Shown piece by piece: positions 1-64,000 of a stretch of DNA of 64,000 nucleotides (the stretch's first letter is position 1; each line of letters begins with the position of its first letter). The notes beneath the pieces are model-generated. The model was not told where the DNA came from. It was given only the letters and a program-made list of their open reading frames with translations, and did not search any database. The stretch spans positions 4,526,001 through 4,590,000 of the forward strand of contig OZ234494.1 in NCBI GenBank assembly GCA_965153455.1, read 5' to 3'. A program made the translations under genes and the position numbers. Origin of the DNA: Sphagnum compactum. Taxonomy: Eukaryota.

Positions 1-1320
1 AGCATCTTAACATTGATGATAGGGTGCAATCATGTTAAAGTAGGTCAATTTCTAATTCTTATTTTTTTGGTGAAAGTAACCATAAAATAAATCGTAATAT
101 AGAATTATTTGAAATATTTTTTGACTTTATTATAATGATAATATGTTTTATGTTCTTAATATGCATTTAAATGGATTATTTAAAATGCAAGTAGATGTTT
201 CAAATTAGTTTCAAGTAAATGAAATTAGGATTTTAATTAAAGTTTTGGTAACTTCAAGTTGATGGCACAATGAAATGTATTACTCATTTAAATTTTTTGC
301 ATAAGAGAAGCCATATTTTGTCAAATCTATAACTTAAAAGTAAGGTTTAACACATTTGATTTGGCTAGTTTAAAACCTATTTACTACATTTTTTTTACAT
401 TAAAGTTTTGAAACTTCGTATGCAATTTACTATAAATTTAATGAAGTACATGATGGTTTCATAATGATACTTGAAGAGGTTTTGAATTTTCTTTACTACG
501 TTTATATCAAAAGTAAAATATCACAATGTCAAGGGATTTTGTTTTTGCCTACTTTTGCATGTGTGTTCCTAATTAATTGAATAAAAGGGATTGAAATTAG
601 TGAAATTCGTTTTTACAACACATTTGAGGACATTTGGTTCAAATGTGTTTTTGGCACCGAAAATTATGAATTTTGAATATATGGGTTTAACAAAATTTAT
701 TCAATTTTATGTGGTAAAGCTCATGGATGCAAAATAATGTACATGATATAGACAAAATATAATAAAAAATATTTATATCTGACACACAATGGTAATTTGG
801 ATATGAAAAAATTTAGTTTTAAAGATTATAAACCAACACATGAATGCCACATGTCACTTGCAACCCTTGGAAAAGAACTTTCACCTTGGTGCCCCCACCT
901 CCTTTGACTATGTTTGCATCTTGTGTTATGATACTTTAATGTGTGGTGGTAGGGAATAAGCACAATAAATTGTGAATACAAATTACTTTGTCAAAACTAA
1001 ATGAAAATAAATGTAAAATAACATTAAAACCCATGAAAAAAATGGTTGTACATTGAATGTTTTTAATTGAATTATTTAAAAAAAATTCATTGATTTGCAT
1101 TCATTTTCAAATTTCAAATAATTTCAATTAGTTTTCTTTGCTTACGTGTTCAAAATGTAAGTAGTTTCAAAGTCTATATTTTTTTGTAGTGAGGGACATA
1201 TTTTATTTCTTGTAAAGTATGTGATAAGTAGGATTTTAAAAATATATATTTCACTTTTGATTAGAACCACACTTCAAAATATAATATATTTACATCTTAG
1301 AAAGTAAAGGACCAAATACA

Positions 1321-1399
1321 TTTAAAAAGTAGACCAAAGGTGTCCCCATTTACAAATTTATCACCCACCAAATGGGGATATTCTTGGTCTACTTTAAAA
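1321..1399. repeat. Short imperfect palindrome (~30-bp arms), MITE-like or TE-terminal hairpin
   Basis: The left arm TTTAAAAAGTAGACCAAAGGTGTCCCCATTT (1321-1351) pairs with AAATGGGGATATTCTTGGTCTACTTTAAAA (~1370-1399). Confidence 0.55.
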
Positions 1400-1779
1400 A
1401 AAAATCTCTTTTTTCTTGGGAAATCAATTCTTATAGTAATAATAGTGTCTAGGTGCAGGAGGGTTTTCAATTATATTTTCACCCATTTTTATCTCTGTGT
1501 TTGGGTTTATATGCATGATACATGGTAAAGCTAAAGACTTTTTGTGTTCACCATGCTTTACAAAATTTTAGGCATGTTTTCCAATTCCATCGAAACCAAA
1601 AAGTCCATAACCATAATTTTTTGGACTATGACCTTGAATGTATCTTAGGTTGCAAAGTTCACCTTTAATTGAATATTGATGTTTTTAATGTAATTTCTTT
1701 AGAGTTGGAAGGGTTGAAATATAAATATAATTTTTAAAAATGCATTTGAATTTGTATACAACAAGACTTGATTAACTTT

Positions 1780-2900
1780 GAAAAAACTACAATTGTGGTT
1801 TCCATAAAAGTCCACTATAGAATGTTTTTACCTTTAGGGTATGGTAAACAAGGTGCTTGTGTCCAACAAATGAAAATATAAGGCACTCAACATCCTCTCC
1901 ACCATGTGGGTCAAAAATTAGTTTATAGGTAGCATGGTAGCATGGCATCAACAATGGTTTCGATAACATTGATTTCATCCTTAGATTTAGCATCATAATT
2001 ATAATAGAGCATGTAAAATTTCTAACATAATCAACAAAATTACAAACAAATGCATCTCTACCTTGTGGAATCTTGATTAGTGTATGCACACATTTGAACA
2101 AAGGGAGAATTCAAGATAACCTTGAATAGGTTTGACATAAAAAATAACATTTCAATTCTTTTTAAAAAATCATTATTAGCCTTTTTTGCATGCATTTTCA
2201 CAATCGGAAGGTGGTATTTGGCATATACTTGTTATGCGAGACAAAACATGGAAATCCATATGGTCTTCACGTTCTCAAGCAACTCGTTGTCTTTATTATT
2301 GAATGGATCTAAAAGCTTTTCAAATTATTGGATTTTGTTCGAGTTGTGAACAAATTAAAAAACATATAGGTTTTGCACATGCCCTTCAACATATGCACAA
2401 GATCTAAATATGAAAGAATGACAACAACAAGGCTGGTCTTATAAACAAAACAAAGAACTCTATTTAGAATCAAGGCAACTTTCTCTTTGAATTACAAGGT
2501 CACACCAAATTGATGGTCCTAGAACACATATTACCATGTTGTATCAGCCCATTTCACCAACTACATTCATAATTCCTCCATCCCCAAACCACCAAAATTA
2601 AGCAAAAAGTAACCATTTGAGAAAATATATTGTCAAAAGTGGCAAAACACTAACAATGTCAACATAGAGGAGGATAGGAATCCTTTTCAATCTTGGACCA
2701 CATAAAGGAGGACTGATAGGCATTGAATGTTGTCAATGGTGATTGCTTCATCTTCACTCATTGCAATGAAGGTAGTAGATGCAAATGAAGCTCTAATGGC
2801 TTTCAATAGTATTTCATGCATGGGAACAACATAACAAACATAACAAGAGGAGCCATTCGAGCCCTTTTTTTGAATCTTTCTACATGAATTCTTTGACACA
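1780..2900 (-). pseudogene. Degenerate hAT-superfamily (ZNF862-like) transposase remnant
   Basis: Minus-strand fragments in the expected order: FIAMSEDEAITIDNIQCLSVLLYVVQD*KRIPILL (first catalytic-Asp region), ENVKTIWIS (~2250-2277, variant of the hAT 'TRW' motif), and CVHTLIKIPQGRDAFVCNFVD. Many stops and frameshifts. Family assigned by motif recognition only. Confidence 0.6.
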
Positions 2901-5900
2901 ATTTATGATTATATATCAGAAAGATTTTTTTTTTATTACATCTTGATCCTATATCATGTATATTATGCAAGGACTACATGTGACATGTGGCATTCCTATG
3001 TTGATCTACAATTTTTTTACATTTGATTTAAATATATTTTTTAGATTGGATATTTTTTTGCCACACCAAGTGATCAAACATCACATATATTATGTATCCA
3101 TGTTTTTTATCACATAAAAGTTAATAACTTTTGTTAAATAAATATCTTCAAAATTCATGATTTTTAAGGCCAAAACCATTTTTGAACCAAAGAGGCTCAA
3201 TTGTGTTGTAAAAATGAATTTGGCCAATTTTCATTTTTTTTCTCATGTTAGGATATTAGGATCCTTTCCAATTTTGAAAAGAAATGGTGCATATTTGATA
3301 ATGAAAATGGACAAACTTGAGAAAAAAATGTCCACTCCAAAATTTGAATTTGAAGTCTAGAGTGTTTTATCTCTTTTGAAACTTCACCAATTTGCATCAA
3401 ATTTCCAACATCATTGAAACTTTGCAAGTAATGAAATCTATTTTTTAAAAATTGAAAATCTAAATGATTGTGCCCTTAGTGAATTTTGAAATACATACAA
3501 TTATAGTTTGAAGCAATGTCCACCCCTTTAGGTGGCTCCTAATTAAGACTATGAATGCACCTACCCATGCTCTTTTACATAAAAAACCTTTTTTTGAAAA
3601 AACATTTTCAAAATTCATGATCAATATTCAAAATTTGAATCTATAAAGTTTTATAAACTTTGAATTTGCAAAGCTCTACACAGAAATGCAAGATAGCCAA
3701 ACTTCAACACAACACAATTTGCAAGATAGAAAAAAGAAAACTTAAGCGAAACTCAAAATAAATTTGAGAAATTTGAACGAGTAGAAGGAAAAGTTGAAAA
3801 TTGAAACCAGGCTTTGACATTTAGAGTTGCAAAATGTGAGCATGTCACTTGATAAAGGTAACTAATTGCAAGTGCCTTTAATTTTGACAAATTGGCAAAT
3901 CTTGAAATTTCATTTACATGCACAATCCACAATGCTTACAAGCATTTGCAATTGCAAATCCCATCCCTAAGTTCCCCAGAAGGTTTGAATCTCATCTTCA
4001 TTACTACACTTTGTTTGTTCTCCCTCCCCAAATCAATCACACCTTCTCTCATAATTCAACCCAATTCCAAAACATCAAAATTCGAATGGATTTTGGACAA
4101 CTACAAATGCAATTTCAACCTTCAGGTCTCTATGGTTTACCAAATCACTAAATTCCTACCCCCAAAGTGCAAATGGTCCTTAAATTATATAATACCTATA
4201 CTCTAAAATTGCTATTGGTGACTATTATCACATACTACATCATCATCTGCTAACAATTTTCAATCGAGAGATGGGAGGCGTAATTTAACCATATTGATGA
4301 CGAAAAGCTTAATATTGATGTTAGCAATGATAGCAAAAGAGGGGTGATAATAAGAGACAAAATGGTGATTTAGGGTTTTATGCTTTTAGGGTGGTGACAA
4401 TCCTACTATTTGTTAGCAATAGCACATTAGGTGATTTTTGTCAACAAATTTTACAAGGGTTTTTTGATAACCGCCCGGTCCATGTTTTGTGTCACCTTTA
4501 GGCGATTTTTGTCAACAAAATTTACAAGGGTTTTTTGACAACCACTTTTTGTCATACATAGCTCCAATTTTGGCATTCCATTTGGCTGAAAAAAATCATT
4601 GATACGGAGTTGGAGCTAGGTCTCCAACTGTCATTCACAAAATTTGTCCTAAGTTGATGACAAAATTCTATCCCAAAGACTGCACGGATGGATGGTCTTG
4701 TGTTTTTTTCCATTTGGGCAGGGCCAATAAGAGGATGCCACGGTCTTTTGTACGAGGACACACAATGTTCCAACGGAACAAAAACAAACATGTTGTGTAA
4801 ATGTAGTCCAGAACATAAGTGGGTCTTTTGGCCCTACAGTGGAACTCGTACGCACTATGTTGTGTAGAATAAGGCCCTGGCAATACCTGGCGTAATGACC
4901 GAGGTTGGGGCAGTACGTACGGTTGGGTCTTTGTGCTGCAAGAAATTAGGAAATGAGATATCAGGCGCGCCCTACGAGGAGGAGGCTGCTGCTGGTGGTG
5001 CATGAGGTGACGCTGTACTTGGGGGGGAGCATTATTGTAAAAAACGCAGTGCTCATTGCTGGCCTGCGAGTTCATTACACTTGTACCCACTACGTCTGCA
5101 CTTGTAGGCCTAGTGCCATGAAACCCAAACCAAAAATATAATAAAGTGGTGGAGGAAAAGTTAATGAGGGATAGATAGGCTTTTAAACTGGAAGCAAAAA
5201 TTGTTGTCTTGTTGCATGAATTCAATGTGACATGTAGCAAGCATTGAACCCAACCAACCTAAATACAATTCTATTCACCTATTCTCTTGTCATGAGCTAG
5301 ATTCTTGGTTGCAAGAGTGCACATGAGTGTACCAATGTTTTTTTATTACAAAAAAGTAAAAGTAAAAAATAAAAGTTATATATATATATATATATATCTA
5401 TCTATACATCACACCCAAAGTGTCAATGGGCCACAAGAGGATTTAGCTAGATTTAGTTACAAGAGAAATAGAGAAGTAGAAAACTTAGGAGTCCCCCTAC
5501 ATTTTGGCAATCTACTAGAACCTACTATCTAAATGTGACAATTATCTACCAATAAAGCTAGAAACCTGCAAAGTTTTCTTGACAATTTCATAGCTTTCTT
5601 CCTAAAAATCTGGTGAAAACTTTGAAATTTTTCTCAACAAAGCCTTTGACCATGTTTGCTAGGGGCTTTCCTTTTTAATTTCCTGGGAAAATGGCAAAAA
5701 TTCACCACCAACAAAAAGGTAGTATCCTGATGGTTATTTGCTATACCATGTTGTTTAAAAACTTTCAAAACAATTATGGGTCTCATGGTGTTTTTCTCAA
5801 AATTTTGGTTGAAATTTTTTTTCAAGGGGCTGCCAAGGTCTCAAAGGAGTTTTTTAGGAAAAAATTGATGACAACTCATCATATTTCGGGGTAGATATTT

Positions 5901-8199
5901 TTCAAGTCACCATATCTAGACATTGGCTTCTGGCTTGTCACCAGACATAGTGGGATTCCTAAAAACTTGAACTTAGGGTTTGTACTTATAGCCAAATTCG
6001 GCTAGGCCCTCTTCTAATCGATCTGCAGCCAACCTACTCCACAAAATTGGGGAAAAAGAAAAAGAAAAAAAAAAACCCCTGGATGGGAGTTCACATTGGT
6101 TTGATGATTCCAAATTTTTGCAAAACAAAGTTGTGATATTCTTTGGGAGATTGATCTATTGGATGTTTAAGGATTGAGGTAGAGTTCAGGTGATGTTCTC
6201 ATGTGGATAGTAGAGGAAGGTTGCATATTGTTTTAAAGGTTGCATTGAGGCAGGCATGCCCAAGTTTAATTTGTGTGTAGGGTAAAGCCCAAGGCCACAA
6301 GCTTTACCAGAACAAGGGCCCATCTGAGGCTGAGGGCTATACTGAGTGTAAAGAGTCTTTGCTGATTTTTGTCCGTGTTTTTGTCATGTGATACCTGACA
6401 GTTATCATGGGAAAAACCAGAAAAATTCAAGGTGTTAAAAAGGGAGAAGGGTCACTAGAATGGGCATTTCATTTTTTTGAAACGCCTTATCAACAGCAGA
6501 GGAAATATTTTGATAGGTAAAGGAGCCTTCTGATTATGTTGAAAAAAAAAGAGATGCAGGTTTTACACTTGCAAAATGGCATTTGGAACTGATAGAAAGA
6601 ACATTGACCACCTCACTTTGTTGGGCCCTACCCCTAATCGCATTTGATCCAACTTTTGGAAGTTTTACCTTATTAGAACTGATTTCACATTGGATGAACC
6701 AGTTTTTTTGGTGAAAGTGTTTAGACTGTTCAGATTGAAACGGATATTTTGGGTGTTCAAGAGTGTGGACACAGTAGGTAGATGTACAACATCTTATCTA
6801 TTGGCAGGGCCAGCGTGTTTGTGATGCCTATTTCCATACTCATTAGGTAATTTTGTTTCCATGAGTTTGCAATTGATGTAAACCTCTATTTGCTCTGCCC
6901 TAAAGGAAGAGACTTTGTATCCATCTAGCATTGTTGGCTTTTGAATTGTGAGCTAATTTGTGCATGGCAGCTAGAGACTCATTTGTACTCTTTGAATTCC
7001 CTCTTATATCAAATTCATCTTGCATTCAAATTACCCCACCATGCATGCTGCATTCCATCATTTCTCATGATTTTGTTTCAACCAGTTTTGGTTTCACATT
7101 CTAGGCTGACTGTTGTTCATGCTAGATGAGTTATAAGACTGTGCTATTGAGAATTTTGCTCAAACTGAACTGGAAACCAGATTGCACCTTGTTTCTTGCC
7201 AGGTCTGATTTATTGCTACAATTTCTATTTACTTCAAAACCTCCGACAAGTTTTGTAGTGTATTCAGAGGTGCTCTTATAGAACATAAAAGTTCACAGGG
7301 TATTTCAACATTGGCATTTCACTTTTCGAAATGGCCACACTGGTTTTCAAATTTGTTCTTGTGATATCTGGCATGTATCTGGCAGGTACCCACCCAGTAT
7401 CGAGGGGAAAATGTAGAAATTAAAAATCCATATATTTTAATGCCATATCATAGCTTTAGCCATAGGCATTACCAGAATTGGTGAGACCCTAAAAAGTCCA
7501 GTTCCAAAACAAAAGGTTTAATACCTTACCCTAAGGTCAGTTTCATCATTAAATAATCCTCAAAATAATGAAATTATTTTTTTGGGTGAAAATATGAAGT
7601 TGATATGTTGAAAATCATCATAATAAATCATAAGTTACGTTCTGGATAATTAAAAAACTAGTATGAAAATATCATAGTAGATGATGGAAATTTTGATAAT
7701 TGAAAAATTGAAAAATGAATCATTTTTTTGAAATTTTTGAAATTTGATTTGTTAATGTAAAAACTGACCCTAGGCAATGGTAATACAAAACCTGCTTTAG
7801 AACCATTGTGGAAGTTCCATCAAATAAATGCCATGAGCCCTAACCAAAGCTAGGAGGTTTCTTTCAAAATTATAAGAATTAGGAGGGACTAAAACCAGAT
7901 ATCCTCCTTGAAACTATGAATTAAAGTAGACTTCATCTCAAGGTGGGCTGCTACTGTAGGGGAGGGTTTTTCTAGACTTGGAGTCTTATTATGTTTACTT
8001 CCCCTTTTTTTAGTTGATGTGCTTCTAATGACTAGTTGAAGTTTTAGTACTAATGGTGATGTAACAATGTAAATAGTTCATTACTTATGTAATTACCTAG
8101 AGATTAAGTTTAATAATTTATTTGGTGGTTGGGTTTTATAATTTAATAATGGTTTGGTGAACCATCATCAAAGTCAGAGTTTTAATTAATGTGTATGAC

Positions 8200-8500
8200 T
8201 CACACATCATAATTCATAAGGAAAGTGTTTGCTTACATGATAGTCCATAAGGAAAGTTTTCATGGACATTAATATAGGATGGTGACCTATTAGAAAAGTC
8301 TTTGCAAAAATTAATTGTGATGATTCAAACATGGTGATTCACAATGAAAGTCCTTGCACAAATTAATGTGCATGATTCAAGCATGGTAACTCACAAGATA
8401 AATTTTTGCATAAGTTAATGTGATTATTCAAAGTTAGTGATTCATTAAAAAAGTCATGCTATAAATTAATGTGCATGTTGAATCACATGGTGAGCCATGT
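8200..8500. repeat. Degenerate ~50-55-bp tandem repeat (about 5 copies)
   Basis: Recurrent AAAGTC(C/T)TTGCA..AATTAATGTG..TGATTCAA.CATGGTGA.TCAC units. Confidence 0.55.
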
Positions 8501-10439
8501 GATGTGTAAGATTTTAAGAAATATCTGGTTTAATTTCTTTTTTAATTAGTATAGTAAATGGGTGTTTGAGACCTTTTGAAACACCTTTATTTGATGAAAA
8601 CAAACTGTTGTATGAATGCAAAGTTTTATGGAATAAATTGTGAAGAGAATTGAAATTTTCGTTTTTAAAGGTTTTGACATAGTTATGAACGTGTGAAATC
8701 CATGGTAGGAAAATGGTGTGACATAATAGCTATACACAAAAAATAGAAAGATGAAAGGATACTTGTGCATGCAAGAACATAAATTTTCATAACTATATAA
8801 TAACCATACATAGTTTCAATCCTAAACCTGCTTGTGATTTACGATTCCTTTATTTCCTTGTGGTTTGCTTCTTTTGGGTTGTTTATTTGCTTAGACTTTG
8901 GTCTTTGCCCTTTGTTTCTTTTTCTTTCCTTTTTTCTTGCATGTTTTCATTTTATAAAATTTGGCAAGGTTTCATCAAAGTAGAATGGTTTGAATGTTTG
9001 AACTTTGAATTAATGTTGTGTGATTTTTTCATTTTGTTAATAGACTATAGTTCCAGTTTTAAAACTTTTGGAAAACTTTTTAGAAATTCTTTGGATCGAA
9101 TGTCTTGAAAAGGTTAAAAACATTAAAATTTTAATTTTGGTTCGTTTTTTAAGAATAAAAAAAACCTTTGGTTTTTTGTTTTTGAAAATTTTCAAAGAAC
9201 TGACAGTTTTCATGAAAGAATATAAAAAGAAATGACTATTTAACCATAGGTTTTTAATTTAATTCTTTCATATTTTATAATGCGATTAAAGTTTAAAACC
9301 AATGTGGGGTGGTTATTAGAAATGGAAAATGATACCCATTGATTCTGAAGGTGATTTCCAAAGAGATATAACCATGGTTTTAGGAAACCAAATAACCAAT
9401 TCTAATCACAGTCCCCAAGAAAGAAACTTCAATAAAATTATTAGTTCTATGTTGATTATTTCATGAAATTTTTTTGTATTTTGAAGCCTTTTCGAAAAAC
9501 TGGAAACAAAGGAAATTTTTTCTCACGAACATGAAGAATAAACCATAATTGAAGGTTTTCTCATTTTCAAAAAAAATCAAAAATGAAGGTTATTAGAAAG
9601 ATAAGTAATCATTCACATTGGTCATAAACTAGCGTTGAGTGGTTATATATTTTATCAAGCTATAGTTGGGTACACAACTTTAACCAACAAAATCCAATAT
9701 GCATAATTTATTGTTAATTGACAATTTGGAAAATTGTGATAGTTGACAATTTAACATAATTGTTTTAGAATTTAAAGTAACATAACCATAACCCAAACAT
9801 GTTAAAAATATTTTGTGATTTTATTGGATCTAATTATATAGTGCACCTGCCATGTGTAAGTACTTCATGTATCATTTAAATGTATTCTTTATGTAAGAAT
9901 CATTTATTTTCTTATGTGTGTCCTTCAGTGTAAGATCAAAATTAAAACCATGGTGTTGTGCATGGCTAAAATTTTGGGAGTGGGTTAAATTTAAAGTGCA
10001 TACATGTTTTGCATAACTGTCATGATATGAGTCACTTTTGAAATTATTGTTTTATAACATCACCAAATGTCATTGAATGTTGAAAAAAAAAAGTTTATAT
10101 TTCACTATTTTCAAAATCCATCCCTTCATTTATAGTTAATTATGAATATGTTTGATTTAATTAATCATAATTGTGGGCTAAAAATATTTTCTTCTTTTCA
10201 ATATAACTTTAACTAAAGGTTATTTAAACATATAATGGACCAACATTGGTCAAAATAAAATTCTATGGTTTTTAAAAATTGCCAGACCAAGTTCAAAATC
10301 AATGTTGATTGGATATGCATTTTTGAAATTCAATATTAATTTAAAGAATGTGAGAATCAATGGATTACAATCCATGATATTCTTTAGAATATTGTTGCAA
10401 CTATGGTTTTGGAAACTGAAACACATGTATAGAGAAAAC

Positions 10440-10915
10440 TTTTCACCTTTTCTCTCGTCACATTCAATGGCAAGTTAATATTCATATCATTAAAGATGGC
10501 TTTTGAATTTTAATGGACGTTGTCATAACTAATTCAACCCAATCGAATATGATATAATGTGCATTGTTCATGATAGCGCATGCAATAACAATTATTGTTA
10601 GAAGAAAACATGATAATACTCAAACCGCGCATCATGAAATGATTTTATTCTCTTTGTCATAGAGACTTATGGTTGCCTTCATTTTTCGTTTCGACTTTTT
10701 TTTGACTTTTGTATGTAGGCTTCAACGATCCTCTTTAGTTGTCATGATACTTATTATTTATTATTGACAATGTATGTCCATAGGCTTCCAACGTGCATAG
10801 GCCATTGTGATCTTCCAGCGTGCTGCCATGCTTAAGAAACATTCCTCATCTCTTCCACACATTGTAGCCAATGCACCTCCATCATCAGCTGATTTGTGGT
10901 CAATAACACTTTTAG
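10440..10915 (+). mobile_element. 3' remnant of an RLE-type (CRE/R2-like) non-LTR retrotransposon
   Basis: Degenerate translation IHIIKDGF*ILMDVVIT ... NDFILFVIETYGC resembles the restriction-like endonuclease C-terminus (RPD..D...K...F.PLAxETxG). Multiple stops and frameshifts. Confidence 0.45.
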
Positions 10916-13900
10916 TTTAAGATCTTCTATTTTATTAATATATTAGTGATGTCTTGATAATTATGTTCTTTTGTGACATGTGTTCTTGTGCTTTTATTTG
11001 CCTTGTACTTCTAGGGGATGGGTTCCTATCCTTACCTTTTAAATTTTTTTTTTTAATACATGGGTTTAAAAAATACCTTTTTTCTTCTATTACACCATTA
11101 CATTATTATAGTAGAAGACACTTGTGAAAATAAGATGCACTAGCAACTAAGTTTGCAATTCCTCTGACATGCATCTCTGCCCACAACTTTTGAAGCAGCC
11201 TGTACACACTATTTAGAATGAAGTGAAATGTTTATGTAATGTGCAACTTAGTTCTGGCCTCTACAAATGACCAGGATAAGATGACTACCGAGAAGGCCAA
11301 TAGAAGGAAATAATTTTTTTCTTTTGGTTGATCATAATGATTGGACCACGTGACAACATCTTAAATATTCTCTTACTTTATGTTGTCCAATCTTTCATGT
11401 TTTGGAGTGAGGATGAGGAAATAATTAACACACTATATTCCGTGATAAACATTGGTAAAGTCCAAATAGGGGGCTTGTGGGTAGAGATGTTCTTGGAATA
11501 GCACAACTTGTTTTCTCTTTTGTTTTGTTTCCCCCCTTCCTTCATTTTGTAGCCATTACAATTGATCACCAAGTCAAACCCCCCTGAAAAGAGTGGGAAC
11601 TTAAAAAGATAGGAATCGAATCTGGGATCAACACCAACAACTAACCGACGACACCATCCGCCAAAAATGAGGGCCACGTGTTTTGTCATCCTAAGTTTCC
11701 TCCATCCATCCAATGGCTCATGTACACATGTGGATTGGGCCACAAAGGGTGAGAAAAACTTTAAAGCCGCAAAATGGGGCGAGAAAAACTGATCATCTCG
11801 TGTCTCCCTGATATTTTATGAAGGAGGCGAAAGCGTAGTAAGCAAGTCAGACACGTCCAAATTTTGCATCCAATGGATTTATCCATTTAAGTTAAAAATT
11901 TCCCTACTTTAAGACTTTATAAGTACCCTGAGTTTATAATGGAGATATGACCCCAGGCCAAAAATGGTGACAAAACAGTTTTGGAAATAGAAAGTTCATA
12001 CAGGCAATGGGGAAGGCTCAGTACGCACTCCAAGTGCCTTGTTTAAGGTACCTGGAATCCATCCAATGGATTTTCAGTTGCACTTCCACTTTATTAAGAG
12101 TTTGTAAGGTTGCTGGAATCCTGGCGGAGTGCAGTGCCCGAGGAAGACAGGCAGACCAAAACCAGCATGGGAGGCCCATCTTATGCCACACAGAAAAATA
12201 TAGCCCTGAATTTGAGGACCCCCCCTTCCCTAAATTTGAGGAGCCCTCTCTTCCGGGGCCTTATATATATATACACACGATATTAGTTATGGATTTGTTT
12301 TGTTGGCTAGTGCAGTCTTGATTTTTAACTACCCCACCAAAGTTGCATCTCTCTCTCTGTCTCTCTCTCTCTCTCTAAGTTAGTAAAAATAAAAGAACAA
12401 AGAAGGCATGGAGTTTCCATCAGTTTTCTGAATACCAACTCACTTAATTGCATGGAACTGTATGCTTAATCCTTACAGCATCACCGGCCCTAGGTCCCAT
12501 TACTCCCATTTGGGCCTATACCAGTGTCTCTCATATCCAACATAGAGTGTTAATTTTTTCCCTTTGCCTAAACAAAACCAATCTTGAGTTTGGGGATGTA
12601 ACCAATGTGATGATCAACCATAAGAAGATTTAGCCAAATTTGGCCATAAACAAGCTATGTACATTTAAAAAAAGAAACATCCTTCTATATTCTGGCTACA
12701 TACTTGAACCCAGCATGTACAGCAATCTGTTGATTTTTCTTAACTTTCAATTCAAATTATGACGATTGGAAATCCCAAGAATTACTTCATTTTCAAATGA
12801 AATTGTTTTCTTCTTTTATTTTCAGTGAAATCTAGTCAGTAAAAAAAAAGTCTGGTCCAAACATATTTTCACACTATTTGAAAGCTGTACTTCATCCGAA
12901 GCATAAAATACGGGCTATTTTGCTCCTGGCAGACCTAGTCTTAGTAGTCATACAAAGCTGGTCCATAAGTTCATCATCATCAAACATAAGATATGATAAC
13001 ATCTTTCAATGGTTTTATCTCTTCATTATTATTGTAGTGGTTTCTTAGAATGAAGTTTGGCTGAATTTACTTTAGTGGGTGTCAAACTTTTTCTTATGTC
13101 TTTGAAATCATGGTTTATTATGATCAATGCTAATTTGAAAGGGAGCAATGAGAGGAGATCATTCTTCATTTAACTTTGATTTTTTTTGTGCATTTGAACT
13201 ATTTATTTTCTTGCCTATGACCTTTCAAGAGACCAGTGCTAATCTAAAAACGATCTCCCCCGGGTTGTTCTTTTGGATCAGCACTAATCTTTCATCAGCA
13301 AATGTTCTAGGCCAACCATGTGTACATAACAATTTAAGCTTGTTCAAAGTCACCATAGTGCATAGCACAAAGAAAAAAGAACGCTTAATTTGCACTCCTT
13401 TGTTCTCTAAATATCATTTTTGCATAGTAGGTATGTAATATTTATGCATGAAAGAAATGTCACCCTTTTGATGAGGTTTGTATAAAAAAAAGTGCTTGAA
13501 TATAATCCATGGATTTTTCACTTTCAAGTTGATGCAAGATAAGAAATAATTAACATTTATAATGCATGGAATGTTAATTATTTCATATCTGGGACTAGTA
13601 ATACATGTTGACCCATCACGATCATACATGCAATGAAAAAGACCAATCTGATATTACTTTACAACCATATAGGAAATTGTGAAGGCCAATGTTAGAATCA
13701 AGTCTTTTACATTTACTCTAAAGCAGGGATAGTTATGTATCAAACTATTGATACTATATCAATGAACTACAAGAACATCAAGATATGTTTTGCTTTTGGA
13801 AATTGATCATGTAAGTTTAGAAGAAGAACAAACATCAAATGTTTCTTAAAAGCTTCAATCTTTTGAGTTACGCAAGCATACACACCGTAAGTTGTTACAA

Positions 13901-16900
13901 ACTTACGATCCTCCCTTCAATTCTTGGCCTACCTAACACCACATATTCAATTCTGAGCATTGAATACAGTGCATTTCCCAGTTGTTGCTACCATTACACA
14001 TGTCAAGAGATCACAATTGCATGTCAATGTCTCTTAAAATCTTCATCCATGTATTAGGGCTAAGTTTCAGGTCTATCTATGATTTTATTCCTACACCATG
14101 AGGTGAAGCTCAGGTAAAGCGAACAACTTTGGGTCCCTTTGGTTTATGTTGTAAAAGATCCAAAAGGTTTAAAAATTAACATGAATGACATGCAAAGGTA
14201 TTTTACAAATCTTTAAAACACAACCTTTTACTTTTTGACCAGGCCTTTCACAAATGAATTTGTGCTAAACATCAATCATGGGTACAGTATCCAATAAATA
14301 TATAATAATCCATTTCTTTAACATTTATCTTTGGAAAAAAATCATGAACTTGACAATGGTTTTTAAGTGTTTTTTCCAAATAATAAAGTGCTATGATTTA
14401 CAACTTAAGTCACAAATTTCTTGGTAATTTTCGCATAAATATGTGGGCACATATTGGACCAAGAAAGATACACAATAGATGAATTTAGAGACATGTAGCT
14501 TATAAACCTTGTGAATGATTATTGTGCATCCATTCACGTACACAATAATACATACAATTATATTCCAAATTTCATGTATATATGATGTTTAGAAATGCAT
14601 ATATAATATGGATTTAATATTCCAATATGCTATTTTGTCGATATGTTCTAAACTTGTGTACATTTGAATTTCATTTAAAATACAAAAATCAATATCAATA
14701 GTTATTTTGATTTTTTTTTGAATGAGTGGCATCATGATGACGAGAACATGTCAAATTGTGATGTGCAAATTTAGATTAAATTGCATGTAATTTTAAATAA
14801 TGATGGTATGAAAGAGAGTTTGGTTAAAACTTAAGATTGTCTGTCAGTATAGTCATCTCCTTGTAAAGAAATATTCAATTAAGCAAGACTTGTGGCATTC
14901 CAAATAGCCTTCGGTCATGCCAACTTTAGATAGGATCCAGCTTTTTGTTGTTGTTGATATACATAGGTATTTGTACTTTACTAATGAGGAGCTAATGACC
15001 ATACTATTTTGAGCATGAACAATGTAGATGACAAATAAAGACATTCTTCATGTGCAATCGTTGGTAGTGATTGTCAAGCTACTTGATGTGATCTAACCTT
15101 TTTTTGTTAGGTACCAACAATTGGGTACATTGAGTACAATTTTCATAAAAAGGATGACAAGAAATTCAATTTACAAGTTAAGCACTACAACTTGCATCTC
15201 TACATGAAAAATTAACTAGCAACAAATTAAACAACAGAGGTAGCAAAAGTGGCCTTGTCATTGTATTTTTTCACCCTTCATTGGAATTCACCCAAATGAG
15301 CCCCTGTATTTTTTGCTTTTCTCATCTTTTGCTCTTTTTCAATATCAACTATCAAATCTGTAGTTGAGCATTAAGAATCAAACATCTTAGTAAGAAATAT
15401 TAAGGTTGAACATTGTTTTCACTAATAACAAACCTCAGCAAAAGACAATTTAGAAAATGTACAAGTGCATGAAAGTTTTAAATTCTTGATCTAATTATGG
15501 GCCACACCCAAAAATTATAATTGACAAATACAAAACTTATAATCCACATTGTCACTGGTGACTTGATAAAATGCTGGATATTTTCTAAAAATTTTAGCAT
15601 ATCCAGAATACATATTTCTGATTATGTCTTATTGAAGCAATATTATTAAAGGATTATGTCTTCATACATGAGGGGCAATATTAGTTGTATTACATGGAAA
15701 CATGTATGATATGCCAAATGTTATAAGTTTAGTGCCAAAACCTATAAGAACTACCTACAGACCAATTATCACATTAAACCTCTACATGTACAAACACAAA
15801 TGACCTCCCTTCTATAGGTTAAAGTCTATAGAGTCATCTTGAATGATTTCTAAGCTGGAGATATTGACATAGATGATTTATTATGAGGATGTCACTTTTA
15901 ATAAAAGGGGTTCATTCAAGATTAAGGACTCTAGGACATTGTTTATCCACCAAAATTTATAGAAGATAAATTTGAATGAGAAAAATTGAATAGTTCAAAT
16001 TGAGATAATTTATATCATGGTCCAGTGGGTTTTCTCACACCTCACATGAGTATAGAATCTTTGTGCATCAATACTTTGGTTCAAAAATTAAAATGCAAAA
16101 AATGCATAAATAAGTTTTATAAACAAAATTTTTAAAGTGTACCAAGCAAGATAAAGTAATATATATTTTTTGGTAACCATTGATGTTTCTTAAATTTTGA
16201 TTCACATCAAGCTTAATGAATAAAAAATGTCAAATATGTTAAAATGTGATAATTTAGATCACTAAATATCTAAAATCATCTATATCATCCACTTTTGTGT
16301 CCATGTGTATAGTGAAATAAAAGGCCCAAATGAAATTATAGGAGTACTAAAGGATTATAGTGTGATACCCTTTTTTGGTACATCTTAAATCATTTTGATT
16401 AATATTTTTTTGCATAATTATTTCTTGCACATGTGACCTACATTTTGGGCTACAAATTCCGAACCCAATGAATTAAAAAAAGTTTTAAATGATCACAAAG
16501 TATGGGCCTTTCCCATGTAGCCTCAAAAAAATGAACTTTTTAGTTTTCAAAATCCACGTGTTGTTAACAATTTAATCAAATTCATCCAATGAAAATTGCT
16601 AAACATATATGTAAGCATTGTTTAATAATCACAAAAAAATAAATTGAAGTCAACTTTTCATTATGTAATGCATTCCTATTGATCGTTTTTAAAAAAATTG
16701 TCATTAATACAATTGATATAATTATGTAGAAAAACTCAAAAGGACATTTGTATAATATCCAATTTATTAACCACTTTAATTGTAATGCAATAAATATTAT
16801 ACAAACCCTTGAATTGGGCTATGCAATCCTTTTTCCCTTAAATAATCGTTACAATCCTTTTTGGAACCCCAACCATGAAGAAGTCCCAAAAAAATTAAAA

Positions 16901-19900
16901 TGTAGACATAGCACATACATATTTTTATACATGACATTGATATTATATAATTGAATAACTTGTCAATAAATGGTTTTGCTTTCAAACATTAAACTGATAA
17001 CAAATTAAAAGAACATCCTAATCACCATAATTGGATGGATTCATGAATTACCTTTGAGTAACTAAATTTTTAAAATCATCACAAATCTAATCTTGATTTG
17101 GTTTTCTCATGGCAATGATGCCTATAAAATATGAGAAATGAATTTAATTAAACTACTACTTTGTGGAAATACCTAGTCTTGACCAACTCCCAAACAATTA
17201 AACACAAGATTATTCATACATCACCTTAATTTAAAAATATTATTTTGCATATCAAAGTCATATTTGTGGCATTATATTGCCACAAAATCAATAAAATATG
17301 CAATTTTTGTTTAAAAATGATCAATTGCATCCAAATTTACATGGTTTGCTTATTGTTGACATGACCAATTCAAACTTTTGAACATGAGAAAATAAAATTC
17401 ATACATAGTAATTTCTCAAAAATGACTATAAGCATTTGTGGAAATAATGTTGTTTTAAAACCTTTTTTTGTTAATGATAGTTAAACATTTGAACATGCAA
17501 ACCTTAAACCAATATTCACCTCCACAAATAGTGCCATAATATATTGAATGATAAAAATGTTCCACTCTTACAAACAACCTTAGGTATACATTCTTAAGCT
17601 CACACCTTTTATAATGAATGGAAAGATTGGGGAATGTCATGCCAAAAAATGTAAATAACTCAACTGAAGGTCAAAACCATTGCAAGTGGTGATAAATAGT
17701 TCTTTCATCCAAAATTATCAAGCATCAAACTTAGGTATACAAATTTACATCATGAACACATTCAAATTTTAATATCATGCTGAGTTGACCCAAAACAAGA
17801 AAAGGTATTAAACCCTTAATCATTTTGTTATGTATTACAACAATTGTTTTGTCTAAATTGTAAAGTTTATCTTCAATTGAATAACTTCAAGTTTGGAAAA
17901 AAAAATGTTAGCTTCATTTATTTGAAAGCCTTTTTTATAATTTTCATAGTGCATTTGAGTTGCATACAATATTATAACTTGGATTTAGGAAGATAATAAA
18001 AACTTTGTTAAGGTTGTAAATGAAAAAAGGTGTCAAATATGACTAAATATTGTTTGATTCCTCAACATATATTTAATTATCAAAAATAATTTGGAATGAA
18101 ATTCAATATCAAAATTTCACTTTTTTTTTAATGTTCCAAACTCTCTAGGTACTAAATGACGCCCATATTTTATAACTTCAAAATTGATATTACAAATTAT
18201 TTTCAAAAAATAATTATATATATTTTTAATAATCAAGTTGTTAATCTAGTTCACCATTTTTTTATTGATAAATTTAAAGGTATGTTATTCATCATAAGCA
18301 GATTTTGAACACAATGCACTCAACAAAAATCATCATTGTTACATCAAAAGTGAGTCATCCTAACTTGCATTCACCCACTAGTCCTTTATGATTTTGATTT
18401 CATAGATTACCAGGTTTAAAACCTTTAAATGATTTGAAGAAAAATGATTTATTTGGGGTTTTCAATTTATTTACTCAATTAATTCAATGGTTCAATTGAG
18501 AATTGATTCTAGTTTTCCATGGAACATGAAGGAAAGAAAATAGATATTATTATTTACTTGTTGAAACAAAATTGATGTTCATAATGTTTTATTTTGAAAA
18601 ATATACATTTTGCATTTAAATACAAAGCAATAATTCTCACTACATGAGTCAAAGAGGGTATTTTTTGGGGGTATTATGTGAAGGAGCTATTACTATACAA
18701 AATTTTAATATCCACATATTTAAACCACAATAAAATTAATTAAAATTTTATCTTTTCATTGAATTGTGACACCATATATGTTTTTTATTTTTAAGTTTTA
18801 GTTGAAATAGTGAGAAATGATGAAAAAAGTAAGGTGATTATGTTTGACTAAAGAAACTTCATGCATGAAATGCTCAGATTTAGTTTTAAAAACATGTTAA
18901 CAAACATTTCAAATTTTTATGGTGAATACCATGTCTGGCACCCACCAAGTTATGACATATGATGAACATTCGATTTGTTTCTATGAGAAAAAAATTAAAA
19001 CTTTTCTTTTATGTTTTGAGGTTTTAGAATCAAAACAAAGTGTGCATTGCAAAAAAGTGAAGCACCAAGTTGTGACATCCAAGCCTTCATCAAGTCCTTG
19101 TCATAACCAAATAAATACCACTTCATTAAAACAACCTCTTTTACTCACAAGGGTGATTACTTATTTTCTTTAAAAATTTTGAAATTTAGGCTATGTAAAA
19201 ATTAATGATGAAATCATTATGTAGTGATCCAATTTCCTTTAGCTTATTTATTTGTTCTTTGGAAAACAATCTTGAACTTCCACTGGCCTATCACCTAGTT
19301 TTTTTTAAGGTGCAAGGTGATGAAAACTCATGTGGAATGCTACACCAATTGGCCATGTCCACAACATTATTTCTTTGAACTTGGTTTTAATTTGTTTAGT
19401 GTAACTGCATTGAATGATTCCTTGCTAATTGTTAGCCATGGTTTTAAATATGGTGTTTGGGTCATGAGGGGGACACTAGTAAAAGAAAAAGTAAAAAATA
19501 TGTGAGTAAAAATATAGAGTGCAATATATTGATTGTTGACTAAAAATAATAAGTTAATTAGTTAAAAAATAGGGTATTTTTTATTTAAATAATCAGTTTA
19601 ATTATAATATAATGTATGTAATAATCTGAAATAATATATTATAATAATATAGGATATATATTAATACGTATAATTTTAAAATTAAATAATAATAGGGTGA
19701 TAAAAAATAGGTTAGACAATTATCTAATATTCTTTCTAAAAATGATTGTACTTTGTCAAGGTTGAATGAAATTAAATGTAAAATAGCAACAAAACCTACC
19801 ACAAAATTGTTGTACAATGAATGTTTGAACTTGTGAACCACCGAATATAAAAATATCTCTTCATAAATGTGTTTATGATGTTTGTAGTTGAATACATGAT

Positions 19901-22531
19901 ATTAAGATTAAAAAATATTTTAAAAATATCTTCAACTTTTCAAAAAATGTATTATATTACTATGTTAAAGTTTGTGTTAAAAGTTTGCAAAAAATATGTT
20001 ACTTCAAAAGGGACTTTGATATGCTACTTCTGGTCCACCCTTCTGTACTTTTTCCTTGTATAAGCTTTACACTTGGTTTTTTGAGTTGCAGGAAACACAA
20101 GAAGAAATAAGAAATTATGGAATTTTCTCTTTTATCTTCATGTTAAGAAAGTATGTATAGATCTTTCTATATAGTATTTGAACTTGGATGGTTTTAGAGG
20201 ATTATTGTTGGTCATGATCTTTCTCAGCTCCTAGTGGCAATTATGATGCATTTGACATGTAGCTTGTACATCACGAATTTGCAATTTGGAAGGGCAAAGA
20301 TTGGCCCACTCGTGACCCACTCCATATTTGTGTCCAATTCCTACTTATTGACCAATTCAAGAACTGGCACTTGGTAAGGCCACCAAAAGTTTGGGTTGGT
20401 AGGTATGTATGTGTGTGCATTTTCTTGCCAAAAAAAAAAAAGAGCCCAAAAAAATCTCTAGTTGTGATCGTTTGCACATCATCCCCAATTTTAACTTTAA
20501 AATCCTGTTATTTTATTCAATGAAAAGAAATGGCTGATTAATTCTCTAATTTTACAATGAGTACAATGTACTTCAGTCCTGAATTTTTTAATTGACAATT
20601 CATGCAAAATCTCAAGTAGTTTCCCCAAGACCTTCGTGCACTGAAATCTACTACAGTTAAGCCTAGAAAACTAACAAGTCCAGCCCCATCAAATATTTTC
20701 AATTTAAAATCGTGATATTAGTTATCATGGTCTCATGTTTCATGTGCATGATTTTGCTTTCTTTTGTTCTTTTTTACCTCAAATTTGCACCTAGTTTGGA
20801 ACACCCTAATCCCATTACAGGCCCAAAACAATCCACCTGTGAACCAATACATCTGCAGTTAAGCAATTTGGACCATTCGCTATCAAACTATTTCAGGTCA
20901 ATTTTTTATTCCCATGGTAAAAATCATCCACTCAGACCCACAATCTCTATCATCTATAGATATTGAAAGAGATATTGATTCAAGGACATATTATAATTAA
21001 AATACTTACTAGGGAACTAATCATTATAGTTTCAACTGTACTAATTGAAGAACTAGTTAGGATAAACTGTAATCAATACAAAATCCTTGCACTTAATGAA
21101 ACAAAAGTTTATTGGATTGATCTGACCTTCCTGGATATTTTAAATGGGAAGGTGGTAAGAGCAACTCCACTAGAGCTTAATATGATGCCCTGCAAATTAA
21201 AATAGATGTAGAAAAGTCAAAACATGCCGGTTTGGTGCAGCGAAATGGTTTTGGCCCAGCATTTTCGTACATTTTGCTGAGGCTGATAAAAGGCACAACC
21301 GAGCCTCACACCTGCTGTTGATTGGCTAGATAGTTTGATTGGTCCAGGTGGGTCGCTATTAGTACCCTTCCACCCATTTACAGTGTTAGTTTTATGGGTA
21401 TTTTTGGAAAAAATGTAAACAACCAAAACTTGGATGCCATATATATTCTTTCAGGGTCACAAACTGAGCTCTGCTGGAGATGCTCTTAAATGGAAAATCA
21501 TAACAAATTTGTATCCTAAAAATGTTAAAGACTGTTAACGACCATTGCAGGATGAACAGACACAACATGACACATTCTTTGGATGTAAATAAGCAAAGGT
21601 GTATATGATGCCAGCAGACTCGCAGAGCTGGAGGGGAAGAAGAATTGCTTGAAGACTGGGTTTTAAAACTATAAAACATTGACTACAGTAGACTACCAAT
21701 GCATACCAATGCAGAGGAAAAGGCCGGAGTTTTACTTACCGAACAATGAAATGAAATGTGGTTGGTTCGTTGGTACGAGCCGCCACCAGTTTCCACACTG
21801 CATGTACTGCAAGTCTACTGGCTAATAATTTTGCTTTTTATCTGAATTTTGGGTCAAGAATGGTGAGCCCTCTAGTGCATTTTCCAAAGCTAATATTGTG
21901 GCCACCATTGTTTAATGAATACCCCACCTCATGGGGATCTCCAGAATGCAATATATGCATATATTGCCAACAACAATGAACACTTTCAAAAGTAGGCGTT
22001 GTCTTATACTGGAAAAACAACACTCTCATATATATGCACATTTTTGTCCAAATGTTTTTCCTGGATAAGACTCATCCAAATCTGATTGTGGGTATTGATG
22101 CTCTAGATAGATTACAGCAAATGTAATCTTACACCAAATTCAACCTTACATGTCAGAATTTTCAATAAACTTTGTAAAATGAAGCTCTTTATTCAAACCT
22201 AGGGAAAGGGAAAACAAACAGGCCTTGGGTAAAGCCACACCTATACTGGTAAAGTGGCCAAGAAAAAAAATCCAAATTGATTTTTATCATTTCTAAACAT
22301 TGCAAGTATCCCGAGTTTTAATATTTAATGGGCTGGGGATCTCAAGTCCAAATTTAAGATTTTGCAGGTTAAATATAGGCACTAAGAGGACTCGATCAGG
22401 GGTTTGGATGAACTAGCACCTGCAGTGGTACTGTGATAAAAACATTTATAAACATTACTGCTTCTCAACATTATAAATACGTGCCTTGGATGAAGCAGCA
22501 CCAACATTGGTACCATGCTAAAAATAGAAAA

Positions 22532-22851
22532 ATTCATCTAAATTGTTTCTAAATATTACAAATATCCAATGATTAGACAAAATCAGGGTCTCTGATTCCA
22601 AATCTAACATCTCTTGGGTTTAATTTGGCCACTAAGCTGCCTCACTCAAGAAGGTGAAGGTGACCAACCAGTCATCAGTGTACGTGCCGCAAGGTGGCCA
22701 GAGTGAACCAGCACCCATGTACCTTGACCTTTATGAGTGAGGCCTCTTAGTGGCCATATGAAGCCCAAAAAATGTTAAATCTGAACTTAGACACCCTGAT
22801 TTAGTCTAAGCATGTAATATTTGTAATGTTTAGGAATAATTTAAATGGACT
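22532..22851. repeat. Long imperfect inverted repeat (~130-bp arms, ~60-bp loop)
   Basis: Arm 22532-22661 is the reverse complement of arm 22721-22851, e.g. TGGCCACTAAG..GCCTCACTCA vs TGAGTGAGGC..CTTAGTGGCCA, and AATCAGGGT vs ACCCTGATT. Confidence 0.8.
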
Positions 22852-24148
22852 AGCTTGCGTTCACCCAAAGGCTCGCAAGTCACTGTGCCCTTGTTAGCTG
22901 ATTGAATATCATTCAAATTACTTAATTGCTAGATGGGAATTTGAAAAAGTTTCTCGGAGTCCACAGTTTTTTTATAAAAACAATCAAGGCATTGAGGCCA
23001 GTGTTGCCCTGGTATTGGGGAATTGTTTTTTAATAAATATGTTCGGTACTAATAAAGAGCACAATGACAGGCTATTGCAGCCTACATGCCGGTTCTCACT
23101 AGGAGCAATACTTATTTTGGAAAAAAAAAAAGGTGAGCTAGAGTTGCACAAGAAGTCCAAGCTTGATGGACCATATAATTCATAGGGCTCCTGTAAAATT
23201 CCCCTCCGATCTCATTTGTATCTTTGAATCCATCAGAGACATGTCTGTGGACATCAGCTGCTAGAAAGCTTCCAGGTGCAGAAGAAGACTTATGTATGCC
23301 AGTGATTTTGCAGCTGCTGCTGGCTTGTTTATTCCCTCCCCCCCCCCACCCATGTAGTAGGCTAAGTAGTATTCAGTTTCCTGTGCAGCTTGGTCTACAA
23401 CGTTAGAGAACTACAGTCTGTTAAGATCCTGTAAATAAATAGTCCAACTGTTCCAAATTAGCACTGTTCTTTTTTCCAAGTCTCATATCGTGACTAGCAA
23501 TGATTCAGTGTGTTTGCAGCTGCTGGAAACAACAGGCTGTGTGAAATTTTCGAAGTCCTCAACTCTTCTTAATAGGTTATGAACTAGGTAATATTGTAGA
23601 GGAAGAGTGTAATATCATCATCCGCTCTTTCTGTGTCGACTCTCTCTAGTGACCCAAGCTGACAACGTTTAGGTTAGTGCTGCAGGAGCAGTACTACTCT
23701 ACTTGAGAGAGAGACGGACGTAGTCAATAAAAGCCGGACAAATCAGTCGTGAGTACGTCGAGGTAGTTGAAACTCTTACTCTTGTCCCCTTCTCCAAACA
23801 TTCTCTCCTAGTCACATATTAGTGTGGCGGGGTGGAAAGAGCTGCTGTTGCATGTACTAGTCTCTTGCAGCACTGGACGTTGTGCAGCAGGAGCCCCTAG
23901 TTTTTTTTTTCCTAAAATAATCGCAATAACATACTATGAGTCTTGTGTTTGAGTAATACATGGTGTTACAGCAACGAAAGGACCGCACCGGTAGCGCTTC
24001 AGGTTTCATCAGATATTACTGCAGGCTCAATGAGACCATTTTATGCAAATTTGTACTAGTTCCGTTTTTTTTTTCCTTCCCGGGGTGTTCCTGATCTCAT
24101 GAGTGGATCTGTGAATCCAGCTGCTGCACCCACTGCATCAACATTACC

Positions 24149-27100
24149 ATGGCTATCGAATTAGCACCTACAATAGTCGGCCCGTCCAAGCAGGTTTTTC
24201 GCGCTCTACACCGTTACTCTTTCCATCTAGGCCTGAAGGAATTATCTCGGACAACAATATTGGATTTCAATTAGATAATACAAAGGAACCAGCTAGAGAT
24301 AATCTCTCAGATTTTGGAACATATTGTATTCAGGAGAAAATTATTTTCCAGGCCCATGAAGCTCGATTACCGTCCCCTAAAGTACTCCAGACTGTCCTAG
24401 TGATGAAACGATCGGCATGGAATTCCCAGTTACCCGGCTAGCTATTTTTAATCCATGAAAGGATCTATAACCTCCAAGCAAGCGTATGATGTTGACCATA
24501 CTAGATTCCTTACTTATTAACAGTTGTACCGGCTTTGCTGATCTGTGAAGGAACTTGGTAAGACGGCATCTGGATCAGTACCTATACGAGCGTGGTACTA
24601 TAACCCCACCGACGATCCTCCTAGCCATCCTCATCAGTATACTCCGAACAGAGAAGTTTCAGTTGAACATTTGATCGGTAAGTTTTTAATCTTCCTATTA
24701 TTCTCCATGAAGTTCAGTGTTCTCCTAATTATTAATAAGTTCTCCTTGCTAGCTATACTAAAACCAAAACATGTGTTTTGCAACAAGTGTCTTTTACAAC
24801 TTAAAATGTCGTTTGTATCGTCCTTCAAAAATATTTCTCATCATCCACTTGTCTCCCAACCGTTTTCTTAAAGTCATCATCGCCTAGAATTTGGTGATAA
24901 TTATCCGTGTTCGGTTTGCATCTATAGACTGGCATCATGATTCGATGGTAATAATCAGGATAGCCGGTCCCCCGCCGCTTGAACAGTAGTAATATTCAGT
25001 ACCTGAAGATGTTATACTATGATCATCTATCCTGACAATTAGCACACACGTCACATAGAGTCATCAATTGCGAGAAAGCTTTGTCACCTACAAATGAATA
25101 GCGACAAAGTAAATATTGCTGCTGAGTTCAACCTGGTAGATAAATATAATGTTCTCGTGCAATATCATGATGATATGCATGACTTATGACCGTCTGACTA
25201 CGCACGTGAACGCCAATTATATTGTGTTTACAGAGTCTGGGTTGATCTGGTTTATAGATCATCATTGGGTGTTGTTGATTTTGGCCGAGAGATGATCGAC
25301 AGGTAAATTAACAGGTTGTATAAATATATTTTCCTCACGTTGATAATGCTAATTGTTTTTTGTAATTGGCTCTTGTGAATATCATGAAAGCAGAGTTGGG
25401 AGTGTTGACATGGACTCAGATCGAGACTGAAGATTACCACACCAACGAATTTCTCAACAACATCAAAGTCGACAGAAGCTATAACTACGGGGTATCAATC
25501 AATTCAACAAACATGCTTGATCCAATTGTCCTGTGCTCAGTAGAAAAGCTGTAATAACTGCCAAAAGCCGCTAGTGGTCCGTGACTTTGCTGTACTAGCT
25601 GTGTATTAGATCCTTGCCTGAAGCTGCTGGAGCTGAAGGTCATCCCAGAGAACCTTTTTGTTTGGGTTGAATCAAGTTATAATTTCTTCCGATCAATATG
25701 ATAATCTCCCAAGGGTTCACAGAGAGATATTAGAAGGGAATTCTGATGAGATTGTTGTTGCAAAAAATTCACTATCTGATCTGGGTTTTTGGTGATCTGG
25801 TCAATATGGCTCGGTGAAATAGTACCACCGGCTAATTTAATGACAAGTTCTAGCTGTTGATGGTGCTGTGCATGAATGCAAATCGCAGGAGGTACTCACT
25901 GTTGCTCCAGACAGGCTGAATAACTTTGAAGCCCTTACCAAGAAGTTCTTCACAGAGCACTTGCATGAGGAAGAAGAGATTCGGTTCATCCTTGATGGGA
26001 TAGGTACAATTCTTCTCTCTACTCCAGAATGGTCGTCGCTCTACTTACGTCTCATGTGTGATAATATTCACAGTCATCATTTTTCTGCACATATAATTTT
26101 CCGGTTGTTCATCCTTTGGTATTAAAAGTACGCTGATACTGTTTGAGGGTTGTCCAGGATACGAGGATGTGAAAGACTTCGATGGACAATGGATCCGTAT
26201 TGAGATCAAAAAAGGAGATTTGATTGTATTGCCACCAGGCATGTACCACCGCTTCACTCTCGATGAGAACAACTATCTCAAGGTATAAATAGATTTAGCC
26301 CTGGGCCAGCCTTTCCCAATATGATCTTTAATCCTTGCAGCAGGTTTCCTGCAAGTTTTGTTATACGTTGTGCTCAAGTGTCCTATTTCGTGAAGTTCAC
26401 TAAGTATCTCACACTGATCTGCTATTATTATTGTTTGACGTCAATCTGAATACTGAACTAATTCTTCTTCAGTCCCATCCGTTTGGACCCATGATGCTTT
26501 GTAAGAGCACCTCCACAGATGCTCAGTATGTGACCCCAAAATTAAAATTGCATGAAGAAACGTCAAAACATAGTACCCGTTTGTCTCAGCAACATGGTAT
26601 TGGCCCAGTATTTTCGCAAAGTTTGCCGGTAAAAAGGCACAGCAAAGCCACAGAAGAAGACTGTAATAAATATGATATGACTGCTGTTCCCTGTTTGCTA
26701 GTAGTAGTCTCCCACCAATTTGCAATCCCAATTTTAGTTTTATGAGTGGGGATGGAAAAAGTAAATAACTAAACTTGGATGCGAGAAATATTTTTTCAGG
26801 GTCGCATATTGAGCACATGTGGAGATACTTTAAGTAGTCTTCATCTTGTAATTCTACTAATGCGGTGCCTCGTGTAATTCGTGTGATATATATAGGCTTT
26901 GCTACTGTATCAAGGAAAACCTTGCCGAATTCAGTTCGACCAAGGTCCTGACGCTGACGCCATGGAAGTGAGGTAATTTTATATATATATATATATATAT
27001 ATAGATATATATATGTTCAATTCTTTATGAAGCCCGCCTTCAAGTACCATAAATATACAAGAAACGTTCTTGGCATTCCCTGTAGGGAAAAGAGTAGAAA

Positions 27101-27712
27101 CCTCTCATGAATTGAAGTTGAATTAACAAAATGTAGGGAGAGCTCTCCAAGGGGATAGTGGGACCAATATGATTTCAATGTTTTATTCTAATTTTCCTGA
27201 AATAGAGGGATCATTTTAATTTCCCATTCTCAAACAAACCAATTCATGTTTGCATATGGGGAAATTCAAGTTCTTCTTATGGTCCCACATGGAATCCTAA
27301 AAAGTTTCTTGTAAGTTTTATACATTAGATCTCGGCAATTATGTTCAAAAGTGCAGCTGATATTTGACTTATACGTGCAGCTGGTTAGTGCTGCTGATCA
27401 AACATTAATCGATTATTTGATTGACAAAATAAATGGCCCGGAAATTCAATCTGCTGCAGGAAGCGGTATCTGGAGTCGGTGCTGTTGTGCAAGAAAAATG
27501 GTGACATTAAAGATGATCAGCTGGAGAATATATCATATGAAGACATGACTAAAGATGATCAACTGGAGAATAAATCACATGAAGATACTAAAGATGATCA
27601 GCTTGAGAATAAATCGTATGAAGAAGACGATGTCTCAGTTGTCTACACACCGGCCATTCATTCTCTGGAGTTAGCAACCACGAACATGAGTTTCCAAGCC
27701 ATGACAGTGTGA
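24149..27712 (+). CDS. ARD: Acireductone dioxygenase (ARD/ADI1/MtnD cupin family), divergent member, 279 aa, 7 coding exons
   Basis: Exons 24149-24193, 24551-24677, 25394-25491, 25889-26003, 26158-26282, 26896-26972, 27460-27712, all GT-AG and phase-consistent (840 nt). Family motifs: [66 protein letters not shown]. Exon 1 ([15 protein letters not shown]) is inferred from splice signals and phase only and is the least certain part. Confidence 0.9.
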
Positions 27713-29567
27713 TCAGTAAATTTTCACTTACAACTAGTTCTGAAGTTCACACCACAAACATGATCATGAGGTTCCAAGCCATGATGACAGTAGATTCTTA
27801 TCCAGTGCACTTGTAGTTCTCAAGTTAAATAACAAGAAACATGAGTTTACAAACCATGAATGTGCCGTATGATCCTTCAATTCCCCTGTACAAATAGACG
27901 CCTGAGCTACATGAACTTCTTTAGATTCCCTTTGTCAATTAGAGATGATACTGGGGGACCACCACATAATTACATCTATGCGCAAAATGTATCAAATCTT
28001 AGAAAACCTGGAAGAAAACTTGAAGCACATTAACTTCCACAGAACCAAAAAATACATTCCATGATGCGCCAGACCATCATTTTTATATTAGAAATGTTCA
28101 AGTCTAGTGCATGTTATATTTTCTTAGATAAGTCTAGGGATTGATACTACAACTTTCTATGAGTACTGAACTTCATCGCTAGAAATATTTGGCTGTAGTA
28201 ATACAATCTGATGAGGTATTAGACTTTTGTATAGCATAAATGATCTTAAGTTATTTCGTTCTAAGTAATTTGGAGAGTGTCCACCCTGTGGATGTGTGTG
28301 TGTCTGTGTTTTTTCTTTCATTTTGGGTGTAATCCATGATTGAGACTAAAACTCCATATTTTAGATACAATTTAAGTGTAGGGTATTTAGCTTCCTGAGG
28401 TGGGGCCATTCTCAAAACAAGGGGCCTAAAATGCAGTAACTAAGTATGACCGCGCATTTTGGGAATGTCCCCTACATTCCCATGCACATTCCCCTGGGCT
28501 TTGCCCATTGTAAAGCCCCAAGCAAACATTATCATGAACCTAGACGTTTTGGGAATGTCCCCCATCCATGGGCTTTTTACCCACCATGATGCCCAAGGCA
28601 AACATTGTTGTGAACTTACACATATAGAGATCATGAGATGTAGGAGGGGTAGGATTCTTGTTCTTGCTCATCAAGAGTGCAAGGGATCTTAAATCTAAAA
28701 ATAGGCATAATTTTCCCTCTTAAGTTAATGAGAAGGCAATAGATCTCTCCCCCTCTCTAGAAGGGATATTCAGGGGTATAAGGGGCTAGGAATATGTTAA
28801 GTGAAGTATTATTTCCATAATTATCCTGCTTCCTTGTAGCATAATATTAACATATATTGCATATCAACAAGTTTCAATTGATGAGACATTTTTATAGCAG
28901 ATCTGGTACAGTCAGTGCACCCTTTTAAAAACATGTTTTTGAGTCCCAAATATAATAGTATGATTTTTCTCAAGTTACAATTAGCACCAGGAGATTGTCT
29001 TACTTGCAAGAAACTTCAAAATGAACTGAAAGATGGTAAGATTGAACATCACTTGAATCACACCTTCAATCGTATTCAAAGCAGCTGCCACTTGAGGCCA
29101 AATGGGACACTTGCTCAACCTGAACTAGCCTACCTACTCCAGATGAAGATGAAGTCCATGTGAGAAAGGAATCAGTGCTCAAACCCTGGCAATCCAATAA
29201 AGACTGCAATCCTCCTGCGGTTGCTGGAACAATACCATCCAAAGAATTTCTAAAGAGGATAATAAAGAAGCCTATATAGAAATGTGAAATTTGTAGGGCT
29301 CATGTGTACCGACCGGGTTCAAACCTTTGCAGACCAGTGAGCTCCGGCCAGAGTGAATTAACAGCCACCAATGCACCAGTTGGCCGTTCTGTCCACTGGA
29401 TGGGTTGCGTTTTTTCATTCGGCGCCAGATGGGGCTCATCACAGTCGATTTCTTTTTGCTGCTGACCACTGTACTTTTTCTTTTTTTTTCTTGCTCGTTT
29501 TTCCCTGGACCTGACCTCACACATAGCTACCCTGCTCACTTTTCTACCCTGTTCACTTTTCTACCTA

Positions 29568-29705
29568 GCTACTGTACTCACCACCTACCCTACTAACCTG
29601 GCTACTGTACTCACCACCTACCCTACTAACCTGGCTACTGTACTCATCACCTACCCTACTAACCTAGCTACTGTACTTACCACCTACCCTACTAACCTAG
29701 CTACC
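29568..29705 (+). repeat. 33-bp tandem repeat x4 (GCTACTGTACTCACCACCTACCCTACTAACCTG), with a further copy near 30021
   Basis: Units start at 29568, 29601, 29634 and 29667. Confidence 0.95.
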
Positions 29706-29740
29706 CAATTAATTATATACCCTACCCTAAAAACCTTACA

Positions 29741-30005
29741 CTAAATGCAATACCTGCATTTTGGGCCATTTCGAAAGTACGCATGTGGGGTTCAAGCTTT
29801 CTTTATACAAAGATCCTACCCTAAATGCAATACCTGCATTTTGGGCCATTTCGAAAGTACGCATGTGGGGTTCAAGCTTTCTTTATACAAAGATCCTACC
29901 CTAAATGCAATACCTGCATTTTGGGCCATTTCGAAAGTACGCATGTGGGCTTTTAGCATCTTTATATGAAGATCATACCCTAAATGCAATACTTGCATTT
30001 TGGGT
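29741..30005 (+). repeat. 80-bp tandem repeat x3.3 containing CCCTAAATGCAATACCTGCA
   Basis: Units at 29741 and 29821 are identical; 29901 is diverged; a partial copy follows. Related arrays occur at ~30530-30735, ~31655-31775 and ~33600-33760. Confidence 0.95.
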
Positions 30006-30529
30006 CACATCACTAACCAAGCTACTGTACTAACCACCTACCCTACTAACCTAGCTACTCTATTAATTACATACCCTACTAACTTAATCATTAGGTTTAG
30101 GGTTGAGACACATAAATTAATTGATAAGTTTTTCATAAATGTATAATAATTAATTTAAAGTAAGCTAAATTTGGGGGGAAATTTTTAGGGTTTACACACA
30201 TGTGAAGTAATACAATTGCATTTTATACCTTCTTCAAAAAGAATGGAAAAATTAGGTTGAAAAATCACACAAAGGTAAAAGACATATCTTCTTTTTTGGT
30301 TTTGTACGAAATTTATTTGATTATTTCTAAAGATTAACATATTTTATTTCAGTTAATAAATATTTATAATTAAAAACCTTTGAATTTTGGTTTCTAAATT
30401 TTTTCCTATGTTCTTTTAAATTTGGTTATTTTGCATTATATGATTTGTATAGTTCATATAGTTTTTTCGGTTTAGGGCATATATCACTAATTCTTCTTTT
30501 TGTTAGGGTTTGTATAGTTAGGGTTTATA

Positions 30530-32380
30530 TGAAGATCCCACCCTAAATGCAATACCTGCATTTTGGGGCACACAAAAAATACACATGTGGGGTTTAAGCA
30601 TCTTTATACGAAGATCCTACCCTAAATGCAATACCTGCAATTTGGGCCACTCTGAAAGGACGCATATAGGGTTTAAGCTTCTTTATATGAAGATCCTACC
30701 CTAAATGCAATACCTACATTTTGGGGCACACAAAAATAATTAATTAATTTCAAATTAATATGCTAACAAAGGTGTGTATAGAGGTTAGCGTTGTTGATTA
30801 AGAGTTCCATGATTCTTACTTCGTTTCATGAATTTGAAAAGAGGTTGTATTGTTTGTGGATCAAATAATACGATGACAATTGTGATCAAACTTATCTTGG
30901 TGTAGGAATTTTTCATGAAAAAGCTGAACTTACAATCTATAACATAGAATAATTATCTTAAATAGTGATTTCAATAACTTATTAAAACAAAAATATACTT
31001 CAGTTAATTAATCAAATATCAAATTAATCAATCTGATTTTTGATAATTATTCATCTAAATTATTTGATAATAAATTAATTATCAGAAATATTTTATATTA
31101 AATTGGGGGAAAATTTTTGGGTTTAGATATATGTGACACAATACAATCTCGTTCTATATTTTCTTCAAAGAGATTGAGAAAATGAGGTTGGAGTTATCAC
31201 ACAAATGTAATTAACAAACTTTATGTGAAAACCCAACCCTGAATGCGATACAAAGTTTGTTGAGATCAAAAATAAACCAGCAACTATTATGAGACCTATA
31301 TGCGAGTATTGCAAGAGATGCCAAAAAAAACCAGCAGCTATTATGGGAACTATATGCGGGTATTGCAACGAATGTTATAAAAACCCAACGAATACCATGG
31401 ATTGATATGCGGGTATTGCAACGAATGAAGAATGTCAGCAACTATTCAGTTGGTAAAAGTACGGGTGTAGGTATTGCAACGAAACCCCAAAATCCTAGTT
31501 GGTAAAGGTAAGTGTAAGTCTGAAGTTGAAATGAAAAAACAAACCTAAATGTAATACCCACGTTTGAAAAAACCCCATCTAAATGGTTTAGATACCCTTA
31601 AGTGAAGACCTAGCCCTAAACACAATATGCAGACGCAAAGTCACCTTCAAAAAACCCTACCCTAAATGCAATACCTGCATTTTGGGTCACAAGAAAAATA
31701 CGCATGTGGGGTTTAAGCCTCCTTTAAATGAAGATCCTACCCTAAATGCAATACCTGCATTTGGGGTCACTCTAAAATAATTAATTAACCCTTACTATTT
31801 TTCATGAATTTGAAAAGAGGTTCTATTATTTGTGGAACAAATAGTACAATGACAATTGTGATCAAGCTTATTGTGGTGTAAGAAATTTTCATGAAAAAAT
31901 TGAACTTGCAATTTATAACATGGAATAATTATCTTAAATAATGATTCCAATAACTTATTAAAACAAAAATATACTAAATTTAGTCAATCAAATATCAAAT
32001 TAATTAATCTGATTAAATCCAACTTTTTATTTTCAAGTAAATAAATTTAAGCCAAATGATTGGTTAATTATTTTAAATAAATAAATGATTATCTAATTCT
32101 TCATAATTAATCATCTAAATTATCTAAAATAATGGTCTATTAATTATTTAATTATATGACAAATTTTATTGATAATTCATTAATTATCATAAATATTTTA
32201 TATTAAATTGGGGGGAAAATTTTAGGGTTTAGACATATGTGAAACAATACAATTGCATTCTATATCTTCCTGAAAGAGATTGGGAAAATTAGGTTGGAGT
32301 TATCACACAAAGGTAAAAAACAAACCTTATGTGAAAACCCAACCCTAAATGCAATACAAAGTTTGTGAAAATCAAAAAAT
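30530..32380 (+). repeat. Internal direct duplication of a ~700-bp block (~30530-31275 vs ~31655-32380)
   Basis: Shared collinear segments TTCATGAATTTGAAAAGAGGTT, AATAATTATCTTAAATA, AAATTGGGGGA, GGTTGGAGTTATCACACAAA, TATGTGAAAACCCAACCCT. Confidence 0.85.
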
Positions 32381-32748
32381 AAAAAGTTCAAGCTTAAATA
32401 TTTTTCAAAGATGTTCATATTTTTTTTCCCCTTTTAAAGTTGTATATTCATACTAAAAACGTAAATATAAAGTCTTTAATTTAATGAGATTTTAAATTGT
32501 GTTAAAAAAAATCAAAACACATAATAGTGGTTTAAATATTGGTCCAAATATATTGTTATTTATAAAACCTAATACATAAATAATGATATTATGGAATTAT
32601 ACTGTTGATCCATTTTCAATACATATAATATTTTAGGGGTTTAGGGTTTAGGGTTGGGTTTTCACAGGTTAAGGTTGGGTAAACCCTGAAACCCTAAACC
32701 CTACAAATATTAATAGTAAATAAAATAAATCTACAGTGCATTATAGAG

Positions 32749-33468
32749 GGTTTAGGTTTAAGGTTTAGGGTTTAGGTTTAAGTTTAGGGTTTAGATTTAG
32801 GGTTTAAGGTTAAGGTTTAGGTTTAAATTTAGGGTTTAGGTTTAAGTTTAGGGTTTAGATTTAAGGTTTAGGGTTTAGGTTTAAGTTTAGGGTTTAGGGT
32901 TAGATTTAGGGTTTAAGGGTTTAGGGTATAAGTTAGGGTTTAGATTTAGGGTTTAAGGTTAAGGTTTAGGTTTAGATTTAGGGTTTAAGGTTAAGGTTTA
33001 GGTTTAGGGTTTAGGGTTTAGGTTTAGATTTAGGGTTTACGGTTTAGGGGTTTAGGGTTTAAGTTAGGGTTTAGATTTAGGGTTTAAGTTAGGGTTTAGA
33101 TTTAGGGTTTAAGGTTTAGGTTTAGGTTTAAGGTTTAGGGTTTAGGTTTAGATTTAGGGTTTAGGTTTAAGGTTTAGGGTTTAAGTTAGGGTTTAGATTT
33201 AGGGTTTATGGTTAAGGTTTAAGTTTAAGTTTAGGGTTTAGGTTTAGATTTAGATTTAGGTTTTAGGGTTTAGGCGTTTAGGGTTTAAGTTAGGGTTTAG
33301 ATTTAGGGTTTAAGGTTAAGGTTTAGGTTTAAGTTTAGGGTTTAGGTTTAGATTTAGGGTTTAGGTTTAAGGTTTAGGGTTTAGGTTTAGATTTAGGGTT
33401 TAGGTTTAAGGTTTAGGGTTTAAGTTAGGGTTTAGATTTAGGGTTTAAGGTTTAGGGTTTAGGTTTAG
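32749..33468 (+). repeat. Interstitial degenerate telomeric array (TTTAGGG mixed with TTTAGG, TTTAAG, TTTAGA, TTAAGG)
   Basis: About 720 bp of uninterrupted telomere-like units. A shorter cluster with an orientation switch lies at ~32632-32703. Confidence 0.95.
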
Positions 33469-34159
33469 GATACTGATAATGATGCTGCAAAAGCTGCTGT
33501 TGTGACTACAAAGAAAAGTGATTGGTCTTAAATGCGCACCTACCGGCTAAGTACGCACACTCCTCCCAGGTTCAAGTTGCGTACTTAGGCGGGAGGCTAT
33601 TGTACGCATGTGGGTTTAAGCATCTTTATACGAAAATCCTACCCTAAATGCAATACCTGCACTTTAGGTCACACAAAAAATACGCATGTGGGGTTTAAGC
33701 CTTTTTTAAATGAAGATCTTACCCTAAATGCAATACCTGCATTTAGGGTCACTCTAAAATAACTAGTTAATTTCAAAATCATATGCTAACAAAGGTGTGT
33801 ATGGAGGTTGGGGTTGTTGATTGGGAATCCATGATTGAAATTTAGAGTTTGGGAAACCCTAAATTAATTAACAGTTTTTTTACAAATTAATAGTAAATGA
33901 AATAAATCTATGGTGCATTATAGGGGGAATTTTATATGCAAAAAAATGCAATACATATTTGCAAGATCATACTGAAATAATACATAGGTGATTGGAGGAA
34001 AGCATGTGTGAAAACCCTAAACCCTAAATGCAATACTCGCATGTAATGTCATTTCAAAAATGGTCTGGGTACCAAAATTATGTCTTTTTATATACCTAAA
34101 TTAAATATTATTCTAAATTAATTTTATGACAAAATGTAAGTTTTACAATGAATGAAAAA

Positions 34160-34455
34160 ACCAGCAACTATTATGGGACCTATATGCAGGTATTGCAAGA
34201 GAACCCAAAAAAACCAGTCACTATTTTGGAGACTATATGCGGGTATTGTAAGAAATGAAGAATGTCAACGATTATTTGTGCCCTTTATGTGGGTATTGCA
34301 AGGAATGCAAAATGCCAGCGACTATTATGGGACTCATATGAGGGTATTGCAATGAATGAAAAAGGCCATTGCCTATTATGGGACTTATATGCGGGTATTG
34401 CATTTAATGCAAAATGTCTGTGGCTATTTTTTGAGGTTATATGCAGGTATTGCAT
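34160..34455 (+). repeat. ~50-53-bp tandem repeat x6 ending in TGC(A/G)GGTATTGCA; sister array at ~31278-31480
   Basis: Recurrent CCAGCAACTATTATGGGACCTATATGCAGGTATTGCAA-like units. Confidence 0.85.
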
Positions 34456-34867
34456 ATTAGAAAATGGTCTTATGGAGTTCATAATAGAAAATGATGTGGG
34501 TATTATATGTTTAAAATGTGTGGATTATTTTAAAAGTCTTCAAGTGATGTGAGTCCTATTAACTTAGATGTAAGTATTGTATAATGTTTATTTTGATCTT
34601 TGATTTGATTCTTACATCTCAAGTACAAACAAAATTATGACAAACAAGACATATAGGATTAACCAAATACACATCAAACAAGTGTGGATAGCCGATACTA
34701 TTATATTAATAAAAGATGTACAAAAATGGGTGCATGGAAAATTACTAGAGAACCCAATGAAGAAAAAACATTAGATCACTATAACATATCAAAGGATCAA
34801 AGTTCAAAATTGGGTAGTCCAAAAAGAAAAGGGCTACAAAACCTTACTAATTATATAAAATGAAACC

Positions 34868-36343
34868 CTAACCCATATCAGTATCTATAATCCCGTGTTT
34901 AGCTCGATATGCAGCTGCTGCATTTGCAGCCTTTGCTGCATGATGAGCAGTGTAAAGATGGCGGCGTTGCATTTCATTCTGAACTGCATTTGCAACAAAC
35001 TAGGCCTTTGTTTGGTCCTGAACCCTACAAACACCCAAAAATCACCAAATTAAACCGTAACACACCTTGGATCAAATACAATAAAAAAAGAATAAACATT
35101 GCTTAATATTTTTTCTTACCTTCCATGAATCATTCTAGATTCATGAAAATCCAAAACATCCGATAATTGTTTTGTCCGACTTGTTTTGCTGGACTCTCGC
35201 TCCCAATTCTTCACATCCCATGCCGTCTTTAATTGTCGTGCGTATGCACAACGAGTGGATCAGATCATCCCCTATAAGTCATCATCCTTCTCCATTCGTA
35301 CAATTGCATCTCGCGCCACACTGCCCACGCCCCAGGCATTAAGGCCCAACACCTTCAACAATTGCTCTGAAGCAAATCTGACCAAAGGTGGTTTTGGGAG
35401 TGGTGGACACTGTTTTGCAAGAGTCATCAAATGATTCCATTCGCGTTCTGCTTTGGCACGAGCACGACTAGTAGCTTTCTGATCATTTCGCCTCTGCACA
35501 GCCATCGCATCTCCCAAAATGCGAGCGTTCATCTTGCCATGGTCTTGATGCCGAGGACCTCCTGCAGCAGTTGAAGGCCTCCCAGGTTTTGACTTTTCTG
35601 CCACCAAGCCGTGCACCTCCTTCAAATGTTGCGTCAATAGCCATTTCGCACAATATGCGACAATGCAATTGTGGACTTTGCACTTCCATTTGGACCCGAC
35701 CTTTGTCTATTCCTTATCCTTCCGAGCCAGCTTAGGTGGACAAATAACTGCAGGTGGTTGAGAAGCTTGCTCAGTTTCCAGTTCCGGACCTAAACCCAAA
35801 AACAGAAAGTTCAATAAACAAAATGCAGGTATTGCAAAATATCAAATCACAAAATTACATATTACTTCTATAAACATGAACTGTTCTAAGATATTGCAGT
35901 AAAAAAATTTAGACAAAAAAATTCCTGCACCATCCAACAAATGGAAGGTGCAGGTGCAATTAAATTTTGAGAAATTTGTACAATTTTATTAATTTGTAAT
36001 TAATCTAATGTCCTATCTTCTAATGTCCACGAATTCTAAAGTAATCTATACCAATGCTACCCTTTTGTTTCAATTGTGATACAGCACAATTATGCTCACC
36101 AGTTTCCCGATCTAATGCAGCAATATTATCCTTAGCAACAATTTGCTGGGCACCTCCCGCATCTGATGTGGTGACAATTTCCTGGGCACCTCCCACATCT
36201 GATGTGGTGACAATTTCCTGGGCACCTCCCGCATTTGATGTGATGACAATTTTTTGGGCACCTCCCGCATCAGATGTGGTGACAATTTCCTGGGCACCTC
36301 CCGCATCTGCTGCATCGCTTTTCTTTACTCTCCTCCTACCCAT
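34868..36343 (-). pseudogene. Spliced pseudogene of an uncharacterised ~372-aa C2H2 zinc-finger / AT-hook-like protein
   Basis: Exons 36343-36052, 35789-35120 and 35024-34868 are joined by GT-AG introns with matching phases (1119 nt, no frameshift). The protein contains CKVHNC-x12-HLKEVH followed by KSKPGRP. In-frame stops at 35709-35707 (TAG), 35274-35272 (TAG), 35262-35260 (TGA) and 35002-35000 (TAG). Confidence 0.75.
36140..36307 (-). repeat. 36-bp coding tandem repeat x4.7 (DAGGAQEIVTTS)
   Basis: Visible in the DNA (CTGGGCACCTCCCGCATCTGATGTGGTGACAATTTC) and in the 36020..36379 translation. Confidence 0.95.
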
Positions 36344-36469
36344 TATAACCTCCAACCCTAAACCAGTAGTTATTACCAATTGTTAATTCTAATGAACAAA
36401 AGCACAAACAACAACAAAGCAAAAAAAAAAATCGCCACTAGCAGCAAGAAAAAAAAAAAAAAAAACATT

Positions 36470-37340
36470 GCAACTTTGAGCTTTAGAAAATTGCAACTTC
36501 GAGCTCGGAGCTTTAAACGTTGCAGCTTTGAGCTTTGAGGGTTTAGGGTTTAAACCCTAAACCCTAAACCTGCAGCGCTGCAGCTCTGAGCTCCACGAGC
36601 TGGGAGCAGCGCAGCAGCTTCGAGCTCCACGAGCTTGGAGCAGCTCCGAGCTCTGAGCTCCACGAGCTTGGAGCTCCAGCGCAACTCCGACCTCCACGAG
36701 CTTGGAGCTCCAGCGCAGCTCCGACCTCCACGAGCTTGGAGCTCCAGCGCAGCTCCGACCTCCACGAGCTTGGAGCTTGGAGCTGCAGCTCCCAGCTTGT
36801 GGAGCTCGGAGCTGCAGCTCCGATCTCCAAGCTCCACGAGCTTGGAGCTGCAGAGCTTGGAGCTTAGAGCTTGAAGCTGCACCTCCCAGCTCGTGGAGCT
36901 CGGAGCTGCAACTCCGATCTCCAAGCTCCACAAGATCGGAGCTGCGCTGCTCCGAGCTCTGAGCTCCACGAGCTTGGAGCTCCAGCGCAGCTCCGAGCTC
37001 CACGAGCTTGGAGCTTGGAGCTTGGAGCTGCAGCTCCCAGCTCGTGGAGCTCGTAGCTGCGCTGCTCCGAGCTCCGAGCTCCACGAGCTTGGAGCTTGGA
37101 GCTTGGAGCTGCAGCTCTCAGCTCGTGGAGCTCGGAGCTGCAGCTCCGATCTCCAAGCTCCACGAGCTTGGAGCTTTAGCGCAGCTCCAAGCTCCACGAG
37201 CTTGGAGCTCCAGCGCAGCTCCGAGCTCCACATGCTTGGAGCTGTGCTGCTCCGAGCTCCGAGCTACACGAACTTGGAGCTCCAGCGCAGCTCCGAGCTC
37301 CAAGCTCCACGAGCTTGGAGCTGCAGCTCCGAGCTCCACG
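36470..37340. repeat. GC-rich AGCT/GAGCTC-based complex satellite
   Basis: Shuffled units GAGCTCCACGAGCTTG, GAGCTCCAGCGCAGCTCC, GAGCTGCAGCTCC. The scarcity of stop codons explains the many overlapping ORFs on both strands. Confidence 0.95.
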
Positions 37341-39627
37341 ATGCAAAATAAAAAAGAAGAAGGGAAAAAAGCTTACCTTGAAGCTCTGGCGCTCCCGCTT
37401 CAGGAAAAAAGCTCCAGCTCCGGCGCTCCCGCTCTGGCTGTGGTGCTCCCGGTCTGGCTTCGTCGCGTCCGATTTACCTATGGTGCTCCCGCGATGGTGC
37501 TCCCGTTCTCGGGAGAGGGGAGGTAGGAGGGGGTAGGTAGGTAGGAGGGGGGAGGTAGGAGGGGGTAGGTAGGAGGTAGGAGGGGGGAGGAAGGTAGGTA
37601 GGGGAGAAATGTTTTGGGGCAGAGTAGAGGTAGGAGAAAAAAAAATATTTGGGCAGTCCGGATGTGGTTTTGGTTCATCCCCAAAACGGGTTGAACGGGC
37701 TCATCCTCAACTGGTGCATTGGTGGCTGCTAATTCACTCAAGCCGTGAGCTCTCGCTTTGTAACTGGATACACTCACTTTGCATCCAAAGACAAGCAACA
37801 AGTTGTCATTTGGACAAGTTCATATTCACCTCGATTTTGGTGCTTTTTTGGAAGGGTGGGTTTGTGCTTAACCAACGTGCCTTTATCTTCCCCGCTTTGC
37901 AGGCTCATGTCACCACTGTGATCGCATTCATAGATCCCATATAACCAAACTATTCATTCCATAGGCTTTAAACCCAAAATTTGACTTTGTTTGCCTTGCA
38001 ATCACATTCACACCAAGCGAGTATCCAAAGAATTTGAAATCTTGTAAGCCCCTTATTATTATTTTTGCAAAGGGAAAAATTAGTTCCAATGGCGAGAATT
38101 TCGAGGAACTACTATAGGGGTGGTTTTTCATAATATTCACAAGCTTCTTATTGGTTTTGCATAATCCTTCATGCAGTCATCCCTAGACAATTCCAGAGAC
38201 ATTTTCAAATATAACTACCTCACTTCATTCCTAATAACTACCTCTTATTCTTATAGCTATCTCACTCATTTTTTTAATAACTCTTTTATCCTCATAAATA
38301 TTTCACCCCTTTTTGTACCCACCAACATAGATGTGAAAAGGCAAATGAACATGGGCCTTTTCATGTCCATGATATTTATATTAATTGAGATTCTATTTGA
38401 CAAATTGACATAAATAATGATGAATTATTGATAATCATATGGGAGTATAATAAAAAGAAAAATCGTCACTAGTAGTGCGTAGCAACACGAAGCTTAGGTT
38501 AATTTATATATTTCATTATTTAATGACATTGCGTCTAAAGCACATAATCCAAATGGAAAATATTTGCATGTCAACTATATTCATCACAAATTTAACGTGT
38601 GATGAATTAATAATTAATAATTAATCATCTAAAATTCATTTATTTATAAACTTGTACATTTTGCATAGGAATATTATGCATTGAAAACACATATGACACA
38701 CAGATACATGTGTTGTTGAATGATTAATGAATCTATAATTGAACGAATGTTACATGAATTTCACTTTTTTTTATAAATTTGTGTGGCTAAATAATAATTT
38801 CACAATTTTTATTTTTCTATTATTAAATATTAATAGGATGTAAGGAAAATAAAAAATAACATTTGATGTACCTTGTCAAAACTACATGCAAATAAGTTGC
38901 AACAAGGAAACCTATCATAAAAATTGTAGAGCATTTAATGTTTTTGCTTAAATGATCCAAGATTACATAGTTTTTCACTAATGTGTATTCATTTTCAAAC
39001 TTTTTAGTTGTAAAAATAGGTTTCAAGTAGGTTTTTTAATTCAATTAACTTTTGATATCAACTTCAATTGAATTTAATGTGCCATGAATATATAAATATA
39101 TATTGTGATGACTTTTTGGAATATATGATGATCTTAATATTTTAACTTAGTACATATTAATGACCCAAGTGTGAACTAATTACCCAACCAATTTTTCCTA
39201 CAAAATCTATTTTTGGTAATTTAATTGAATTTCCAATGACCAAAACTATTCAAAATTCAATATTAAGACTACGTAGGTCTTAGGTCTAAAATTTGCCAAA
39301 TTGCTTTCATTAAACCCTACTCACTAAACTTTCAAATAATACCAAGAAGGCACCCAAATTCACTTATAATTTTTTGTTTTGGTTTAAATAAATTTTCCAT
39401 GGAATTTTTTTCAATATCCAATAAATTTTCCATTGAAGCTTAAAACATTATGAAACCAATTGGTGCACCCCTACCCATTGAAAGCTTTCCAAAGGCACCA
39501 AAAGCATGGCAAAATATTTACCACATATGCAAAATGGTCATCATAAAATTAATAGAACATGTCGCTAACAAGATCACACGATCACAACAGCACAACATTT
39601 TATGTTTTGATGTTTCCCCCATTATAC

Positions 39628-39810
39628 TTTTCATGCTTTTAATTGCATGTGTCAAGATTGATCATCTTCATGACCTTGTCAACTCTCAAAAAGAATGCAT
39701 TAAAACTATTGATTTGTATTTTTCATGCTTTTAATTGCATGTGTCAAGATTGATCATCTTCATGACCTTGTCAAATGTCAACAAGAAAGCATTAAAACCA
39801 TTGATTTACA
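39628..39810 (+). repeat. ~92-bp tandem duplication
   Basis: TTTTCATGCTTTTAATTGCATGTGTCAAGATTGATCATCTTCATGACCTTGTCAA occurs at ~39628 and ~39720. Confidence 0.9.
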
Positions 39811-40254
39811 CCACATTTTTAAATGTAAAAAAAAACTAAAAATAAATGTTTCATGTGATATCACACTACACAAAAAGATTCAATTTATGGAGTTGTACAT
39901 AATTGATAGATGGATCACCCAAGCTCATTAATAATATATATCTATTCAAGAAGGTTGTTTGTTTATTGTTTGTTATGTTGAAATTTCCCAAACCATAGTG
40001 ACCCCCATTGTGCTAAATTGGAACCATTGGAATGCTCTCAATGAATAGGGGTGCACTAAAGTGGTTTTGTAATGTCTAGGCTACAATGCAAGAATAATTG
40101 AATATTGAGAACTTTTTTCAAAAAATCCAACTTGAAAAAATGTTTTTAAAAAAAAATGGGGCAAAAATTTAACAAGTTTATTGAAAACCCTTTAACAAGT
40201 AGGATTTTTGGAGGTGACGTTATAAATTTTAAACTAAAGTGGTGGAGATAAATA

Positions 40255-41205
40255 AGCACCAATAGAATAACCACCAATAGCCATTAATAAAATAACCACT
40301 ACTAGTCACCAATAAAATAGCCATCAATAGGCACCAATAAAATAACCACCAATGGCTTAAAATAAAATAACCACCAATAATTTATGGTAATTTAAACATT
40401 AACAGCATTAATAGCATAGCCACCAATAGCCACTAATACAATAGCCATTAAAAACCACCAATATCCACCAATAGACACCCACCAATAGCCATTAATAGAA
40501 TAGCCACCAATCGCAACTAATATAATAGCCATTGATAACCACCAATATCCACCAATATCCACCAATATCCATTAATAAAATAGCCACCAATATCCATTAA
40601 TAACCTATGACAATTTAGCCTAAAATAACCACCAATAACCACTAATAGTCATTAATAAAATAGCCATTAATAACAACATTAATAACCACTAATAGAATAG
40701 CAACAATAGCTATTAATAGCCACCAATAGCCATATATTAAAAAATTTAAAAATTTCCAAAAATAATCTAAGTTGAATTAATCTACAATAGACAAAAGTGA
40801 TTTAAAGTGAAATAGCTTACAATAGCCTAGAATTGTCAATAATAACATAAGGTGAAATAACCTTCAATACTCAAAAGTAACCAACAATAGCCTCACATAT
40901 TCAAAAATAGCGTAAGATAAAATAACTTAAAATAGCCAAAAATAACATATAATAGCTATAAGTAACTCAAAATGAAATAGTTTACAATAGCAAAAAAATA
41001 ACTTACAATAACCAAAAATAACTTAAGGTGAAATAAACTAAAATAACCAAAAATAACTTAAAATAATCAAAAGTAGCATAAGGTGAAATAACAAAAAAAT
41101 AACCGAAAATAATTGAAAATAGTCATAAATAACCATAAATAATGTAACGTGAAATAATTTAGATTAATCAAAAGTAACTCTATAATAATTGAAAATAGCC
41201 TAACA
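40255..41205 (+). repeat. Low-complexity degenerate minisatellite (CCACCAATA-rich, then AAAATAAC-rich)
   Basis: Dozens of (A/G)CCACCAATA variants at 40255-40735, followed by AAAATAAC/AAAATAGC variants. Confidence 0.85.
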
Positions 41206-44200
41206 TAGGTAGTATTAATATATTAACAAAAAAATATCCATTTATTAAACATTTTCTTTTTCAAAAGAATGATCATTGAAATGTTATTGAATAATGATAT
41301 TCAAAAAAAAAATTGTTCAAATGATTTTACGCTTTCAAAATGAAATGAATGTGATTATGTACATTATTGAAATTTTTTTTTAAAAATTCGAACCATTTCA
41401 TTTAAACAAAATCTCAATAAGATATGAATTTTCAAATATTATGTTTTTGTAATGTTTAAAATGAAATATTTGATAAATAGAATGCAATGTAACATATCAT
41501 CACAACAAGTAGGGTGGTTTGATGGTAGGGGTATTTGCCTCCATTTTAAAGGTCAAGGGATCAAACTTCACAAATGGTGTGTGCATGGTCAATAATGGTA
41601 AGTTGATCGAATATTTTCTTATCTAGTATTTTATGGTATGTGCTTAAGTTGATTACATGGTTTACATATTTAGGTTTTTTTTAATTTAGCCTAGATAATG
41701 ACACGTGTCATTAATTCACAGGTTGAAAATCATGAAATTATCAATATATTATGTATTAAATAACTTTAATTTAATTGATTTCCATGATGCCTAGTTGATT
41801 AAGTAGCAAGTGAATGGCTTGGTAAATTTGTATTTCACTTGAGAATAACTTTGTTTTACTAAATACTAATGAACCAAATTCGTTGTCCGTAACAATTAGT
41901 CCTAATTCACAAGGGAGTTGACCAATTTTACGATAATAAAAATGTTTAAATTCATTCAAAATCTAGTGAAATCCAAAATGAACTAAGATGCATTTTGCTA
42001 TAGTGAGGTGAAGGTTTGATTCCCATGGATTTCAATAAGAAATGTTCAATTTTTTATTTTATTTTTTATAGCAAAACATGTCATGGATGAATTATGCCAA
42101 AAATTGGTCATATGTATGGTAATTGCAAAACATATGGATTAAATAAAACAATAACCGTGCCCACTTGTAAATAATAATGCAACTACATATGCACCTTTTA
42201 ACTTGTAAGGAAATTATATAATCAACTAATTCGTTAATAATTTGGTCCTCATTGGCATGGTAATAATGAAATCTTATTTCATTGAATTTCATTGCTTCCA
42301 ACTAACTCACTAATGGTCCAATTATTAACTTAATATTATAATTCTCACAAAGCATTTCTAATTCAACAAGAATTTCAAAATAGTTAGACATACATTTGTT
42401 CTTACCTAACCATGTGTAAATTAAACAACATATGGTACAATTACACAAGTTTGTATATTAGGGTAGCCCAATTTAACTTCAATCACACTAAAGGAGTCAT
42501 AGTGAGTGTAACCAACATTTTTTTTTGTTTTTAAGTTTTAGTGTCAAAATCGTATTTATGTTGCAAATATTTAATGTGTTTACATGACAATGTTCTCAAT
42601 ATATCATGAAAACATATGAAATAATCCACAATGAATTGAATGAATACAGAATATTCAAAAGCACTCATAAAACATTATAATTAATATTTTCTAAGTTTTT
42701 TCATTTATATAGGACTTGAAATGTTTTCAAAATGACATAATTATGTACAATATTTATTCATGAATGTGATCATAATCAAACAAATTAAAAACTTTGTCAA
42801 ATAACTATCAAAATTGGTAACTTCTTTACATATATTTATGTGATGTCATTTTAATGTCATGTTAATCATGGGAAGTTGTGTTAAACAATTAATTTGATGT
42901 TGTGGAATTCAAATTTAAAATTCAATCCATCATTTTTTATAACTAATAACAATCTACCAAAGCCAAAACAATTATATATAACTAGTTAGTTGGTAAGATT
43001 CCTTAAGATGTTCAATTCTAAAAGAAGTGTAAACAAAAGTGAAAAGGTGGCATTTCGACCATACCAAAGGGTATATCAATGCTCTGGATGTAGCTCATTT
43101 TTGCATCCAAGAATTAGAGGAGGAAAATGAAAAAAAAGGAGAAAAAAGAGATAAAAAAAAAGAAATTACAAGCAATGTAGACCAAAGGCAAGGAAATACT
43201 AATAATCATGTATGTTTAGAAGAGATCATTCCAATCAACAAGTTTTTTAATAACAAGGAAGCAATAGGAGAAGGTACTAGAACTAAGTACAAGGACATAG
43301 CAACATGTATGGAAATAAACTAAATCAATACCAAAAATCAAAAGAACATTTATGGGATGAAATTCCAAAAATGAATTTTCCAACTTTGACAAAACAAGCT
43401 AGTGCCAAGCCTTGTTCAAGAACAAACAATGTCGATGTAATATTGGAAATGGAATACCTTTATTTTATACTACCTAACACATAAGCATATTACTTAGTAT
43501 ATAGATTTTAGGTTTGTTTTCAAGTTGATGTAGCTCCACCCATGATTGGAACACACGTCTCTGAGAAGTAATTTTTGGTTATGTGGAAAATTGATGACTT
43601 GGGGTGGGGAAAATTCTTCGCTTATAATATCATTTGTTGTTTTATTCAATACTATGAGTCAGATGGCTATGGCATATTAGAATTCACAATGAGATGTTTA
43701 GGTGTTTATGCATTGCATTATTACTGTAGACTAGAAGTCAAATACGTCGATTTAGTTGTAAAAAACTTAGTTGTTATGTGGGGACATTACAATAGCTAAA
43801 AGATAATGTTATGAAAAGAATTAAGGTAGAACAATAACTAATAAACTCCTATAATCATTATAGATAAGTCAATTTTATTTAAGTACATCATAATAGAAAG
43901 TTGATTTGTAGATATAAGGTAGAAAGGCATAGCAATACTCAAACAAACATAACACCAATCAATTATGGAAAACAATAATCAGTTATGCAAAACGATAATG
44001 CAAAGTGATAAGTACTGGATGTCGAAATGATAAAAAAGAATCAATTGTACCAAACAATCTATTAGGCAATTACAACCAACATTGTATTATTTAAGACCAA
44101 TTCTAAGAAATAAAAGGTTTTTTTTATCATTGTATATGTTCTACTTGTCCATTGTGTGTGTGCTTGATGCTTTTGGTAGAAGTGTGTGCAAGGGATGTAA

Positions 44201-47200
44201 AGTCTACATCCTTGAAGAACATATATACAAGGAAATATGAAGCAAGAATTGGCCAAAATTTTTGGAAAAAGTAGGAAAATATACTAACGTAAAATGTACG
44301 AAAAAAAGGAAAAAGGCAATGGGTAATGATATTTATTGTTGGCAGCAAGTCTATTCTATTTTACAATTAGATATTTATTGAAGATGTTGTTATAATTAAT
44401 ATGGCTTCATGGTATTCAAGTTGATAATGTAAAACAAGAACCCAACAACAATATAATTAATAAAATTTAGGTAATTATATTGATTTCTAGAATTATATTA
44501 CTAATAGTGATTGAAAACACAAAAGTTAGTTTTGGTTTGTTAAATTTGTGTTTTTTGTCCATGAGTAAAAACTGCATTGTTGTAAAATTTTGCCCACTTC
44601 TTATATTGAATTTCAAATCATGTTTTATGTACATTATTTCATTGAATGCAACAATTTCAAAAGAATGCACATTGACATTTATAAGCTAGAGTGTCCATAA
44701 ATGGATGTCACCAATATGTAATTTTTTTGCACCCTTGTGGATTATTATGTATCCTAAATCATAATTTTGAATTTTGAATTTTATGAAAAAGATTCTTGTA
44801 CATGATTCTTATGTAATATATAATTATGTACAATTATGAAATTATTTTAAAAGTAATGTTTTACATGAAATGAAGGACCTTTTTAATCTACATGAATTTT
44901 CAAATGTCAATGTACATTAAAAAAACTTGTACATTGATTTATCATAATAGTTTGTAATAAAATCTTAACAACATCTTCTCCCAAAACTTGACAAATTTGT
45001 TGTTGGAAATTTGAGTAAAATGGTTTCCAAACCATTTCACCATTATTTGAATTCTTTTTAACGCCTTATGTACAAGCACTAAATTTGAAAAAAAAACTTA
45101 CAACATAATATTTGTGAAATTCTTATAAACTTTGTGACAGAATTGTATCATGGAATTTAATTAAAGGTTACAATTCATTTTTTAAAATGAAATATGATTT
45201 TTTGGCCCTAAGCTTAAAACATCTAAAAAAATTACATTAATACACTACAATAAAATTGTATGAGGGATTCCCAAATTGTCAAAAGTGAATCACTTTAACT
45301 TGCAAATACAATCTACTGGTTCAAAGTTATTATTGAAAGAAAATTGCAATGCATTGATTTTATGCAATGCATAAAATTTCCATGGCATCCTAAATGGACT
45401 TTGCATGTCCACATTTTTTTTTTGAGTGAAAGTCTTGCATCCCTTTGGGTGAAGGCTATTCATCCATGGACAAATGGCATCCATCCAACATATCGACATT
45501 CATCCATGATGGATAGATGTTAATCATATCCATGGACAAAGGCAATCATTCTGATAATATGGAGTTCAACTTGTCATAGATCCAAATGCACATCTTTTTA
45601 TATTTAATACATCCATATGATCCAACATTTGATGAATATTATATATTTTGGGTTTGATGGATTTCATCCATTGTAGGGACAAGTCAATGCATGGTACTAC
45701 CACATTGTACCACATTGTAACCTATTCATTTGGGGTGCAGTCTATGAAAGTGTACTCTTTGAAGAGAACATCTTAATTTTGATAGACATGATGTTTCCAA
45801 ATACATGTTCTTGCGTATAAACATAAACATAACACAAATAAAATAAAATATCTTAAAGTAGGGACCAACTACCAATTTATTCAAATCTAATAAGTCTATA
45901 AGCCTATACCATGAAAATAGTCCCATGCATTCAATGCGAGTAAGTTATAAACCTTGTTTTTCAACTATATGAATTATTGGTTACCAACATCATTAATAGC
46001 ATCTAAAACCAACATTTGAAAAAATTGAAACTAGGATGAGAATTGTGAAATACAATAGTTACTCTACATTGCATGTCTTAGCCTTAAGGTATCCACTAGG
46101 GCACTTGGGTAGATTGTATTCCAACCTATGATACAACCTTTGTACATTTCAACCTTGGGTAATGGGTTGTATGGGGCAATTTCTACCATGTAAGCCTCCT
46201 TTGACAAGGCAAGGGAGGGCATACATATTTGCCCCAACTAGCCTATTATCGAGTTTATAAAGGTTTATACCTACTAATTAATTAACAAGGTTTCAAGTTG
46301 TCTTCAATGGCAAAATTGGTTGGAAAATATATATGGTTACAATGTATGAATGGTTATGGAGTTGTATTTATTCCCAAACTTCTAAATCAGGCCCTTGTAT
46401 AAAATTTCAAGGTTGTTCTAATAGTCATTCAGCATGAACAATTGACTAAACATGATGAAAATAACTTCAAATTATGATATGAGTCCATAGTTTAAGACTT
46501 CGAATTGGATGACAACATTATGAATTATTAACTTGTAGTAATTTTTGAGTAGAAGTTTTAAGGATGAAAAGAAAATTAGTGTAGTAATAGGAAATAGGAC
46601 TTGTAGAATTAAAAGCATTATCAAATTAATTAGTTTTTAGAGAAAATAAAGATAATATATTGTTCAAGAGGTATCATTAGAAATTTAACTAGGAAAAAAA
46701 TTAGGAAAAAGTGAGAGAAGATGATGATAATGAGTGTGTTATAGAGACAAGTACTTAGGAAAGAAACATAGGACAAAGAAGGCAACTCTGATAATAATGA
46801 TGTAATATCATTCTATTGAATCACATGTGATTTTCTTTTGCAATTCACTATGTTTTCTATGTGTTGGCTTGTGCATATGTTCAATGTGTGTGCGTGTGTA
46901 TTTTACGAAAGTTTCTTGTGTGTGCAAAAAATTGAGGCAAACAAATCCTTGGGGTGATACCATCAGAAATGTCAAATCTTTATTTTATTAAACCCATCAA
47001 TCAAGTTTTAAAAATATTGGAAAACACTTAAATAACTTTGATTATCAATATGAAAGCATTGCAAGAGCAAATCTTTTACAAAGAGTATGATTAGAAAGAA
47101 ATTTCTCATATTAAAGCTCAATACAAGAAAAAAAAAGAAACATGCACATAAATATTGTTGTTTTTCAATATGGTACAATATTCCAATGTCTTTTTTTTTT

Positions 47201-48160
47201 AATGTGAAAACACCTCCTTGCACAAAAGATAGTTTCATCAATGGAAATGACTTTCTCCCATTTGCATGCAAAACTTTCATCATTCAAATAAAATGCCTTG
47301 AATTATATGATAGTGAAGGCTTTTTTGTGTAGACCTAAACTTAGGCTACCACCTTCTAAACTATGACCTTCAAAATAGGGGAAACCATAAAAAACATGAC
47401 ATTAATGACATGGTCAGGAATGTCATTAATCATCCCCAAGTTGAAATTTTGATATTTCAAATATTTTAACATTCAAATTTTCTAAGTAAAAAATTCACCA
47501 AACCTTTTGAAAATTCTTTAAAATTGGACATGATTCAAAAGCACGGGTAGTAACTTGAGCAATTTTGATTAATCCCCAAAGTTTCTAGGTTCTCTTTTTC
47601 AATTGATTAAGGTTTCAAGAGATTTAATTGAATTGTCCTTTCTTTTGAGAGGATTGCATTTAATTCATAACCCACTTTCCTCTTCCATTTTGGTTTTGCA
47701 TTTGACAATTTCAGGGTTTCAAATAGCATTCAATCTTTTTATTTGGCCAAACCTTCTGAAATTTATTTTAACACCAAACATCAATCACAGGTAAAGTAAG
47801 CAGCTATTTATCTAAAGCAATTTTGATTAGCATAGGTGAATAGCAAGTTCGTCAGGTTTCCACCAAATAATTATTTATTTTTAAACGTTCTATTTCGCCA
47901 ATAAAATACTCTCAAATATTCCAAAAGATGCTTCATTTTCCTTCACTAAACAATTTTTCTTGAGAAAAATTATTTTTTGAAATTTTCAGCCCGTCTAAAA
48001 AATAATATAATTTTTTTCGAACCTGCTATTCAACTCTGGTTAGTCCCCAATGTTTTTAGGTTTCTTTTTCTCTCTCTCTCTCTCTGAACAGATTCGTCGT
48101 TCGAAAGATATCATCAATCTACAATCGACTGTTTTCATCCATTTCTTATTTCTCAATTCA

Positions 48161-48242
48161 TAACCCTAATGCAATTGTCGTCCTTCATTTTCCCCATTTC
48201 CCCTCTTTTTTTTTGGTTTTGCGATTGACCATTTTAGGGTTT
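48161..48242. promoter_or_regulatory. Telo-box-like motifs upstream of the succinyl-CoA ligase start
   Basis: AACCCTAA at 48162-48169 and TTAGGGTTT at 48234-48242, next to a CT tract at ~48070-48085. Telo-boxes are known near TSSs of plant housekeeping genes, but the motif is common in this genome. Confidence 0.3.
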
Positions 48243-48374
48243 GCTTCTGCTGTCATCGAAGTCGAAGAAAGAACGCTTGAGTTTCTCACCGAAATCGAAA
48301 AGCGCTGCTGCGATTCCATCGCTGATTGGTCGTCAAGGAAGCGCAAGACGCACTGTCACAGCAGACTACAGGCG

Positions 48375-51300
48375 ATGGCGACAAGGGCCGCATCGCGGAT
48401 CGCTGTGCGCGCAGCCGCGGCCGCAAGAGCTTCTGTCGCATCCTACTTCCCTGCACAACTCTCGGAGGCTACAGAGTCCCTGAACCGATGGACCCCAGGG
48501 AATCATCAAGTGCGTCACCTGAATGTCCACGAGTACCAGGTCTCTCTCCTCCTCTCTTTTCCTTGTGGCTGGGATTGTAGATCATTTTTAGGACAGTGGC
48601 CAACACCCGGGTTTCGTGTCCAGTCTCATCCCATCATGGTCTGTTCTATGTTAGGGTTTCACCAGATGAGATTTCATTAGGATTAGTAGGGCTTTTGTTG
48701 TTTGAGATCTTTGACCTATGCAGTAAGTTTTAGTCCCTTTGTTGGAGTCTGAATGTGTAGGCCACATGCCATTCAGATGGCTGCCAAAAGATTTGGCCTA
48801 AGGTAAAGGCCAAAGAAAGAGAAGAGAGGTGATCTTGATATTGGTTTCTATGGACTTCATCAAATTCTTAATGACCAGATGATCAAATTCATCATGGTTT
48901 CATCAATTGAGATTTCATCAGGTTTACTGGGGCTTTTGTTCTTTGAGATCTTTGACCTATGCAGTATTTTTCAGTCCTTTTTTTGGAGTCTGAATGTGTA
49001 GTCCAAATGCCCATTCAGATGATTGCTGAACAATTTGGCCTAAGGTAAGGCCACATAAAAGAAAAGAGTTGATCTTGATGTTGGTTTTTATGCACTTCAT
49101 CCAAATTTTTCATGTCCAGTGGATTGGATGTGTGTGAGTGGTCCAGGGTGCCAAATTGATGAGCAAGTATGGTGTGAACGTGCCCAAGGGTGTAGTGGTA
49201 TCTTCTGCAGAAGAAGTACCCAAGGTTCTGAACGATGTCTTCCCTGATAATGAAGAGGTGATTTACAGTTCCTTGTGCAAACCTGGTTGTCTTGCTATGC
49301 TGGCCATGTTCAAGGGGACTGTCTTGATTGGTTTGGCCAATTTTCTTGAACTTGGTTTGTTTGTACAATAAAAAGGACTAAGATGAGAAGCAGCAAGGCA
49401 AAGTAAGTTCAGTAATGGGGGCTGGCAGTGCAGCTGGTGGTGAAGAGCCAAATATTGGCTGGTGGGAGAGGTTTGGGCACTTTCAAGAATGGTCTAAAGG
49501 GTGGAGTGCATATTGTCAAGCGAGATGAAGTGGAGGACTTAGCAGGTTTGTGGATTTTCTCCAACTCTACAACCTTGCATCATGTGCACATAAGTGTAAT
49601 TCCTATCCTAGTGGATGTAGGTCATCATTTACTGCATAGCATTTCAGTTTTCTTTTTGGTTTTGAACTCAAGAGTCCATGGAGGGGTTCAGTTTTTCTGT
49701 ATCGTTGCACCTTTTTCATTGTTGGGGAAGAGAAGAGTTGGGTCATTAGCATAGTATTGATTACCAACCAAATTTTTTTTGTGTGAAATTTTGCATTTAT
49801 GCAATGCTTTTTTTTCTTTAACTGTCACAAGATTCCTTATAGATGCCTTTTAGTTTGCCACATTCTGAGGAGAAAAACATGGAAGTCGGCATATTTAGAC
49901 ACTGGGTTCTTGGAGGCCACCAAAACATAGCAGGATTCTAGGAAATGTCTACTGTCCTCTCTGACCTGTCGCCAAATTTTGGCTCTTTCCTCTCGTAGAT
50001 GGTTGCCAGTGTCAAAATTGAAAATTAAAAAAATAAACCCTGCTGATTGCTGTTTAGTTCTGGTGATCTGGGAAACAATTAATAATCACCAATGTGATAG
50101 TTATTTTTGTTTGAAGTAAACCCCCAGGCATTTGGGAGAATTGACTTTGGGTATGCATATCTAACGACCTTCTCATCAATGTTCTCCTCTGTATTGACTT
50201 GACCTGCATGGGCTTGTAACCACAGGCAAGATGTTGGGCCAGATTTTGGTAACCAAACAGACTGGACCAGAGGGAAAACCAGTGAACAAGGTATGAGTCT
50301 GTTCTGGTGACTTTGATCCATGTGTTGCAATCAGATGCCATAAGTTTTCATTGATGTGAATTATATAAGCAAGCTTGCACTTCCCAACATAGGCATCTTC
50401 TATGCACAGAACTGAGGAAGTGTTTTCTGTGAATGTCTGTTAGGTCAAGCTGGCAGTTTTTTTAAATTGTGGTCACTTAGGCTGTGCCAGACAGGAGAGA
50501 TGCTTTCGTTTGAGTCAACTCCTTAATATACCATAAGTCAATGGGGTGAGCTCACTATCTTTGCATTGGTTGGCTGCAGGTGTTTTTGTGTGAGAAATTG
50601 GCCTTGATCAATGAGATGTACTTCGCTATTGCATTGGATCGAGCCAGTGCTGGCCCTGTAAACTCTTCACATCCTGTGTTTATGTTAACAGAGATAGTGG
50701 TGGAGATTGCTTTTGTTTGATCCACACCAGCTGGTTGAGATACCAAGTGAAGCAGATACATGGGCAGGAACACTGTGCAGAATGATCAACATTTGCTTGC
50801 TTGACAGGTGATCATTGCATGTGCCAAAGGAGGCACCAGCATCGAGGATCTCGCAGAGAAGTATCCCGACATGATCATTAAGGTTATGTACCACCTTTTG
50901 TCAGTTCAGCAGTTCAATATCCCTCTCAACTGTGAATACAGTTTTTTCTCCCTTCAATCTGCGGAGCCCTCTAGTTGCAGTGGCCCCACAAAGTTATCTG
51001 ACATGCTCTAAGCAAAGGGTGCAGGTACCAGTCAGCATTAGAGATGGCATCACTGATGCAGAGGCTGAGAAGGTGGTCAAGGGGCTGGCTCCAAAGAAAG
51101 CAGATATTAAGGGGGGAATAGATCAAGTCAAGAAACTCTACAAGCTTTTTACAGAGTCTGATTGCACTCTTGTTGAAGTAGGTTTACCAGCCTAGTTATC
51201 CACAATGATAAGAATGCTGCACTGCTTTAAAGGGGCAAGATTCTCTGTTGGGTAATGTTGCATCATAGAAATTTGTAGCCTGCATGTACCCTGCATGGAA

Positions 51301-54076
51301 CATAGTCAACAAGCACCAAGCTGATGGTATCATGCTCTTGGGAGCTTGCTGTCATCATTTGAAAGGTTTGGACATTGTTTACCTGCATGCAGATTAATCC
51401 TCTGGCAGAGACATCAGATGGTCGCATTGTTGCAGCAGATGCAAAACTCAACTTTGATGACAATGCTGCATTTCGTCAAAAGGAAATATTTGCAATGCGT
51501 GACACAACTCAAGAAGATCCTCGGGAGGTATGCATGAGAGGTTACAGAGAGTGATGTGATGAGCATAAAGAGTAGAATCTAAGAAAAGGTGAACCACACT
51601 TGGGACTATGCTATGTTCAGTAGGCTGACACCAGTATCATCTTGTCTTAGCCCCATGTTGTAACATCACTGACTTCAAGAAGAGGGTAAATGTTTGTCCT
51701 CCTGCATTCTGCCCATGTCTCTTTTGTTGTGTCTGTTGGCCCTCAAACAAGCAGATGTAGACCCAGGTAAAACAAAATCATCATGCTTTTGGTTGGGACA
51801 GGTTGCAGCTGCAGAAGTAGACTTGAACTACATTGGACTGGATGGTGAAATTGGATGTATGGTGAATGGAGCCGGCCTTGCAATGGCCACCATGGATATC
51901 ATCAAACTCAGTGGTGGCACACCTGCAAATTTCCTGGATGTTGGTGGCAACGCATCTGAGACCCAGGCATACTTCCACTTTTGTCAAATGCTCAGTTTAC
52001 TGCTTGATCCCCATCGAAATTAGAAAGATTCTCTGTTGCAGAGTTCCATCATCACAATTGTTCAGATTGTTCAAAGATGGACACTCTTCACTGTGAGGCA
52101 AAGGCTTTTGGCATGGAAAGGACTTGTCCTTGATGTTCTCATATGGCATATTGCCTTCATTTGACTTCAGGATGAGTCACAGCATTCTTCAGATGCGTCC
52201 TTTTAAGGCAAATTGCCAGCATAGAATTTCAATGTGACTTTTGTGACTGGAAATCAACTAGTGATAGCATAGTATTCACTTCCAAATGTGCACTATGGCA
52301 CCAATATTATCATTGTGCAAAAAATCACTTGTGTTCAGTTTTTGTGAAGGATGAATGGAGTTCAGTCCTTGTTCCACAATTGATAGGAATATATTAAAGA
52401 TGTGCAGGTGGTGGAGGCATTCAAGATATTGACTGGTGACCCAAAAGTTAAAGCAATTTTGGTAAATATATTTGGTGGCATCATGAAATGTGATGTTATT
52501 GCAAGTGGGATTGTCAATGCTGCCAAGCAGGTATATTTTGTTCCACTCTCATTCCTAATGTGCTTTGTTTGATCTGCATTGAATTCACTTGATGGAACCT
52601 GTAATATTGAAGAAATTTGTTCAACATTTTAACTGGTACTCCTAGATGGTTCTTTGACTATCGCAGCCTATATATGTGCAGGTGAAGCTGGAAGTTCCAT
52701 TAATTGTGCGCCTGGAGGGCACAAATGTTGAGCTTGGCAAAACTATCCTCAAGGTACTTGTCCATTTGTAATATGTTTCTGATTTTTTCTGTTCATTAAA
52801 GCTTTGTGCACATTGCGTGTTCAGTGTGCCAGACCAAACCAGTACAGCTTGATCAAGTCCTCAATTTGTCCCCAGGTGGACCAAAGCAGAGTACTGCATC
52901 CAAGTAATCACCAGTGGTGTGCTTAAAGGATGGTATGGGGTGTAGGAGGCCTCAGTCACAGCCCTCTATGAAGGCCTCTCTCTCCTTAGATGCTTGTTTT
53001 GTACAGAGGGACAAGCTAAAATGGAGTGAAGTTTACACTCACAAGCTTGTGGCAGCCTGACTGGGACATATTGTCTTTTACTATTAGCTATGTCTCTTGA
53101 GTGCTAGCCAACATAACAACTGAGTCTTCCTGTTGCTTCCAGAAATGTGACAGTAATTCAGGACCTAGATCTAACGGCTTACCGAAAAATTTGGGTGGAT
53201 TGTCATATACTTCTCTACACCCACTGTTGGGAGTTGATAAAGTTTCATGGCAGCTTGTGGCTGCTTTCAATGATGAAGGCAATAGTCTGACACTTTGTGA
53301 GTGACTCTCATAAGGTTAATGACCCCACTCATACTCATATTACGTTCTATGTGTTATTGTGGAGTTTTCTCTGCAATCTGTTAGATATATAATCTGTTAA
53401 TTGTGCCTTTTGAGTGCCAGTCAACATCATGACTGTGTCTTTTCATTGCTTCCAGAAATGTGACAGAAACTGAGGACACAGATTTTACATAATTGCCCGC
53501 CTTCAGTTTTAAGCAGCTTCTGGGCTATCTGTCTATGCCCACTGCCAAAGTCAGTGGGTATTAATGGCAGGTCATCACTGCCATTCATGATGACAATTAC
53601 AGACTGATACTTTGTGACTGACAATCCTAAGGTTATGATCAAACTTGTGCTTTTAGTGTTTTTGTTTAGCTGGGGTGTGTAAGTGTAAGGGGTGTGTGGG
53701 GGAAGGGCCTGTTCCGAAGTGACACTGGAAGCTATGATCTTATTGATTTTAAGTAGCAGGCAATAGAGTAATGCCTAATGTGTTCCAAGGTTATCCTCTG
53801 CATGTTACAGCTGTCTCAGGGACAGATGGAAGGTATCCTGAGAAGTTTATATGTGTTTGGAATGACCCTTTATTGTGTTGTGAATGTTTGGGTTTTTAAG
53901 GTTCAATATGTGCTGATTTCTTAAGGGAAATTTATGATCCAGATTTGATAAGAGGTGTTGTGAGCACAGTTAAATTGGCTCAGGGAATTGTTTTGCAGGA
54001 AAGTGGAATGACCATCATCACAGCAGAAGACCTTGATGATGCTGCCAAGAAGGCTGTCAAGGCTTTGAAGCATTGA
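48375..54076 (+). CDS. sucC: Succinate--CoA ligase [ADP-forming] beta subunit, mitochondrial precursor, 443 aa, 12 exons
   Basis: Exons 48375-48539, 49147-49257, 49434-49545, 50226-50290, 50580-50657, 50808-50882, 51025-51177, 51393-51527, 51802-51966, 52408-52530, 52682-52753, 53999-54076 (1332 nt, phase-consistent). An Arg/Ala/Ser-rich presequence is followed by [70 protein letters not shown] and VRLEGTN. Confidence 0.97.
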
Positions 54077-56619
54077 CTGGAGTGCTTCACTGTAGGTGCT
54101 CTGTGATAGGCATGAGGTCTGCAGGTAACTTTTGTCCTACAATGTGGTGGATGGACATTCTTGTCATATGTCATGTCATAAAGAGAAACTAAAAGGCCTA
54201 GCTGTCTGTTTCTTATGCAGTCCTTCTCAAGCCCATTGCCAAGCTCTTAGGACTATGACTTCAGGGTCTCGTAATATTGTAATAATTTTGGTCACCTCAT
54301 TAGATTTTTACTATTGTGGCTGCGTTTGCAGCCACTATAGTAATCAGATTTCAACTATTCTGACCAGTAATTTGAATTCTGATTGATTTGCAATGGATGG
54401 ATTTTCCTTTCCCAAAATGACCTCTTGTTCTGTTAGCACATACCCTTCGCCTATTAACTCTTGTATAGAAATGGCAATGGTTAATAGAGATGGATAAGAT
54501 CAGGTACACCAGTTGCAGTAAAATGGCCTGTACACTACACAGTGGATGGAGCACAGTCTTCAAATAGCCAGAAAATGGGTTTGGACCAGTGTTGTGTTGG
54601 GATTGATTTTTAAGAGAACATACAGTCCTGGGTATGATATATTTTATAACTTTGGGAACCCTTTTGGGTAAGGTTTTGAATTTTATTTTTTTTAATTCAG
54701 AGCCTTGGGGTATAGTTCAATTTGTTTTTTTCAACTCATGATGGTTATTGGGTATAGGGTTTATGGTTTTGAAATGGATGTGGTTTTGGGTACAGTTAGG
54801 ATTTAGGGTTATGATTTAAAGAGAAGCACATACATAGAGAAATTGAATAGACAAAAATTGGACCTAATAAAGAAAATTGAGATGCACAAACCCAAAGTGA
54901 GGGAGAAACTCTAAATCTCTAATAGTATTCATTTAAGGCACTGAAACCTGGTCCTTGGGGTTTCCTCCACTGAAAATAAGTGACCTCCTTGTGGAGGAAT
55001 GGTTCATAGGTAAAGGTCTTGATTGAGGTCCTAATATTTAGATTTGGTTAGATTGAGATTCTAATATTTAGATCCAGTCAGATTCTTGATACTCAAATCC
55101 AGAATCCGCGATTTTAACACTTGGATCTGGGTACCTGCACAACACTGGTTTGGAGTTTGGACCTGCACACAATGGATTATGGAAAGGAGGAAAATTTGGA
55201 ATGGTCTAAACTGCAAGGCTCAATAAAAACAATGACTTCTTCTTATTGGCCAGCCATAATGGTTGGCCCAGGTGGCAGCATTTAAATGGTTCCTCACCTT
55301 ATATTGTCCAATATTTCATGTTTACGGGTGGGGGTTGGGGAAACAATTAACACTCTATCCAGTTAGATGGTACCTAGCTACCGCTTTCAGGGACAGAGAT
55401 TTTTTCTGACAATTTTTTTCCTTTTTTTGACAAAAACCTTGGATAATTGTGTTTTCCTCGAGTAGACTCAACAAATTTTGCTAGTTTTTTTTAAATCCCC
55501 AATTTTGTGATATCACAAAAAAGAAAATTTAAACACTGGTCGGGATTCATGGCCCACCATGCAAGTAAGTGATCATGGGTTCAATTCCCCTAGAGGCTAT
55601 GCTAAATTTTAGTTGGAGTAGGTACCTATGTACTGGTAGGTAGCCTGGTTTGCCCTGAAGACCATGAAATGTCCATATGGTTAAAAAGCTCATATATTGT
55701 TGAGTAGTGTAGCATGTGCCATTAGCCCAAGTGTGAACTGGTTACCCAACTAATTTTTCCTCTCAAATTTATCTTTTTAATTTAATTGAATTTCCAACAA
55801 CAAAAATTTCTCAAAATTCAACATCTCTCACTAGGGTAGCCTGACCGATCACTGAACACTTAAGCACTCAGAGCAAAATAGCAGCCAATCAAGTGTTTGG
55901 TTCGTCCTACTATTCCAAGACTTTTTGTAAATTTGCTCTGGGTGCATCCATAGCCATTTAGATCGCATCAAATGGTTGAGAAATGATAGAAATATGCCCA
56001 TTCAAAGTATGGGTCCTTTAAAAGCTGGAAAAGGTACAAAGCAAACACATGGGTGACTGATCAGCAAACACATCACAGTACATGATCAATCTTCAATTTG
56101 TCGACAAGTGGACAACATGATGCTCGTTTTCAAACTAGATGGATGCCAACACTAAATGGATTCATACAAAACAGTTCATCAGGCATGAAGGCCAAGATTA
56201 AAATTTTCAAAATGGGACCAATCTACGATCATAGCAAAAAAGTTGTTCCATTAACCCTAATTTTCTAAACTAAAATGGGCGCTGCAAACTTAAGGTTTAA
56301 TTTCTCTCCTATGCACTTAGGGTTTTAGTTTCTCTCCTATGCATTGCAATAGGAGTTTGCTGAGTTTGTTGTTGTTCAATGTCGTTGGAGACGCTAGTGT
56401 TGTTGAGACACTCCCTCCCTTGGTGTGCTTTGTGGTTTTTATGTTGGACCAAAGATCTTTCTCAACCTATCCCGGAATCATTGCCAAGCTTGCAATTTCT
56501 TTCAACATTTCTTTCTACTCATGGGACCTCACTAACTTATTGTTCATGTTTGTGCAGGTTATGAAACAAGGGACGATTGAAGGCTCTGGAGTTATTTTAT
56601 TATCTCTTTTCCTTAGCGT

Positions 56620-57290
56620 TGAAGCTTTCTCTCTCTCTCCCTAGAGTTGAAGCTTTCTCTCTTTCTGTTGCAATACATCCCGAGGGTGTGCACGTTCTTT
56701 CCCCTCTATCGAATATTTCTCTCTGTTTCCCCTTTGTCAAATATTTTTTCTCTCTCCCCCTAGCCATCACTCTCTCTCTCCCCCCTCTTTGTTGCAATGT
56801 CTCCTGAACCTACGTGTGTTTTCTCCCCTCAACAAAAGCCCTTTTTCTCTCTCTAACCATCACTCTCACTTTTTCCCTAGCATTGAAACTTTTTGTCTCC
56901 TCTTTGTTGTAACTCATCTCGGGGGTGCGCGCGCTCTCCCTTCTATTGAATCTCCCCCTCTCTCTAGCCATCGCTCTCTCTCTCCTCTCTATTACAACGC
57001 ATCCCAGGGGTGCGTCTCTCTCTTTCCCCTCTACTGAATCTTCGTCTCTCTCTAACCATTGCTCTCTTTCTCCTTTTTGTTGCAACACATCCTGGAGGTT
57101 TGTCTCTTTCTTTCCCCTCTACTGAATCTCCTTTCTCTTTGGCCATCACTCTCTCTCTCTCCTTTTTGTTGCAATGCATCCTTGGGGTGTGCTCTTTCTT
57201 TCCCCTCTATTGAATCTTTCTCTTCCCTCACGTTGAAACTCTCACTCTTTCCTTGGCCATTGCCTCTTTTTCTCTCTACAGCAACTTACA
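56620..57290 (+). repeat. CT-rich degenerate ~90-bp tandem repeat; related sequence at ~59420-59700
   Basis: Recurrent TGTTGCAA..CATCC.GGGGTG.G..CTCT..TTTCCCCTCTA.TGAATCT...TAGCCATCACTCTCTCT units. Confidence 0.8.
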
Positions 57291-60059
57291 GATAAATATG
57301 TGCATGTATACGCACATTCAAATGTGTACATATATGTATACATGTGCGACATAATTGCATTTATACATATTTTTATCAAATTTGTGTACACATATTTCCC
57401 TTATAAAAATTTAGATACCATAAAAAGGTTTGACGGACCAATGTGACAAATTGATTTGACAGATCAAGTGAAAATTATGAGACACCATTACTCACAAAAA
57501 GGCCTCCAATTTGTAATTACCAATATTTTTGGTTTAAAAATTTTTGGGCCAAACCTTGGCGAAATGGAAATAGAATGGCACTTATTTCTCTTTTATGTAA
57601 TTCAAGCATAAAACAGTCCTTGATTTTTTAACAAAGGACTAGTAAAATTATGAAACCCACAAAGGTTTTTAGGCACAAAAGGAGGGGTGCATATGAGGAA
57701 TCATTGAGTATGTTTTTTGGTCACCCCTTGAAGCTTTAAGGACATTATTATTATTTTAAATTGGATGCACTTAGAAGGGCTGAATTTTTTAAAAAAAGAA
57801 ATACACAAGCCTATTGAACTTCTTGCATATATCAGTAATGGACATTCAAGGCTAGACCATACTTTGGAAAACTTTGGGTAACATATCCCAAGTGTTTATG
57901 TACAGTGTTAGTATGGATGTTTGGTAGGAATATTGGTCACCAAACAAAGGATTTTTTTAAAGAAGGCAATCGACTTTATATTACATTTGATTTGGTCTTT
58001 ATAATTACAAGCCAAACATGGCTTGTATAATTTTAAAAATAGCCAAGGTTACAAAATCAAGCAAACTAAGGTCCCTAGTTTAGATACATTTCTATATGGG
58101 ATTTTTACACAAGGATGGATTTTCTCCCATAATTTTTGTAACCTTACATACTGGAATCATTGATAATATTATTTATGTACTGCCTGAGACAATCTTAAAT
58201 ACCAGTTAGCAAGATTGGCTTATTACGAAAATCTTTATGTTGGAAGAGGAGTGACTAGCAAGGATGTGCAGGGTACAATTAGTTATTTTGACGGCTATTT
58301 ATTATAGCTAGTCATCACTTTCCATTTGGTTCTACCAAAAAACCCCAAGGTAATCACATTTACTGGAATTTGCTCAAGTAGTCACAAGAAAGCAATTTAT
58401 TCAAGCCTTTGTAAACTTCTACATTTGGTGGAAGGATTTGATTGAAGGCATTGGTCTATGCAACTTGAAACAAGGTCTTTATAAAGCAAGGGGATAGTGT
58501 GCACTCTTGGTCTTGCAAACTCTGGTTTCTACAACAAAAGGTTGTGGTATCCAAAGGTCTAAAAATCAGTGAACTCCTACTAGGTTTCACACACTATTGT
58601 TGGCCAAAATGTCCATCAATGAACATGTAACATTATAAAAGGCTAGATATATAATATTTGTGTAAACTTTAGGCACTAAAAATGGAATAGGTGAATGGAT
58701 CACCGTATCGTGCGGTGGTTTTTCTATGATTTGGCTATTGAAACACATTTTTTGTAGGTTTGTAGGACATTGATAACAAGTTAAAGTGGTTGTAAACACT
58801 TGGTATTCCTCATTATCTATTAACTTCATGTTTGTGGCTCTAGTGGGATGGGACAAGGTGAGGCCAACTTTGTTCACAAGTCCTGTAAAAATGTTGTTGC
58901 AGGCAAAAGAAAATTGGGTTTGGAGGATAGTTGATTACATCCCCTTTCCTTCCTTTATTCCATTATGATTTTCTAATAGATATTTTATATTTTGGCAATA
59001 TCATGACTCAATAGCAACCTTACAAATGGTATTACTATAAGGCATAAATTTGGTGGCATAGTTTAAATCTAATGGTAATCAAGGATTACCACAACTTGTG
59101 GCCAATCTCTTTTCTATTTGGTTAAAATATGTTGAAATACATGTTTTGGAAAAAGAGGCGGTGTTGATTTCGTGTAGCCAAACAACTTGCATGTTGGACA
59201 AATACTTCATAAAAAGATATGCTGTAAGTTTAATTTTTACACAATATGTATTGTGTGAAAATGCAAGGTTGGTTTTAGCAATGATCCTTTTTAGATCCTC
59301 AAAGATGGTATCCAGATTTTTGGACAGTAAGCAGGACATCTACTGTAAATAGTTTCTTCTTTGATTTTTTGCAAATAAAACTTTAAATGATCAATAGAAA
59401 TTGATCAAAAAGATTTTTATCTCTCTCCTTGGCATTGAAGTTCTCTCTCTTTCTTTCCTTTCTATTATAGTGCATTTGGGGGTGTGCTCTCTCTTTCCCC
59501 TCTGCCAAAGCTCTTTTTTTATTCTCTCTCTCTTTTGCCATCACTTCCTTTCTCTCTCCCTTTTGTTGAAGTTCTTTTTTTCCTTGGCCACTTTCTTTTC
59601 CTTTCCCTAGCCATCATTTTTTTGTTCACTTTAAGCCAATATTATTTCTCTTTTTCTCTTCCTTCTATCCAAGTTCTTTGAACTCTAACCTCTTTTTTTT
59701 TTGTCTCTTGTATCTGTTGTAATTATCCAAGCTCGAACTAGAGCTTTGTTCTTTTCATTCCGTCTCAATTCTCCCGAGTTCCACCCATTCACTATCTATC
59801 TTATCTTCTTGGCTCTCCCCCACATCCTACTACAACCCCCCACCCCCCACATCCTACTGAAACTTGCAGCTTATTAATCAATGAAAGGCTGGGGTAACCT
59901 TGCTTGAACATGATTTTTTACAAGCATCCTTGCCTTTGCCCTTGTTTTAGCTTATGATTGTGCAGTTGTTGAAATGCACATGTTGACGCCTTTGTACCCT
60001 AAAAAATGGGCTTTGAAACTAGATTGGAAGTTTTAGTGAATTTTGTTGTTTGCTTCCTT

Positions 60060-61850
60060 AATTGCAAGTGTTGACCAAGCTCGGTTGAAATCTGCTCTAT
60101 GTCATTTCTCAACTAGCTTTTGAGCTACTATGTCTACAACATTTTGTAAATATGTTGCACGCCTTTTCTTTATTTCCTCCTTTTCTTGTTTCCTTTATTC
60201 TCTATTATTTCTACTTATTTGTCCATAGCTTTTTGTCACAAAATTTGCTTGAATATTCATCAAAAGTAACAACATGGGACTGACTATAGTCAATTAACGG
60301 CTTTTTGTTGTATGTTTTTCTTGTAGGCAGATGTGGGAGGGACAACAAATTTTGAAGGCAAATTGGAATTAAAACTCTTGTAAAATGAAGCAATTCCCTT
60401 TCAGATGCATTTGCAAGTTCACATAAATTAATTGTGTAATTTAATGTACCTTCTATTCATGTATTTTATATGACATCAGGACTTGTAGGCTCTTCCACAT
60501 AATACTTTGGTAGTTGTTCCTACCCCTCAACATCAGTTCTAGTTGTAGCAATGTCATCTATAATGGTGGCTATGTTGATTAACTTTGTAGTTACTCCATC
60601 TTCACCCCAGCCTTTAGTATCATTAATTGTTTCATCAGAGTTTTCTTCATTGTCCTCATCTAATGTGTTGTTGTTGCGATTAGCAGCATAGAGTTCACTG
60701 GGCTTAGTCTTTCCATCCATAGCCTTGGGATTAAAAGGCCAAATTCCTGAAACCTGAAACCCACTCTTGATGTTTCTTTTGGACAAAGCTACATCTAATG
60801 CCTTATCTACCCATGCTACAAGTGTAACCTTGTCTGGCTCATTACAATTATTTTTAACCATGCTATTATTTTTCTTTTCTTAGAGATGTTTTGAAGGGTT
60901 TTAAATAGTTCACATCTAAAGGCTGCAAGGCTGGGAGGTGTGTGAAGGTAAAGTAATCATATCTAGACCAAACTATTGTACATTTTTTATTGCCTCTAAG
61001 CTAACATGTGAACCATGTCCATTTAAAGCTAATATATGACAATTGCTTGGAGAGATACCACCTAAGATTAACCTCTTGAAAATTGATAGAAACATTTTGA
61101 ATAAAAAATTTGTCATCCATGTTTTGGTATGGACTGCCATACATTTTCTAGGTTTGCAATGCACAATGTAATCACCTCTAATTCTTTCACCTTGGAATAT
61201 GCAAAACCTTAACCATATGGATCCCCCTGCTACATTCACTACACAATTGATGGTCAGTCATTCTTTAGATTTAAGGATAGTGTTATACACTTGATGAAAT
61301 CCTTTTTTTGCTATAACTCTAGCTCTTAATGAGCTCCGTACTTGAATCCTAGTCTCATCATAGTTCCATATGTGATCTGGCCTATGTTGATGTTGGGTGT
61401 ACAAGGATGTCAAGTTTTGGTAGAACAAGTTGCAAGAATTAGCGATCAAACCTTGGGCTCTATTAATGTCGAGTCTTTCAACAAGACGAATGTTCAACTG
61501 TGGATTCTTGTGTTCAAACCAATACCACCATGAGTCCCCATGCAGCCCATTTTGAAAGTCACTTTTGCCACCTTCCATTTGAGTTATTGTAATGTTATGT
61601 AAAAGCCACATTCCTGCACACTCAAAACCCATGCAACAATAATTTCATCATCTTCTTTATCAATACACCTGGTGGTCCAATTTTCCTACTTTTCGTCTTC
61701 CCATGTAGGTGGTCAAAGAGTGAAATTACATGTATGCCCCAAACTTGCTAGCCCCTCGTAAAGAAGTTATGCCTCTTTCAATTGTATCCATGGCTATTTC
61801 TAATGATTCACTTGACCACTTGCCTCTTGGATTTGTAGCAAGCACCCTAT
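60060..61850 (-). mobile_element. Degenerate pogo-family (Tc1/mariner superfamily) transposase: HTH_psq, CENP-B-type HTH and DDE_1
   Basis: Minus-strand fragments in order: RGKWSSESLEIAMDTIERGITSLRGASK, GDSWWYWFEHKNPQL, IWNYDETRIQ, ILALNGHGSH, LPSHTS/ALQPLDV..KPFK, NIKSGFQVSGIWPFNP. Several frameshifts and stops. Confidence 0.88.
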
Positions 61851-62758
61851 TTGTTCTTGATGACCTTTGTATTGTGCTCCTAATTTTCCTAAACCCAACC
61901 TCCAAAAGCTTGGTGGAATGCAATCAAGCTCCATTAGTGGTATTCCTTTATTTTTCTTATGTTCAGACCAAGAAAACAAGTAGTGTGTTAATTCAAGATA
62001 TTTGTGCAATCCATATTCATGTGTCAATACACTAGTGTTAATTAAATCAAAGATGTCTACAAAATGAGTCTAGTCTAAATCTTCATCTATTGTTGTTGTG
62101 CAAGTTGTAAAAGTGTATTTAATTGTATGTTGTGCTTGAGCTCAAGGAAAATTGTGTTAACCCATTGTTTTTGCATTCTTTCCTACTACATAGACAACTG
62201 ATTTATCTATCCAACGAGAGTAAATGAACTTGCTGAAACTTTCCTTGTAAATCTTGTCAATATATGCAATTATGCTCTCATCTTGGTGATTCTTTGTCTT
62301 GGGTAGCTCTAATGTTTCTCTTTCACAATTTGCAGCACTATGTTCTCTTTCCCTTTGCTTTGTAGCTCTTTGGTTTCTTCCTTCATGTTGCTGGGCAACT
62401 CTATGATTTCTTCTTTCACTTTGTTAAGCAATTCAATCTTCTCTTCTTTAATTAATATGCTAGAAATCTCTATACTTTCCTCGGGCATCTGTGATTTGAG
62501 CACTATTACGCTATGACATAACAACTTTAAGAATGTTTGAAGTTCTGTGCCCAAGGCCGGCCTAATTTGAAATCTGTTACGTGGGATCTTATGATCCCAT
62601 GCAAGGTTATGGCTGAGAAGCTGACAAAAAAATACAAAGAGAAACTCTCCAGTGGTTTTCTTCATTGTTTTTCATGCCCTTGAAACTTGGATGATTCCTT
62701 GGTAGAGTGTTGGTCCTGTATTGCATACAAACTCTGTTGGTTAGTAGTATTAATTCAG

Positions 62759-62911
62759 AGTTTGTCATCCAGGGAGGATTGGGAAAAGAGGTATTGTCAA
62801 GCCGCGGATTATTTGAAACAAGCTACTGGTATTGGATTGGGGTGGGAACCTTGTTCGGGTACTCCATTCTCTTCAATTTGCTATTTTGCTTCTTCCTCAA
62901 AGTCCTAGATC
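62759..62911 (+). pseudogene. Isolated exon of a full-size ABCG (PDR-type) transporter, end of TMD1 / PDR-associated region
   Basis: LGKEVLSSRGLFETSYWYWIGVGTLFGYSILFNLLFCFFLKVLD, flanked by a CAG acceptor (62756-62758) and a GTAAGT donor (62912). No other PDR exons were recognised in the window. Confidence 0.75.
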
Positions 62912-64000
62912 GTAAGTTAACACTTCTACTTTCACTCTTCCCTTAAATTTTGAAAACTTATACTATACCCACTTTGTATCTGTTTTGTAAAATTCCTTGG
63001 AAACATCCTCAGGATGAAAGGAGTATGGACACTATCATTGTACGTTTTGATATGTCTCGTTTCTTGCTATTGCAGTATGAGCTTTCTATTCACATAACTT
63101 GAACTAGGGGAGAGAGTTCATGAACATTAAAGGTTGTATTGAAATGGGATGGACTTAAACTCAATTGCCCAATTGCCATGACATGTTATTCTTCCATAAC
63201 CCATACATAGGTGATGGTATTTTTTGCCTTGGGTCCCCTTGGGGCAAACGCCCTTGGTTTTGACATGACAATTTTTTTAATTTTAATTTTTTGTAATGAA
63301 AAATTCCTTGTTTACCCAAAATTTTTGAAATAAAATAAGAAAATTCCTATTATAAACTAATTGAATTATAATTTTTACTCAATAACTAATATATGGGACC
63401 ATATATTTTTATTCACATAGTTTTCCAATTAAAAAATATTTTTGTTTGGATTTTTTATGTAAGTCAACACACACACATTGCTTTTTCTTTTATCTCTTGT
63501 TTTTTTTTTTATACTAAGTTTGCAATTGTTTTCCCTTGGTACCTTGGATTAAGTTGAATGTAATACAATTGCATTTAGACACTAGCACCCAACATTATGA
63601 TTGTGATGGGTTGTTTTGGTGGGAAGGAGACCTAGGAATTTTTTAAATCCTTAGGTTTAGAAACTTTGCAGTTAATGTGTTGCTAGAATCATTTAATGTG
63701 TTGTACCCCTTTCAACCTTAAAAGTTGTACTCATCACCAAACATTAAAACACATAATGGAGTTCATTATTTGTAAATCCACCCTAAATCTTTCCTTTCAC
63801 CAAACACCTAAAGCCCCAAGTACATTTGGATTTTTTAGATTTGCAAGATATATGTGCATTACTTTGTGATGTATATGAGCTCATGTCCAAACATTTCCTT
63901 CAGTCATAGAACAACAAGAATTATACTTCTACCTTAAAATTCCCCCTTCACCAAACAATTTTGTCCAATAGTGTGGTTAATGGCCATATAGATGTACACA

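Follow-up and report, generated by a model that had tools for sequence, protein, structure and literature searches.

A high-copy family of short-TIR DNA transposons from Sphagnum-like genomes carries a zinc-finger gene and a recurring 13-nt motif

In maize, the MuDR/Mu system comprises the mudrA transposase, the mudrB helper, a 9-bp target-site duplication (TSD) and non-autonomous relatives that are mobilized in trans; the terminal inverted repeats (TIRs) of Mu are about 200 bp. We know of no non-autonomous Mu elements with a conserved, selected helper gene, and to our knowledge MURB is restricted to Zea and unrelated to the moss zinc-finger protein described here. VANDAL elements encode the transposase VANA and are not known to have long TIRs. 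TnpA of En/Spm (CACTA) is a small DNA-binding protein, and the subterminal 12-bp repeats of that element are direct and inverted. Two-gene PIF/Harbinger elements need both a transposase and a Myb-like DNA-binding protein for transposition. The targets of VANC 'often form tandem repeats' (PMC5735166); they lie in non-coding regions and differ from one related element to another.

The family described here was found in a 64-kb stretch of DNA (the window). Like VANDAL21 (Hiun) of Arabidopsis, it is a class II element with a 9-bp TSD that encodes a non-transposase protein. It is also similar in having a short motif arrayed in non-coding parts, with array sizes that differ between copies. On the other hand, the TIRs of the moss family are clear and 37 nt long, none of the sampled copies has a transposase, and the protein is related in sequence to no Pfam family.

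Like MuDR/Mu, the moss family is bounded by TIRs and has a 9-bp TSD, but its TIRs are only 37 nt and its transposase-less copies carry a conserved, selected gene. It resembles En/Spm in encoding a small predicted DNA-binding protein and in having internal motifs in both orientations. It differs from En/Spm in lacking CACTA termini and a 3-bp TSD, and its motif arrays are internal or at the far end only, not symmetrical at both ends. As in Pack-MULEs, the element is transposase-less, MULE-like and carries a non-transposase coding sequence; in contrast to these, the moss family has a complete gene with a promoter region, three exons and GT-AG introns, which all sampled copies possess and which purifying selection maintains. 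PIF/Harbinger elements likewise encode a DNA-binding protein apart from the transposase, but their TWA 3-bp TSD, Myb/SANT domain and transposase are all missing here.

Window positions 29346 to 37744 are one cut-and-paste TIR DNA transposon insertion of 8,399 bp in a Sphagnum-like genome. The inverted repeat that a preliminary description had noted at both ends was confirmed in the window sequence as arms of 38 nt (29345-29382 and 37708-37745) with 92% complementarity, and the TIRs of the element agreed at 34 of 37 nt. The 32-nt core occurred at just two sites in the 64-kb window, and 100 shuffles gave no match. The termini, first placed at 29339 and 37752, had to be moved to 29346 and 37744. 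A TSD, previously thought not to be visible, was present, its 9-bp copies GTGAGCTCC and GTGAGCTCT being identical at 8 of 9 positions.

All 23 termini examined in other copies began with G[G/C]C at the same base. Their flanks were mutually unrelated, except those of L048 and L055, which are one locus. Locus L030 contained an end of the gene-distal type seen in the window (89.6% identity over 134 nt, same start base), at the same distance from the gene and in the same order.

An empty orthologous site had been proposed as a check. In three of the three other organisms examined, contigs bridged the flanks without the element and with one 9-mer. Position 29336 was joined to 37745 with no letters between in two of them (X11 record 2, 1,105 nt; X12 record 10, 577 nt). 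The third (X9 record 16, 1,260 nt) contained 28547-29345 followed by 37781-38218, with 23 nt between. Each side of these contigs was well over 31 nt. Integration occurred through a staggered cut that duplicated 9 bp, and the empty site was retained in related organisms. These empty sites and the 23 sharp termini bore out the earlier suggestion of a new transposon family, of which literature text searches found no description.

Table 1. Features of the element and its target site (window positions)
Feature	Position	Strand	Evidence or remark
Left TSD copy, 9 bp, GTGAGCTCC	29337..29345	.	abuts terminus set by other copies; empty-site contigs
Left (gene-distal) TIR, 37 nt, begins GGCC	29346..29382	+	inverted repeat; shared termini; L030 end
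Left T-tract, then CTACC-rich tract including 33-bp array	29463..29725	+	sequence read; TRF rows 29527-29725; CCTACC/CTACCC clustering
33-bp tandem array	29563-29704		tandem-repeat search
80-bp array, 3.4 copies, one TGCAATACCTGCA per unit between CCCTAAA and TTTTGGG	29737..30004	+	tandem repeats; motif search
Further 79-80-bp arrays	30524-30736 and 33603-33759		unit copies also near 31651-31777
Internal duplication, ~0.6 kb	30815..32378 (30815-31272 vs 31791-32378)	+	self-comparison
54-bp motif array between duplication copies	31267-31427	+	tandem repeats
Degenerate telomere-like (GGTTTA/GGGTTTA) array	32749..33469	+	tandem repeats; expanded in window copy
51-52-bp array, 6 units, each with TGCAATACCYGCA in gene sense, immediately downstream of gene	34146..34454	-	tandem repeats; motif search
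Three-exon gene (36343-36052, 35789-35120, 35024-34868), GT-AG introns	34868..36343	-	gene modelling; S. balticum model; RNA reads
Premature stops in window gene	35709-35707, 35274-35272, 35262-35260, 35002-35000	-	
Single TGCAATACCTGCA in intron 1	35824..35836	-	27 exact copies at same relative position in 80 loci
Palindromic telobox cluster (~36535-36570), then GAGCTC-type satellite (36577-37341)	36535..37341	.	between gene 5' region and right subterminal tract
Right GGTAGG-rich tract (CCTACC on minus), A-tract, conserved ~125-nt gene-proximal end region	37512..37707	-	tandem repeats; sequence; clustering
Right (gene-proximal) TIR, 37 nt, begins GGCT on minus strand	37708..37744	-	inverted repeat; shared termini
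Right TSD copy, 9 bp, GTGAGCTCT	37745..37753	.	sequence; shared termini; empty-site contigs

The spliced gene for a C2H2/AT-hook-like protein was recovered as previously described, with its exon-intron structure; the window copy itself is a pseudogene with four premature stops (Table 1). Where the window gene has its first three stops, intact homologues have W, Q and R. PolyA RNA of the same species label covered the exons, with first mates on the + strand and a depth of 0.15 in the intron-1 bin. Three of three RNA reads had G at 35262, giving CGA in place of the TGA of the window.

The predicted protein consists of an NLS-like stretch, a 12-aa-repeat part, a C2H2 finger, an AT-hook-like stretch (KPGRP) and a helical part. 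The finger, CX4CX12HX4H (read as CKVHNC..12..HLKEVH), satisfies the C2H2 spacing CX2-4CX12HX3-5H, and C45, H63 and H68 were invariant in 22 sequences. Named homologues were solely from Sphagnum balticum, in which the gene model P0280 (347 aa) has three parts as in the window gene. Searches of Pfam, PDB and Atlas matched the protein to no family. Pfam zf-C2H2 appeared below threshold, in the distant homologue P0269 only (E = 0.012), and no Myb/SANT domain was found with Pfam. The predicted structure showed one zinc finger, long helices and disorder at low confidence (pLDDT 47), and no nuclease or RNase-H-like fold was recognizable in this model.

Among 595 candidate stretches of metagenome DNA, 441 encoded a relative, giving a minimum of 441 loci, and the family contained 664 protein clusters. 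Summed contig depth, as a rough guide only, was 10 to 1,000 times higher over the element than over the flanks in all three DNA runs. This is a high-copy family, with hundreds of copies in Sphagnum-like genomes. The best 80 of the at least 441 matches, retrieved with the zinc-finger protein, were compared as loci; this sample is therefore biased toward gene-bearing, better-preserved copies.

In each sampled copy there is a single gene, which encodes a small nuclear-type C2H2 plus AT-hook-like protein, and a transposase is lacking. The association of the end motif with this gene, another check proposed earlier, was found in 21 loci, where the gene-proximal TIR lay 0.8-3 kb upstream of exon 2 and the adjoining end region was 76-95% identical over 72-127 nt. 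The sole locus without a TIR, L032 (identical to L044), had an exon 2-3 fragment with stops. No host progenitor of the gene was seen.

At least one premature stop was present in 73 of the 80 copies, and on the tree the 176 stop occurrences required 155 or more independent changes. The stops of the window gene were absent from its nearest relatives. G>A or C>T made up 52% of 4,493 differences from the consensus. Single copies decay after insertion by such changes. On the other hand, the median Ka/Ks of 3,154 pairs was 0.38, and pooled pN/pS fell with rising Ks from 1.24 in close pairs through 0.72, 0.52 and 0.44 to 0.36 in distant pairs. This fall indicated that proliferating lineages retain an intact gene; lineages that leave descendants keep it under purifying selection.

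The arrays of one DNA motif in the preliminary description were borne out by the 13-nt TGCAATACCYGCA. At one mismatch or less it had 23 matches in the 64-kb window against 0.19 expected, all inside 29746-35836, with none outside the element. The 80 loci (356 kb) contained 125 exact copies, of which 27 lay upstream of the exon 2 match, at 0 to 500 bp from it. The other 98 lay 1 to 4.5 kb downstream of the start of that match (87 sense, 11 antisense), and none was found elsewhere. The 87 sense copies are at the position equivalent to the window array 34146-34454, a region with matches in 35-37 of the 80 loci. The 80-bp and 52-bp units have this motif as their sole common sequence, in opposite orientations. 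Its copies are restricted to the element and occupy conserved sites there: intron 1, the array immediately downstream of the gene and the far-end 80-bp arrays.

In 72 aligned sequences (71 loci and the window), the intron-1 motif columns were at least 90% identical, but the motif does not stand out there, since intron 1 was conserved as strongly as the exons. In array units anchored on another box, the motif was just moderately more conserved than its surroundings.

The tandem-repeat search recovered all the other arrays reported earlier: those of 33, 80 and ~52 bp, the ~720-bp telomere-like array and the GAGCTC satellite. The T/A tracts and the CTACC-rich tracts inward of each end were also readable. 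CCTACC clustered close to both ends, on the + strand at the left and on the - strand at the right (11 in 37446-37745), and this CCTACC-rich tract, rather than the motif arrays, is the symmetrical subterminal feature. The bins 37500-37700 had matches in 22-26 of the 80 loci. The duplication, earlier put at 700 bp, was present over ~0.6 kb and in two pieces (30815-31038 vs 31791-32014, 88%; 31100-31272 vs 32206-32378, 87%); L030 and L010 each have just one, collinear copy of the duplicated unit. Teloboxes numbered 53 in the element against 7 in the remaining 55.6 kb of the window.

That the element lacks a transposase, as first noted, held for 66 of 66 ORFs of at least 50 aa; neither a hAT domain nor the DDE_Tnp_4 transposase of PIF/Harbinger was found among them. 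No transposase was found in the 44 ORFs (44/44) of the rest of the window, in 60 of 152 ORFs of 17 long loci (the rest being satellite or zinc-finger ORFs) or in 51 of 63 ORFs of L034. The shorter loci gave none, and no hAT domain, in 132 of 167 ORFs, 9 low-complexity and 26 mostly overlapping ones being left out. The MURA-type domains (Pfam MULE, DBD_Tnp_Mut, SWIM) were absent from the element, the rest of the window and the scanned ORFs of the 80 loci. Longer copies encoding a transposase did not turn up, and the element may or may not be a deletion derivative, the other reading first offered. RepHel ORFs were confined to L006, one of the eight loci with at least 3 kb upstream of the TIR, and lay outside the TIR there.

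A 9-bp TSD (range 8-11) is the mark of Mutator elements in plants. CACTA and PIF/Harbinger produce 3 bp, hAT 8 bp and Merlin 8-9 bp, while Helitrons produce none and insert at AT or TT. As read from the empty sites, the moss TSD was exactly 9 bp, in one complete copy. CACTA was rejected by the GGC termini and a TSD of 9 bp rather than 3, and hAT by an empty-site gap of the element plus 9 bp, not 8, and the lack of a hAT domain. PIF/Harbinger was rejected by flanks that are not TWA, the 9-bp TSD and the lack of its transposase and Myb-like domains; Helitron/Helentron was rejected by the presence of a 9-bp TSD. Classical MULEs have TIRs of about 100-200 bp or more, and the TIR here is 37 nt; this does not exclude membership, because short-TIR and non-TIR MULEs exist. 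Neither a MURA-type transposase nor an autonomous copy came to light, so the superfamily was read only from the TSD length of the one complete copy.

We interpreted the element, at a probability of about 0.6 for the joint reading, as a MULE insertion mobilized in trans, in a family that would depend on its own DNA-binding factor to proliferate. The 9-bp TSD would place the family in the Mutator superfamily. Cutting and joining would be performed by a MURA-type transposase supplied in trans from an unsampled autonomous relative, which may recognize the TIR and the CCTACC-rich subterminal tracts. Judging from sequence, the zinc-finger protein may bind its own family's TGCAATACCYGCA arrays and act there as a helper specific to that family, its likeliest role being to keep the element transcribed or unsilenced as VANC does. 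Alternatively, it might assist the assembly of the ends, like TnpA.

It was also considered that two related elements or end fragments lie face to face, or that an inverted repeat surrounds a repeat-rich region by chance. In its favor, the similarity of the two ends ceases beyond 37 nt, and L076, the only other locus with two ends, has both of the gene-proximal type facing each other, without matching 9-mers. We found this hardly credible and rejected it, because exactly 29346-37744 together with one 9-mer (8,399 bp plus 9 bp) is absent as a block from three independent contigs; the L030 far end and the shuffles also argue against it. A non-autonomous member of another TIR superfamily (Merlin, an atypical hAT or a P-like element), with the zinc-finger gene accessory or captured, is unlikely. 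The short TIR beginning with GGC, the lack of a transposase and the assignment from a single TSD would suit it, but the 9-bp gap in three empty sites contradicts groups with 3-bp, 8-bp or no TSD. Moreover, CACTA termini and TWA flanks are both lacking, and Merlin, as far as we know, does not occur in land plants.

Tandem arrays often grow in the interior of transposable elements, and those found here might be such satellites with no binding role, the protein serving otherwise, perhaps as a chromatin or transcription factor of a general kind at the promoter or the ends. Copies differ in the GAGCTC satellite that separates the right end from the gene (BLAST matches in just 3-6 of 80 loci), the telomere-like region is a copy-specific expansion (~1.4 kb in the window vs ~170 bp in L030), and the modest conservation of the motif relative to its surroundings fits as well. 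Against this, two unrelated repeat units share one 13-mer, which is present in either orientation, stands once in intron 1 and occurs nowhere else in the window or the 356 kb of loci; we regard the satellite explanation as possible but doubtful. Quite improbable is that the zinc-finger-only element is a complete propagating unit with no dedicated autonomous partner, its protein directing transposition by recruiting an unlinked or host-domesticated transposase to the ends or by an unrecognized catalysis of its own. For this speaks that the gene is present in every sampled copy, and stays intact and selected in proliferating lineages, and that none of the copies has a transposase. The window, L030, L010 and L034 are collinear from the gene to the far end with no differing deletion breakpoints, and in 21 loci the short distance from the gene-proximal TIR to exon 2 leaves no room for a second gene. 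A fused longer form was not among the best 150 profile-search matches (all 275 aa or less), and a search among longer proteins gave 2 matches only. On the other hand, the low-confidence model has no recognizable catalytic fold, the protein matches no known family in the three databases, and a 9-bp TSD is the typical product of a DDE Mutator transposase. At least 3 kb downstream of the gene was available in just about six copies. Autonomous partners are typically rare, and those without the zinc-finger gene would escape a protein-seeded search.

One difficulty for the favored reading, a MULE with its own helper, is that proliferation is limited to gene-intact lineages, which would be puzzling if the protein acts in trans on all copies. 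The pattern would fit better if few copies are active at once, or if the protein prefers to act in cis.

The inverted repeat that the preliminary description had reported at the two ends of the element was present. Its arms (29345-29382 and 37708-37745) were 38 nt long and 92% complementary, and the 32-nt core was absent from the rest of the window; none of 100 shuffles produced a match to it. Metagenome contigs were scanned with the protein as seed, which gave 80 loci for comparison, drawn from at least 441 metagenome loci of the family, each encoding a relative. The gene-proximal end was found in 21 of these loci, 0.8-3 kb upstream of exon 2, and one locus, L030, carried the gene-distal end.

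When the 23 termini were aligned, all started with G[G/C]C at the identical base. Their flanks were mutually unrelated, except for those of L048 and L055, which represent one locus. The common first base and the unrelated flanks placed the bounds of the window element at 29346-37744 (8,399 bp), with terminal inverted repeats (TIRs) of 37 nt (34/37).

The nine bases just outside the ends were GTGAGCTCC (29337-29345) and GTGAGCTCT (37745-37753). A target-site duplication (TSD), not visible according to the preliminary description, therefore does flank the element; it was overlooked partly because GAGCTC is palindromic. The target GTGAGCTCC includes GAGCTC, which is also the core of the element's own satellite. 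This coincidence is probably due to chance. The flanks of the other termini had no common target sequence.

Empty sites were sought in Logan contigs of three other organisms (DNA sequencing runs X9, X11 and X12), compared with the window over 28300-38800. A contig of 1,105 nt (X11 record 2) joined 28629-29336 to 37745-38120 without a gap, and another of 577 nt (X12 record 10) likewise joined 29151-29336 to 37745-38128. The third, of 1,260 nt (X9 record 16), ran from 28547-29345 to 37781-38218 with 23 nt in between. The site was thus element-free, with a single 9-mer, in all three organisms, the filled state being known from the window itself. These bridging contigs are direct evidence that the element arrived by transposition and generated a 9-bp TSD. 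They also removed the earlier alternative of two elements facing each other. The window element is a bona fide TIR transposon insertion.

Locus L076 was considered as a second complete copy and rejected, as both of its ends were of the gene-proximal type and their 9-mers differed. The two ends (L076:82-4502) face each other 4.4 kb apart with a single gene copy between them, and represent either two abutting elements or one rearranged element. The window held the only copy with both ends, in a sample biased by the protein-seeded discovery. The 20-mer core of the TIR had no match in viral contigs. Three matches in prokaryote MAG contigs covered the 20-mer alone and were dismissed as chance (about one expected in 596 Gb).

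The summed contig depth of 38128-38478, a segment lying some 350 bp beyond the right side of the insertion, was about 100 times that of the adjoining unique flank in each of the three DNA runs. This segment is probably another, unrelated high-copy repeat. The neighboring host genes were represented by an ARD-family exon at about 25.8 kb and succinyl-CoA-ligase-like exons at 49-52 kb.

Features inside the window element (window positions)
Feature	Position	Strand	Details
Zinc-finger gene, three exons	36343-36052, 35789-35120, 35024-34868	minus	GT-AG introns of 262 and 95 nt; 372 codons
33-bp units	29563-29704		Tandem Repeats Finder
80-bp units	29737-30004, 30524-30736, 33603-33759		Tandem Repeats Finder
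51-54-bp units	31267-31427, 34146-34454		Tandem Repeats Finder
Degenerate telomere-like array	32749-33469		Tandem Repeats Finder
GAGCTC-type satellite	36577-37341		Tandem Repeats Finder
Internal duplication, piece 1	30815-31038 vs 31791-32014		88%
Internal duplication, piece 2	31100-31272 vs 32206-32378		87%

Every tandem array that had been listed from the sequence was recovered, and the internal duplication was present as two pieces. Clusters of CCTACC lay on the plus strand inward of the left end and on the minus strand inward of the right end. The window, L030, L010 and L034 were collinear, in the order gene, 52-bp array, ~740-bp unit and 80-bp arrays, followed by the far end, which was reached only in the window and L030. 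The telomere-like array spanned about 1.4 kb in the window versus about 170 bp in L030, a copy-specific expansion. Only 3-6 of the 80 loci shared the GAGCTC satellite, which separates the gene from the right end.

Telobox-like sequences (AAACCCTA/TAGGGTTT) numbered 53 in the element, where many were scattered over 30100-34010, versus 7 in the remaining 55.6 kb. A palindromic cluster of them (36535-36570) lay about 200 bp upstream of the ATG of the gene, and CCCTAAA adjoined TGCAATACCYGCA in every 80-bp unit. These sequences may contribute to an element promoter or to chromatin targeting. An Rfam search of 28000-39000 gave no match.

The 'one DNA motif' of the preliminary description proved to be the 13-nt TGCAATACCYGCA, which had 23 matches in the window at up to one mismatch, all within 29746-35836, against 0.19 expected. 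Exact copies numbered 125 in the 80 loci (356,052 nt), distributed over 49 loci. Twenty-seven preceded the exon 2 match by no more than 500 bp (intron 1). Downstream of the start of that match, 87 were found at 1-2 kb in sense orientation, and the other 11, which were antisense, lay farther downstream. None was found elsewhere in the 356,052 nt. At up to two mismatches, 343 copies were found, and only one of the 81 sequences searched had none. Apart from TGCAATACCYGCA, which was oppositely oriented in the two, the 80-bp units had nothing in common with the 52-bp units.

In a profile anchored on 133 units, the motif block held about 0.6-1.1 bits per position and the remainder less, a moderate signal blurred by indels. 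Intron 1 was conserved throughout at 80-99%, on a par with the exons, and the motif was hence not distinguishable there. The distribution of TGCAATACCYGCA is what a binding site would be expected to show, and the motif is a candidate for one.

The gene was modelled by tblastn with P0280, a 347-aa gene model of Sphagnum balticum, and by inspection of splice sites. The protein starts with a basic N-terminus (MGRRRVKK), followed by 12-aa repeats encoded by a 36-bp array (36138-36309), one CX4CX12HX4H finger, a KPGRP AT-hook-like stretch and a helical C-terminal part. Four premature stops interrupted the gene in the window (35709-35707, 35274-35272, 35262-35260 and 35002-35000). Intact homologues have W, Q and R at the first three positions, and at the fourth the S. 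balticum model has E at the aligned site. The order finger, GRP, QDHxKMNA and LGIxxWGVG was common to distant homologues (P0263, P0269, P0270 and about 12 relatives among them).

The protein had no family match in Pfam. A PDB profile search gave a single match, which was rejected (E = 0.57), and an ESM Atlas search gave no lead (top feature score 0.88, all TM values <=0.24). AlphaFold2 prediction of exon 2 from 22 sequences produced a beta-beta-alpha finger followed by long helices; the scores were poor (pLDDT 47, pTM 0.22), and the model was not good enough for a fold search. Homologues that had a name were all 'unnamed protein product [Sphagnum balticum]', and gene callers label the products of the family only as hypothetical or unnamed proteins. 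A search for fused or longer proteins gave only one 281-aa gene model and one chimeric ORF. The profile search yielded 394 family representatives, and none of the best 150 exceeded 275 aa.

The family comprised 664 protein clusters at E <=0.01. In X9, X11 and X12, the summed contig depth of the element exceeded that of the unique flanks by a factor of 10-1,000, a ratio that is not a copy number. Exon 2 contained at least one premature stop in 73 of the 80 loci. On a tree for which stop codons had been masked, no fewer than 155 independent changes were needed to account for the 176 stop occurrences. The stops of the window were absent from its closest relatives, L048/L055 (96.7% nucleotide identity) and L001. 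Of the 4,493 differences from the consensus, 2,357 were G>A or C>T. We interpreted this as the pattern expected of methylated-cytosine deamination.

The median Ka/Ks was 0.38 (3,154 pairs, stops masked). With rising Ks, the pooled pN/pS fell from 1.24 (Ks <0.06, 39 pairs; somewhat inflated through binning by Ks) through 0.72, 0.52 and 0.44 to 0.36 (Ks >0.3, 1,051 pairs). These results show that inserted copies each decay neutrally, with purifying selection along the lineages from which new copies arose. This indicated that the gene matters for the proliferation of the element. The window element is a member of a large family; in its copies, motif arrays specific to the element accompany an orphan zinc-finger gene that is under selection.

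RNA runs containing parts of the window were labelled as moss or plant metagenomes. Reads from polyA RNA under the same species label covered 34618-35670 and 36022-36372. Their first mates were on the plus strand, as a standard stranded library would give for a minus-strand RNA. The depth in the intron 1 bin (35671-36021) was 0.15. Only 11 of the 168 polyA reads placed were at least 99% identical to the window, indicating that the expressed copies were mostly others. At position 35262, three of three reads had G, giving CGA where the window has TGA. In the left-end region (29353-30405), polyA reads had first mates on the minus strand at a depth of 2-5, and their loose ends entered foreign flanks at 29351. 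This suggests read-through transcription of other copies from adjacent genes.

As in the preliminary description, no transposase was recognized. DDE, HUH, tyrosine-recombinase and reverse-transcriptase domains were absent from all 66 element ORFs of at least 50 aa and all 44 other window ORFs of at least 90 aa. They were likewise absent from the 60 ORFs searched among 152 of 17 long loci (satellite and zinc-finger ORFs left out), from 51 among 63 in the 9.4 kb upstream in L034, where host genes lie, and from 132 among 167 of at least 120 aa in the shorter loci (9 removed by a low-complexity filter and another 26, mostly overlapping, left out).

The sole exception was L006, one of eight loci with at least 3 kb of upstream sequence, in which Helitron RepHel ORFs lay just outside the TIR. 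These ORFs (L006:475-3683, plus strand; Helitron_like_N, E = 1.9e-07; Pif1 2B/helicase, E = 1.2e-18) were outside the element end at L006:4047 and probably represent a neighboring Helitron or Helentron. A Helitron link was rejected as a coincidental neighborhood. Helentrons are reported from Sphagnum magellanicum in PMC11417382.

One locus, L032:5735-7378 (the same as L044:9608-11251), held an 867-bp fragment of exons 2-3 of the zinc-finger gene with stops, but no TIRs or arrays. It sits between two 387-bp direct repeats, about 90% identical, and may have been captured within another repeat-bounded element. An uninterrupted ORF for a 350-aa class-I fructose-bisphosphate aldolase was also present (L044:904-1953, plus strand, E = 1.7e-165). 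An intronless form would be unusual for a plant nuclear gene.

In plants, Mutator elements characteristically generate a 9-bp TSD. On this basis we infer that the element is a member of the Mutator superfamily, the defining transposase not having been found in it. An autonomous relative outside the sample would mobilize it in trans through the TIR and the CCTACC-rich subterminal tracts, and the zinc-finger protein would bind TGCAATACCYGCA as a family-specific helper. The most likely role of this helper would be anti-silencing or activation in the manner of VANC; alternatively, it would be a TnpA-like end-assembly factor. To our knowledge, transposon-encoded, sequence-specific helpers that act on arrays of their own motif are known experimentally mainly from flowering plants. 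The layout of this bryophyte family is comparable to those of VANC in VANDAL and TnpA in En/Spm, but its protein is an apparently unrelated orphan. VANC targets are often arranged as tandem repeats, according to PMC5735166.

It is also conceivable, but quite improbable, that the family has no conventional autonomous partner, and that an element of ~4-8 kb with only the orphan zinc-finger/AT-hook protein is a self-sufficient propagating unit. The protein would then bring an unlinked, possibly host-domesticated, Mutator-type transposase to the element ends, or be an unrecognized kind of transposition protein. Such a single-gene unit, if true, would explain the gene-intact, selected sources of hundreds of transposase-less copies. 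Text searches on Sphagnum transposons (subscription papers, Repbase, Dfam and Sphagnum TE libraries aside) gave no description of such an element.

The family offers hundreds of copies, clean ends, a candidate binding motif, transcription evidence and a population-genetic signature of the importance of the gene. Annotation of Sphagnum genomes gains a family definition with termini, TSD and gene model. It can be tested in peat moss whether a transposon stays active through a private DNA-binding factor, and whether selection on such a factor can maintain a transposase-less element.
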